Part shown: one piece after another, positions 1-64,000 of the stretch
Layout: each line of letters opens with the position of its first letter
How positions within the stretch are numbered: position 1 is the stretch's first letter
Assembly: GCF_009914755.1 (NCBI RefSeq)
Contig: NC_060928.1
Source of the DNA: the human T2T-CHM13v2.0 reference genome, Homo sapiens
Reading direction: 5' to 3' (one strand)
Length of the DNA: 64,000 nt
Program-made: the position numbers and the translations under genes
The notes under the pieces: generated by a model
The model's input: only the letters and a program-made list of their open reading frames with translations
Databases searched by the model: none
Told to the model about the DNA's origin: nothing

Positions 1-3000
1 AATGTATCGGACATTGTTGTAGGATGCTAGGGAAGAAGACAGCCAAGATTTCTGCTTTGATGAAGCTTATATTAGGGTCCCAATTGTGGAATTTTGTGTA
101 GTTGTTAAAATAGGGAACTGTGTAATTTTCCATCAATAAGAGATAATAGGTTTTGATTTCATAAGTGCTTCTATCCCTTTCTCAATTCTGTTGTGTATGT
201 TTAGAAATGTCTTTCTAGAATATTCCTTTGGGTGGCAGCAAATAAAAAGAGAATCTTTTTGGAACCGTCTATTTGTATCTACCCACAGTAAGCTCATCTA
301 CTGACAATCCATTGTTGATGCTTATTCTCATGGGTCAAAAAAATTCTTACATCCTATTTGCACTCTTTAATAGCAGTGTCACATCTGAACATTGTATTTA
401 ATGTAATTGAGTTGATTTTTTTTTTTTACTCTCGAGAGTCTCTTAGCCACATATACACTTGAAATAAATCATATATATACGATTTATATATAAATAAAAC
501 AGAATATATATTTGTACATATATTCTACTCCAGTTTAAATGAGAGCCTGTGAAACTTTAAGTATTGGTTCCAGTTTTGGATATAATAATACTTTAAAAAA
601 TAGTGTTTTAGTTACTATATCTAAAAATCCATTTTATCAGTACTTTGATATCAAGCATGATTAATTGGCTCAATATATTACATTTGAATTTGTTTTTGGC
701 ACCATACTGACTCAGCGTTTCTTAAGAATTTTGTCCTAAAACTGAAGATTTTTTTTTTTTTTTAAAGAGAAGATTCTTTTGGGGTATAGAAATTTCTTAA
801 ATTGCATACAAAATATTGTGTGCATTTATTTTTTTCTGGGGAAAGGTCCATGATTTTCAATGGATTCTCAAAGAAATCGGAGACATTTTCCAAGTTAAAG
901 TCCTTGCTTTAAACTGCTCTCCCTTGAATTGATTTAATAGCGATAGCAGGGAAGGGTTGGAGGTATACATAATCTCCACAGGCGGGAAATGAAACTTGTG
1001 GTTCAGGGACTTGGTATGTTTGGAAATCAAAAAATGACTTTGCAACCACAACTGGCCAAATTTCCTCATTTACAGCATTTAGGATGAAATCCCAAATGTT
1101 GATTCTCATCCTACTGGGTGATGGGAGAAAGTGTAAAATGCTCATTTGTGTTTACATGGCAATATTCAACTTTGTTTAATTATTTTGCTGTATAAGCTGT
1201 CCTATCCTATCATCTCCAAATACTGTTTTCCTCTAATTAGACAGCAGTTGGTTTGAACCAAAGAAAGCTTCAGGGGGACTAAGAATCTCATTCAGTTCCA
1301 AGGATACCAGAATAATTTGTCTGGGTCTTTGGGAGCCCATGCCAAGGGGTCTGTTTTTTTGTAATGATTCCTGAGGCCTTTATGCTTTCTATGTGAAATT
1401 TTTTGAGACATAGGTGATAATTTTTCACATTCTAGAACAGTTCCCATTTTTCTTCCTAAAGCTCAAGAGTGAGAACTGAACATGAAAGGAACTCATTTAA
1501 AAGTTCTTTAATAGCCTGTCGTTTTTCTTTCCTCTCTCTTTGGAAACCTAATAAAAATGGGTTAGCCTTGCTTTTCTTTTGCCTACATCCTTCATTCCCA
1601 CTTATTTACTATTATGATTATTATTTATAAATCTTCATGTTGAATACTTTTTCACTGAAGATTCAGTTGTCCATTTCTCTAGCATTATTGGATCACAGCC
1701 AGGGGATAGAGATTAAATGTTAAACCAATCTAATATTATTCCAGTAATTTGTTCTTACAGAAAGCAAGGAGGTAAGGTTCAGCGTCCACACTGAAAATGG
1801 AGCAGGAAGGTTTAATATTCCCATTTAAACATCTCCTTTCTATTGAAGAACATAAAAGTCTTCTGATACTTGAGCTGACCATGACAAAGAGGGGGAAAAA
1901 AGAAAAATTTGGGTTCTGTGAAAATACATGGAGTTGCATGGAATAGAGATTTGTCTGAAGAAACTGAGATGACTGAGTGTCTGAGCATGAGGTGGAAGGG
2001 CACAGGTGAGGGGGGAAGAGTGGGCAGGACCAGATGATGAGGACCCCCGATTATCATCCGGAGCGGGGAAACATGGGGTGTGGAACAGGCGTGAACGGTT
2101 CAATGTGCAGGGAGAAGTAGAAAGTGTTCTTCCCAGATTTCCTTCATGGAATTCGTTCAAAAGGAATCTCTTTATGACTATTTGGGGTAGAAAGCATGAT
2201 TACAAGGGACACAAATGTAAGCTGACCTCTTCTGAGTGAGGCAGTAGGAAGAGTTTTTCTGTTGTTCTGAGGAGATGCTTGAGCAAGTGGAGGAGATGCT
2301 TCGGAGAAGATAGAAGGTTCTCTGGCTTCAGGATGGGTCTTCTGCTACTCAACTTGGTCATTGCTGAAGTGAGTGGACTTAGGGACAAAAATCTAGGAAG
2401 TAACTGATCTTTGAACTCAGGTTTACATCAACAGCTGAGGGACAGCCCGTATAGAGAGAGTCTGCAGAAACAGGACGATGAGCTGCAGGCACTTGCAGAG
2501 AGCACATGAGGGGTGTGGATTGGCTCCGGCCAGGCATGGTTTTGAAATGTGGGCTATGTTTAAGCAGATCTCTAAGGAGTAAGGTAAACAGGCTTTTGCG
2601 TTGCCAGGGTTTCAGAAAGCCTGTTCTTGCAGCTGCGTGGAGCGTGCCCTAGAGAGAGGGTGAGCAGCTTGTGGCCCCCACAATCCAGAGAATAAAAAGA
2701 ACTGCTGTCTTACAGTGGGTCTTATTAAATATGACTTCTACTTCAGAGAACATTGATCCTCTCACAGATAAACTCCCTTAACTTCCTGTCCTCAGAATAG
2801 ATACATTTATAACTGCATCACACCCTTTTCACTTCCTCTCCTCTTATTTATGAGGACAAAATGTTCCCGTACAGTCCAAATTCATCATTCTCCATGACCC
2901 TTGATCCTTTGATTATATTTTTTCATTTACATTTAATTTCTTTCTAGCCCTATAGCCCCCTTCCCTTCAGCATTAAAACCTATTTCTATGTCTCTTTCAA

Positions 3001-3749
3001 CTTTTATACAATAGCTTATTTTTTATTAATTGCATGTTCATTGTAGAAAATGTATAAAACATAGAAAACTAAAACGGAAATAAAATTATTCATAATCTCA
3101 TTTGCAATGTATGTCCTCTTTTAGTCTTCAAGTATACACACAAATGTATTGGAATGTAAATATTCAAACCATTTTAAAATGCAACTTTAGTTTTTGTATA
3201 TTTTCATTTCTTTGGGGCACTAGCAGAATGCAATGCAGAAATATAGGGAGTGGTTGGCGATTTGGAAAGTAGAAAGGAAGGTTCCTTTCGAACTAAGAAG
3301 AAGTCAAAGGATGGAGGAAGAAGAAAAAACCACATCCATGTTGGGAACCTGGATGATGACAATGAGAAGCTGCAGACTGTGGTCCCATTGCTTAGTAAGA
3401 ACTCGGAGAAGAGATCTAACACAGAACCACTTTGAGAAACATAGTTTAAATGACAGGAGCCACCACTGGATTTGAGTCACCTCTCAAAGATGGTCCTTTA
3501 TTTTAGAACCTCTGATTATCTGCACTTGTGTCCTATGTCTATTATTCCTCACATCAGTGGGGCCCAAGAGGACTTTAATTTATCTCCATCTGTCACTTCA
3601 GTCTTTGGCTGCCAAGCAGAGGAGTGTCCCCTTCCTTGCCACAGTTTCTCTCTCAGTGTTTATCTGAATAACCAGTGTGGACAATGCCTTCTACAATGCC
3701 TCAGGACATTTGTACATATAGGAAGAGTGTCAGCCTCGGAAATCTAGTG

Positions 3750-4920
3750 GCATGTCTTAAAATTTCTTGCCCATTTTTCTTTGTTATACAGTGTTCTCTA
3801 ATTGTCGAGTTCTCAGATTTCTTTATTTATGTGGAATATAAGTTCTTTATCAGACATTTGATATGAAAATATTATTTTCCAATATATGGCTTGTCAATTT
3901 ATCTTAAAAGTAACTTTTGAAAAGCAGATGTTTTTAATTTTGACATAATTTAATACATCAATTTGTTCTTTTGTTTCTTGCTTTTGGTGTTACATCCAAA
4001 TGTCTTTACCTCACCCAAAGTCATAAAGGTTTTCTCCTTCGTTTTCTTGTAGAAGTGTTTCTGTTCTAGGTTTTATATTTATAGGATACATTTTGAGTTG
4101 ATTTTTGTATATGGTGTGAGATATAGATAATTTTTTTACATTTATTAAAAACATCTTCCTTTCCCTGCTGAATTGCTTTATCGAAAATCAGTTGACTGTA
4201 TATGTGTGGCTCTATTGCTGGATTGTCTATTATGGCCCATCAATTTACTTGTCAGTCTTAACAACTATACTACCCTGCCTTGACTTTGGTAGCTGTATAA
4301 TATGTCTTTAAATCAGGTATTATTCCTTCAATTTTGTCATTTTTCAAAGTTAACTTGGCTATTCTAGTTCTTTTGCATTCCACTTGAAGTTTAAAATTAT
4401 TTTGGCAATTTATTTTAAAAATTCATGCTGTGAATTTTATTGGTATGGTAGTGAATCTGTAGGTTAGTTTGGGGGAAGAGTTTGACCTCTTCACAATATT
4501 GAGTCTTCCAACCCATGACAATAATAGACATCTACATTCGTTTAGGTCTTTAATTTCTCTCAACAATGTTTTGTAGATTTCAAGGTACAGGTCTTGTGTA
4601 TTTTTTGTCATATTTATCCCTAAGTATCTAATAATTTAAATGCTATTGCAAATAATATTTTTAAAGATTTCAATTTACAATAGTTTGCTTTTAGTGTACA
4701 GAAATACATTTGGTTTTTATATATTGAGCTTACATCCTGCAATCTTGCTAAATTCACTTCTTAGTCTTAGTAGCTTTTTGGTAGATTCCATCATATTTTC
4801 TACATAGATAATCATGTCATTTGTGCATAAAATCCACTTTTTTGAATCTTTTCCAATCGAGATGCTTTTATTTGTTTTTCTTGCTTTATTGCACTGGCTA
4901 GAACCTTCAATGAAATGTCA
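3750..4920 (-). mobile_element. Old L1 (L1M-type) ORF2/3' fragment
   Basis: ORF 4423..4611(-) gives YKTLLREIKDLN...SWVGRLNIVK...PIK (L1 ORF2-like) and 4812..5021(-) gives LKVLASAIKQEKQIK. Confidence 0.85.
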
Positions 4921-5229
4921 AATAACAGTTTTCTTTCTAAATAAAAAAACAAAATTATACTAACATGCTTCAATGATAACTGCTTTAAAATGTAACAATA
5001 TATCATGTACATGTATTTCATTTTTGATGGCTACATACATGATATCATATAGGTCAACTAAAATCTATATTATCTATATTACAATTAGAAACTTTTGTTT
5101 GCTTGGATGTCAGTCATATCTAGATATTTTTGCCCATCTCAAAGTCATACAAATTTTTTCTATGCCTTCTTCTAAAAGTATAATTGTTTTAGGTTTTACA
5201 TTTTGTATTCTCTCTTATAGCTAGTTCTG

Positions 5230-5700
5230 TGCCCAAAATTTAAGTAGCAAAATATTGTGCACATCTGTGATTATTTCATTAAGATAAATTCTTAGAAATG
5301 AAATTTAAGGGAGAGGTTGGATACATAGTCAAGATTTCTGATATACATCTATCACACAAATATATAGCCAATACATCTATCACACAAATATATAGCCAAA
5401 TTGCCCTCCAGGAAAATTATACCAAATTATTTCACTATTAGCACGTTTTGAATGCCAATTTAAGAGGATAAAATTGGTATCAGCTATTGTTTAAATTTTC
5501 ATTTTTTTCACATTTATAAGAAATGTGAAAAAGGATGGAGGAAGAAGATAAAACCACATCCATGCTGGGAACCTGGATGGATATAATTGTTTGTGTAGTT
5601 ACTATTTGTATTATTTTGTGAATTTTTTTTCTGTTTCCTATTATATGTTTTCCATTGTTTGCTCATCGTACTGATGTTTCAGAACTCTTTTATGTTTATC
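5230..5700 (-). mobile_element. Very old L1 (L1ME-like) fragment
   Basis: Degenerate L1M 3' motifs (gataaattcttagaaatgaaatt, ccaaattgccctccaggaaa). Approximate bounds. Confidence 0.5.
5343..5398. repeat. Perfect 28-bp tandem duplication
   Basis: atacatctatcacacaaatatatagcca occurs twice, at 5343-5370 and 5371-5398. Confidence 0.95.
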
Positions 5701-5760
5701 TTCCAGTAAAAACATCTATCTTTTGGTTCTGTGCTCCACCTATAGCTACTGACTTGCTTA

Positions 5761-7050
<1,290 letters not shown>

Positions 7051-7419
7051 TTACCTTGAATATTATCTGCCTTAATATTAATATTAATGGTTTTACATTA
7101 TTAACTTAATTCTCACAACCTTTCTGTGGTGGACATCCTATTATTACCTCTATTTAGATAAGAAAGGGGTGGCTAAGAAACTTGCCTGTGGTCATCCTTC
7201 TCTCTGGCAAAGCCAGCTATTTTGAATTTCTGAATGGTTTATCCTCTGCGTGTTTAAATGTACTATTTTCTTTCCTAGGACTGCTTCAACTCTCTGTATC
7301 TCACTGGGAAACATCTAGTCACCATTCAAAACCAGTTTCAACTACCTCCTCCCCTGGGAAGCATTTTCTAATACACCCAGGCAGAAATGATCCCTCCCTA
7401 CCCTGAACTACAGTGGCAG

Positions 7420-7650
7420 CGTAAGATCATGCTTACAACCATAGACTTGGACATCACATTGATTTGAAACTAATTCAGCTCCACCAGGTGAAAACTGAGA
7501 CCTCAGAAGATTTATTTAGTCTGTCTAAGCCTCAGTTTTCTCATTTGTGACACTATGATAAGAATACCGATTTCATGTTTCTCAGCAGGATTAAATGGGG
7601 CTACGTATGTAACAATGCACATACCACAATGCTTGGCACTATTAAGCAAT
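7420..7650 (+). mobile_element. MIR
   Basis: MIR core ctaagcctcagttttctcatttgtga...ggattaaatg. Confidence 0.7.
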
Positions 7651-10600
7651 GTGTGAATTCTGGCCGAATATTGTAGTCATTAACATAGTGGATCTTAGAA
7701 TACAGTTGTCATGGTAAATCTGTGCGTTTATCGAATTTACTTAATCATAACCCAGAAGGCAAATTTCCCTAGGCTCTAAGCGACCTGATATCCTCTGTAT
7801 TTGCCAAAACATTTCTATGGATATACTATAAATAATTTAATTGACCAAGCTTCTGTTTTTGCTTTGGCTGTGAAAGGTTTTAGAAGCAAATGATCTTCCC
7901 ACCTAACTACATACGGGACCTGGAGTACACATTGTCCTTATGTTTGCCTTATGAGTTCACTTCACTCTCTTTTACCACAACCTCCTTAACCATTCGCCTT
8001 ACTGTTCGGTACATATTTCTATAAACAGGCTCAAATCTTTTGTGCGTTGAGATGGAGTGCTAGTAATTTTTGGAGGGTACAACAAGAAAGGGCTGAGCTC
8101 GGCAACCAAAAAGCCTTTGTTGACTGACTGACGTTTGAATGCCTGATCTGTCAAATCACAATAATGGAAAGAAAATAATGCCAATTCCTCAATAATGGAT
8201 ATGATAATTTGCACTATTTTATATGGATAAAATTCTTTGATTTATTGAAATAAGAATAGCAGCTGAAAGGAGCTGAGGTATGTTTTATCTAATAAATGTG
8301 CAGCATGAAAATGCTCTGAACCATTAAGACCCATACAGAAACTTTATTTAAGGCCACATACTTGTGTTCTCAAATCTTTAGGAATCATGAAATGAAATGT
8401 GGCTACCTTTTATGTAATCAGTTTCTGAACAAAAACTTAAGAGAAAAAAGAGTCTTGTAAATATTTTAAAAACTATCTGAAAACCTAGATCAGTGAGTGA
8501 GTGACTAAGAATTACTTCAAATTACCATGTAAGTTAAATGTAGCCTGCCAGGTGCATTGCCAGGATTAGGTTTTAAAAAGCTCTTTCAATCTTCAAACTT
8601 CAATAAGGATCTTAAGGAAGCCCAGTTTTCTTGCTAATAGTGAGCCAGCAGAAAAGAGTCAGATGTTTGTTACTATCCTGTCATTGGGATTTTCCTTTAA
8701 ATCAACCACTCAGCAGCGCAGATCTCTGGGGAAACACTTTTTTTTTTTCATGATGTCAGTTTCTGAATTCAAGTGTGATACTGTCATAGAGTCTCACAGA
8801 ATTTTGAAGTGACCCCACTTCCATGGAAGGAACTCCCTAAACTGGGCCTCGACTCTTAAAAAGAAGAAAAATATACAAGTGGGTGATATTAAGCTCAGAA
8901 AATACTTCGTCTTTTCAGTGACTTAATTCCTCAAACCATGAGAAAGCTGTTGATTGCAATCAATTTACATAGAAATTTGTCAAACTATGCCAACATTGTG
9001 ACTGCAGCTTCAAAAAATATAACTGCCTGTAGTAAACAGCCCTGAATCTCCTGCGAATGCAGAGGCAGGCCATAAATGCTATGGGGTTCTTTTAACTTTA
9101 ATGCTTTAATATACACATCCCTCATGCCAAATTCTTTCACTGTAATGACATGATATCTTATAAAAAAGTAACAGGTTTGTGCATACAGGAGACATATTTG
9201 ACCTTGTGTGTTTTAAAAGATGATTGTGACAAGGTTTGCAACAGTGGAAATGGTTTTCTAGACAGGAGAAATCAGTGAGGTGGGTTGCCTTGACAACGTG
9301 GGTTAGTTGCATCAAGAAATCCATGGCAATACAGGACCTTCTTCTGTTATGTCAAGATTGCAAACAATCTACCAAATTAGGTTAAAAGAAAACGAATCCC
9401 ACAGCAAGGCAGTGTTATCTGACCTATGAAATATTAGTTCTCACTTTTTATCATGAACCTTGTTAGAAAAGATGAAAAAATCTAGGTGGGCAAGACAGAC
9501 AGGAGAGCAGGAGTAAAGTGGGTTTCACTCAAAAGTCTGCTCTCCTCTCCTCTAAAGCACTTCACCCCCAGAAGGATTCCAGGAGTTCTTGCATATTCTC
9601 TGAAAGTCGATCCTGCTAAGAAAAATCTTACCCCGATTCTGTTGATTTCCCCAGCAGTCTCCACAAAGCTTCTCTCTGGGGATTATCACTGCTCCTATTG
9701 CATATTCTTAAATAATGAGCATAAATAAGGATTACCACAACAAAGCTAGTTATTAGTTAAATAGAAAACAAAACCTGTTAACATATGTGCCCTGTAGTCC
9801 AATTATCCCGGTGGGGCTGAGGAAAGATTTATCTATAAAGTATTAAGCCTCAAAGACAAAGCCTGTTTTTGAAAACCTACATTATTGAACATGCTTGTTT
9901 CCTTCCCCCAGCAAGCACCCCTTTGTGGCACTGTTCAAAGTTCACAATTTTGATACCCTGCTTCTAAAAATCACCATAAAGCAATTTTGAATGAGAGCTT
10001 AGATTTTTCTTTTATAAAGGATTCTTTTAAGGTAATCAGAGCAATGCTTTTCTTTGGCTTAAACTGCAGTATGAGTTTCATTTTCAACACTGTCGCATGC
10101 TGCGACCCATTGGATGTTATCAGAGGTGGTCCCCAGTGCAGGGGACATACTGTTTGTCTGGGCTGCCCTTTGCTTTTGTCTTTCCTGACTTGAAGATTGT
10201 GGAAGTGAATTGGGACTGGAGGGACACATATTAGGAGCAAAGGAACTGCCTCTGTAACAACAAAGTTGCGAAGCACTAGGGCAAAGTCCCACGAGTTCAG
10301 ATAGTATGAATCTGCACACGATGATGGCTCCAACCTGTGCAGGGCCAAGGTAACCTAACAGACTGTGGTGTTGACTATGAAAGCTAAGAACAAAGAGAGT
10401 CTTTGTTCCAACTGGCATTTATTTTCTTTCTCCTGGGTGATAGGATGCCTAATAGATGGACCCACCATCTACAATAAAGGCCAGTGTTACTCATCAGGTT
10501 TTATGTCTGGTGGAAGCACAAACCATCACTCTAAGCCTATAAATAGTTTAAAGGGTACCAGTGGATGAATGAAAGCCTTGTTTGCTAGAAGTACCTTTAG

Positions 10601-10907
10601 AAGTGACAAGTGAACACACATAGCATCAACAATGGTTCACTGACTATATACCAGGGAGAAAAATAAGCTTATTTGGGAAATTCGCTAAAGAAAGAATCAT
10701 GGACAGCTTCTAATTCAGTCCTAAGTATTAGAATTTCTCATTAAATCAATATAAGAATGCAGAAAATCCACACAAGTATAAAGCCATAATTTGTGCTTTA
10801 CTACGTTCTTCTACCTTATAAGTTAATAGGTTCACCAACACACCTTGCATGCAAACTCTTAGGGACCACATGAACCAGGAATTTAATCTAAGAAAATAGA
10901 ACCCATC

Positions 10908-11007
10908 TTGATGGGTGCAGCAAATCAGCATGGCACATGTATATGCATGTAACAAAGCTGCATTTTCTGCACGTGTATCCCAGAACTTAAAGTATAATAA
11001 CAAAAAA
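10908..11007 (+). mobile_element. Very short 5'-truncated L1PA 3' end
   Basis: ttgatgggtgcagcaaatcagcatggcacatgtata...cccagaacttaaagtataataa is the primate L1 3' terminus. Confidence 0.92.
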
Positions 11008-11314
11008 TTCTAGCTACAGCATATTCAGTGAAGAATAAAATCTCTTCCACAAATAAATAATAGGGCAGTAAGAAATGAAGTGTGGCAGAGTAATTCTATA
11101 TTAAAAAAAAAGAACCCATCTTTATGCCAATGACATCTAGCACCTAACTGAGGCTTTCTTTTTGATATTTTCAGAATGATTGAAAAATGTGTTAGTAATC
11201 ATTCTCTCCCTGAGTCAATGCTACACAAAACGCAGTCCTGCACTGGCTGTGTTCACTGGGAACATGGTAGAAATGCAGAATTTCGTGCCCCACCTTATGC
11301 CTACTGAACCAAGA

Positions 11315-11673
11315 TGATATGGTTTGCCTGTGTCCTCACCCAAATCTCATCTTGAATTGTAGCTCCCATAATTCCCATGTGTTTTGGGAGGGACCCAGTG
11401 GGAGTTAATTGAATCATGGGGGTGGGTATTTCCTGTGCTATTCTCATGATAGTGAATAAGTCTCATGAGACCTAATGGTTTTATAAAGGGGAGTTTCCTT
11501 GCACAAGTTCTCTTCTCCTGTCTGCCGCCATGTGAGATGTGCTTTTCACCTTACACAATGATTGTGAGACCTCACCAGTCATGTAGAACTGTGAGTTCAT
11601 TAAACCTCTTTCTTTTGTAAATTGCTCAGTCTCGGGTATGTCTTTATCAGCAGCATGTAAACAGACTAATACA
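11315..11673 (+). mobile_element. THE1 (ERVL-MaLR) solo LTR
   Basis: TGATATGGTTTG...CAGACTAATACA termini and a perfect 5-bp TSD CAAGA (11310-11314, 11674-11678). TATA at 11482, ATTAAA at 11599. Confidence 0.95.
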
Positions 11674-12559
11674 CAAGACTTGATTTTTTTTTTATTTTTA
11701 TTTTTTGAGACGTATGCCATATACCTAGAGGAAAAGTACCATTTTAACAACCATCTAGAATTTCACTGTATGACAATATCTTGCTCTATTCCTCTGCACC
11801 CTTCTTTCCCATTATCTCAAGATAATCACTTTCAAATATGTTAAATAATCCTCCTGATATTTACCTCCATCTTTTTATATAATGGTCTTCTATTGCTATT
11901 GACGGCTCATTAATATTACAGTTTATCTATTGATCTCATTATTGTTGAAGACTTAATGCTTAGCCATACCATTTCTCCCTCGCATTTCCCATAACGTCCC
12001 AATATAAGTGTATGGCTACATTGGACATATCAATATAAGACATTATAACTATATAAAATAGGCATTCATTAAATAAATTAACTGTTACTCTAGAGCAGTG
12101 CTTTTGAAAGTGTCCTCTGGGGACCCTGAGACCCTTTCAAGGGATCCATGCAGTCAAAACTAATGATAATTCTTTGTTTTTTATTTTAACCAAATTTGGT
12201 TAAATTTGGTTAGAGTGTTTCATTGAAATCAACTTAAGCTGGGATCTTAGTTTCTACTGTTTCTCCAAAGTCACTTGATAAGTGCCTTTGATTCAGAAAT
12301 TTGGATGAGGAGACACTCTAGGGAAGACTGAAGATGTAGGCTATGTGGAAACCAGGAGATTATTTTTCTTACAGAAATAAATTCTTGAGCTTAGTCTTTT
12401 TCAAAAGACTCGAGCCTACCTATTAAAGGTGTCTGGAGATACCTTTATGACAATGAAATATCTTTATGACAATGAGTCTTTGGAGCACGCACCTTCTTCA
12501 GGAGCTGAGTGGCTGAAGTCATACTGAAGATCAGTGCCAGCCAGCCCTTTTTGGCCAGT

Positions 12560-13101
12560 GTACCTTGGGAAAGGAATATTTATCTAGGCTGCTGGGATCA
12601 TCTTCCACATTTAAGGCATACAGTTGCACAAATTTGTCTGTGGCTGTCACAGGGAGCAGTGGTCCAAGGAGGACCAGAGGCTCCTAGACATATCTGTTGG
12701 GCCTGAGGCTAAGAATCCCACAATGAACTACAAACAGAAGCCACAGTTGTTCAAGGTTGCTCAGTGCCAGAAAACTAAGGTGAATCAGGTGCATCAGGCA
12801 TCTAAATTCCAGCACTCAAAAGACTGTCTGTAGCAGTTGGGGCCAAGTAGGTTTCTCCTCCTTCATTGAAATGGTACGCTTTGGTGCTCCTGGTGTCAGC
12901 CACTGCTGAGTTTTTCACTTCTGCTTCTTCCATTTCAAGGTTCTTGAACCAAATAGTTATCACTGGATCATCAAGGTGGAGGGTTGATGCTGCATAGCAA
13001 TCTGTGTACACGGTCTTTTGGAACACACATTTCAACACTCTAAGCTGTTCCAGGGTAAAACCTGGATGGCTTCAATGTGCACAGCTTGGTTTTGCTGACA
13101 T
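12560..13101 (-). pseudogene. Processed (intronless) LEUTX-like PRD-class K50 homeobox pseudogene
   Basis: Minus-strand conceptual translation with stops (*) and frameshifts (/): MSAKPSCAH*SHPGFTLEQLRVLKCVFQKTVYTDCYAASTLHLDDPVITIWFKN/LKWKKQK*KTQQWLTPGAPKRTISMKEEKP/...SAGI*...SSLWDS*PQAQQICLGASGPPWTTAPCD/TDKFVQLYALNVEDDPSSLDKYSFP. Collinear with recalled human LEUTX (LASKLQLDLSVVKIWFKNQRAKWKRQ...SSWDSQSYDIEQICLGASNPPW...DEFVKIYDLPGEDDTSSLNQYLFP). Confidence 0.85.
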
Positions 13102-13349
13102 GAGATTGTTTGGGAATGCTACAGTTCAATCAGCTGGGTCACGATAGCCACGCTGTAATGTCTCTGTCTACTCTGTGTCCTTTTAGTTTTTTGTATCTTT
13201 GAATTCTAAATAAGGTTATATTTTGAAGTGGGAGGGGGGATTAAACAGCGTTGAAAACCAGTTGTAATCTCAAAGACACTTTGAACGAAAATTCTAGAAC
13301 CATCAAAATGCTAAAAAGCTGAAATTAACTTATAGTGTAAACATACTAA

Positions 13350-13580
13350 TAGTTCATATTTATTCTCATCATGTTCCAGATATGATGCTAAGTGGTTTAC
13401 ATGCATTATCTTATTCAGCTCTCCTACGAACCATCTAAGGGGGTACATACTATTATCCCCGTTTACGCAGGAGGAAATGGAGGAATAGCTTATCCAACGT
13501 TACAAAGCTACGATGACTGCTTTTAAGAACCCACACCCTAGCTGCTGACTCTACAGCTCAAGATCTTAATCACTACACTG
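13350..13580 (-). mobile_element. MIR
   Basis: tattatccccgtttacgcaggaggaaatggagg is the MIR core in reverse. Confidence 0.65.
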
Positions 13581-16229
13581 GTCAAATGCAGTAGATTAAA
13601 ATTATAGGCTATTGGATTACTTTGTAAGAGAAGTCTTTCAGGTAAATATTTGAATGCATCTGTACAATGATTTATTACAGTTACTTATCTGTAATTAATT
13701 GTACAATTATTTATTACTCTTATAAGGCATTCTTATGCAAATGAACGCCTGGAGCAATTAGTACAACTCTTTAGAAAGTAGGCATAAGATAAATATTGTT
13801 CAAATATGTCAGACAAGGCTACTTGTTTTTATTAACTTTTTAAAATGAACTCCTGAAGAGGTTTTGGTATAACTGTTTTTCTGTCTCAATCGTGCTTACT
13901 TTATTAATTTGCTCAGCAAGGTCTTTATAGATAATCTAGATTGTAAACTTAAGCCAGCATAACCCTTATCTGGATGGCCATACATTCTGAATGACTGATA
14001 TGCAAATTAATCAATGCATTGAACCCCCACAATCATCTAGTGCCTGAGAAATAGTGAGAAATAGTCAGCTCTTTAAAAATGTGCACGCTACCCTCTTGTT
14101 GGCCTTAAAGTGGATTCAATGCTAAATACTGATTTGGTAAGAACAAAACAGTGAATCTGCTACAGTGTTGATGATGGAGGGATGGGAGAGACAATAATAT
14201 CATTATTTTCTAGGACTCTACAAAATACTTTTACTGACATCATTTTATTCAACGGAACCCCCAAAAGTTGAAAAACTAGGTATTATTGCCAACCTTCTAC
14301 CTCCTTTCCCTTTCTTGAAATAAAACTCTTAGGTTACTGGACTCACCCAAAGCCACCAAACAACTACATGGTGGGGAGGGTGAATCCAGTTCTTCCACAC
14401 ACTAAATCTAGATTCTTTCCACTGTATTTTACCGTATCCCATTAGGAAAATATTTGCAGAGTTATACGAACATTTCTACCTCACAGAGATTATACATTCT
14501 TGGCCTGGGGACGGAATCTAGCCTTCAGACCTCTTTTGTTTTGCCTGAAGAGTTTTTGAATTTGAATTAGTTACTATTATTTTAAAAATGGTAAGAGATT
14601 AAATCTGCGATTTTCACTTCATTTGCAAAATAGTTTTGGCAACAATCAGCTAGAACTTAGTAGGGACATCCCCCTTGAGAGTAGGCACATCTATTTCAGA
14701 ATGCCACAGACCTCACCACTCCTTACCATATCCCTCAGTACTGTTATCTGCTATTTTTCATCATAAAACAAGATCTCTTCATTCATTTTTATTACCTATC
14801 TGGTTCCTGATATAAAGTAAATTGTCTGTGGACTAAGCAGATCTCTACAGATACCGTTAGTAATTTTCCTCATCCAATTTGGACAGGGTAATCTTTATGC
14901 ATCTTTCTAGCCCTGGTTCCCTACAGTCAACAACCTTTTTATCTTAATTTTCTTCATTAAATTGTTCCCCTAATGGAACAGAGAGACAGCTTTGAAATTG
15001 AAGATTTCTTCAGCTAAAAATTCCCACAAATTTCCCTTGAGTCATACTTTAATAGTTGGAATTGGACCTGTCTGGAATTACTAGAATTATTCCCCATACC
15101 ACTGTCAAGTCTGTTTCAAATTATTTTGACTAACTCATTTTCCAACTCCCTCCCTCCATCTCTGTCCTGCCAGAATGTAAATTCTCTGAGGTCAGAAGAT
15201 TCTGGTCTTGTCCACTACTAAAATCTTAGGCCAGGTACAATGACTGGCCACACGGCAGGTGCTCAGTAAATATTTGTTTACTGAATGAAGGTAAAAATGA
15301 TGAATCGTAAGTGGATGTTACTGGAGCCCTCTCAGTGTGGTCTTTCAGACCTAGCTGCCTGTTGTGTGGTCTTCTGTATGAACAGAGTCCTCTCTTCTCA
15401 GCAATCTTTTGGGAAATAATTCATTTCCTAGACACAGAAAAGGATCTAGCTCCAAAATTTGTTAACTTTGTTTATTGATAAAAATACTCCTTCAAAATAT
15501 CAGTTTTTGTATTGAACTAACATTTACAGAAAACCTAGCCTTTAAGAAAACAGAGTTATATTTCTTAGGTTAACTAAACTGATTTGCTCAGACTTCAAAT
15601 CTACACTGGGGTTTTTTGTTTGTTTGTTTGTTTTTTCACTGTGCCAAGTTGAAAATGGTTTTCAGCCCATCCAGCCTCTTTTCTTAGGGTCAAAAGTCTT
15701 TCATGTATGCCTCAGGGCTGCAGAAGAGCTTTGCTGTCACTTGCTTTTGCTTTATTTTAGCCTTTACTCACTTGCCAACAACTTATAAGGAAAAAAGTAA
15801 GTGTAGCGAAGGTACTTATATCTGGCTTCCAGTCACTTTTCAGGATGCTTCCTAAATGCTAACTGCCCTCAAACATTTTCGTTTTCTCTCTTCTATTTTC
15901 TTCCCTGTTCTAACTTGACTATTTTCATCCTACTTTTTAAATTTAAAAAAATATATAGAGAGTCCTTCTTGCTTTTCTCACCATGGTTTGCTTTGAAGGG
16001 TAATGAGAAAGATTCAGACACAGGCTGTTTCTTTATCGCTTAGGTCTTGGACTCCCCTTCTTATTCAGCATCCTATCCTTCATCACTTAAGCTACTGTAG
16101 ATATGAAGGATTTTCTTTATATCTTTTAAAAATTCTTCTGAACGTTTAAAATGCATTTGAATGTTAGGTCTCTTTCTTCCTTTTTTTTTTTTTTTTAAAT
16201 AAATTGATTCTTCACTTGCTTTTCACAAA

Positions 16230-16380
16230 ATCACAGGATTTTAAGTTGGAAGAAACTTTAAAGATATGCTACCAGTCTCCTTGTTTTACAGATGAAGAAA
16301 CTGAGACAAGACTCAAAGTGGTTAAGTGCAGAACCAGAATTAAAACCCAACCTTCTGGCCTCCTAGTCAGAAGTACTCTT
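16230..16380 (-). mobile_element. MIR
   Basis: ttttacagatgaagaaactgagac motif. Confidence 0.65.
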
Positions 16381-16989
16381 TCCTTTAGTGTTGAAATTAT
16401 TTCTTCTTTTTATTAAGCTATGCTCCTTATATTTTAGTTAAAAAATGATTTTAAAATACTTATCATTCCCTAAGTGTAGGGGTCTTTGTGCCACGGGAAG
16501 GGAGTACAAAGTCCTCGGGAGGGAATTCCTTATAGTAGAAGCACTGTTGTGTTATAGGTAAACCTGTTTTTACTTTGTTTCATGTTTCCATGTGGAGGGA
16601 CCTCTGTCAGAATAACAAAGCTAGCCCATTACTCACTTCTTCACCATCAAGAATGAGGAAAAAATACTGGGTATGCATTGCTCAGCATCTGTCTACCTCC
16701 TGCCCTACATTTCCCACATATTTTAGAATCTCTCATGCTATGTATTTCACAGTTCTCATCTATCTGTGGCTGTCTAGTTTGAAATAAATACTCATGTGAA
16801 AGATAATAACATTGGAATAATTAGGCTATGAGTGGTGTGTTCATGTGGGAAACAACAGAAGAGAAGCTACCTGATGGTGCCATTCAGAGAAAAATAGGAG
16901 GTCAGAAGGAGGCTGACTTGGGAGAGATTAAATCTCTCAGCTATCTGTCTTATTATAATGTTGATAATCTCACACTTGCATGTTAGAAA

Positions 16990-17157
16990 TGTTACTTATT
17001 TTGCTACACTGATTTTGTATCCTGACACTTTACTGAAGTTGTTTATCAGTTTCAGGAGGCCTTTTGAGAGTCATTAGAGTTTTGTAGGACTAGAATTATT
17101 TTGTCAGCAAAGAGAGATAGTTTGACTTCTTCCTTTCCTATTTGGATGCTTTTTCTC
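16990..17157 (-). mobile_element. Older L1 ORF2 fragment (downstream part of the interrupted element)
   Basis: gattttgtatcctgacactttactgaagttgtttatcag...tttggatgc is L1 ORF2 antisense. The element continues at 18885. Confidence 0.85.
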
Positions 17158-18879
<1,722 letters not shown>

Positions 18880-18884
18880 CGTGA

Positions 18885-21760
18885 TCTTGCCTGATTGCTA
18901 TGGCTATCACTTCCAGTACTATGTTGAATAGGAGCGGTGAGAGTAAGCATCCTTTTCTTGCTCCAGTTCTCAAGCAGACTGCATCCAGCTTTTGTCCATT
19001 AAGTATGATGTTGACTGTGGGTTTGTAGGGCTCTTTAGATGTAGATGGCTCTTATTATTTTGAGATATGTCCCTTTTAAGACTAGTTTGTTGAGGGTTTT
19101 TATCATGAAGGAATGCTGGACTTCATTGAAAAGCTTCCTTCATTGAAAGCTTTTTCTGCATCTATTGAGATGACCATATGGTTTTTGTTTTTAACTTTGT
19201 CTATGTGGTGAATCAAATTTACTGATTTGTGTATGTTGAACCAATCTTGCATCCCAGGAATGAAGTCTACTTGATCATAGTGAATTAGGTTTTTGATATC
19301 TGTTGCATTTAGTTTGCTAATTTTTTTGAGGATTTTTTGCATCTATGTTCATCAGGGTTGCTGGGCTGTAGTTTTCTTTTTTGTTGTGTCTTGGCCAGGG
19401 TTGTTATCAGAGTGATGCTGGCTTCATAGAATGAGTTGGAGAGGAGTCCCTCCTCGATTTTTGGGGATATTTTCAGTAGAATTGGGACCAGCTCTTCTTT
19501 GTATAGCTGGTATAATTTAGCTGTAAATCCATCTGGTTTGGGGCTTTTTAAATTTTTTTTTTTTATTACTGATTCAATTTCAGAACTTGATATTGATCTG
19601 TTCAGGGTTTCCATTTCTTTCTGATTCAATCTTTGGAGATTGCATGTTTCCAGAAATTTATCTTTTACCTCTAGATTTTCTAGTTTGTGTGCACAGAGGT
19701 GTCCATAATAGTCTTTGGACATCTTTTATATTTCTGGGAGATCGGTTGTAATGTCACCTTTGTTGTTTCTGATTGTGCTTATTTGGATCTGTCTTTTCCC
19801 TTGTTAATCTAGTTAGTGGCCTATTGACCTTGTTTTTCTTTTCAAAGAGCGAACTTTTTGTTGCATTGATTTTTTGTATGCTTTTTTTGGTTCTTAATTT
19901 CATTTAGGTCTGCTCTAATTTTAGTTTTTTTTCTTCTTCTAGCTTTAAGGTTAGTTTGTTCTTGTTTTTCTAGTTTCTGTAGGTGTGATGTTAGATTGTT
20001 AATTTGAGATCTTCCTAATTTTTTGATGTAGGTGTTTAGCACTATAAACTTTCCTTTTAACGCCTTTGCTGCATCCCAGAGATTAAGATATTTTGTGTCT
20101 CTGTTTTCATTTATTTCAAAGAACTTTTGATTTCTGCCTTAATGTAATTGTTTACTCAAAAGTCATTTAGGATTAAGTTGTTTAATTTCCATGTAATTGT
20201 TTGGTTTTGAGAAATCTTCTTGATATAGATTTCTATTTTTATTTCACCATGGTTCAATAGTACGGTTGGTATGATTTAGATTTTTTTGAGTTTATTGAGA
20301 CTTCTGCTTTATGGCTCAGCATGTAGTTGATCTTAGAGTATGTTCTGTGTGTATATGAGAAGAAATGTGTATTCTGTGGTTAATGAATAGAGTGCTCTGT
20401 AGATGTCTATTTGGTCCAATTGGTCAAGTGTCAAATGTAAGTCCAGAATTTGTTAATTTTCTGCCTCAATTATCTGTCTAATGTTGTCAGTGGGGTGTTG
20501 CCCACTGACATAGGCACACACTATTATTGTGTGGCTAAGTCTTTTCTTAGATCTACAAGTACTTTTTTTATGAATCTGGGTGCTTCAATGTTGGGAACGT
20601 ATATATTTAGGGTGGTTAAATCTTGTTGTTGAAATGAACTCTTTATTATTATGTAATATCCTTCTTTGTCCATTTTTACTGTTTTTTTTTTAACTATTGG
20701 TTTAAAGTCTGTTTTATCTGATATAAAAATAGTGACCCATCATCTTTTCTGTTTTCCATTTGCATGGTAGATAATTTTCCAGCCATTTATTTTGAGCCTA
20801 TGTATGTCGTTACATGTGAGATGGGTCTCTTGAAGAAAGCAGACAAATGAGTGTGTTTTCTTTTTTCCTTTTTTGTAAATACAACTTGCCTTTTAAGTGG
20901 GGCATTTAGACCATTTACATTCAAGGTTAATGTTGATTTGTGAGGTTTTGATCCTATCATGAGATGGTTAGCTGGTTGCTTTGTAGTTTCTATTGTGTGG
21001 TTGCTTTATAGGGTCTGTTTTGTAGGGCTGCTTTGTAGGACTACGTACTTAGGTGTGGCTTTGTGGTATCAGGTATTGTTCTTTTGTTTCTATGTTTAGA
21101 ACTCCCTTAAGGATCACTTATAAGACTGGTCTAGTGGTAACAAATTCCCTTAGTGCTTGCTTGTTTGGAAAATATTTTATTTGTCCTTTGCTTGTGAAGT
21201 TTAGTTTGGTGGGTTATAAACTTCTTGATTGAAATGTCTTTTGTTTAAGAATGCTGAAAATGGGCCTCTGATATCCCCTGGCATGTAGGATTCCTTCTGA
21301 GAAGTCCACTGTTAGCCTAATGGAGTTATCTTTTGTATGTAATCTGACCTCTTTCTCTAGCTGCCTTTAAGATTTTAAATTTCATGTTGACTTTGGACAG
21401 TCTGGTCACTACATGCCTCAGTGATATTCATTTTGATAGTATCTTGCAGGTGTTCTCTGAATTTCTTGTATCTGGATGTCTACCCCTCTAGCAAGATTAG
21501 GGGAATTTTCTTGAATTATTTCCTAAATTATGTTTTCTAGGTTGTTTACATCCCTCCTTCTCTCTCAGGAATGCCACTAATTTGTAGGTTTGGTTGCTTT
21601 ACATAATTTTATATTTCATGAACACTTTGTTCACTTTTACACATTATTTTTCCTTATTTTTGTCTAACTGGGTGAGTTCAAAAGACCAGTATTCAAGCTC
21701 TGAAATTCTTTCTTCTGCTTGGTTATTAATATAGCTTTCAATTGCATTTTGAACTTCCTT
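18885..21760 (-). mobile_element. Older L1 (L1PA-old/L1PB-like): part of ORF1, inter-ORF region and ORF2 EN/RT
   Basis: Decayed ORF2 peptides in ORFs 19103..19342, 19309..19722 and 19842..20042 (e.g. [27 protein letters not shown]). Confidence 0.92.
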
Positions 21761-22026
21761 AAATTAAGAAAAACATCCCCACAGCTGAGAGAGAAATATA
21801 TTTAACTTAATAAAAATTTAAATATGAAATTAATTTAAAACTCAATCATAAGATGATGCTTTGGGGAAATCTTTAGTTGTAAGTGTGTGTGTGTGTGTAT
21901 GCTTCTGACTTCTGCACACTCTAACTTGATGTTTTTTTATGCTTTCCATATAGATCATTGGAATATTGACTCCATCATTTTAAACATAGTTTATGTTTCA
22001 AAAACCAGAATAAAAGAAGCTCCATT

Positions 22027-22064
22027 TTGTGTATTCTTAGTTCTTGTGTATTCTTAGTTCTTGT
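22027..22064. repeat. 17-bp tandem duplication
   Basis: ttgtgtattcttagttc occurs twice, followed by ttgt. Confidence 0.9.
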
Positions 22065-23829
22065 TAAAATAAAAAATGGATTTTCTCAGGAGTGGATCTG
22101 TATCCTTTTACAGTTAAGCATTTCCTATTATATCTGTAATAGCAACACAAGGTGACATTCTTACTAAGCAAGTGAGGTTATGTTTTCCCAGCAATCGTTT
22201 TCAAAGAAAGAAACAGAATTAACAGAATTAAAGTAGTGTATCAATCCACTAATAAGGAAGTACTAAAAAAAGTTCTATTTAATCTATCCAGCCAACAATT
22301 ATTATTCAGCAGTTGTTTATTTAAAGCTACTTTGTGACAGCCTGTATCAAATCCTGCTCCGTATTCCCAATTCTCTCCCCAGTAGTGTCCTGGATATTTA
22401 ACTGCTAAGTAACATTTTTTGATTAGCCTTGGTTTTGTGAAGCATGGAGAACAAAAGAGAGAAACATTAATTTTTCTATGTGTTTATAAAGTTTTTGGCT
22501 TTATTTTTGTTTTGTATATCTTTAGATATGAATTGTCTTACAAAGACCAAGCACATGATGGTGTCCAGCTCTCTCTTTGAATTGCCTGTACCATTTCCTC
22601 TGCAGTTACAGAAAATTCTTTCATCTTGTTCCATCCTTCTGCAGTAGACTATATGCTCCCCAAGGGTAGGGTTTTATTCTATCTTGTTCACTACTGCACA
22701 TGACTGGTATATGGTATATAATACAGTAAGTTGAGAGAATTTAATAAACTGGGCATGATTGGAGGTCTCTCAGAACAATCATTCAGAACATAGTTTGCTG
22801 GTGACGTGAACTGAACTCTGACTAGAGGGAGAACTATGTTTACGGATGGATGCTTCCCAAAAGAATAAGCTCTTTTGCTGCCTAGAGAAGAATATTTCTA
22901 TCTGAACAACCTACTCTATAATACCAATCTCAGGTGAATTTCTTTGACATTTCAAAAGACTAATTGACCTACTAGTATTTTATTTAAAGGCAAAAGATAA
23001 AATCCATGTGATAAATCCCAAGTTCTATTAGAATAAATCAGGAGACACTTATACTTTTCATCTCATAATTATTTGATACATGTTGGCATTGTAATCTATT
23101 CACACTGCAATATTATTTTAGTTGAAATATCAATTGTACTTCTAAGAGCAAGAATTGCACTTCTAAGAGTTTAGGAAATAAAACAAATAAAAACAAAACA
23201 AAGACAAAAAATTAGTAAAAAAGATTAATGCTGCAATCAAGTTGAAATATTTTTCTTTTAATAATTTTTTGTTATTTTGTAGTCTACTTATTTTGTCTTT
23301 TCCCATAGCAAACACCTAAGTAGCATACTAGACTCCTCCTTCTTAATGAATGAAGCAGTGAGAAAGTAAAGGGAAGGGCATTTGACTGCAGACAGTACCA
23401 CCACTGGACAATGAGAAATTTGTTGTGAAAAACTTATCTGGCTCATTTGAAGAATTTAAGTTTGAAAACAAAATCATTTCCCTAGAGTGTTCTCAGTCAC
23501 TTAGACTTCCCTTAGGCTTCACATAATAATAGAACGGAAATGAATATGCATTGTGAATTGTGAGTATGAATTTTTTTTTGCAAGCATTATAGGAAAGCTG
23601 TGTTTGAGCTATACTACGGGAGAAATTTTCATTGCTTTCAGTCTTATACATTTGTGAATAAATGGAATAGCAAATCTACCTCACAGAATTGGGTTCCTAT
23701 GATAGGGAAATAGCCTGAAGACATCAAAACTTCATTGCTGAGGGCTTTCTTATCATGTAATCCCAAGTACTTTAAGTAAAATTGAGAATTAATTAAAAAG
23801 AATGCCAAAGAGAACTCAAAGAACCATAG

Positions 23830-24238
<409 letters not shown>

Positions 24239-27184
24239 CTGTAGACACATTTTTATAAGCCCTAACTCTTTTGGTGTTGATGTTGTTTAAAGCAGAAAAG
24301 GAGTAGCTACATTAAATGTTGAATAAGGACTATTGGAGAAACAGAAATGACAGCTGATGCTCTGAGAACAGAGAACAAAGAGAAACAACAAACCCAGATA
24401 GAAAGGCTTTTAAAACATAGCAGGATGTAGAAAGCAGAATGGAGATAAACAGCCTTATATGTATTTCAAGATATAGAAGTTGTTAATGTTTTCAGCCTGA
24501 AAAATAATTGGTGTGCATATAATGATATACTTGAGGTATTAGGAAAATATATTGGGTAAAATATTATTGTTTAAGAAAGAAGACTTCAGAAAAATTTTTG
24601 TTTTAGAATGACTTGTTTTAAAAGATTTCCATCAGGAATGATTTAAGTAAGTATTAAAGTTTTGATGTTTAAAGAGAGAATGTCTCAGCTATTTGGCGGT
24701 AGAGTGGCACAGTGCAATGAGCACATGCTTTAGAATCAGGGAGCTTTGAGTTGTGTGATATTGAATGATTTTGATATGATATTTTATTTTTCTCCTCTGC
24801 AAAAGGGTCTTGATATGCCTACATAAAATAGGATTGTAATGAAAATTGAATTAGTTAAATGATATATGCTAAATATTTGGCCCATAGAAGGAATTCAGTA
24901 TGTGGTGGTCATATCAGTGAAATAGCAAATTCCCCTTAATGGTAAGAAAATTATGCATTTTGAATTTATTTTTGTCATTAGGCAACATCATTCAAAGGGT
25001 GCAGGAAGATTCTAGCTAGGAATCTGGCCTTATCCCTTTTTCTCTTCAATTTTAAGGCTATTAATGATAAGACATCCGGATCATCAAATAATCAATAACA
25101 AGTTTGGGGCAGTTAACCTGCTATGGTAACTTGTACCAGCACTTGGCTCTTTTGAAAGATGAATGCTACATCAAATTAAGGCAAGGAAGGAATTAACAGT
25201 GTTTGTTAAAGACAGTTCTTCATTTCTAAAAATAGGCATGTCAACTACAGCACTGTAAATAATTATAGTGGAAAAGTAGAAATACCAAGATGACTACTCT
25301 TTTTCATTTGACAGTTAATTCACACAGAACTTATATTCTATGAACTTTCCAATTTTCACTATTTTTGATCTACAAAAATGGTGCATATGGCTCAACATAA
25401 GCATTACTAAAGCAAAGATAATTTATTCATTATCTTATTTTATTTGTACAAATGAGGCAAGGGACAAAAAGATGCATGGAGTTACATATCCTGTATTGTA
25501 CATTTGTCAAATAGTTTCTATATAGAGTATTACAGAAAAAATATATTAGGGGAGATAGATAGTTGTCAGTAGTATTTGCTATCCTCATAAACTTGGTTTC
25601 ATATTTAACAGTTGGTTTCGCCCAGTCAGGAGTAACTCAGATCTGAACTCCATGCAATTCTTCAGCTTCAGAATAGGAAATTAGTTTATGCTTCCTAGTT
25701 GATCTTGAGTGCACTTCCAATTGCACTGAGTAGTCACTATGCTTTCTTTATGTGTGACATTTTGACTTTTCTGGGCCCTCAGAATTATTTCTGACCTTGG
25801 TTAACTTAGCAGATTAATGAGACTTTTATTAAGTATTCCAAAGGTAGCTGGGCTACTGACTTAAAGATGATGAAAATTGCTTTTCCTTGGATAAGCGCTT
25901 GATTTTATATTCACTTTAAAGATTGTCTTCTGGAAACATTAAGATACCTTGATGAATTTACTAACTAGATTTTGGTGGAGTAAGAGTTGCAATTAATGAG
26001 GTAACATTTTGCTGATATCTTTAGAAACTAACCATTAAGCCCCAAGGTTTGTCTATGAAGATTTGCACCTTTCTATGCAGAATTATACCTTACTACTTTA
26101 AGAAATCATTTCATCTAAACAGAATCTCCTGCCTGCATTGGCTAATTGGAGAAATTCAACATCATTAGCTAAATTAATTGTTTCATGTGGGTTGTTCTTT
26201 AGAATGTTATAAACTGTAATGGAATTACCAAGTTGAAGGCAATTAATTGGATGTACTTCAAATATATTCTAACCAAATGCTATAGCTAGCATTCTCTATA
26301 ACTGTTTAAAAACTACAAAAAAAAAACTATTGATGAATCTTAGTGCCATCAAAATAGCCCAACTAGAACAGTTTTAAAATGCCTCATATCTGTATAGTTT
26401 GTGTCACCTCAGAATGTGATGACTCAGGTTGATGACTGAGAAGGTCATCATTATGATTACTGCCTCTTAAGTATTATTCCAGTGCCTCATATTTTTAAAG
26501 GAGAAAGTGAGACGTTGGAATACTTTCTCTAGGTTTTTAAAGCCTATGCATCATGGAGGGAGGAACTGAATGCACGTTCCTCATGTCTAGGACTCATGTG
26601 TTAGAAAAGAAGTTGAAGATTCAGATCCCTACACAAGTGCCACAGAGGTACACAGATGAGTGGAGATGGCACAAGGACTCAGGATCAGAAAGAGAGGGAA
26701 GGCTGAGATCTGTGACGAATTTGAAAGCAAGTCCCTTTTTAAAGTGGCTAGATACCACTTGGCTCCACTGGTTGTTGTCATATGGGAATGTGGTTCCAGT
26801 AAAGCCAGATACTGTGATTTTTCAAACAAATTCACATGGATGGAGTTGCACATGAAATAATTACATGTTGAAATGTTGGTAACTAAAATTATAATTTTAA
26901 GCCCCATGGCTCAAATAAAACACATCTGTGGGTGCTGGGGAAGCAACCTCTGGATCAGATTCCAACACCCCTATACATATATAAGTGCTATTAAAAATAA
27001 AGAATGTAGAAATGCTGTCCTTCATCAATGCTTAATATATTGATATATTAATAATCAATAAAAGTATTCAATTTATTCAAATTAATCAAAGAAGATATTT
27101 TTAGAAGAAACTAGGATATTCATCAACAGATAGTAGGTACATAGGTGCCCACTAGGTTGCTGTGACACATTCATTATCATGAAT

Positions 27185-27511
27185 TTTTGTTTTTTGTGTG
27201 TTTTTTTTTTTTTTTTTTTTTTGGAGACAAAGTATGGCTCTGTCACTCAGGCTTGATTGCAGTGGTGCAATCAAAGCTCACTGGAACCTTGAAATCCTAG
27301 GCTCAAGGGATCCTCCTTCCTCAGCCTCTTGAGTAGCTGGAACTACAGGTGTGTGCTACCATGCCAGGTTAATTTTTTTTTTTAACTTTTTTGTAGAGAC
27401 AAGATTTCACTTTGTTGCCCAGGTTGGTCTCAAACTCCTGGGCTCAAGGGATACGCCTGCCTCAGCCTCCCAAAGTGCTGAGATTCCAGGTGTAAGCCAC
27501 CGTGCCTGGTC
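27185..27511 (-). mobile_element. AluJ
   Basis: Reverse Alu with J-type ggctcaagggat motifs. 13-bp TSD CATTATCATGAAT at 27172-27184 and 27512-27524. Confidence 0.95.
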
Positions 27512-29303
27512 CATTATCATGAATATTTAAAAAGATAGACATATTTGCTGCCTTTCTCTGGTTTATAAGTGTGTTTGTTGAGGAAAAAAATAAGATTTCC
27601 TAAGAGAGTTGTAAATTATTGAGAATGGAATATTAACAAAGGATGAAAGTTGTATTGACAGGGTATACTAGATACTACAAAAGCTGGCGGTGGAATAAAA
27701 AGACTTTTCAAGTTTCTTCTCAGCATCATGTTTTTTAATTAAACAAAAATGAGTAGTGGTGATAGATATGGTAAAGAAGAGAAAATTAGAATATGTTATT
27801 ATCCTAGATCGTGGCCCTCAAATTAAAATACTGTATTTGACAAAGTTGAAATGAAAATTTTATGTAAATTTAGCATGAGAAAAAAAATGAAGAAATATAT
27901 AGATTCTATGAAATAATTTGTAGTTCCCTGAGAACTAAGAAAAAACATTTGGAAAATCGTGGAGTACAATGTGCCATTTAACTACTGCAGACAATGCTCA
28001 GCATCTGTCCAGCGGATGAAGCAAAGGACAAGGAATCAGGGTCCATTTCTATTTCTGGCATTGACACCTCTGGGCCCTAGAAAAACAGGGTTACCCTGCA
28101 GCACTCAGGTTACCCCATTGTTAAAAAAAGACCACACATATCCTAAAGGAATTTTATGCATTATTTTTGATAGCTATAAACCATTTGCAGATTTTAAAAA
28201 TTGAGGCTACCACAAAAGCAAGGAATGTGATTCTCTCTCTCCACAATTTACAGAATTAATGAAGAATTGCAATGGTCAGCCAGCAATCAGATATGTGCTA
28301 GAATATTCTTATTTGCATTTCAACTCTGCTCATTCTGGAACTCGTTGTGTTTCTTTTCAGGCAATGTCCTATAACTTTTGCTTTGCATTCAATTTAAATA
28401 AAAAAAGCAACTCTGGGATGATTCATTATTTAAACTGTGGTCTTCATACTCTCCCTTGGAAACTGAGGCAGCCATATATGTAAGGCTACAGTTAGGCAAA
28501 AAGATAAATAAGTTACATGCTAAAATCCAGAAGTCCAGCTATCAAACATGAATTGTATAAGTTCATTGTCCTTGTTTGTATTGTTTACAAGCTGTTCTTC
28601 GGTGGCTTTGAGTGAGACACTAACTTTGTATCTGACTCACAGTCTTACCTTTCTTCTTCAGAAAAATATAACATAAATGAGGAATTTGAAGACAAACATT
28701 ACAGATACAAAATACACTTACCTCTCTCTTACAGCCTGATGCACAATATGGAAAATAGTACTTTTTATTTCTACCTACTCTAATTACACATGTGCCATTA
28801 AACCAATTCCCAAATAAAAGCAAACATAAATAGTACACACTTTATAGAAGAAATCATTCTCTTCTATTACCTAATAAATAACTTGTAAGAAATTTGATGA
28901 GTTGATGTTGTTTAAGGCAATGTATCATGTAACCTTCTTGAGAACTGGCTTCCGTAAGCACAATGCTATCATAGTTCCCATCAATTCAATTACATTGAAT
29001 TACAAGTGCATTTTGCATGCATATACATATATATGTTTATATCTATTACGTGCACACACTGACTTTTAAAAAAGCATTGAAAGTAATATATCAATCAGAA
29101 GCTCTAGAATATAAAACATAGAAGAAAGGAAGGATTATCTGCAAACACTTAGATAAATTTTGTGCACTGAGCTCAACACAAGACACATACCCTTAATGGA
29201 TATTAGCATATTAGGAGAATCGTATTGGCAAAGGAAATAGATTTCTAAAACAAGTCTGCTTTGCAAATGGTCCCTCCCAAACCAATTCCTATGGATACTG
29301 TAC

Positions 29304-29484
29304 CTTCCGGAGGGGTTTGAGCTTGGTCTCCATTATGAAGTCATACTTGCAGAGCTCACAGCAGCGTGTATCTGAGCTCTTTATCCACTGGTGGAGGCAG
29401 GACTGGTGGACAAAGCGCAGTGTCCCAGTGCAGCGACAGGGTGTGATGAGGGGGTTCTCTTCATCCCCTTCGCAGTGACAGATT
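29304..29484 (-). CDS. MARCHF1: MARCHF1 RING-CH (C4HC3) domain exon
   Basis: Acceptor tctttctgcag|AATCTGT at 29485/29484 and donor CGGAAG|gtacag at 29304/29303. 181 nt encoding [60 protein letters not shown], a RING-CH signature. Confidence 0.97.
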
Positions 29485-29649
29485 CTGCAGAAAGACACAG
29501 CAGCCATTATGAGATCTCCCAGAGAACATTTCTCGCCTGTGTTATTTCTGCCCTTGCTTATACTAGGGCTATTATAAACCGCAACCTAAGATTTAGAACA
29601 CATGGACATTTTACTCCAACTTTGATGCTAGAACCAAATCTATGATCAA

Positions 29650-30068
29650 TACGGATTGAGCATTCCTAACCTGAAAATCCTAAATCTGAAATGCTCCAAA
29701 ATCCAAAACTTTTTGAGCACCAACATAATGCTGTGAGTAGAAAATTCCATTTAGTCAAAACATAGGTGCACAACCCAAAGTTTATTCACTACCTTGAAGG
29801 GAAAAGTAAAATTACCTTCAGGCTATGTGTACAAAGCGTATATGAAACATAAATGAATTCTGTGTTTAGACTGGGTTGAATCTCCAGGATATCTCGTTAT
29901 GTATGTGCAAATATTGCCAAATCAAAAAAAAAGTCCCCAATCCAACACACTTCTAGTCCTACCCAAAATATCTCATTATGTATGTGCAAATATTCCAAAA
30001 TCCTCCCAAAATTGAAATTGGAAACATTTCTAGCACCAGCCATTTTGGAAAAGGAATACTCAACCTAT
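29650..30068 (-). mobile_element. Tigger4/Zombi (MER46-like) TcMar DNA transposon remnant
   Basis: TIR-like ends ggattgagcattcc...ggaatactcaacct. Internal motif aaatctgaaatgctccaaaatccaaaac and a duplicated atatctc(g/a)ttatgtatgtgcaaatatt. Confidence 0.75.
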
Positions 30069-30861
30069 ATTAATTGACTTTTACTTTTATGGTCATTGCT
30101 GGACTCAAATCATGTAATAAGTTGTGCCTTACACACCAGCACATCAACAATGCACTGTCATTTAATTCATACATGGAAGTCAATTTTAATAGCACCACTA
30201 TCGTGCTATGTCCCCAATTTAATCTATTTAACAGGATACTATCTATGGGCTTTCATATATAAAAGTTATGAGTTTTAAGTATTCTAAGGAATATTATCAT
30301 TTGGTAAACTTTATTGTGTTACTTTGATAATATCAGACCATGGCATGTAATTTATTAAATATGGTATCTTACCAATGTGGAAAAATTCTCAAAAATTTTA
30401 AAGTATAATGAAGGAATAAAGTTAATACAAGAAGTCTTAGCTTGAAAATATTACAGATATGTTCTTAGGAAGAAGCACACCTATTTGGTTACAACAAATG
30501 GTCTAAACTGTCAATAATCATCATTGTCTAAAAAAAATCACAAAAATCACTGGTTACATAAAATTTGAGTACAGAAAATCCTATTGTTTAAAAATGCTAA
30601 TAAATACATCTACCAATGAATTGAGTTGAATTTGTTTCTGAACTACTATGAATTCTAGTTTCACAGATTTATGGTCTGAAATCATTTTATCTCATATTCA
30701 GATTTTAAAAAGCAATTTATTTTTCTCTTTGGATGAGACAAGTCTCCCATAACTTTAGCTGGTGAATTCAAATCTCAGCCCTTTAATAATCTGAATGATG
30801 TAACCAGCAGTTAGACATGGCTAATAAATTTCATTAGAAATGTTGCTTTAAATCTGTTAAA

Positions 30862-31330
30862 TATATACACTCATATGTTTACTGCAGCACTATTCACCAT
30901 GGCAAAGACATAGAACCAATCCAGATGCCCATCAGTGGTGGACTGCATAAAGAAAATGTGGCACATTTACGCCATGGAATACTATGCAGCCATAAAAAGA
31001 ATGAAATCATGTCTCTTGCAGCAACATGGATACAGCTGGAGGCCCTTATCCTAAGTGAATTAACACAGAAGCAGAAAAACAAATACTGCATATTCTCACT
31101 TATAAGTAGGAGCTAAATATTATGTACAGAGGGACACAAAGATGGAAATAAACACTGGAGATTGTTGAAGTGGGGGAGGGTGGTGGGAAGTAAAGTTTGA
31201 AAAACTACCTATGAAGTCCTTTGTTCACTACTTAGGTGATGGGAACTTTAGAAGCCCAAACCTCAGCAGCATGCAATACACCCATGTAACAAACCTTCAC
31301 AGGAAGCTCCTGAATCTAAAACAAAATTTT
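30862..31330 (+). mobile_element. L1 3' end (L1PB/L1PA-old-like)
   Basis: ORF2 C-terminal peptide KKNEIMSLAATWIQLEALILSELTQKQK plus L1 3'UTR. Confidence 0.88.
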
Positions 31331-32164
31331 ACAAAATGCAACATAAATGTGCAATGTAACATTTAAACTTTTTTTAAAAATCTACATAATTACTTTTTTT
31401 GAGCTGAGTCACAATGGCAGGCTGGAAGAATGTATGAATCACTGCTACTGTTCTTTCCTTTAAAGTGTATAAAGTATATATAGATACAGATATATCTGCT
31501 CTCTCCCCAGGGGAAATGAAATGGCTGCTCACTCAGATAGTGCAGAAAGATACAGGAACTGAAACCCAACATTGCCAGAGACCTCAAAGTAAAACAGTAT
31601 GGCAGACTACACCAGGATTTTGAACGAATTTCTTAAGTAAAAATAAAGTGAGCAAAAAGGAACACTGCCATCTAAAGTCCCGGGGTGGAAGTGCTGGGAT
31701 GAGAACACAGGGAAGGTCCGTATTAATGTCCCCTTCCCCCTGAACTGACTTAGGAAGCAGCCACATTGGGTATAGCACCACATATGAAAGGCCAATATGT
31801 TAAGGGAAAATTAAAAATTATCTGAGTGCCTATTTTTAATATAAAAACCTGAAATAGCTTCTCTCCAAACCTAGGCCTCAGAAACTGGACTTGTTACACT
31901 TTGTGTCATGCTTGTTGCCAGTTTAGTGTCATAGCATAGATGCTCAGTAGATGTAAATTGAATAGAATTGAATTCAGTCAACAAAATATGACTTATTACA
32001 AAAGCAGCCAGGAAAAGTAAATAGAGGCTTCTCTAACACCTAATTAAGTTGTAATATTTATTTTTGGAGCCACTAAAATCTAATAAATTATAGACAATAA
32101 GAGTTTGATATTTCTTAACTCCTTGGACATCCATCTCCTGCCTCCACAAAAAGAAAATCTCTTC

Positions 32165-32355
32165 AACCGGGGGTCAGTAAACTAACACCCAATTCTGTTC
32201 ACTGAATATTTTTAATCAATAAAGTCTTATGGGAACACAGTCTCACCCACTGGTTTATGTATTGTTTAGAGCTGTGTTTGCAGAGTAACAGCAGAGTTGA
32301 GTAGTTGCTGCAGAGACCATCTGGCTGCAGAAACTAAAACATTTACTATCTGGTA
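32165..32355. mobile_element. MER58-like hAT-Charlie MITE
   Basis: ggggtcagtaaacta...ttgagtagttgctgcagagaccatctggc...aaaacatttactatctgg. Confidence 0.7.
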
Positions 32356-33613
32356 AATGATTCAATTCAATATTTACAATCTGACCCTTTCAGAAAATGG
32401 TCATAGATCTCTGTCTTAAAGTACACACGTGATTCTGAGTTAAAGACAATGTATGAATATTATTGACAATAATAAAAACAAATTTTACAAAATAAATCAC
32501 TCTAACCTCTGCAATTAACAATAAAACTGAAGTAAAAGTACACAGAGAAACACACAATAAAAACGAAAACCCCACTTGGCCTGGCATTAATTCCTGTTGC
32601 TTCCATGAACAAAATGTCTTATTTGAAAAAAAAAAAAAAAAACTGCAGGTAATGCTATCAGATAAATTCATCACTAAAAAAAGATTGTGTCAAATGCTCT
32701 ACAGGCACCAAAAAGATTTTGCAGCTCTGATTTTTTCATTGACATTGAAAAAGTAATTTATTCATAAACTGCTTTAAACAGAGACCTTGCTGGTTACTGA
32801 GTTCAAAGTGACCTGACCAGTTTACTATCGTCCAGCTTCTTATGTCTCATAAAGTCCTTTTTAAAAATTTCTGCTAAAACTACTACCTGAAGCACCACTA
32901 ACAACATCATTTTCTCATAAAATTAAGGTTATTTCCCATAGGGAAAATAAAAAACTTGGTTCATTTTTCATTCCCATTTCACATGATTTATTTTTATATA
33001 TTTTTAGCATTTTGAAATTTTTCCAAATTATCTGGCTCAAGTTGGACCTCAAGAGTCTTTTCAAATCATGTTGAGATTGTTCTAAATAAATTTAAAAGCT
33101 AAATATCAACTTCAAATATCTACTAGAAATAAAAAATAATGTGATCGTGCCATTAAAGAAAGAATTAAATAATTCCTAAATTGATATACTTCACACAAAT
33201 CACAATCGCTGAATTATAAATGGAAACAGCAATGAAAACATAAATATGCCTTTCCATCCGAATAATTGTGTAGAGAAATTGATTTCAATAATGTAATAAA
33301 ATTGCATGGCAAAATATTCGTAATTTTGGTACATTTTTACCTGATGGGAAGTTGGGGCTTGGGAACTGAATGATTCTATAAAATTATTGGTGATCCACAT
33401 TGGTATCTGTCACCTAGTGACAGCTACATACAAGCTGAATTCACAGATTTTACTGGCATTTTAGTATTTTACCAGTCTGCTTGCAATCCAGTCAGCATAT
33501 GTTGAGACTTTTACCATTTATGACTGAATAAACTCTTACTTTTACATTATTTCTAGCTATCTGTGAATAGCAGACCACATAACGCTATGCAGCAAATTAA
33601 ATTTTAGATTTTG

Positions 33614-33638
33614 GTGTGTGTGTGTGTGTGTGTGTGTG
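33614..33638. repeat. (TG)n microsatellite
   Basis: Direct inspection. Confidence 0.9.
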
Positions 33639-34524
33639 CTTCACATCTCTTGCTTTAATGTTTGAGTTTTAAGAAAAGTAGGGGTTTTTTTTGGGTCTTA
33701 CATATCTTAAAATGGTCTTTAGTGCTCCCTGCCCCCATCCTTTGCCAAGGTTTCCTGGCACTGGTAGAATCATATTTTTTTCTTCATAAGTTTTTTTTTA
33801 AACTCATCACTAAAAAAAAAAAAAAAATCTTTGTGAGGGCCATAGTGTTATGCAACGCTGGAAATTATTAAACTCTTTCACTCAATAGTCATTTCATTCC
33901 TGCACAGTTTCTTGGTTTTTGCTATATGCAAAGAAAATCAGACATCTCAGTGTCTTTCATATCTTCTTCCTTTTCATCCCCACAGCAATTTCTCTAGTGG
34001 TTTTGAATTGTCAACAGATACACAAAGTATCTTTAAGACTGTGTTCCTTCCATCAGGAAATCATTCTTAAGATATGCAGTTATTTAGATCCTCTTAATAT
34101 ACTGCCACTCTTCAAGAACTCTATCACCAATCATATAAACCCAAATTGCTTCACCTTCTTTTCATATGAGCTTGTACAATTTGAGTTTACCTTACCTATT
34201 CAGGCATATTTTCCACGAATCTCTGACATACAACCACAGTGGCATCGTACAGAGTTTAACAGCTAATAAGCTGTGGGTTTTGCCACAAATAAGTTATTGC
34301 TGTGCCAAGATCTTGATTCCTGTTAGCTTAGAGGGCAGTTTTGAGGTCTTGGGTGTGTTGTCCATTCACCCTGGTTGACTCACAAATGTTATCATGTTCT
34401 GCGTGTTGTAAAAAATGTTGGGAAACACTGGTGTGGCTATTGAAAATACAATCAGCATTATATTTGTAGTTCCGCCCATCTATACGTGTTAAATTACTTA
34501 ATCTCTGTGTTTCAGGTTCATCAT

Positions 34525-34708
34525 CAGTAAAATGGGAGAATAGTGGTGATAGACTATTAGGAAGAATTAAAGTAAGTGATCAATTAAGTGACAATAATTA
34601 TTAATAATCAATTATTTCATATGATTATTAATTAATTATTGTCACTTAATTGATCACTTAATTTAATCCTTATTAACAGTCTATGACCACTATTGTCCCA
34701 TTTTACTG
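34525..34708. repeat. Long inverted repeat (arms about 86 bp, 11-nt spacer) derived from a MIR
   Basis: Left arm 34525-34610 and right arm 34622-34708 are reverse complements with about 7 mismatches and 1 indel (counted by eye). Confidence 0.92.
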
Positions 34709-37419
34709 CATAACAGTCTACTAAAAGTAGTATTTATTAAAATTAATGGTCAGATGATTATTTCCTGAGTGTATTGCATTCTCTATATTAAAGTCTGTCT
34801 TTGAGAATTTCCTCAAGTATGTTCTTCATACCTTTGACACCTTCCCTCTTTTAATAATGCCTCATCTAAATTAAGACTCATCTAAATTTCAGACTCACAT
34901 CCCTAATTAAACAGCCCCTAGTTTTTCCTTCCCTACAATGCTCTCTCCTATTTTTTGAGCTGTCATTGCTCTTAAAGCCTATACCACACAGATACAGTCT
35001 CTGCTGTTTGTTAACTGTTTCATTTACACAAGTTCTGGAATTATGAGCTGAATAAATTCATGTTTAATAATTTTATGGGGGCAGGATCTTTTTGTGGATT
35101 TGTATTGATATTCAGAGTAATTTAAGTTATGAGAATGTTAAGAAGTCAGGCTAAAGATGGCAAAGCACTAGACCATAATGGACTGGCTTTCATTAAGCTT
35201 CTATTTAAACATTTACAGAGCACAGACCAAAAAAAGCCAGCTTAGTCAGATCATATGGCAATTCTCAGAAGTTGTTACCAATGACCAGTGTTTTGTTTAT
35301 GTTTCGGGAAAATTCACTTACAGTGAAAGTGAGAAATTGTGATCCTTTTATATACCATGAACTCTTTAATTTGCATTTGAGGAACTGAATTGAGGTGTAA
35401 CAATTTTATACCCTATCTGAGCAGCAGAGGAAGTCAAGCAAACTGATCTGCAGTGGAAAGGAGAAGTAACATACTTCATAAATAGAGAACAAGATGGACA
35501 GTAGTTAATATCATTCAGACTAACAGCTGTTTGCAGCTACTCTTATTGACATGGAGACAGCAAGCAATTTTGGACTGTAAACAAAAAGGCATTATAAGCC
35601 AGATTTCTAAGGTTTCCTTAACAGAAACGAAGATAAATATCCTAAGCCATCATTCAGCCTGAGATTTAAAATACCTTGAAAACTCAAGTTCAAAATACAA
35701 TCATGACATAAGAATAAAAATATTTTACCAACAGATAATACCATTTTTGTAATCATAAGTTTTGTCATTCTGAATATGTACTCTTTTTTACATGTGCAGA
35801 CGAGTGACAGTTCTTCATACATATGTGATTTTTTAAAAGTGTTTTGTTTTCTCAAAGGAATATTTTCAACTCAAAAAAGCTGCTACATAGCATGACTTCC
35901 TGAGTTTAATTTCATGCCCTAATTTGTCACCACTGACTTGGTCAAAACCTCAGACCATCTGCACAGAGCTGTAGGGAATGATCAACAACAAAGACAATGA
36001 CATGGCAATGTCCCTGGCTTTCCTAACTCTATTCCTGGAGCTGATCCAAGAGTCGCAAGTAATCAGCCACATTTTTTTTTTTTTCACCACCAGACATCAC
36101 ACTGATGGAAAACAGTGGAGAAGAAGATAATGATCACCTTGCTTGGTCAATAATGAAAGCAGAGGAGGCCAAGTCTTATTTGAATTCACAGACATTGAAT
36201 TCTGCAATGGATTGGGAAGATTCTATTGGAATTGCTTCTCTTGGGTGTCTCATCCCCTCTGGAGATGGTTCGATGCCATTGATACTAGGACTTTAAATTC
36301 TGCTTGGGACTGAGGATTCCCACTGAGATTCTATTATCATCTAGCCTAGTGGTTCAGTCTCATAGTGGGCCGGAGCCTCTTTGAAGACTATCTGAGAGGT
36401 CTCCATGGGCTCTTGAAACACATTAAGATTCCCCCATTCCCTCTATTGATGTGTGTAGCCCCTAGGAGTCCCAGTCAGTATATCTAGCAATCTTAAGATC
36501 AGCTCAGACTGTCCAAATCCTCCAAATCAGGAGAAATCAAAAGCTGGATTGCATCTTTTAGGATAATCCCTTCCCTGTTAACCATCGCTTTACTGCCCTC
36601 TCTATACTCATTGGTTAGCTCAGAGGACCATGTATTTCTGCATAAAGGAAATGAGTTCCCCAGTGCCATTTATCTTTCCAGATCCTACCTTACAATTTTG
36701 ATGACTTGTGGATAAGTAAATAGATAATATATATTGAACGAATATCCGAAGGTTATGATTTTCTCTACATTTGCATATGTCATAAATATTCATTTTATAT
36801 CAGCTTTGAGGTCTTTTTGGGTGCATTTGTAAGACTGACAAAATTAAACTAGAGATATTTCTAAGCAAATGTGCTTACAGTTATTAGGCTAAATTTTTGT
36901 TAGCTGCATACATTGAAGTAAAAAGGCAAAACAAAGGGACAGATAATAAAAACTCATTTGGCTTTAATATGTAGCTATAATCAAAGAAATATATATGGTC
37001 AGATACAGGAGAAGGCTTTTGTATATACATAATAACAGCTATCAGAAAAATTATGCAGTTATAACCTTTTAGCCTTTTTCATTTCTGCATGTGGCAGAAA
37101 TTCTTAATTCAAACTGATTTTCTGATCTTTTTTTTGTGATGGCTAGGTGTTTGAATTTTTCTAAGCTCATCCTCAACCATGACTTCCTTCCAATTTTGTC
37201 CACTCATTAATCTTATCTGGCTGAGCATTACATCAAAGAAAGTCTCAAGTTGCCATGGATAATTGACAAAGCAGGCACTTTATTTACAGATAACCAAAAA
37301 TGCATTGAATTAGAAATACGCCTTTGCATATGAATTCTTCTACAAAGGCAAGTAAGTACAAAATACTGATGTTTTACAGCAGTTCCAACCACATTGAGTG
37401 AAGAATGATCAACTTTTAT

Positions 37420-37860
37420 TCATTTATTCACTCATTCATTCATTCATTCAGTCAACAAGTAATTTGTTGCTTATGTATATATGCAAGGTTTTATAAGGTC
37501 CTATGGTAAATATAAAGATGAATTAGTCTCAGTCTTTTTCCTTTAAGAAGTTTATATTGACAGTTTATGCATCAGACAACTGCAAAATTAGACAGGATAC
37601 ATTTAAAATGGGATGTGTGCCATGTCAAGTGCTGTTGTATGCAAAGGAGTGAAAGATCATCTCAGATTGGGGACCGGGGGAGGGTAGAAAGTTTAATGGA
37701 AGATGTGGCATGGGAATTGGAATTGAAGCTGGGGTAGAATTATGGCAGATGGAGAAGGATGTTGGTAGAATATACTAGGCATAGAAGATGTTTTCAGTCA
37801 ATGCTTAGAAGTAGGATTGACTGGGTAATTTGGTAACATTATGTGGCCAAGTATGAAAAG
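37420..37860 (-). mobile_element. L2 3' end with (CATT)n
   Basis: cattcattcattcagtcaacaagtaatttgttg is a typical L2 terminus. Confidence 0.65.
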
Positions 37861-38144
37861 AGCATGAAAGTTCTTACTCCAACTAAATACAATATTTAGT
37901 ATATATTTAGTATATTTATTTAGTATATACAATAATACCACATTATTATTATATGATATAATAATACAATTAATTACTTTAGTAGGGAGATATCATGCTG
38001 AAAAATAAAGATTACACAGAGCCTGGTATTTCCCTCAACCAGTGCCAATACACACACACACACAAACACACACACAAACTAACTTTAATTGTATTTAGTT
38101 GAGTAGGAACCCACTACATAATTTAAATAAAAAATTAAGATTAC

Positions 38145-39340
<1,196 letters not shown>

Positions 39341-39662
39341 TAAACTATTTGCCCATAAAAAAAGTAAGATTATTAGAAGGATTAATTTGGCATATTAGAT
39401 AAGAAAGAAAAGGGAGAACAGGGAGAGCCTATCACAATAGTCAAAGTCAATAACAATGAGAACAAAAGCTAGTGTCATAGTGTGAGAATGAAATGGAAAA
39501 AGAGAACAGATATTTTATAAACTTAGAGTTGGTAGAATTTAGGCATCAGTTTGGGAAAAGGAAAGGGAATGAGTTATGGAGGAAGAGAGCAAAGGATGGA
39601 CCAAGCTGACTTTAAGCTTTCAATTAAGCTCCTGGAGGATAGACGCTCAAGAGTCATCTATT

Positions 39663-39962
<300 letters not shown>

Positions 39963-40209
39963 GAATCATCTATTTACAGGACCTCTGAGCATTTGTTTGT
40001 CCCCACAATTACCACTTGAAAACAATAATGCTTATAATTTGATTTTTGACTTAGTTACTCAGTATGGAGACAGTAGTCTTGAAAAGGATAAGGAAGTAGT
40101 CCAAACTTTCTCAGAGCTGCTACTCTGTTGGGTTTGAGATAGTTCAATGAATAATCATATTTAAAAGGTATTTTTCAAAATAGCAGTAAAATTACAAACA
40201 TACAATTTG

Positions 40210-40656
<447 letters not shown>

Positions 40657-41769
40657 CTTTCCCAATTATTTACCTCTCAAATAGGACAAAATATAATTTT
40701 CTGGAACAAAATGAAAATGCCATACAAAAATAAAATTACAAAAGCTTATTTATTCAGAATCCTGACAGAATGGAATTTCTAGTTAGGCAAAACCACTAAG
40801 ACTTTTTTCTGATACCTTCCATTCTCCAAAAGCTGTGTATGAAGTTTAAACTCTGTCATTGAGAGATATAACTCAAAACACAGTAAAATCTTAATTTAAA
40901 AATTACATTCATGGAAAAAGGTTATAAGGAAACATGAAAATCTAAATAGTGATTATTCAGTTGTTTATATTAAAATGTTTTCTCTATTTTTAAATTTTAT
41001 TTCTAGTAACTACAAACTACTGTAATAATCAATAAAAATATTAAAATACAAAGATTATATTTTTCTAATTCTACTTCACTTTTTTTCTCATTCTTTAGTT
41101 AATTAATAGATTCATGAATAAATTTGATAGATTTATATATCTGAACAATTTGGAAACATGCCATGAGTTATCAGTAGATACTGAGTTGTGTCTAGTTCCC
41201 TTCCTGTCCAGCTTCAGGAGCAACTTTTGTAGCATTTTGTTTCCATAGTAAGCAAAAGACTTCTACATACTGTCATTCATATTTTTACAGAAATATAAAC
41301 TTGCAGGTGCCAACCCTATGATTAATTTTATATCCCAATACACTTAGTCATTGCAAGGACAGAAAAGTATTGTCTGCTCCCCTCCTCCTTCAGATACACC
41401 AATATTCTAGGAATATATTGTATTATCTGAATTTTAAGTACATAAAACATGTTTCATGTCAGCTATGGTATACATCTATACTCTATGCAAGTGTGTGTAT
41501 TTAGACATTCTATTTAGGTATGTGAGATTCTGCTGCACTTTCCCAGAAGATAAAACTACTTTACCCTGTCATCTGCCATTGAAAGGGGGTGTCTTCAACC
41601 GCATCATTTGCATTTTCAGATCCCTGCATTTGTAGGTTTGTTTGACTTTTCTCAACACTCATCACTGTCTGTTGAGCCTTTTGCAATGCCTGTCCTTCAT
41701 TTTGTCTCCTTGTCCTTTCAGGATCTTTTGACCTTTATCCTTCTTGGTCAAAATTTTTCATTATGAAGT

Positions 41770-42790
41770 ACAGTCACGCCATGCGTCCCTTAATGACAGG
41801 GATACGTTCTGAGAAATGCCTTGTTAGAAATTCCATCATTGTGTGAACATCACAGAGTGAACATACACAAGCCTGATGGTGTAGCCTACTCCACACCTAG
41901 TCTGTATGGTAGAGCCTGTTGGTCCCAAGCTACAAACCTGTACAACATGTTACTGTACTGAATACTGTGGACAGTTGTAACACAACGATAAGTATTTGAG
42001 CAACTAAACATAGAAAAGGTACAGTAATGATATGTCTAAAAAGCAGTACACCTGTATAGTGCACTTACCATGAATGGAGCTTACAGAACTGGAAGTTGTT
42101 CTGGATGAGTCAGTGAGTGATGGGTGAGTAAACGTGAAGGCCTAGGACCTTACTATACACTACTTTAGACTTTATAAATACTGTACACTTGGATACACTC
42201 AATTTATAAAAAATATTTTTCTTCTTTCAGTAATAAGTTCACCTTAGCTTACTTTAACTTTTATTTTATAAACTTTTTAATGTTTTTAAACTTTTCGACT
42301 CTTTTGTCGTAACAGCTTAAAACAGAAATAAATTGTTCGGCTGTTTAAAAGATTTACTTTCTTTCTATTCTTATTTTATAAGCTTTTTCTATTTAAAAAA
42401 TTTTTGGCTGGGCGTGGTGACTCATGCCTGTAATCCCAGCACTTTGGGAGGCCAAGGCAGGCGGATCGCCTAAGGTCAGGAGTTCAAGCCAGCCTGGCCA
42501 ACATGACGAAACCCCGTCTCTACTACAAATACAAGAAATTAGCTGGGCGTGGTGGCGGGCGCCTGTAATCCCAGCTACTTGGGAGGCTGAGACAGGGAGA
42601 ATCACTTGAACCCAGGAGGTGGAGGTTGCAGTGAGCCAAGACTGTGCCACTGCACTCCAGCCTGGGCGACAGAGTGAGACTCCATCTCAAAAAAATTATA
42701 TATATATATATATGTTTTATTTTACTTTTTAAACATTTAAAATTAAGAACAAAGACAAAAACATACACATTAGCTTATGCCTACACATAT
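41770..42790. mobile_element. Tigger3/Golem (MER7-like) DNA transposon, interrupted by an Alu
   Basis: TAcagtc...ggatacgttctgagaaatgc start and tagcctactccacacctag / acacattagc motifs. Confidence 0.82.
42406..42695 (+). mobile_element. AluS (Sx/Sq-like)
   Basis: GGCTGGGCGTGGTGACTCATGCCTGTAATCCC...gagactccatctcaaaaaaa. Confidence 0.96.
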
Positions 42791-43048
42791 ATACAGTCTG
42801 TCCTTGATCAAAACACACATACACACACACACACAATATACACACAAGCAAACACGTATGTGCATATTTAATTTTTTTAACAGAAGCTCAGCAAATACAA
42901 ATGCTCACCTCCTTTATTTTGCTTTGTGTTTTTGCTGTCCTTTCACAGATTTGTTAGGTTCCTTTTCCCTAAAGCCCTATACCTATCCCCATGCACAGTG
43001 AACACACTCTATTGCAATTTATTGTTTTATTATCTGTATTCTCTACTT

Positions 43049-43237
43049 CAGTGGTTTCCAAACTTTACCATGCATCAGACTCGCATGGAGGGTCAGTTAA
43101 AACCTAGATGGCTAGGTCCCACTCCCAGCGTTTCTGATTCCATAGGTCTGGATTGGGGCCTCATAATTTGCATGTTTAAAAACTTCCGAGGTGATTTTGA
43201 TGCTACTAGTCCAGGGACTCTACTTAGAGAACCATGG
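43049..43237. mobile_element. MER5A
   Basis: cagtggtttccaaactt...gtttctgattccataggtctgg...gagaaccatgg. Confidence 0.8.
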
Positions 43238-43509
43238 ATTTAGGGCTTCCCCCGCAAAGGGTCATTTGCAAATGAATTGCAATTTTCCATACCAATGAGA
43301 AATTTGAGGTCACTCCAAGATGAAGGCTGTTGAAAGCTACTGTATTTTCTATTTCCATCAGTAAGTGTGTCAAGTTTGAGGACCAATGTCCTATATTTTA
43401 GATGGCTTCAGGAGCTGAAGGAAAATAAATTTGTACCAGTTGCTAGCCCCCAGGCTTCTTTTCTGGTGTGTCTAAATTATAAGAGATACACTCAAGTAGA
43501 CCTCCTGTT

Positions 43510-43645
43510 CCATATATATTTTTGCTGTATTTATACGCACACACATATATCTATTTATATACACACATATATAAATTTATATACATATATAAATTTATAC
43601 ACACATATTTTGTATACATATACACTACACACACACACATATATC
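43510..43645. repeat. (TA)/(CA) low-complexity tract
   Basis: Direct inspection. Confidence 0.8.
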
Positions 43646-43686
43646 TTCTGGGCATCAATTTGTTCACCTCAGATTAGGCTAAAAAT

Positions 43687-43853
43687 CAGTGGTTCTCAGC
43701 TTTCGGTTGCTCATTAAATTATCTGGCATGCTTCTAATAATGTACCCATGCTGAAGCGCCACTTCCAAGCAATCTGGATGGAATCCTGGCAGCATTAAAA
43801 ACATAAAATTTTCCCAGGTGAGTGTAACATGAAGCCTAGGTTGGGAACCACTT
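43687..43853. mobile_element. MER5-like MITE
   Basis: cagtggttctcagc...ggttgggaaccact terminal inverted repeats. Confidence 0.7.
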
Positions 43854-46800
43854 GGTGAGACAATGTCTCAGGGCTTTTCTAGCTCTAACTGGTGGAGTTT
43901 TGAGACTGTGGAATGCTGATTGGAACAAAGAGTCCTCTGATGTGTGGAGCATTTTGACAGTCTATATGGCTTCTATTTCATTCTGGTTATGATTATTTTT
44001 TCCTTATTCCTTTTTTTCCTCCATTGTGACCCTCTTACTGTGTGGCAAAACATTTTAATTTGGTTACACCCCCAGAGAGTCATGATCTAATTTAGGTAAA
44101 AGAGTTTCTAAAATAAAGACATCAGAATTGTTAAAGTGGGCCTCAGAGGGTCCAAATAAGAACAAGCTGGTAAAAATCAGGCAGAACATGGAGAGGTTTT
44201 GATTAGCACTTGTTGGGTAACCTTCAGGGAAAGAAGGAAGTTCTCAGTTTAATGTCGATACTAAAATCCGTCGCCAAACACAGACACTTCTGAATTATGG
44301 CATCTTCAGTTCTGCATAAACCTGAAAGTGAATGAAGGAGAACTAACACGCTCCTGGAGTCCTTGTATCTGACAGAAGTGGGAAGGAAGATACTGTGCTG
44401 TGTTTAGGGCTGTCAGAGTGCTAAGAGCAAAAGAAAACTCGTTGAGGTTGCTGCAGGGGCATTTTAATTTCCGAACCAAATTAGATACTAGTATTTAAAT
44501 TTGCCTATTTAAATCCCAACTGCAGAAGATTTGAAATAAATATACAACTACTCTGCAATGGTTATAGGGAAGATGAGAACCTAACTGTGGTAATTAGAAA
44601 TGCAGAAAATCTTCAAGCTATATATAAATTCTCAGCTATATATCCTTATTTGGTAGGAACAAACACTGTACCCAGTATTCATGTTTATACACACAATGTT
44701 TATTTTCTGTTTGTATAAACATATAGGGAATCTAAATTTAATGCACACACAATAGTTTTAAAAATGAATTGTATGTGTGAGAAAAGAAAGAAAGTGTTGC
44801 TTTTTTTTTTTAAGACAGAGGAGGAATTTCATATTGCTAAACAGATATAAATTCATTAAAGGAAGCACATAGTTCAGTATAACTGCAATTCTGGACACAT
44901 ATTGTTCTTAAATTAAGAAGTAGATAAACTCTATCTAATTCATAATCCTTCCTCTTCAATATTTTGCACTTCTATATGATTGGATATTCAACAAACTAGA
45001 AATTACCAAGGAAAAGATAAATATAGCACAATATAGCCTCATAACACGTAAATATTGATCCATGTCTGAATGAGCATCATACTTCTATCTATTTTTGCTT
45101 GAAATTTTCTGAGATTAGAAAATTCCTGGTTGATATTCAAATCTACTTTAATTTTTTTTTAAGCAAGGAAATGTCTGTTTTTCTTTGTTTCTATCTAAAG
45201 GCACAACTTGTTAAATAATTGGCCTTCAGAATACATGCTATTTCTAAAAATTGAAGTGACTGTTTAGCTAAATTAGAAAGTAATTTATCAATCCAATTGG
45301 TTTCAGTCATGTAAGATAATTTGCCAGTCAAGATAATCAGTATTATTGATAATACTGTCATTTCATCCCTGGAAAGATTAGCTCCCAAACTGAAAACAAT
45401 CAGAAAAAAAAAACTGCTAAGAACAAGGCATATCTTTAAAATATATAAAGAAAAGATAAAATGCCATTTCTACAATTTTTTAAAATTATTTTTTATAAGG
45501 TGTGTGTGTGCGTCAGTGTCTTAATTCATTTTTATCCATTCAAAATACAAATTACTGAGCTAAAATGCTGTATAAAATAATACTAAACATTTATAATATA
45601 CAATGTGGTGTTATAAACATTTTACTTCTCTTTGTTGGAGAAATGCTTACTCTGTAAAGCACAGTACCATAGGGTATATCTGAATATTTACTGACAACTG
45701 CAGCGATTAAAATTATTCATATCAAGGAAATAAATTAGTTTGAAAACACTGAATTATGTTAGTAATGTATTCATTTGCAAAGCACATATCATTTTTCTCA
45801 TTTTATGATCCTATAAATAGAGAGCCATTTTACCTTTTTCAAGTCTGACCACTCCAAGTAGAGAGAAAAGTTGGAAGCAAGACCTCCTGACTGTATGTTG
45901 AGTAGTCCCAAGTAACTCAGCTTTGGCAGGTTATCAGCAAAGTTTACACCTATATTTCCTACCAACTCAGATTTTATTAAAATCAACAGGAGAATGGTTG
46001 GTCTTTGTTCTGACAAGACTTAGCAAAACAAAGGCAAAAACATAAGAGAATAAATCTGAACTTTCTTAAGAGTCTGTTACCTCTTAGAAATGAATGCTTC
46101 ATTAGGTTGGTTAGTGTAATCTTTCTCACCTGAATATTGAAGACTGAACAGCTTATCTTTTACTTGTAGAACAGACTTTGACAACAGAATGTCAGTCTCA
46201 TTTTTGTACAGAAAAAATAATAGGGAGAAGTAACAGAATAAGTAACAAAAGCTGAAAAAAAATCTATTACTGAGTGACTGTACATCTAGGACCAACAGGT
46301 AGAAAATATGAGTCTGACTGATTAAATATTGGATATTAAATATTAAATGTGACAAAGAACTTTCTCACAATTAGAGACTCTGAAAAGAATGAGGCTGCCC
46401 CAGGAAATACTATGTTCAAGGATGTGATAGATGATAACGTGTGCTACTGTTCCAAAGGTTTGCAGAGAGCCAATGGGCAAGTGACCTAGACAATGGGTGA
46501 CTCTATAAACTCAGGCTTCCCAATGACTAAATTGTCTGAAAGATTAAGGTAAAGGGAAGTGTAATTTTTTTTCTCTAAATAAATGTTGAGAGCAAAGCTA
46601 CTCACTAAAATATAATTTTACTCAAAAATCTTATTTATAATGCAAATTTTTCTTAGTTATTAAATTTCAGGTTCATCTGAAGATACACATACGAAACTGG
46701 GAAAACAGAAAATCTAAATGTTTTATGATACCACTCCCCTAGATTCACGTTCAGCTGCCTTGCTTGGTTGTATCCGCATTTGAGTGATGTACTGCAGAGG

Positions 46801-46896
46801 TAAATTATACTTCCTGCAGTCTGTGGCTTCCATAAACCCTTAGTTACCAACCTCGACAGGGCTTTCACCAATGCTTATCTATCTTACTATGTTTAG

Positions 46897-47050
46897 CATT
46901 GCTGGACTTAGCAAAAACATACAGGATGTCCAGCCTAGTTAAATTTGAATTTCATATAAACAATGAGTACTTCTTTAGCATGAGGACATCCCAGTGAAAA
47001 ATTCTTTGTTGTTTATTTGAAACTTCACTGGACGTTTGATCTTGCAACCA
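46897..47050. mobile_element. MER53-like palindromic hAT MITE
   Basis: ttagcaaaaacatacaggatgtcc...gttaaatttgaatttcatataaacaatgag...tcttgcaacc. Confidence 0.65.
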
Positions 47051-47099
47051 ACTCCCTTACTCTGAACAGATGACCTTAGAAGGCCATCAAATGGAAACT

Positions 47100-48500
47100 T
47101 TTAAAATCTATAGACCTGCACATATCCACATTTATCATTTTTCTCTTTTACTTGTATTGCAAAAAAAAGTCATACCTATTTTCCCTTCCATGGCCAATCT
47201 TTCCACTTTAGGTCCTATACCTTCCTACCTTCTCTGTGGGAATTGAATAAAGAACTGAGCCTCTCAATTTTCCAAATCTTCAAAGGCTCTCTGTTTGACT
47301 CAAGGGTCCCTTAAATTAAAAACAAAAACTAAAAAGGCCTCTGAATTTACCTCTCTCTCCACTTTTTATACTCTCCCTTTTCTTTACAGACTCCTCACTT
47401 TCTGTCTGCCTTTTCGGCTGTTTTGTTCCTTCCCTGCATTGGCTTCTTTCCCCCTCCCAGGGAATATTGAACATTGCTAGTCACAGGGTTCTTCAAGACC
47501 ACATCTCAGTTTACAGAATTCCCATGGGGGATCTTGACAATCACCACCTAGCTACTCAAGACTTCCTCGTCTTCATCTAAATCAAGATCTCTCTGAACTC
47601 TAGACCTTGCCTGTATCTCCCTCCCAAATATCTCTCTTTGGATATTTGTCTTGCACCTCAAACTACCATGTCCCAAACTGAACTCATCCTCCCTTTTTAA
47701 ATCTCTCTCTCAAACAATGTTTTGCTCTTGGTAGGGTAGTAAATGGTGTGGTTACCTACCCAGTGTTCTAAATCAGAAACCTGAAAGCCGATTATATATA
47801 TGTAGTTCGTGACCAATTCTTGCTTGATTTAGTTTCAAACATTTTTAAAAATTCATCCACCTCTTTTTATTCTCACAGCCACTCTACCCTCTTCCTTGGG
47901 ACACAGCCATGGCTTTCTAATTGATTTACTTTGTCTTTGGTCTTGTCTCCACCAATCTATTTTCCAACAGCAGCCTAAGTGATTTTCCAAAACACAAGTC
48001 TGACAGTGTCATCCTTTTGCTTAAAACGCCTGCAGAAACTTTCTTTTTGTTGTTAGAACAAAGTCCAAATTCCTAACTATGGTTGATAAGGAAGTCCATG
48101 ATTGGATTCCCCCACCTCTGCTCCCTGGCTCTCTACTAGGCTACATTGAAATCCTTGTATACCATATCTCACTCATCTCTGGTCTGGGTGTTCAGACATG
48201 CCATATCATTTTCCTGGAACAGGTTACCCCTTCTCTTTGCTTGGCTTACTCTTACTTCTCATTTGGATTTCTCCCTAGTTATTACTTCCTCAGGGAAATG
48301 CTCTACTAGATGCAAGTTGTTCCTTTAGCTTCATTCACAGATTTTTTTTATGCCTGTTTAATTACTTGTCTTAGCAACTGAAATATAAGTTCATAAAAGA
48401 TGACACCATTACTGTCTATTTCCAGCTTCTAAGACATTGTCTTGGCACAGAACAAATTCAAAAATAAATAGTTATTTTCTATATAAATGTATAAATAAAT
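47100..48500 (+). mobile_element. L2 fragments
   Basis: cacctcaaactaccatgtcccaaactgaactcatc and aaagtccaaattccta. Ends in ...aaataaatgaata. Confidence 0.65.
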
Positions 48501-48566
48501 GAATACACAGATATGATGACAGAGCTAGAAGGGTTCGCTTTAGGCACAATTTCTTAATTAAAAAAT

Positions 48567-49462
48567 AAGCTAATATCCAGAATCTACAAAGAACTTAAGC
48601 AAATTTACAAGAAAAAACAATCCCATCAAAAAGTGGGCAAAGGATATAAACAGACACTTCTCAAAAGAAGACATTTATGCAGCCAACAAACATATGAAAA
48701 AAAGCTCATAATCACTGGTCATTAGAGAAATGCAAATCAAAACCACAATGAGATACCATCTCACACCAGTTAGAATGGCGATCATTAAAAATTCAGGAAA
48801 CAACAGATGCTGGAGAGGATGTGGAGAAACAGGAACGCTTTTACACTGTTGGTGGGAGTGTAAATTAGTTTAACCATTGTGGAAGACAGTGTGGAGATTC
48901 CTCAAGGATTTAGAACCAGAAATACCATCTGACCCAGCAATCCCATTACTGGGTATATACCCAAAGGATTATAAATCATTCTACTATCAAGACACATGCA
49001 CATGTATGTTTATTGCAGCACTGTTCACAATAGCAAAGACTTGGAACCAACCCAAATGTCCATCAATGAGAGACTGGATAAGGAAAATGTGGCACATATA
49101 CACCATGAAATATTATGCAGCCATAAAAAAGGATGAGTTCACGTCCTTAGCAGGGACATGGATGAAGCTGGAAACCATCATTCTCAGCAAACTAACACAG
49201 GAACAGAAAACCAAATGCCACATGTTCTCACTCATAAGTGGGAGTTGAACAATTAGAACACATGGACACAGGGAGGGGAACATCACACACTGGGGCCTGT
49301 TGCGGGTTGGGGGGCTAGGGGAGGGATGGCATTAGGAGAAATACCTAATGTAGATGATAGGTTGATGGGTGCAGCAAACCACCATGGCACGTTTATACCT
49401 ATGTAACAAACCTGCACGTTCTGCACATGCATCCCAGAACTTGAAGTATAATTTAAAAAAAT
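48567..49462 (+). mobile_element. 5'-truncated L1PA (PA6-8-like) 3' end
   Basis: ORF 48877..49248 is the L1 ORF2 C-terminus. 3'UTR ends cccagaacttgaagtataatttaaaaaaa. Confidence 0.93.
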
Positions 49463-50053
49463 GAGAATATGCATAACATATATGAAACCTATAGCATAAT
49501 GGTACAAAGTATATCCTCAAACTCACCATCCAACCTAAGCTGGAGCTAGAGCATTACCAGGAGTTATCACTTGTCTTTGGGCTCTTCCTCTTTTAAAGAA
49601 ACCATTAGTGGAATTCAATGTTCTTTACTTGTTTTACCCTGTAACACCGAATTCCCATTATTGTCTCCATGGTTTCTGCAAGTCTACTCTCTTAGCATGC
49701 ACTGATTCGGAAGCTGTCCCAAAAGGTCTGTTTGAGCACTGCCTGAATTGTTCTGAGTATTGTGGAGGGCACAAAACAGATGTAAGGCAGGACTCCTATG
49801 TTCAAGGAACTTATTCTGTAGGGAAAAGAGAGCTAACACACATGAAAGTAGAGAATATATGATACTGACTAGAAGAATTATGAGATTTCCAAGAGAGAAA
49901 AGATAACTGTGGACCAGACTAGCTTAGAAAACCTTTTATCCTCCTTTATAAAGGAGGATAAAAATGAAGTGCATATTGAAGCATGCCTAAATATGAGCAT
50001 TTGGAGACGAGGAGTGAGACATTTAAGAGGGGAAGAACTACATTTGGTGGTGG

Positions 50054-50643
50054 TGTAGTTGAGCATTACTGTATTGTTTCATTTATTTTTCTTGCTCAGA
50101 ATTCTTGTTTCACTTCTTCTGGTACTACTGCAGTTCTTTTTGCTGTTGAAATTTCCTTTTCCCAATTCATAAGATTTGGAGGGGTTGCCGATGGCTACAT
50201 TTTAAATCCAGTCTTCCCATTCAAGGACTTAGTCCAACCACAATACCCTATGATCCTGGTGACAGTGATTGACTCAAAGATGGGTATGTGACCTAGGGCA
50301 GGCTAATTATATGCCTTCCCTGGGATTTCATGTATAAGTGCTTGAAAAGAACATTTCTCTTTTCTGTTAGGCTGCTGCTGCTAAAATGTAAGCCCGAAGC
50401 TACCTCTGGCCAGACTATCTCTTCCCTCTTCTATATATAGGAAGTTTGTCTGCAGTTGGAGGAAATGACTCCTCACAGAGAAGGAGAGAGAGAGTGAGAG
50501 AACCACATTGTTTCTGGAGTTCCTGAAGCCATCTGTATACTTTGTTTTACTGTTCGTGTGGTTAACATACCCCTTTCTTGTTTAAGCTCATTTGAATTGA
50601 TTTCTGTTGATTTTATCCCATTAGAAAAGTACTTAACAAAACA
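50054..50643. mobile_element. Old MLT1-type (MaLR) LTR
   Basis: TG...CA termini with cagtgattgactcaaagatgggtatgtgacc and tttaagctcatttgaattgatttctgtt motifs. Confidence 0.55.
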
Positions 50644-51148
50644 GGTAGTGGGCTAAAAAGTGGATGTGGTGGAGATGGAAAGTGTAGAGAAGGACTGGAA
50701 TGGAACACTGGGATTGAGAAAAAAAGCACAGATCAGAAACTAGTATCTGGAGAAAGAAATGACAGTACTTTGTTGGAGACTGGACACATCCAATATGGAA
50801 GGAATAAGATCAAAAATGGAAAATCCAGGAAATTAGTGGACTCACTGATAGAAATGGAAGTAGTTGAAATGAGGAAGTGGATTTGAAGGGAAGCAATAAC
50901 CAAACCATGACATTTGAGTTCCTGGTAGAGGTGGGACTTTGCCAGTCTATGGTTTTGGTGACACAACCCATGCTATATTGGTCTAACAATGTGAAGTACA
51001 GGAATGTAACCTAGTCATGCTTTGTGTCAGCATTCAAGGGAATATGATAAAAAACTATAGACATTTGGCTTTTCAAATACATTCTTTAGATTCTTTTCTC
51101 TCCTTTCTCTTCCTATCTAAAGCATGGGAACGATTTGTAGCATAGAAT

Positions 51149-51337
51149 AGTGTTTCTCAAAATGTGATTCCTGCATCAGAAGCTTCAGAATCACCTGGGA
51201 ACATTTTAAAAATACAAGTTAATGAGCCTAACCCCAGAGCAAGGGCATCAGAAACTCTAAGGGTGGGTCCAGGAATCTGCATTTTAACAAGCCCTCCAGT
51301 TGTCACTGATGCTCACTAAAGTTTTAGAACTGCTGGT
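51149..51337. mobile_element. MER5A
   Basis: gtgtttctcaaaatgtg...aatctgcattttaacaagccctcc...aagttttagaactgctg. Confidence 0.8.
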
Positions 51338-53003
51338 GTAGAGTATTCTTTCCATGTTGGCTCTACAGCAGGTGAGGCAGTCCAACATACAGTGCTATGA
51401 TTTTGCATCCTAAGAATTATTCCCTTAGAAAAGTACATTTTCACTAAAGCTATCATTCAAAAACTATGTGTTGAGAATGTTCTATCTGCCAGGCATTGTT
51501 CCAGGTACTTTGGATTTTGCAGTGAACAAATTTGACACAGTTAATCATAATAATGCCTATATTTTAGCAATTAAAAGTTATGCTATGGAAGTGACTGCCA
51601 GGGGACCTGAGTGTTGGTTAGGAGGTTAGGAAGCTGTTCCTAAAGAAATGGCATTTAAACTGAGAAAGAATAGGAAGTCGTCTGGAGAAGATCCAAGGAG
51701 GTAAGGTAAAGCCATTCTAGGTCTTGAAAGGGGTAGGTCTGAACACTTTCAGGGAATTGGAAACAGACCAGCATGAAAAGGTCATAGTTAATGATGGGTG
51801 GTGGAGCTAGAGAGGCAGATCTGATAGAGCGATCAACAGGGACTTGTAAATATTAAAGATTTTGCACCTTCCAGTGAGGGCGATTTACAGGCCATGAAAA
51901 AGTTTCAATCATGGGCTAACATGATCTGATTCATGTTTGTTTGCCTTTTAATTAAATGCAATTCCTTTTTCAAAAAAGCAAATACTTTTCCACTGCACTG
52001 TGGAAATAACTGTGGGTATAATAGTATGATGAGTTAAATTCCCTCTAAGGTATAATAGGCTGGTAGAGATACTGTCTCTGAAAAAGGCTGTGATGAAGGA
52101 GGCAAACAGAATAGAGTGTGCATGTGGGGACCAGAAGCCAGGAACAGAAAAGGAAGAAGGCTTAGGAGCTTCTTTCTTTTTTGTGGTTGTGGCTGAGACT
52201 GCTCCTTCTATGCATGTCTGAGAGGGCAAGTTCACAGGCAATTGCTGCTTCTCTCAGGGGTCATTGTTTTGCCTACATAGAAGACCCTGGTTCTCAGGCT
52301 GTATCCATTTCTAGAGATCATATATATCTTTTCTCCTACACAAGATCTTTTGTAGTGATTTAATTCACTTTCCAGGCATCACTGCTACCTCCTTGAGAAT
52401 AATTCCAAAATCTCTATGTCCTTCCTGACCTTGAATAGATTTTCAGTGTTTAATATCTTTAGTACCTTGTGCTAATACATTGTGTTAAAAAATGCACACA
52501 TGCCGTTGTTTAGTGTCAGGCTATGTATAGTTCACTAATTATTGAAAAATTATACACGCCCAACTGTGACTGCTCTTCTGCAGTTCAATAATATGTCTCA
52601 TATTGTCTGCTGGACAGCTGACCCTGGAATGTCATTGTAACCACAAATAGCTTGCCTGTAATTGAACTCACTATGTCTTTCCTAAATCAACTTGCCTCTG
52701 TCTTCTGCCTCTGTTCATTAACATCAACATTTACTGTTGTCCCAAGTTCCAAGATTTGGAGTCATTCTTGACTCCTCTATCTTAGGCTCTCACCAAATCC
52801 AAACTCTGAGATTGTCCTCATTCACTTGGTGGAACGCTAATTTGCCATTTGTTCTTCCCTTTCCTTATCCATTATTGTCCTAGTACTCTACTCAACCCAC
52901 AGGATAGTGCCATCTCCTAAATCTAGGTTCCTTTATCAGAGACACTGGTGACTACACTGTGTATGTGACTTCATTAAGCCTATTTTATTTAGAAAAGGTC
53001 TTT

Positions 53004-53087
53004 CTGTGTGTGTGTGTATATATATATATATATACGTATATATATAATACACGTATATATTTATATACACACACATATATATATATT
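53004..53087. repeat. Compound (TG)n(TA)n microsatellite
   Basis: Direct inspection. Confidence 0.85.
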
Positions 53088-54129
53088 TTTTTGCCCTGGA
53101 ACCTTTTTTATTCTTAAAGGAATATTATGTAGAACCCCACTATGTAAGAGACATAATCATGAAGGTATTCTGGCTGAAAATGGGCTGAGGGAAGCACAAT
53201 CCCCTTGACCTGCCTCAACTTTAGAGGCAGCCTCTTTGGAACTCAAGAGATCCATTGAGGGAGTTTGAAAACATGGATTTACAGCATAAACAACTCTGAA
53301 TATGTAAGTTTTCTTCAAAATGTCTTATTTTAAAGAGTTATTTTTTATCAATGTATGCAAACTTTCCAACCTAGTCATATAAGTTCATGTAAAATTCATA
53401 AATGCAAGTGCCAGTGTCCCATCCCTGTTGTGCTAATGGCATTTCCCCCGCCTTGAGTTCTAACGTAAATTCTATTTTTCTCAGCCCCAGTACCTCTTCT
53501 TCTTTAGGGGTTTTCTAGATCATCCCAGATCTCAGCAAATCTTTCTTCAAATCCTGCAGTATTCCTTTTCTTACATTCTTCCTGTACTATCTTATATGCT
53601 TTTTTTCGAGTATGTGTTCAATCTCTGCCACTTAGATCATAAGCCACTTAAGGGAAGAATCAGGTCTTTTGCTACTTTTTATCCTCAGCATCGAGTATAA
53701 CATGCTGCCTGTAGCATTTGCTTAGTTGGTATATTTTGATGGTAATCTCTAGCAGGAAATAATACCTATAGGCTCATCTATCTCACTTTCATTAATAGAA
53801 GTCTAAATTAAATATCCTGTCTTTGAAAATGTTTCTCCAGAGTAGGGTTTTTAAGTAAGGAGAACCAGTCACTACGACTTTAATTGCAAGCATTATTTTT
53901 CTCTCCAATTACCATTTAGCCTACAACTAGCTTCTTTGACTGTCTTTCATTAGATTATGTTGGAAGCTAGATTTAGGGAATGACAACAGATGGTTGCAAG
54001 TGGGAAATTCTCCATTCAGACTAGAAAGAGTGGTTTAGTCCATCCCCTAACTTTTCAGCAAACATACATATAGATCATAATTAAAAGATTATAAGAAATT
54101 TACATTTATAGGTAAATTACACGGTGACA

Positions 54130-54640
54130 GTTTCTTTGTAAATCCCTTTTAAGTCCTTTAGCATGTTTCACATGGCCCTGTACAGTCGAGCCCTCTCCAC
54201 TTCTCCATCCTTCTCTCTACCACCCATCCCCCTATTCACCACAACCTAGCTGCAATGGCAAGCTTTACGTTCCCTGAATTGCCAAGCTCCGTCCCTCCTC
54301 TTGTTTCCTGCTAGTGGCAGCCTCTGCCTAGATGGTCTTCCCTGCTTCTTTCCTGATCAATTCCTGTCATCCTTTGAGCCTTAGCCTGCTTGTCACTTAC
54401 TTAGAGAGTTTTTGTCTCATCTCCCACAATAGGTTAAGCTTCCTTGCCATGTGCTTTCATAGTTCTTATCATAATTATAATTATATATCAGCTGTAAATT
54501 AATTTGTTTTGGGTCTCTGTTCCATATTAAATTATAAGCTGTAAGATGTTAGAAACTATACAAATCTTATTCACTATATTATTTTCAATGTCTAGAATAA
54601 AGCTTAATGCATAATAGATGCTTGAATACATAAATGAATG
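54130..54640 (+). mobile_element. L2 3' end
   Basis: aagtcctttagcatg...atagatgcttgaatacataaatgaatga. Confidence 0.6.
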
Positions 54641-55667
54641 AGGATTTTATGAATGACTATCCTATAAAACTTTCAGATAAACAAACCATTCTTATATTAT
54701 TCACATGTAGAGTTTAATTCTTCTCACTGCTGCCCTCAATGGACATGAGCAGCCTTCTCTGGGTCACGTAATTCACACGAACATGCATACATATTTTATG
54801 AAGTAACTTCTGCTTTTATAAAAGCAAAGCAAAACATAACAAGTATTGCGCAGTGAAAATCTTCATTTGCTCTCATACAGAATCTAAACAGCTTAAATGA
54901 TTAGGTATAATATGAAAATGTACAAATATATTTTTTTGTTTGAAATTGTCTCATTTATGCACACTAGCTTGGATATTCCTATAATTCTTTTTATGTAAGG
55001 TTATTTTGAAAATATATGCTGTTGAGTTAAAAAGAGCAAGAACGCTGCCACATAGCTAGAAAATATCCACATGTTGAAACCTTTCGGTATATGTTTATCA
55101 GTAAAGTTAATGTGGCCCCCTTCCCTACAGGCTCTTGCAACCCCACTGATACGTCCCTGACCTGTTTCTGTGTCCTTTGAGTCTTCAATTACCCTGCTGA
55201 GTCAAACAATTGGAGAACAAATTAAAGCCAACTGCAGAGAATGTTATTTTCTGATACAAAAATCTGACCTTAAAGAACTCAAGCCTTGAATATCTTTCTG
55301 TCAGGATGCCAGCAAATTTGCATTGAAAAGTCTAACATTTCACACAGTCTCACTCTTAATTCCCCCACTATTACTGTCATAACTAGAATGAGTGCAAGAC
55401 TCAACTGAGTCAGCCCCTTTACCAGGATAAATCATTATTCAGTTTAAAGGAAGGGGATATCTAATTGTACTTGGTAACAGCTTTCAAACCCATGTTTACA
55501 TCTGCATTATTCTTTTCATACCCACCTTTTCTCCTTTTATATCCAATCAGAAAAAGAACAGTGTAAATAAATGTTAAGTTTTGAGGGTAGGTGTCAAACA
55601 CGCACCTAACTCACTGCAAAAAGAACTATATATGGATGACATCAAGCCTTTCTCTACAGTGACTGAC

Positions 55668-56435
55668 CTGCATACTTCTAAATTATCAGACCCATCGTCA
55701 TAGGTGGCAGGAGGCTTCTGAACAGGGTTATTCACCTGGAGCCCTGCATCATTCATGTCCTTGCTGCCTTCTGGAACTCCCAGTATTTCAGTGCTGGAAT
55801 CTGTTTCTGAAAATGTCTTCTTCATTATTTCATTTTTCCTAAGACTTTGCAAGAGCTGAGGATCTCTGTGGTGATATCTGCCTTTGCTCTTCTCATGATT
55901 CCTTGAGGATCTCTTAATTTCAGAGGACCCTTGAGTCAGAGAAGGGTTGCATTCTTGGTACCTTGTATGTTTTCCTCTGTGGAGATTTAAAGAGCAACTC
56001 TCACATTCAATCAGCTCTTGTTGCTCTTTACCTTTGGATCCCAGATCAACGAGCTCAATTCCGTTAGGAGTGGAAGACCCAGCTAAGTTTTCACACGGCT
56101 TATTATTATTTCTCCTCCTTCTTCTTGACAGTCTGAATTTAACCTGGGCTCTTCTTTTTGCCTGAATCCAATGACTCTCATCTGTGGAAGATGAATCTGA
56201 AGAATCTGTGTAAAGCTCCCTCCACCTGGGGCTTGAGATTTGAAGGTGAAAGTCATTTTTTCTCCCTCTTATTTGTTCTTCTGCAGCATGCTCATATCTC
56301 TCAGAGGCTTTTCTCCTCCTCCTAGGTCTTTGTATTACTGATTTCTTACCAGACTCCTTCCTAGCAGGGCTCAGCACCATGACAGGGGTGCAATACTCAA
56401 ATGACTCTTCTGACATGTCATGCAAGATGGCAGAT
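55668..56435 (-). CDS. MARCHF1: MARCHF1 768-bp in-frame cassette exon (256 aa, basic/Ser-rich, probably disordered; long isoform)
   Basis: Acceptor tctgtctag|ATCTGCC at 56436/56435 and donor TGCAG|gtcagt at 55668/55667. Length 768 = 3x256, phase 2 at both ends, stop-free (inside ORF 55574..56635): R-SAILHDMSEES...SDNLEVC-R. Confidence 0.88.
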
Positions 56436-56710
56436 CTAGACAGAGCAGCAGGCAAAGGATGGGAAATGGGAATGGAGAGGAAAGCCATGGAAAAACAGAG
56501 AGAGAGAATGATGAAAATGACAGCATGGACCAGAAGTAGATAAATAAAGATCAACTGAAGAAAATGAACTAAATGAAAAAAAATAGCCAGTATAAATTTT
56601 CTATGGACCATGTAAAGCAGAAGCAAGAGACACACATTCTCAGAACAAACAACAAGAATACGAATATTGATCCAAAGAATATAGATTAAGATAATTTGTT
56701 CAGCACTTAC

Positions 56711-56790
56711 CTGCAGATGTCCTGAGTGGATGGACAGACAGACAACCTTGACTGGCTCCTGGGAGCTGTCCCTGTTGTTGGGCTGCTTGC
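56711..56790 (-). CDS. MARCHF1: MARCHF1 internal 80-bp coding exon ([27 protein letters not shown]), used by isoforms with upstream exons outside the window
   Basis: Acceptor gtttctccag|GCAAGC at 56791/56790 and donor AG|gtaagt. 80 nt = 26 codons + 2 nt. Peptide matches recalled MARCH1 isoform 1. Confidence 0.92.
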
Positions 56791-56901
56791 CTGGAGAAAC
56801 AAGTTAGATAATTTGGCATCTTGGTTAAGGTAATACATGGTTGATATCTTGCTTTTTTTCCACATATTTAAAAAATTACAACAAACGTGGCTGCTGGTCA
56901 T
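56711..56901 (-). CDS. MARCHF1: MARCHF1 alternative coding first exon (short N-terminus isoform, [10 protein letters not shown]...QDIC-R)
   Basis: ATG at 56901-56899. Translation [63 protein letters not shown] matches the recalled MARCH1 isoform-2 N-terminus. Ends at canonical donor TGCAG|gtaagt (phase 2) at 56711/56710. Confidence 0.9.
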
Positions 56902-57100
56902 GTTGCTTATAATGCAGAACAGAGAATATAGGAAGTTTGAGGTTGGTTTTGCAAAAGTAAAACTTATTTGAGGAACCTGGAACAGCTGAGATGCTGCGCT
57001 ATTTTGCTGTTACTTCATTTACGAGAGAGGAAGATGATTCCACAAGTTTCTATTCTATTTACTGTAATCATTTGAGTGGAATAGCTCAATTTGCTTTGGA
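56902..57100 (-). promoter_or_regulatory. MARCHF1: Putative intragenic promoter / 5'UTR of the MARCHF1 short isoform
   Basis: Lies immediately upstream of the isoform ATG, is free of recognisable repeats, and contains ETS/PU.1-type GGAA cores (AGGAAGT about 56930, GAGGAA about 56970 and 57027). The TSS cannot be placed from sequence. Confidence 0.4.
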
Positions 57101-57499
57101 AACAAATGAATAATACTTGAAGATCCTATGATACATGGACTAAAGCACTATTATGTGACAAGGATAATAATAGTCTGAGAAGTCTAATCAAACAGCCATT
57201 AGGTTGCTAGATACTTCCTGAAGCTAACATCAAGGCCCCATGAGATATTTGAAAATACTTTGTAATATTTAAAAGCCTGAATTTATTGCTATTAAAATTT
57301 CATTAATGAAACTAATAAAATATATCCCTTGCAACACTATTGGCCTTTCATATCTTTTAACCCTATAACCATACTAAGTCTGAAAATAAGAAAGCCTGAA
57401 ACATCAGATTATTAGCATAAAGTTGAGTGCATTTCACTAAAGTCCTACCTTTGAAACAGTATTTTCTTCACTCTATTTGACTTTAACCTGTTGTATTTA

Positions 57500-57880
57500 A
57501 TATAGGTTATGATGATAAATAAAAAACTAGAATGTAGGGATAATTTTCTATGTTCCAGGCATTGTGCTGTAGCTTTATTTACTGTCTCTTTAATTCTACA
57601 ATAATCTCACAAGTGGAAAGTAATAATAACTAACAGTTTTGAGTGAATAATATGTGCTTATCAGTGTTCTAAGCCATTTCCATATATTCATTAATGCTCA
57701 CAATAAATCTTTGTAGTAAATACTATAATTACATACATGTTACAGCTGAGGAAACTGAAAAATTGGGGCTGCTTCTCACTGATAGGTGGTAACGCTGAGA
57801 TCTGGACCAGGTATCTGGCTCCACTATGGGTGGAGATCTGGGTCCAGATTCAGGCCTGTTTGACTGCAGAGATGAAATGC
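57500..57880 (-). mobile_element. Two MIR fragments in tandem
   Basis: tttaattctacaataatc... and ttacagctgaggaaactga cores. Confidence 0.6.
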
Positions 57881-58046
57881 ACAATTTCGTCACCAAGAAA
57901 ATAACAGTAAAGGTAAAAAGATTACCCCAAATTTCGAAGTCATTCTAAAAATTCTCATATTGGAACTATGTAATCATGATTCTGAAATCCAGAGAAAAAG
58001 GAACAAATTCTAACTCAAGAGATCAGGTCATATTTGAAGAGAAGGT

Positions 58047-58475
58047 ATAGTAGGCTAAATAATGGTCCCCCCAAATATCTCAACATCCTAATCTTTGGAT
58101 AGTGAATATTTTACCTTTTATGGTAAAAGGGACTTTGCAGATGTGATTAAGTTAACCATCTTGAGTTGAGGAGATTTATGCAAATTATACTGGTAAACCC
58201 AATGTAACCATTAGGATCCTTATGAGAGGGAGGCAGTAGAGTTAGTCAGAGAGAGAAGATGAAGAATATGAATAGAGGTAAGAAAGGAGGAAGATACTAC
58301 ACTGATGGCTTTCAAGGTGAAAAAAGGGAAACCCTGAGGAAGGTGGCATGGGGAAGCTTAAAAAGGCTAGAAAATGAGTTCTAGAGTTTCCAGAAGGAAT
58401 TCAGCCCTATTAACATGTTGATTTTAGCCCAGTGGGATCTCTATTTGGCTTCTGACCTCTAGAACTATAAGACGA
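58047..58475 (+). mobile_element. MLT1C/D LTR
   Basis: aataatggtccccc...ggtaaaagggactttgcagatgtgattaagttaa...cttctgacctctagaactataaga. Confidence 0.8.
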
Positions 58476-58719
58476 CAAAGCCCCAGGGAAATGCAGATGC
58501 AGAGACTACTGGATCCCAGGACGTGATGTATTCTGGTGGTGGCTCTGCTCTCAAAATGGTGCCATGTTGCAGCAGGTTAGGTCCCAGGAGGTGGGGGGAT
58601 CCCTATGATAGTAGTTATAGGAAATTAATAAGGAGGTAACGATCCAGCTAATCTTAAAAGGCAAATAGGAATTATTTTAAAAGCTTAAAAATATTTAAGG
58701 TAGAGGAAACCATTTGTTA

Positions 58720-60930
58720 AGAGACCTAAAGACACCACCAAAAAACTCCTGGAACTGATAAACAGATGCAGTAAATTTGCAGGATACACATCAACATACA
58801 AAAATCAATAGTGTTTCCAAACCCCAGTGAAACAAAGTAGATGAGAAAGAAATCAAAAGAGAAATCCCATTTATAATGGTGACCAAAAAAACCCCACTTA
58901 GGAATAAGTTTAATTAAGAAGGTGAAAGCTCTCTACAATGGAAACTACAAAACAGTAATGAAAGAAATTGAAGAGGAATAAAAAAAATGAAAAGATTCTG
59001 TGCTGATGGAATGGAAGAATTAATATTGTTGAAATGACCATACTGTCCAAAGCAATCTACAGTTTCAGTGCAAACCCTACCAAAATATCAAGCAAATTAT
59101 TTGAAGAAATAGAAAAAACAATCCCAAAATTCACATAGAACCACAAAAGAGCCCAAATAACCAAAGCAATGTTGAGCAAAAAGAACTAAGCTAGAAGCAT
59201 CACACTACTTGACTTCAAAATGTACTACAAATTCATAGTAATCAAAAGAGCATGGCATTGTTATAAAAACAGACACATAGACCCATGGAACACAACAGGG
59301 AATTCAGAAATTATCCATGTATTTATAGCCAACTGATTTTCAACAAAGGTGCCAAGAACTTACATTGGAAAAAGGACATTTTAATGATGCTTAGTAAACT
59401 GGATATCCATATGAAGAAGAATGAAACTAGACTTCTATCTTTCACTATATATAAAAATCAACTCAAAATGAATTAAAGACTTAAATATAGACCCAAAACT
59501 AAAAGACTATTAGGAAAAACATGGAGAAATCGCTTCAGGACATTGATCTTTTAGAAAAGTTTTTGTGGGTATGACTTCAAAAGCACAGACAACAAAAAAC
59601 AAAATAGACAAACGAGACTACATCAAACTAAAAAGCAAAGCTTTCTCCTTGCTTGTGCAAAGGATTGTTTCCTCTGCACAACAAAGAAAGCAATCAACGT
59701 AGTGAAGAGACAATCTGTAGCATGGGAGAAAATATTTGCAAACCATACATCCAATGAGGAACTAATATATAGAATATACAAGGAACCCAAACAGCTTAAC
59801 AGCAGTAATAAGAATAATCTGATTGTAAAATGGGAAAATGATTTGAATAGACATTTCTCAAAATAAGACAGACAAATGGCCAATACATATATGAAAAAGT
59901 GCTCAATATCACTATAATTAGAGAACTGTAAATCAAAGCCACAGTGAGATGTTATCTCACTCTCCTTAGGATGTCTATTATCAAAAATATAGCAAATGGG
60001 CATGGCGGTGCATGCCTGTAGTCCGAGCTACTTGGGAGGATGTGCTGGAGGCTTCCTTGAGCCCAGGTGTTTGAAGCTAGCCTGGGCAACATAGTGAGAC
60101 CCCTGTCTCTTAAAACACACACACACACACACAAAAGTAACAAAATAAAATTCACCAGAATGTGTGAGGATGAAAAGAAATTGAAACTCATATATACTAT
60201 TGTTGGAATGTAATTTAGTACAGACATTATGGAAAACAGTAGGGAAATTTCTCTAAAATCTAAAAATATTACTACCATATGATCCAGCAATCCCACTATA
60301 CTGGGTATTTATTCAAATAAAAGGAAAGCAGTTCGTCAAAGAGATATGTGAACCCCCATGATTATTGTAGCATTATTCACAATAGATATAGACTCAATCT
60401 AAATGGTCATCAGCAGATGAATGGATACAGAAAATGTGATATATATGCATAATACAATTTTATTTACTCATAAAAACGAACAAAATCATGTCATTTGCAG
60501 CAACATAGATGAGCCTGGGAGACAGCAGGTTAAGTAAAATAAGCGCAGAGGTAAGTATTGCATTTCTCACTCATTTGTGGGAATTTAAAAATTGGGCTCA
60601 TGGGAGTAGAAATTAGAATTGTGGTCATTGGAGACTGGCAAGGATAGGGAAAAGTTAGTTAACAGATACAAAATTACAGCCAAGTAAGAGGAAGACATTT
60701 TAGTGGTTTATAACACCATAAAGTGAATATAGCTAACAATAGTTTACTGTATATTTTCAAAAAGCTAGAAGAGATGTTGGATGTTCCCCACAGAAAAATA
60801 ATAAATGTTTGAGGTGATGGGTTGGTAATTACCCGATTTGATCACTACAAATTGTATACAAATATTGAAATATCACTTGGTATCCCTAATAATGTAAATT
60901 ATTACACATTAAGTAAAAATAAGAATTTTT
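58720..60930 (+). mobile_element. L1MA ORF2 3' part and 3'UTR
   Basis: acctaaagacaccaccaaaaaactcctggaactgataaac... ORF 59285..59476 gives [19 protein letters not shown]1MA-type 3'UTR. Confidence 0.9.
59998..60132 (+). mobile_element. FLAM (free left Alu monomer) with (CA)n tail, inserted in the L1MA
   Basis: gggcatggcggtgcatgcctgtagtcc...agcctgggcaacatagtgagacccctgtctc, a single monomer. Confidence 0.8.
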
Positions 60931-61579
60931 AAAACCTCACTTCATTCAAGTTTTTTTAAGATCAACTTCTTATTTTCATCTTTTGAACAGATAAATAGCT
61001 ACTTTTTTAAAACATAAGAATATCTGTTCTCTAAGCAGTATATAATGTTGTTAAATTATACATTCTTTATTCTATGTATGGCCATAGAATCTAATAAAGA
61101 ACTCTCTATATAGCAGGCACTGAGTAAAGGTCACCTGTGAAGTCTGCTACTTGCCCTCTTTGAAAAAAATTAATGCAGCCCAAGTGTCCTCAAATCACTG
61201 ATGATGTTATTATGTATGTGAACCACGTGATGATGAGCATCATAATGGATACCTATGGCTATGAAGCTATACAGACAAAGATGTCAAAATAGACATGATC
61301 ATAATAAAACAAATGTCATAATTCCACAGGTCTGAACAAATGTATGTTTTACAATGGGAAAATGATGGATCACTGAATAGTAACACAGAATATTTAAAAC
61401 ACACAGCTTTCCTTTGGAGAGTTTTTCTGTCCACCATCACAGTGAATCAGATAGCATTTATGTCTACAGCCCTTAAGTATTTTGAAGGGAATGGAAAACA
61501 TTCCTTGTTGCCGAAGAATATTCAAATAGGTCATATCAAATATTCATTTGTACATGTTCCGCTTGCTGGTGGGCTGCCA

Positions 61580-62020
61580 TAGCAGATGCTGTGCCTGAAT
61601 CCTCGGCCCTCTTCTGAGTTCACCTGAATGCTGACTGCTTCCCATGTCAGTGCCTGTGCCTATCTGTTTCTCTGCCCCAGGTCTTTCATTGTTCCATGTG
61701 CTTTTGCTTGGCTGCACACAGGCACAACCTGGAAGTGTGATAAGTTAATACGCCCGAGGACAACTCTTGGACTAGAGTCAGTGGATGGATGTTCTAGCCT
61801 CTTCACTCTTCAGAGGGGCGGTTCTGGGAAGTTCTGAGGTAACTTCCAGAGTTTCTGAAAGGTCTCAAGCTGGATGCAGGCCTAGTTTCCCCTATCTCAA
61901 TAGCTTCTTAACATTTCCCTTTTCTCTGTCTTACTTTTCACATGTATTGCTGTCCTTTATGGGATCACTTCCTAGCCAAACTATCTGCACTCTGCTAAAA
62001 TAGCATCAAAATTAAGACTG
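61580..62020. mobile_element. LTR16-like (ERVL) LTR
   Basis: tagcagatgctgtg...cacaggcacaacctggaagtgtg...ttctgaggtaacttcc motifs. Confidence 0.55.
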
Positions 62021-62089
62021 GGATTTAGTTAACCAGCTGCCTCTTGTTGTGGAACCCAGTTAAAATAAAATGAATCCTAGCTTGTTTCA

Positions 62090-62750
62090 CTGTCGATTCA
62101 TTTGCTCAGCAAACAAAAATTAAAGGTTTATTACATGATAGATAATATGATATACTCTGGAAATAAAGAAACAGATGGCAGCCCAAAGGGGCTTCTTGTT
62201 TAGTGGAGAGATTTAGATGAACTGGCAATTTTAATACAGTCTGGTATATCCTGATAGTGCCCAATAGTGGGGTTCTGATGAAGAAAGCACATCTAACGTA
62301 GAGTAGAACAGGGGTTTAATGTCAGCTTCCCAGAGGAGACGCCTGTCCAACACAAGGTGAGTGTGACTCAAGTGGGGGATGGCAGTCCAGGCAAGGACAA
62401 GGATGTGTCAAAACACAGAGTAGAGAGAAGACGTCTTGGTATGGGATCTACAGAAAGTTTTGTAATGACTGGGAGAAAGATGTTGAGTGAGGTGAGAAGT
62501 GGTACATAGTCAAGATGAAAAAGTAGATGGAGGTTTTGAATGTTACATTGACGTGTTGGATTGCATCCTGAAAAGAATGAAAAGTTATTGCAAGTATTCA
62601 GCAGGAAATAGAACTTATTAAATCTGGGTACTAGAAAGGTCATTTTGGCAGCTGAGAATTGGAAGGTTCAGGGTTGTCTGAAAGCAAAGAGCAGAGTTAG
62701 GATTCCATATATCCAGGATGCAGTGAGGATGGAGAAAAGGGATAGTTTGA
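62090..62750 (-). mobile_element. L2
   Basis: attcatttgctcagcaaaca start and tagaaaggtcattttggcagctg motif. Confidence 0.6.
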
Positions 62751-62849
62751 GCAATCAAATCCCAACAGGTTGTTTTATTTTAAGATATGGTAAAAATAAT
62801 TTGAAAGATCAACTGAAAAAGTGACACAGGGGAAAAGATTCAGGAAAAT

Positions 62850-63955
62850 TATTTAATAAAACTCAGTAGGATCCAGAAATGAGGATACTTTTACCAGACA
62901 TCTAAATGTAGTATAATTCTAGAAATTAACAGAATATGCACGTGGCACAGGGAAAGACACATCATTAGAATAGAACTGAGAGGCTAGGAATCTATCTGTC
63001 TATATGTATCTTTCTGTTTCTCGGTACAGACAAATTTGCATTTCTAGTTAGTGGGAAAAGGTAGGTTATTAAAAAAATGGCGTTGACTGGTCATTTGGAA
63101 GAATGTAAACCTGAGTCTACTGGTTACAGTAAAGTTTAGGCAAATGCAAGATTTAAATACAGCAAAAAAAAAGACCCATCAAAGTATGAGAAAAACATAA
63201 TTTATGTTTAATTAATGTTTATAATAGGTGGAAAAAATCCTTTTCTTATGATGATGTAAAACAAAATGTGATATAGGAAAACAGATAAATATGATGATCT
63301 AAAAAATAAAAACTTCTAATTTATAAAAAGGAAACACATACACCCATATACCAAAACCATCCTGGACAAAACCAGAATTCATAAATAATGCCTCATTTTA
63401 TTGCATATATGATAGCCAAATAGCTAATTTCTCTAGTATTTGGAGATCTTTCACGGATCAAGAAGGAAAAGTTGATCAGTTTTACAGAAAAATGAGCAAA
63501 ACAGGTAGGTAGTTCACAGAAAGGGAATTATACATGGCCAAAAGCCCTGTGTAAAAAGATGATCAATCTCAATAAGCAGATAAATGTAAATTCAATTAAC
63601 AATGGTATCCACGTTAACTTATCAGATCAGCACATTTTAAAGAGATTGATAATACCCAGTGTAGCCGAGGTGGGGAAGCCACGCGTTGCTATATATTGTT
63701 GAAGTAACTGTAAATTGGTACAACTTATTTGGAGAGAAATTTGATAAACTCTATTAAAATAAAAAAATGTATACCATTAAAGTTGGAAATTCTACTCATG
63801 GGAATTAATTTTGCTGAAACATTTTTATAATTGTCCAAAGATATATTTACAAGATTGTTCATTACAGCATTATCTGTAATAGCAAGAAGTTGGAAACAAC
63901 CCAAGTGTTAATTCATTATTTACAATGAAATACATAAGCCATAAAAAGAATGAGG
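62850..63955 (+). mobile_element. Old L1ME-like ORF2 3' fragment
   Basis: gtaaattggtacaacttatttggagag...tgttcattacagcattatctgtaatagcaag...gccataaaaagaatgag. Confidence 0.7.
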
Positions 63956-63956
63956 T

Positions 63957-63959
63957 ACA

Positions 63960-63996
<37 letters not shown>
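63957..63996. repeat. (CA)n microsatellite, about 20 units
   Basis: Direct inspection. Confidence 0.95.
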
Positions 63997-63999
<3 letters not shown>

Positions 64000-64000
64000 A

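What the first reader, a model, noticed from the sequence alone, without database searches (positions are those of the whole stretch)
12560..13101. Hidden full-length LEUTX-like homeobox retrocopy inside a MARCHF1 intron
Seen: joining three minus-strand frames from ATG 13101 gives a PRD-like homeodomain (FTLEQLRVLKCVFQKTVY...ASTLHLDDPVITIWFKN; WFKN at 12951-12940, K50). A KWKKQ linker follows, then SSLWDS*PQAQQICLGASGPPW and DKFVQLYALNVEDDPSSLDKYSFP. There are several stops (first TGA 13074-13072), about three frameshifts and an in-frame loss of about 5 codons in helix 2. Established (recalled): LEUTX is a fast-evolving eutherian ETCHbox gene (CRX-derived, with ARGFX, DPRX and TPRX) expressed at embryonic genome activation. 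It has this C-terminal Leutx domain and an intron between homeodomain codons 46/47, whereas VIT-IWFKN is contiguous here. Inference: this is an old processed pseudogene, a molecular fossil of ancestral LEUTX or of a lost paralog, made in germline or cleavage-stage cells. It starts with ATG, whereas I recall human LEUTX uses a GTG start. The ORF track shows only a 78-aa fragment, so pipelines could miss it. I cannot tell whether it is already annotated.
Basis: partly seen in the sequence, partly recalled or inferred. Interest (0 to 1): 0.85.

Follow-up and report, generated by a model that had tools for sequence, protein, structure and literature searches.

The report
Old dead LEUTX retrocopy in MARCHF1
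This is a real but long-dead, intron-less copy of the early-embryo homeobox gene LEUTX sitting inside a MARCHF1 intron; a human chromosome 4 LEUTX retrocopy is already listed in print, so it is ordinary.

Summary
On the minus strand, window about 13180 to about 12250 is a full-length, spliced copy of the LEUTX mRNA. It has a 5'UTR, the ATG at 13101, a K50 paired-like homeodomain, the C-terminal Leutx motif and a 3'UTR. Both LEUTX introns are missing exactly at their junctions. The copy is dead: six in-frame stops, three frameshifts, a 12-nt deletion in helix 2 and loss of homeodomain R53. Substitutions fall evenly on the three codon positions. It aligns collinearly with horse LEUTX at 88 of 176 residues, over aa 1-186 of 189. 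It groups with LEUTX and not ARGFX in a rooted tree. It is very old: K2P is about 0.56 to human LEUTX, and it branches deep, outside every sampled order-level LEUTX clade.

It is not new. Lewin et al. 2021 (Table S3b) list one human LEUTX retrocopy, on chromosome 4, and Maeso et al. 2016 score human LEUTX retrocopies as present. RefSeq does not annotate it.

A second full-length LEUTX retrocopy on chrX is not in that table. The two copies are sisters and share a nonsense codon, which leaves open a common, already disabled source.

The parts
13102..13180 (-). 5'UTR-equivalent of the LEUTX mRNA
   Evidence: The CAGCTGAT(T/C)GAAC block matches LEUTX exon 1. The distal part, 13178-13154, is homologous to the chrX copy (0 of 500 shuffles reach the score). 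It is not demonstrably homologous to human exon 1 (220 of 500). The 60 nt further upstream are not shared (349 of 500).
12531..13101 (-). Disabled LEUTX coding region. It runs from the ATG at 13101 to the last aligned residue at 12564. The present frame closes at the stop 12533-12531.
   Evidence: A frameshift-aware alignment to horse LEUTX gives 88 of 176 identities over aa 1-186 of 189, with 6 stops and 3 frameshifts.
12922..13080 (-). Paired-like K50 homeobox. It has a 12-nt deletion in helix 2 (near 12994) and a 5-nt deletion (near 12941) that removes Q52-R53-(A/V)54.
   Evidence: Pfam PF00046 scores 24.4 bits against a cut-off of 22.9. The best solved relative is the CRX homeodomain, with a 4-residue gap. 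The indel list is and the codon table.
12952..12957 (-). Seamless join of LEUTX exons 2 and 3, at homeodomain codons 46|47 (ACT|ATT)
   Evidence: On chr19 these codons are separated by an intron of about 1.0 kb (...GTAGTAAAG|gt ... ag|ATCTGGTTC). They are contiguous here and in the chrX copy.
13092..13097 (-). Seamless join of LEUTX exons 1 and 2, 7 nt after the ATG
   Evidence: On chr19, ATGTTTG|GTAAGT lies about 5.6 kb upstream of cag|AAGGGCC. The sequence is contiguous here.
12564..12730 (-). C-terminal Leutx-domain motifs (SSLWDS*P..QQICLGASGPPW and DKFVQLYALNVEDDPSSLDKYSFPK), split by a +4 frameshift near 12649
   Evidence: tblastn with horse LEUTX aa 159-186 gives 68% identity in the second frame, joint E 1.45e-23. 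See also the alignments.
12250..12530 (-). 3'UTR-equivalent, including a 19-nt tandem duplication at 12436-12473
   Evidence: blastn matches the LEUTX 3'UTR. The three-way alignment runs up to the position of the LEUTX AATAAA.
12168..12192 (-). A-rich stretch that may be a decayed poly(A) tail (uncertain)
   Evidence: Seen in the sequence. The 3' end could not be fixed by alignment, and no flanking direct repeat was found.

Best explanation
A mature, fully spliced LEUTX mRNA was reverse-transcribed and inserted into what is now a MARCHF1 intron, on the same strand as MARCHF1. The source cells must have been germline or pre-implantation cells. By inference the machinery was L1. The insertion dates to around or before the radiation of boreoeutherian mammals. 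The copy had no promoter or selective value and has decayed neutrally ever since, so today it is a non-functional processed pseudogene. Shown here: the identity with LEUTX, the loss of both introns, the mRNA-limited homology, the disabling lesions, and substitutions spread evenly over the three codon positions. Inferred: the L1 mechanism, the cell type of origin and the date.
For: LEUTX gene structure:
- I recovered it from chr19. The spliced exons translate to the 198-aa database LEUTX, P0001, which matched the exon-3 query at 100% identity.
- Both exon joins are seamless in the window.

Identity with LEUTX:
- The alignment to horse LEUTX is collinear over aa 1-186 of 189, with 88 of 176 identities.
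- With horse LEUTX as query against the whole genome, the three best of 242 matches are LEUTX exon 3, this locus and a chrX copy.
- In the ARGFX-rooted tree, LEUTX plus the retrocopies form a clade with 100/100 support.

Decay:
- There are 6 stops, 3 frameshifts, a 12-nt helix-2 deletion and loss of R53.
- Differences from the chrX copy per codon position are 0.375, 0.288 and 0.295, so there is no third-position excess. CpG observed/expected is 0.13, against 0.29 in LEUTX mRNA.

Age:
- K2P is 0.565 to human LEUTX and 0.44 to the chrX copy.
- In the unrooted tree the copy lies outside the Laurasiatheria clade (99/92), the anthropoid clade (100/100) and the strepsirrhine clade (92/92).

Other points:
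- The interval is not among the masked repeat stretches the hub lists (stretches of 100 bases or more).
- Lewin 2021 and Katayama 2018 state that ETCHbox/LEUTX retrocopies are common and imply germline or early-embryo expression (passages seen).
Against: - No target-site duplication was found: 5 direct-repeat families were reported and none flanks the element.
- No clear poly(A) tail survives, only an A-rich stretch, and the 3' end could not be fixed.
- blastn did not detect the exon 1-2 part against chr19. That homology rests on protein-level and motif-level alignment.
- The date rests on neutral rates that I recall, not on orthologous loci, which these tools cannot reach.
- Expression or regulatory use was not tested.
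Confidence: 0.93

Rival explanations
1. The chr4 copy and the chrX copy do not come independently from the functional LEUTX gene. They share a common source that was already diverged or disabled. That source would be either a transcribed LEUTX paralogue or pseudogene that has since been lost, or one retrocopy re-transcribed and retroposed a second time. This refines the best explanation and does not replace it.
For: - The two copies are sisters with a shared stem of 0.25-0.30 changes per column in three trees. Support is 100/98, 100/97 after masking 26 CpG-type cells and 99/97 with the ARGFX outgroup.
- They share TAG at the same codon (window 12711-12709).
- They share W/stop and H at homeodomain arginines 3 and 5, plus AGC, CTG and TGG codons that human LEUTX lacks.
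- At columns with a consensus of at least 50%, 13 of the 30 columns where both copies differ from it show the same residue.
- Both copies have the same 5' end.
Against: - The stem could be real LEUTX evolution if both copies predate the boreoeutherian ancestor, because the deep nodes are unresolved.
- By my rough estimate, about 0.3 shared Q-to-stop changes are expected by chance.
- Parallel CpG decay explains the changes at arginine codons.
- Long-branch attraction between two neutrally decaying rows is possible.
- No flanking homology links the two loci.
- Several of the 'shared' states also occur in human, colugo or sifaka LEUTX.
Confidence: 0.35
2. The element is a DNA-level (segmental) duplicate of the LEUTX locus, not a retrocopy.
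For: None specific. Tandem LEUTX duplication is frequent in other mammals (Lewin 2021 and Maeso 2016 passages).
Against: Both introns, about 5.6 kb and about 1.0 kb on chr19, are absent exactly at the splice junctions. The homology is confined to the mRNA. The element lies on a different chromosome from LEUTX.
Confidence: 0.01
3. The homeodomain-like reading is a chance ORF or part of an interspersed repeat.
For: The individual C-terminal ORF pieces hit no Pfam family. The homeodomain ORF alone finds only weak matches in the genome outside itself (E 0.83 and 9.7).
Against: The Pfam hit is above the curated cut-off. The genome-wide E-value with horse LEUTX is 5.2e-16. The 741-base DNA search found only three places in the genome: this locus, chrX and LEUTX on chr19. 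The hub's list of masked stretches does not include this interval.
Confidence: 0.005
4. The element has been co-opted, as a coding retrogene, a non-coding RNA or an intronic regulatory element of MARCHF1.
For: It lies in sense orientation inside MARCHF1. Nothing else points this way.
Against: It has six stops and three frameshifts. Substitutions are even across codon positions and CpG is depleted. RefSeq lists no feature here, and its only functional element in the window is at 55185-55234 (hub table).
Confidence: 0.03

Closest known systems
Human LEUTX (chr19q13.2), the parent gene family
   Same: The architecture is collinear: a short N-terminus starting at the same ATG, a K50 paired-like homeodomain, a Q-rich linker, the C-terminal ICLGAS..PPW and FV..Y.L..EDD.SSL..Y.FP motifs, and 5' and 3' UTR homology.
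   Different: The copy has no introns and a broken frame. It is only 40% identical to human LEUTX at aligned residues. It has F (TTC), not L, at homeodomain position 20, as do the non-catarrhine LEUTX rows I looked at.
The human chromosome 4 LEUTX retrocopy in Lewin et al. 2021, J Mol Evol (PMC8208926), Table S3b. Human 'Leutx retrocopies: YES' also appears in a supplementary table of Maeso et al. 2016 (PMC4904359).
   Same: It has the same parent gene, the same chromosome and the same class (processed pseudogene). My genome-wide searches find only one LEUTX-like copy on chr4, so this is almost certainly that entry.
   Different: The table gives a chromosome only. In what I could read there were no coordinates, host gene, anatomy or age. 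RefSeq for T2T-CHM13 has no pseudogene row here (hub table).
Second LEUTX processed pseudogene on chrX (G000:C23, about 54518580-54519470, minus strand)
   Same: It is a full-length spliced copy with the same 5' end and both exon joins seamless. It has six stops. It is the sister of the chr4 copy in all three trees.
   Different: Its helix 2 is intact in length. It is more decayed at the protein level (71 of 181 identities to horse LEUTX). Its homeodomain ORF falls below the Pfam cut-off (19.5 against 22.9 bits). It is not listed under LEUTX in Lewin's Table S3b.
Other ETCHbox processed pseudogenes (DPRXP1-7, the ARGFX retrocopies on chr5 and chr17, and the TPRX and PARGFX retrocopies)
   Same: They have the same origin: retroposed mRNAs of CRX-derived homeobox genes expressed in the early embryo or germline, dispersed around the genome.
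   Different: Their parent genes differ. This copy clusters with LEUTX and not ARGFX.

Membership tests
LEUTX family (ETCHbox, PRD class homeobox) | Paired-like homeodomain with lysine at position 50 | tested here: met
   Pfam PF00046 scores 24.4 bits, above the 22.9 cut-off. WFKN lies at 12951-12940. The best solved relatives are the CRX, ALX4, GSC and OTX2 homeodomains.
LEUTX family (ETCHbox, PRD class homeobox) | C-terminal Leutx domain, collinear with the homeodomain | tested here: met
   The single collinear path to horse LEUTX covers aa 1-186 of 189. The last 28 residues are 68% identical. No Pfam model exists for this domain, since only PF00046 is found on P0001.
LEUTX family (ETCHbox, PRD class homeobox) | Groups with LEUTX rather than with other ETCHbox genes | tested here: met
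   In the ARGFX-rooted tree, the 30 LEUTX rows plus both retrocopies form a clade at 100/100 (8 long rows were dropped beforehand). DPRX, TPRX and CRX were not included in any tree.
LEUTX family (ETCHbox, PRD class homeobox) | Intact reading frame, i.e. a functional member | tested here: not met
   Six stops, three frameshifts, loss of R53 and a 4-codon helix-2 deletion. It is a pseudogene of the family, not a working member.
Processed (retrotransposed) pseudogene | Parental introns absent exactly at the exon junctions | tested here: met
   The exon 1/2 and exon 2/3 joins are both seamless. The introns are present on chr19.
Processed (retrotransposed) pseudogene | Homology limited to the mature transcript, at a locus unlinked to the parent | tested here: met
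   Homology runs from about 13180 to about 12250 only. The copy is on chr4 and the parent on chr19.
Processed (retrotransposed) pseudogene | 3' poly(A) tract | tested here: inconclusive
   There is only an A-rich stretch at about 12192-12168, and the 3' end is not resolved.
Processed (retrotransposed) pseudogene | Flanking target-site duplication | tested here: inconclusive
   None of the 5 direct-repeat families reported flanks the element. At roughly 20% decay per copy, a duplication of about 15 nt would probably not be recognisable.

The most novel reading that the evidence does not exclude
The chr4 and chrX elements may be twin fossils of a single extinct source, not two separate snapshots of working LEUTX. 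The source would be a LEUTX paralogue or an already disabled copy that was still transcribed in the germline or early embryo of a stem boreoeutherian (or earlier) mammal. Alternatively, one retrocopy was itself retroposed. The twins share a stem of 0.25-0.30 changes per column, a TAG at the same codon and the same ruined DNA-contacting arginines. If this reading is right, they record a lost ETCHbox locus and an early state of this fast-evolving embryonic-genome-activation factor.
Probability: 0.35. Interest if true: 0.35.

Novelty: already known. Interest (0 to 1): 0.17.

Why it matters
It matters little beyond annotation. The copy confirms that LEUTX mRNA was present in heritable (germline or cleavage-stage) cells very early in placental evolution. 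It also confirms that the tiny first exon (ATG plus 4 nt), found late in human LEUTX, is ancient, because both retrocopies carry it. Together with the chrX copy it gives two slowly decaying records of an old LEUTX sequence. These could help ancestral reconstruction of a gene whose orthologues are only about 40-60% identical between orders. Practically, RefSeq has no pseudogene row here, and I did not find the chrX copy in the ETCHbox retrocopy table I could read, so both deserve annotation.

Tried and rejected
- **Weak first search.** Searching the genome with the homeodomain ORF alone missed LEUTX, giving only weak hits on chrX and chr2. DNA searches and the horse LEUTX query worked.
- **False exon 1.** A 10-nt match at position 7218 of my joined chr19 stretch (L009 plus L008) looked like exon 1. 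It reads ATGTTGAAATG with no splice donor, so I dropped it. The true exon 1 is at position 4686 of that stretch.
- **Off-by-one.** My first three-way alignment began exon 2 one base late, which gave a spurious 1-nt gap. This was corrected.
- **Target-site duplication and poly(A).** An apparent A-rich similarity between the 5' flank and the 3' A-rich stretch was not picked up by the repeat finder. The upstream flanks of chr4 and chrX are not significantly alike (349 of 500 shuffles). I treat this as unproven.
- **A CRX-like 'D.YA' in helix 2.** Each residue is one nucleotide away from the horse LEUTX state, and the motif sits beside the deletion. I judged it coincidence.
- **Rooting and dating by tree.** The deep nodes stayed unresolved with and without ARGFX. 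No row named as afrotherian or xenarthran LEUTX was among the 113 hits.
- **Searches for prior mention.** 'LEUTXP1' returned 0 papers. In the LEUTX with MARCHF1/MARCH1 search, the 10 listed of 34 papers contained no LEUTX. 'LEUTX' with 'processed pseudogene' returned 4 papers, none describing this locus in what the listing shows.
- The PDF supplement of Lewin 2021 could not be read either. An alignment query on the window's own genome was not accepted.
- **No-op.** One search was an empty script.

Full report
**What is in the sequence**

The ATG is at 13101-13099, the first TGA at 13074-13072 and WFKN at 12951-12940. The stop-to-stop ORF 12802-13071(-) is 89 aa. Without any repair it hits Pfam Homeodomain at E 2.6e-5 and 24.4 bits, above the curated 22.9. 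The two C-terminal ORF pieces hit no Pfam family in the same call. Against solved structures, 25 sequences match at E <= 1. The best is the CRX homeodomain (E 0.0021), followed by ALX4, an engrailed fusion chain, GSC and OTX2. Each of the three alignments printed carries a four-residue gap in helix 2.

**Finding the parent gene**

The window lies in a searchable whole genome. A 741-base DNA query (window 12440-13180, minus) found three places. These were itself, a chrX locus (65% identity over query 39-703, E 1.1e-28) and a chr19 locus (65% over 227-613, E 1.2e-9).

The chr19 match is a 145-aa open frame. It starts IWFKNQRAKWKRQ and carries the ICLGAS..PPW and DEFV...EDD.SSL motifs. The search for homologous proteins identified it as human LEUTX at 100% identity (P0001, 198 aa).

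I then located exon 2 by tblastn. Its sequence context is cag|AAGGGCC ... GTAGTAAAG|gt. Exon 1 ends ...ACACC ATG TTT G|GTAAGT, about 5.6 kb upstream. The three exons spliced together translate to the 198 aa of P0001.

Two conclusions follow:
- It starts at an ATG in a tiny first exon. The recalled GTG start is not supported.

**Anatomy of the window copy**

In the three-way alignment the window sequence runs without interruption across both LEUTX exon junctions. Homology starts in the 5'UTR. A CAGCTGAT(T/C)GAAC block is shared with LEUTX exon 1. The chr4 and chrX copies also share a further 25 nt or so, up to about 13178 (0 of 500 shuffles reach the score). The next 60 nt upstream are not shared (349 of 500).

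Homology continues through the 3'UTR to about 12250, opposite the LEUTX AATAAA. The exact 3' end, a poly(A) tail and a target-site duplication could not be established. Only an A-rich stretch at about 12192-12168 remains.

A frameshift-aware alignment to horse LEUTX (P0016) gives 88 of 176 identities over aa 1-186 of 189. It shows these lesions:
- Stops at 13074-72, 12917-15, 12804-02, 12777-75, 12753-51 and 12711-09.
- Frameshifts near 12939, 12847 and 12645. Against human LEUTX DNA these are indels of -5, -1 and +4 nt.
- In-frame losses of 12, 3, 3 and 3 nt.

The 12-nt loss removes four codons of helix 2. The 5-nt loss removes Q52-R53-(A/V)54. The 'KWKKQ' that follows is therefore the end of helix 3 and not a linker. 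Arginines 3 and 5 of the N-terminal arm now read stop and H.

**It is LEUTX, and it is dead**

I ran tblastn with 72 proteins from the LEUTX profile search (mostly LEUTX, with a few ARGFX and other homeobox rows). Of these, 63 hit the chr4 stretch and 57 hit the chrX stretch at E <= 1e-3.

With horse LEUTX as the query against the whole genome there were 242 matches. The top three were LEUTX exon 3 (E 3.5e-39), this locus (E 5.2e-16, aa 1-162, five stops inside) and chrX (E 4.0e-10). Nearly all the other listed matches cover only the homeodomain part of the query, among them long tandem arrays on chr4 and chr10. Two cover aa 52-179 and 54-179, on chr5 and chr3, which I take to be an ARGFX retrocopy and ARGFX itself. 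That assignment rests on Lewin's table for chr5 and on recall for chr3.

In a tree rooted with two ARGFX proteins, 30 LEUTX rows plus both retrocopies form a clade at 100/100. Eight long rows had been dropped first: three chinchilla rows, squirrel, a second Prolemur row, one Otolemur row, Myotis and Talpa.

Between the chr4 and chrX copies, differences per codon position are 69/184, 53/184 and 54/183. There is no third-position excess. CpG observed/expected is 0.13 and 0.11 in the two copies, against 0.29 in LEUTX mRNA. This is the pattern expected of a decaying pseudogene.

**Age**

K2P distances over about 890 aligned sites are 0.44 (chr4-chrX), 0.565 (chr4-LEUTX) and 0.56 (chrX-LEUTX). That puts about 0.22 substitutions per site on each retrocopy branch. 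From memory, the neutral path from human back to the boreoeutherian or placental ancestor is roughly 0.15-0.2. The copies would then be on the order of 90-100 Myr old. This calibration is recalled, not computed.

The protein comparisons agree. The chr4 copy is 49-51% identical to aye-aye, colugo and horse LEUTX but only 40% identical to human LEUTX. It is 94/170 identical to the majority consensus of the 38 LEUTX rows.

In the 40-row tree it lies outside Laurasiatheria (99/92), anthropoids (100/100) and strepsirrhines (92/92). Its exact deep position is unresolved.

**The chrX twin and the open question**

The chrX element (G000:C23, about 54519431-54518886 for the coding part, minus strand) is a second full-length LEUTX retrocopy. 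Both of its exon joins are seamless. It has 71 of 181 identities to horse LEUTX, six stops and one or two frameshifts. Its homeodomain ORF scores 19.5 bits, below the Pfam cut-off.

The two copies are sisters with a shared stem of 0.30 (100/98). After I masked 26 cells that could reflect parallel CpG decay, the stem was 0.245 (100/97). With the ARGFX outgroup it was 0.30 (99/97).

They also share:
- TAG at the same codon.
- TGA/TGG and CAT/CAC at two homeodomain arginine codons.
- AGC, CTG and TGG codons that human LEUTX lacks.

Among columns with a consensus of at least 50%, both copies match it in 44, only chrX differs in 25, only chr4 differs in 20, both differ differently in 17 and both differ identically in 13.

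Three readings remain:
- Both copies were made from functional LEUTX before the boreoeutherian ancestor. The stem is then real LEUTX evolution, and the shared disabling changes are parallel.
- A common source was already diverged or disabled, either as a lost paralogue or as a retrocopy of a retrocopy.
- Long-branch or neutral-decay artefact.

I cannot separate these without mammalian genomes.

**What is already known**

- Holland et al. 2007 listed LEUTX as a single gene with no pseudogenes in the passages and table rows I saw. They place DPRXP6 and DPRXP7 at Xp11.4 and Xq23.
- Zhong and Holland 2011 then thought LEUTX was primate-specific (passages).
- A supplementary table of Maeso et al. 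2016 scores human 'Leutx retrocopies: YES'. Their text says retrocopies were used to curate gene models.
- Katayama et al. 2018 mention independent reverse-transcribed Leutx pseudogenes in several species, without an exhaustive search (passages).
- Lewin et al. 2021 state that every sampled species has at least one ETCHbox retrocopy. Their Table S3b gives the human LEUTX retrogene location as chromosome '4' only.
- Lewin et al. 2023 excluded intronless LEUTX copies from analysis (passage).

My searches find a single LEUTX-like copy on chr4, so the window element is almost certainly the tabulated one. I saw no coordinates, host gene or anatomy in print. 'LEUTXP1' occurs in 0 papers of the library. 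RefSeq has no row for it (hub table). The chrX copy is absent from Table S3b.

**Verdict**

The object is an ordinary, already-recorded kind of thing: an ancient processed pseudogene of an ETCHbox gene. Interest is low. The only mildly new points are the exact anatomy, the unlisted chrX twin and the hint of a shared disabled source.

Noticed in passing
G000:C23, about 54518580-54519470 (minus); loci L007 and L010: A second full-length LEUTX processed pseudogene lies on chrX. Both exon joins are seamless, and it has six stops and one or two frameshifts. It is not listed under LEUTX in Lewin 2021 Table S3b. On recalled band positions (about 54.5 Mb should be Xp11.2), it should not lie at the DPRXP6 or DPRXP7 cytobands, Xp11.4 and Xq23.
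   Followed up: yes
window 12709-12711, and L010 (chrX 54519035-54519037): The chr4 and chrX copies carry TAG at the same LEUTX codon (Q in human and horse). They also share several non-CpG codon states. This hints at a common source that was already disabled.
   Followed up: partly
window 12436-12473: A 19-nt tandem duplication (89% identical units) lies in the 3'UTR-equivalent of the retrocopy. It falls within the 27-nt insertion relative to LEUTX seen in the alignment.
   Followed up: no
window 13019-13021; chrX copy; LEUTX proteins P0001-P0016: Homeodomain position 20, which gives LEUTX ('leucine twenty') its name, is F (TTC) in both retrocopies. It is also F in the Aotus, sifaka, colugo and horse LEUTX rows I looked at. 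L appears in the human and macaque rows. Leucine therefore looks derived in catarrhines.
   Followed up: partly
G000:C3:124305922-124306290 and G000:C5:123193017-123193403: Horse LEUTX aa 52-179 aligns at 33% identity to open frames on chr3 and chr5, outside the homeodomain. I take these to be the last exon of ARGFX and an ARGFX retrocopy. This suggests C-terminal similarity between ETCHbox paralogues.
   Followed up: no
L009, about position 7218 (chr19, LEUTX intron 1): A stretch reading ...CAAATCTCATGTTGAAATGTGATCCCCAGTGTTGGAGGTGGG... mimicked the retrocopies' ATG context. I recall it as repeat-like, and it has no splice donor. It was a false lead for exon 1.
   Followed up: partly
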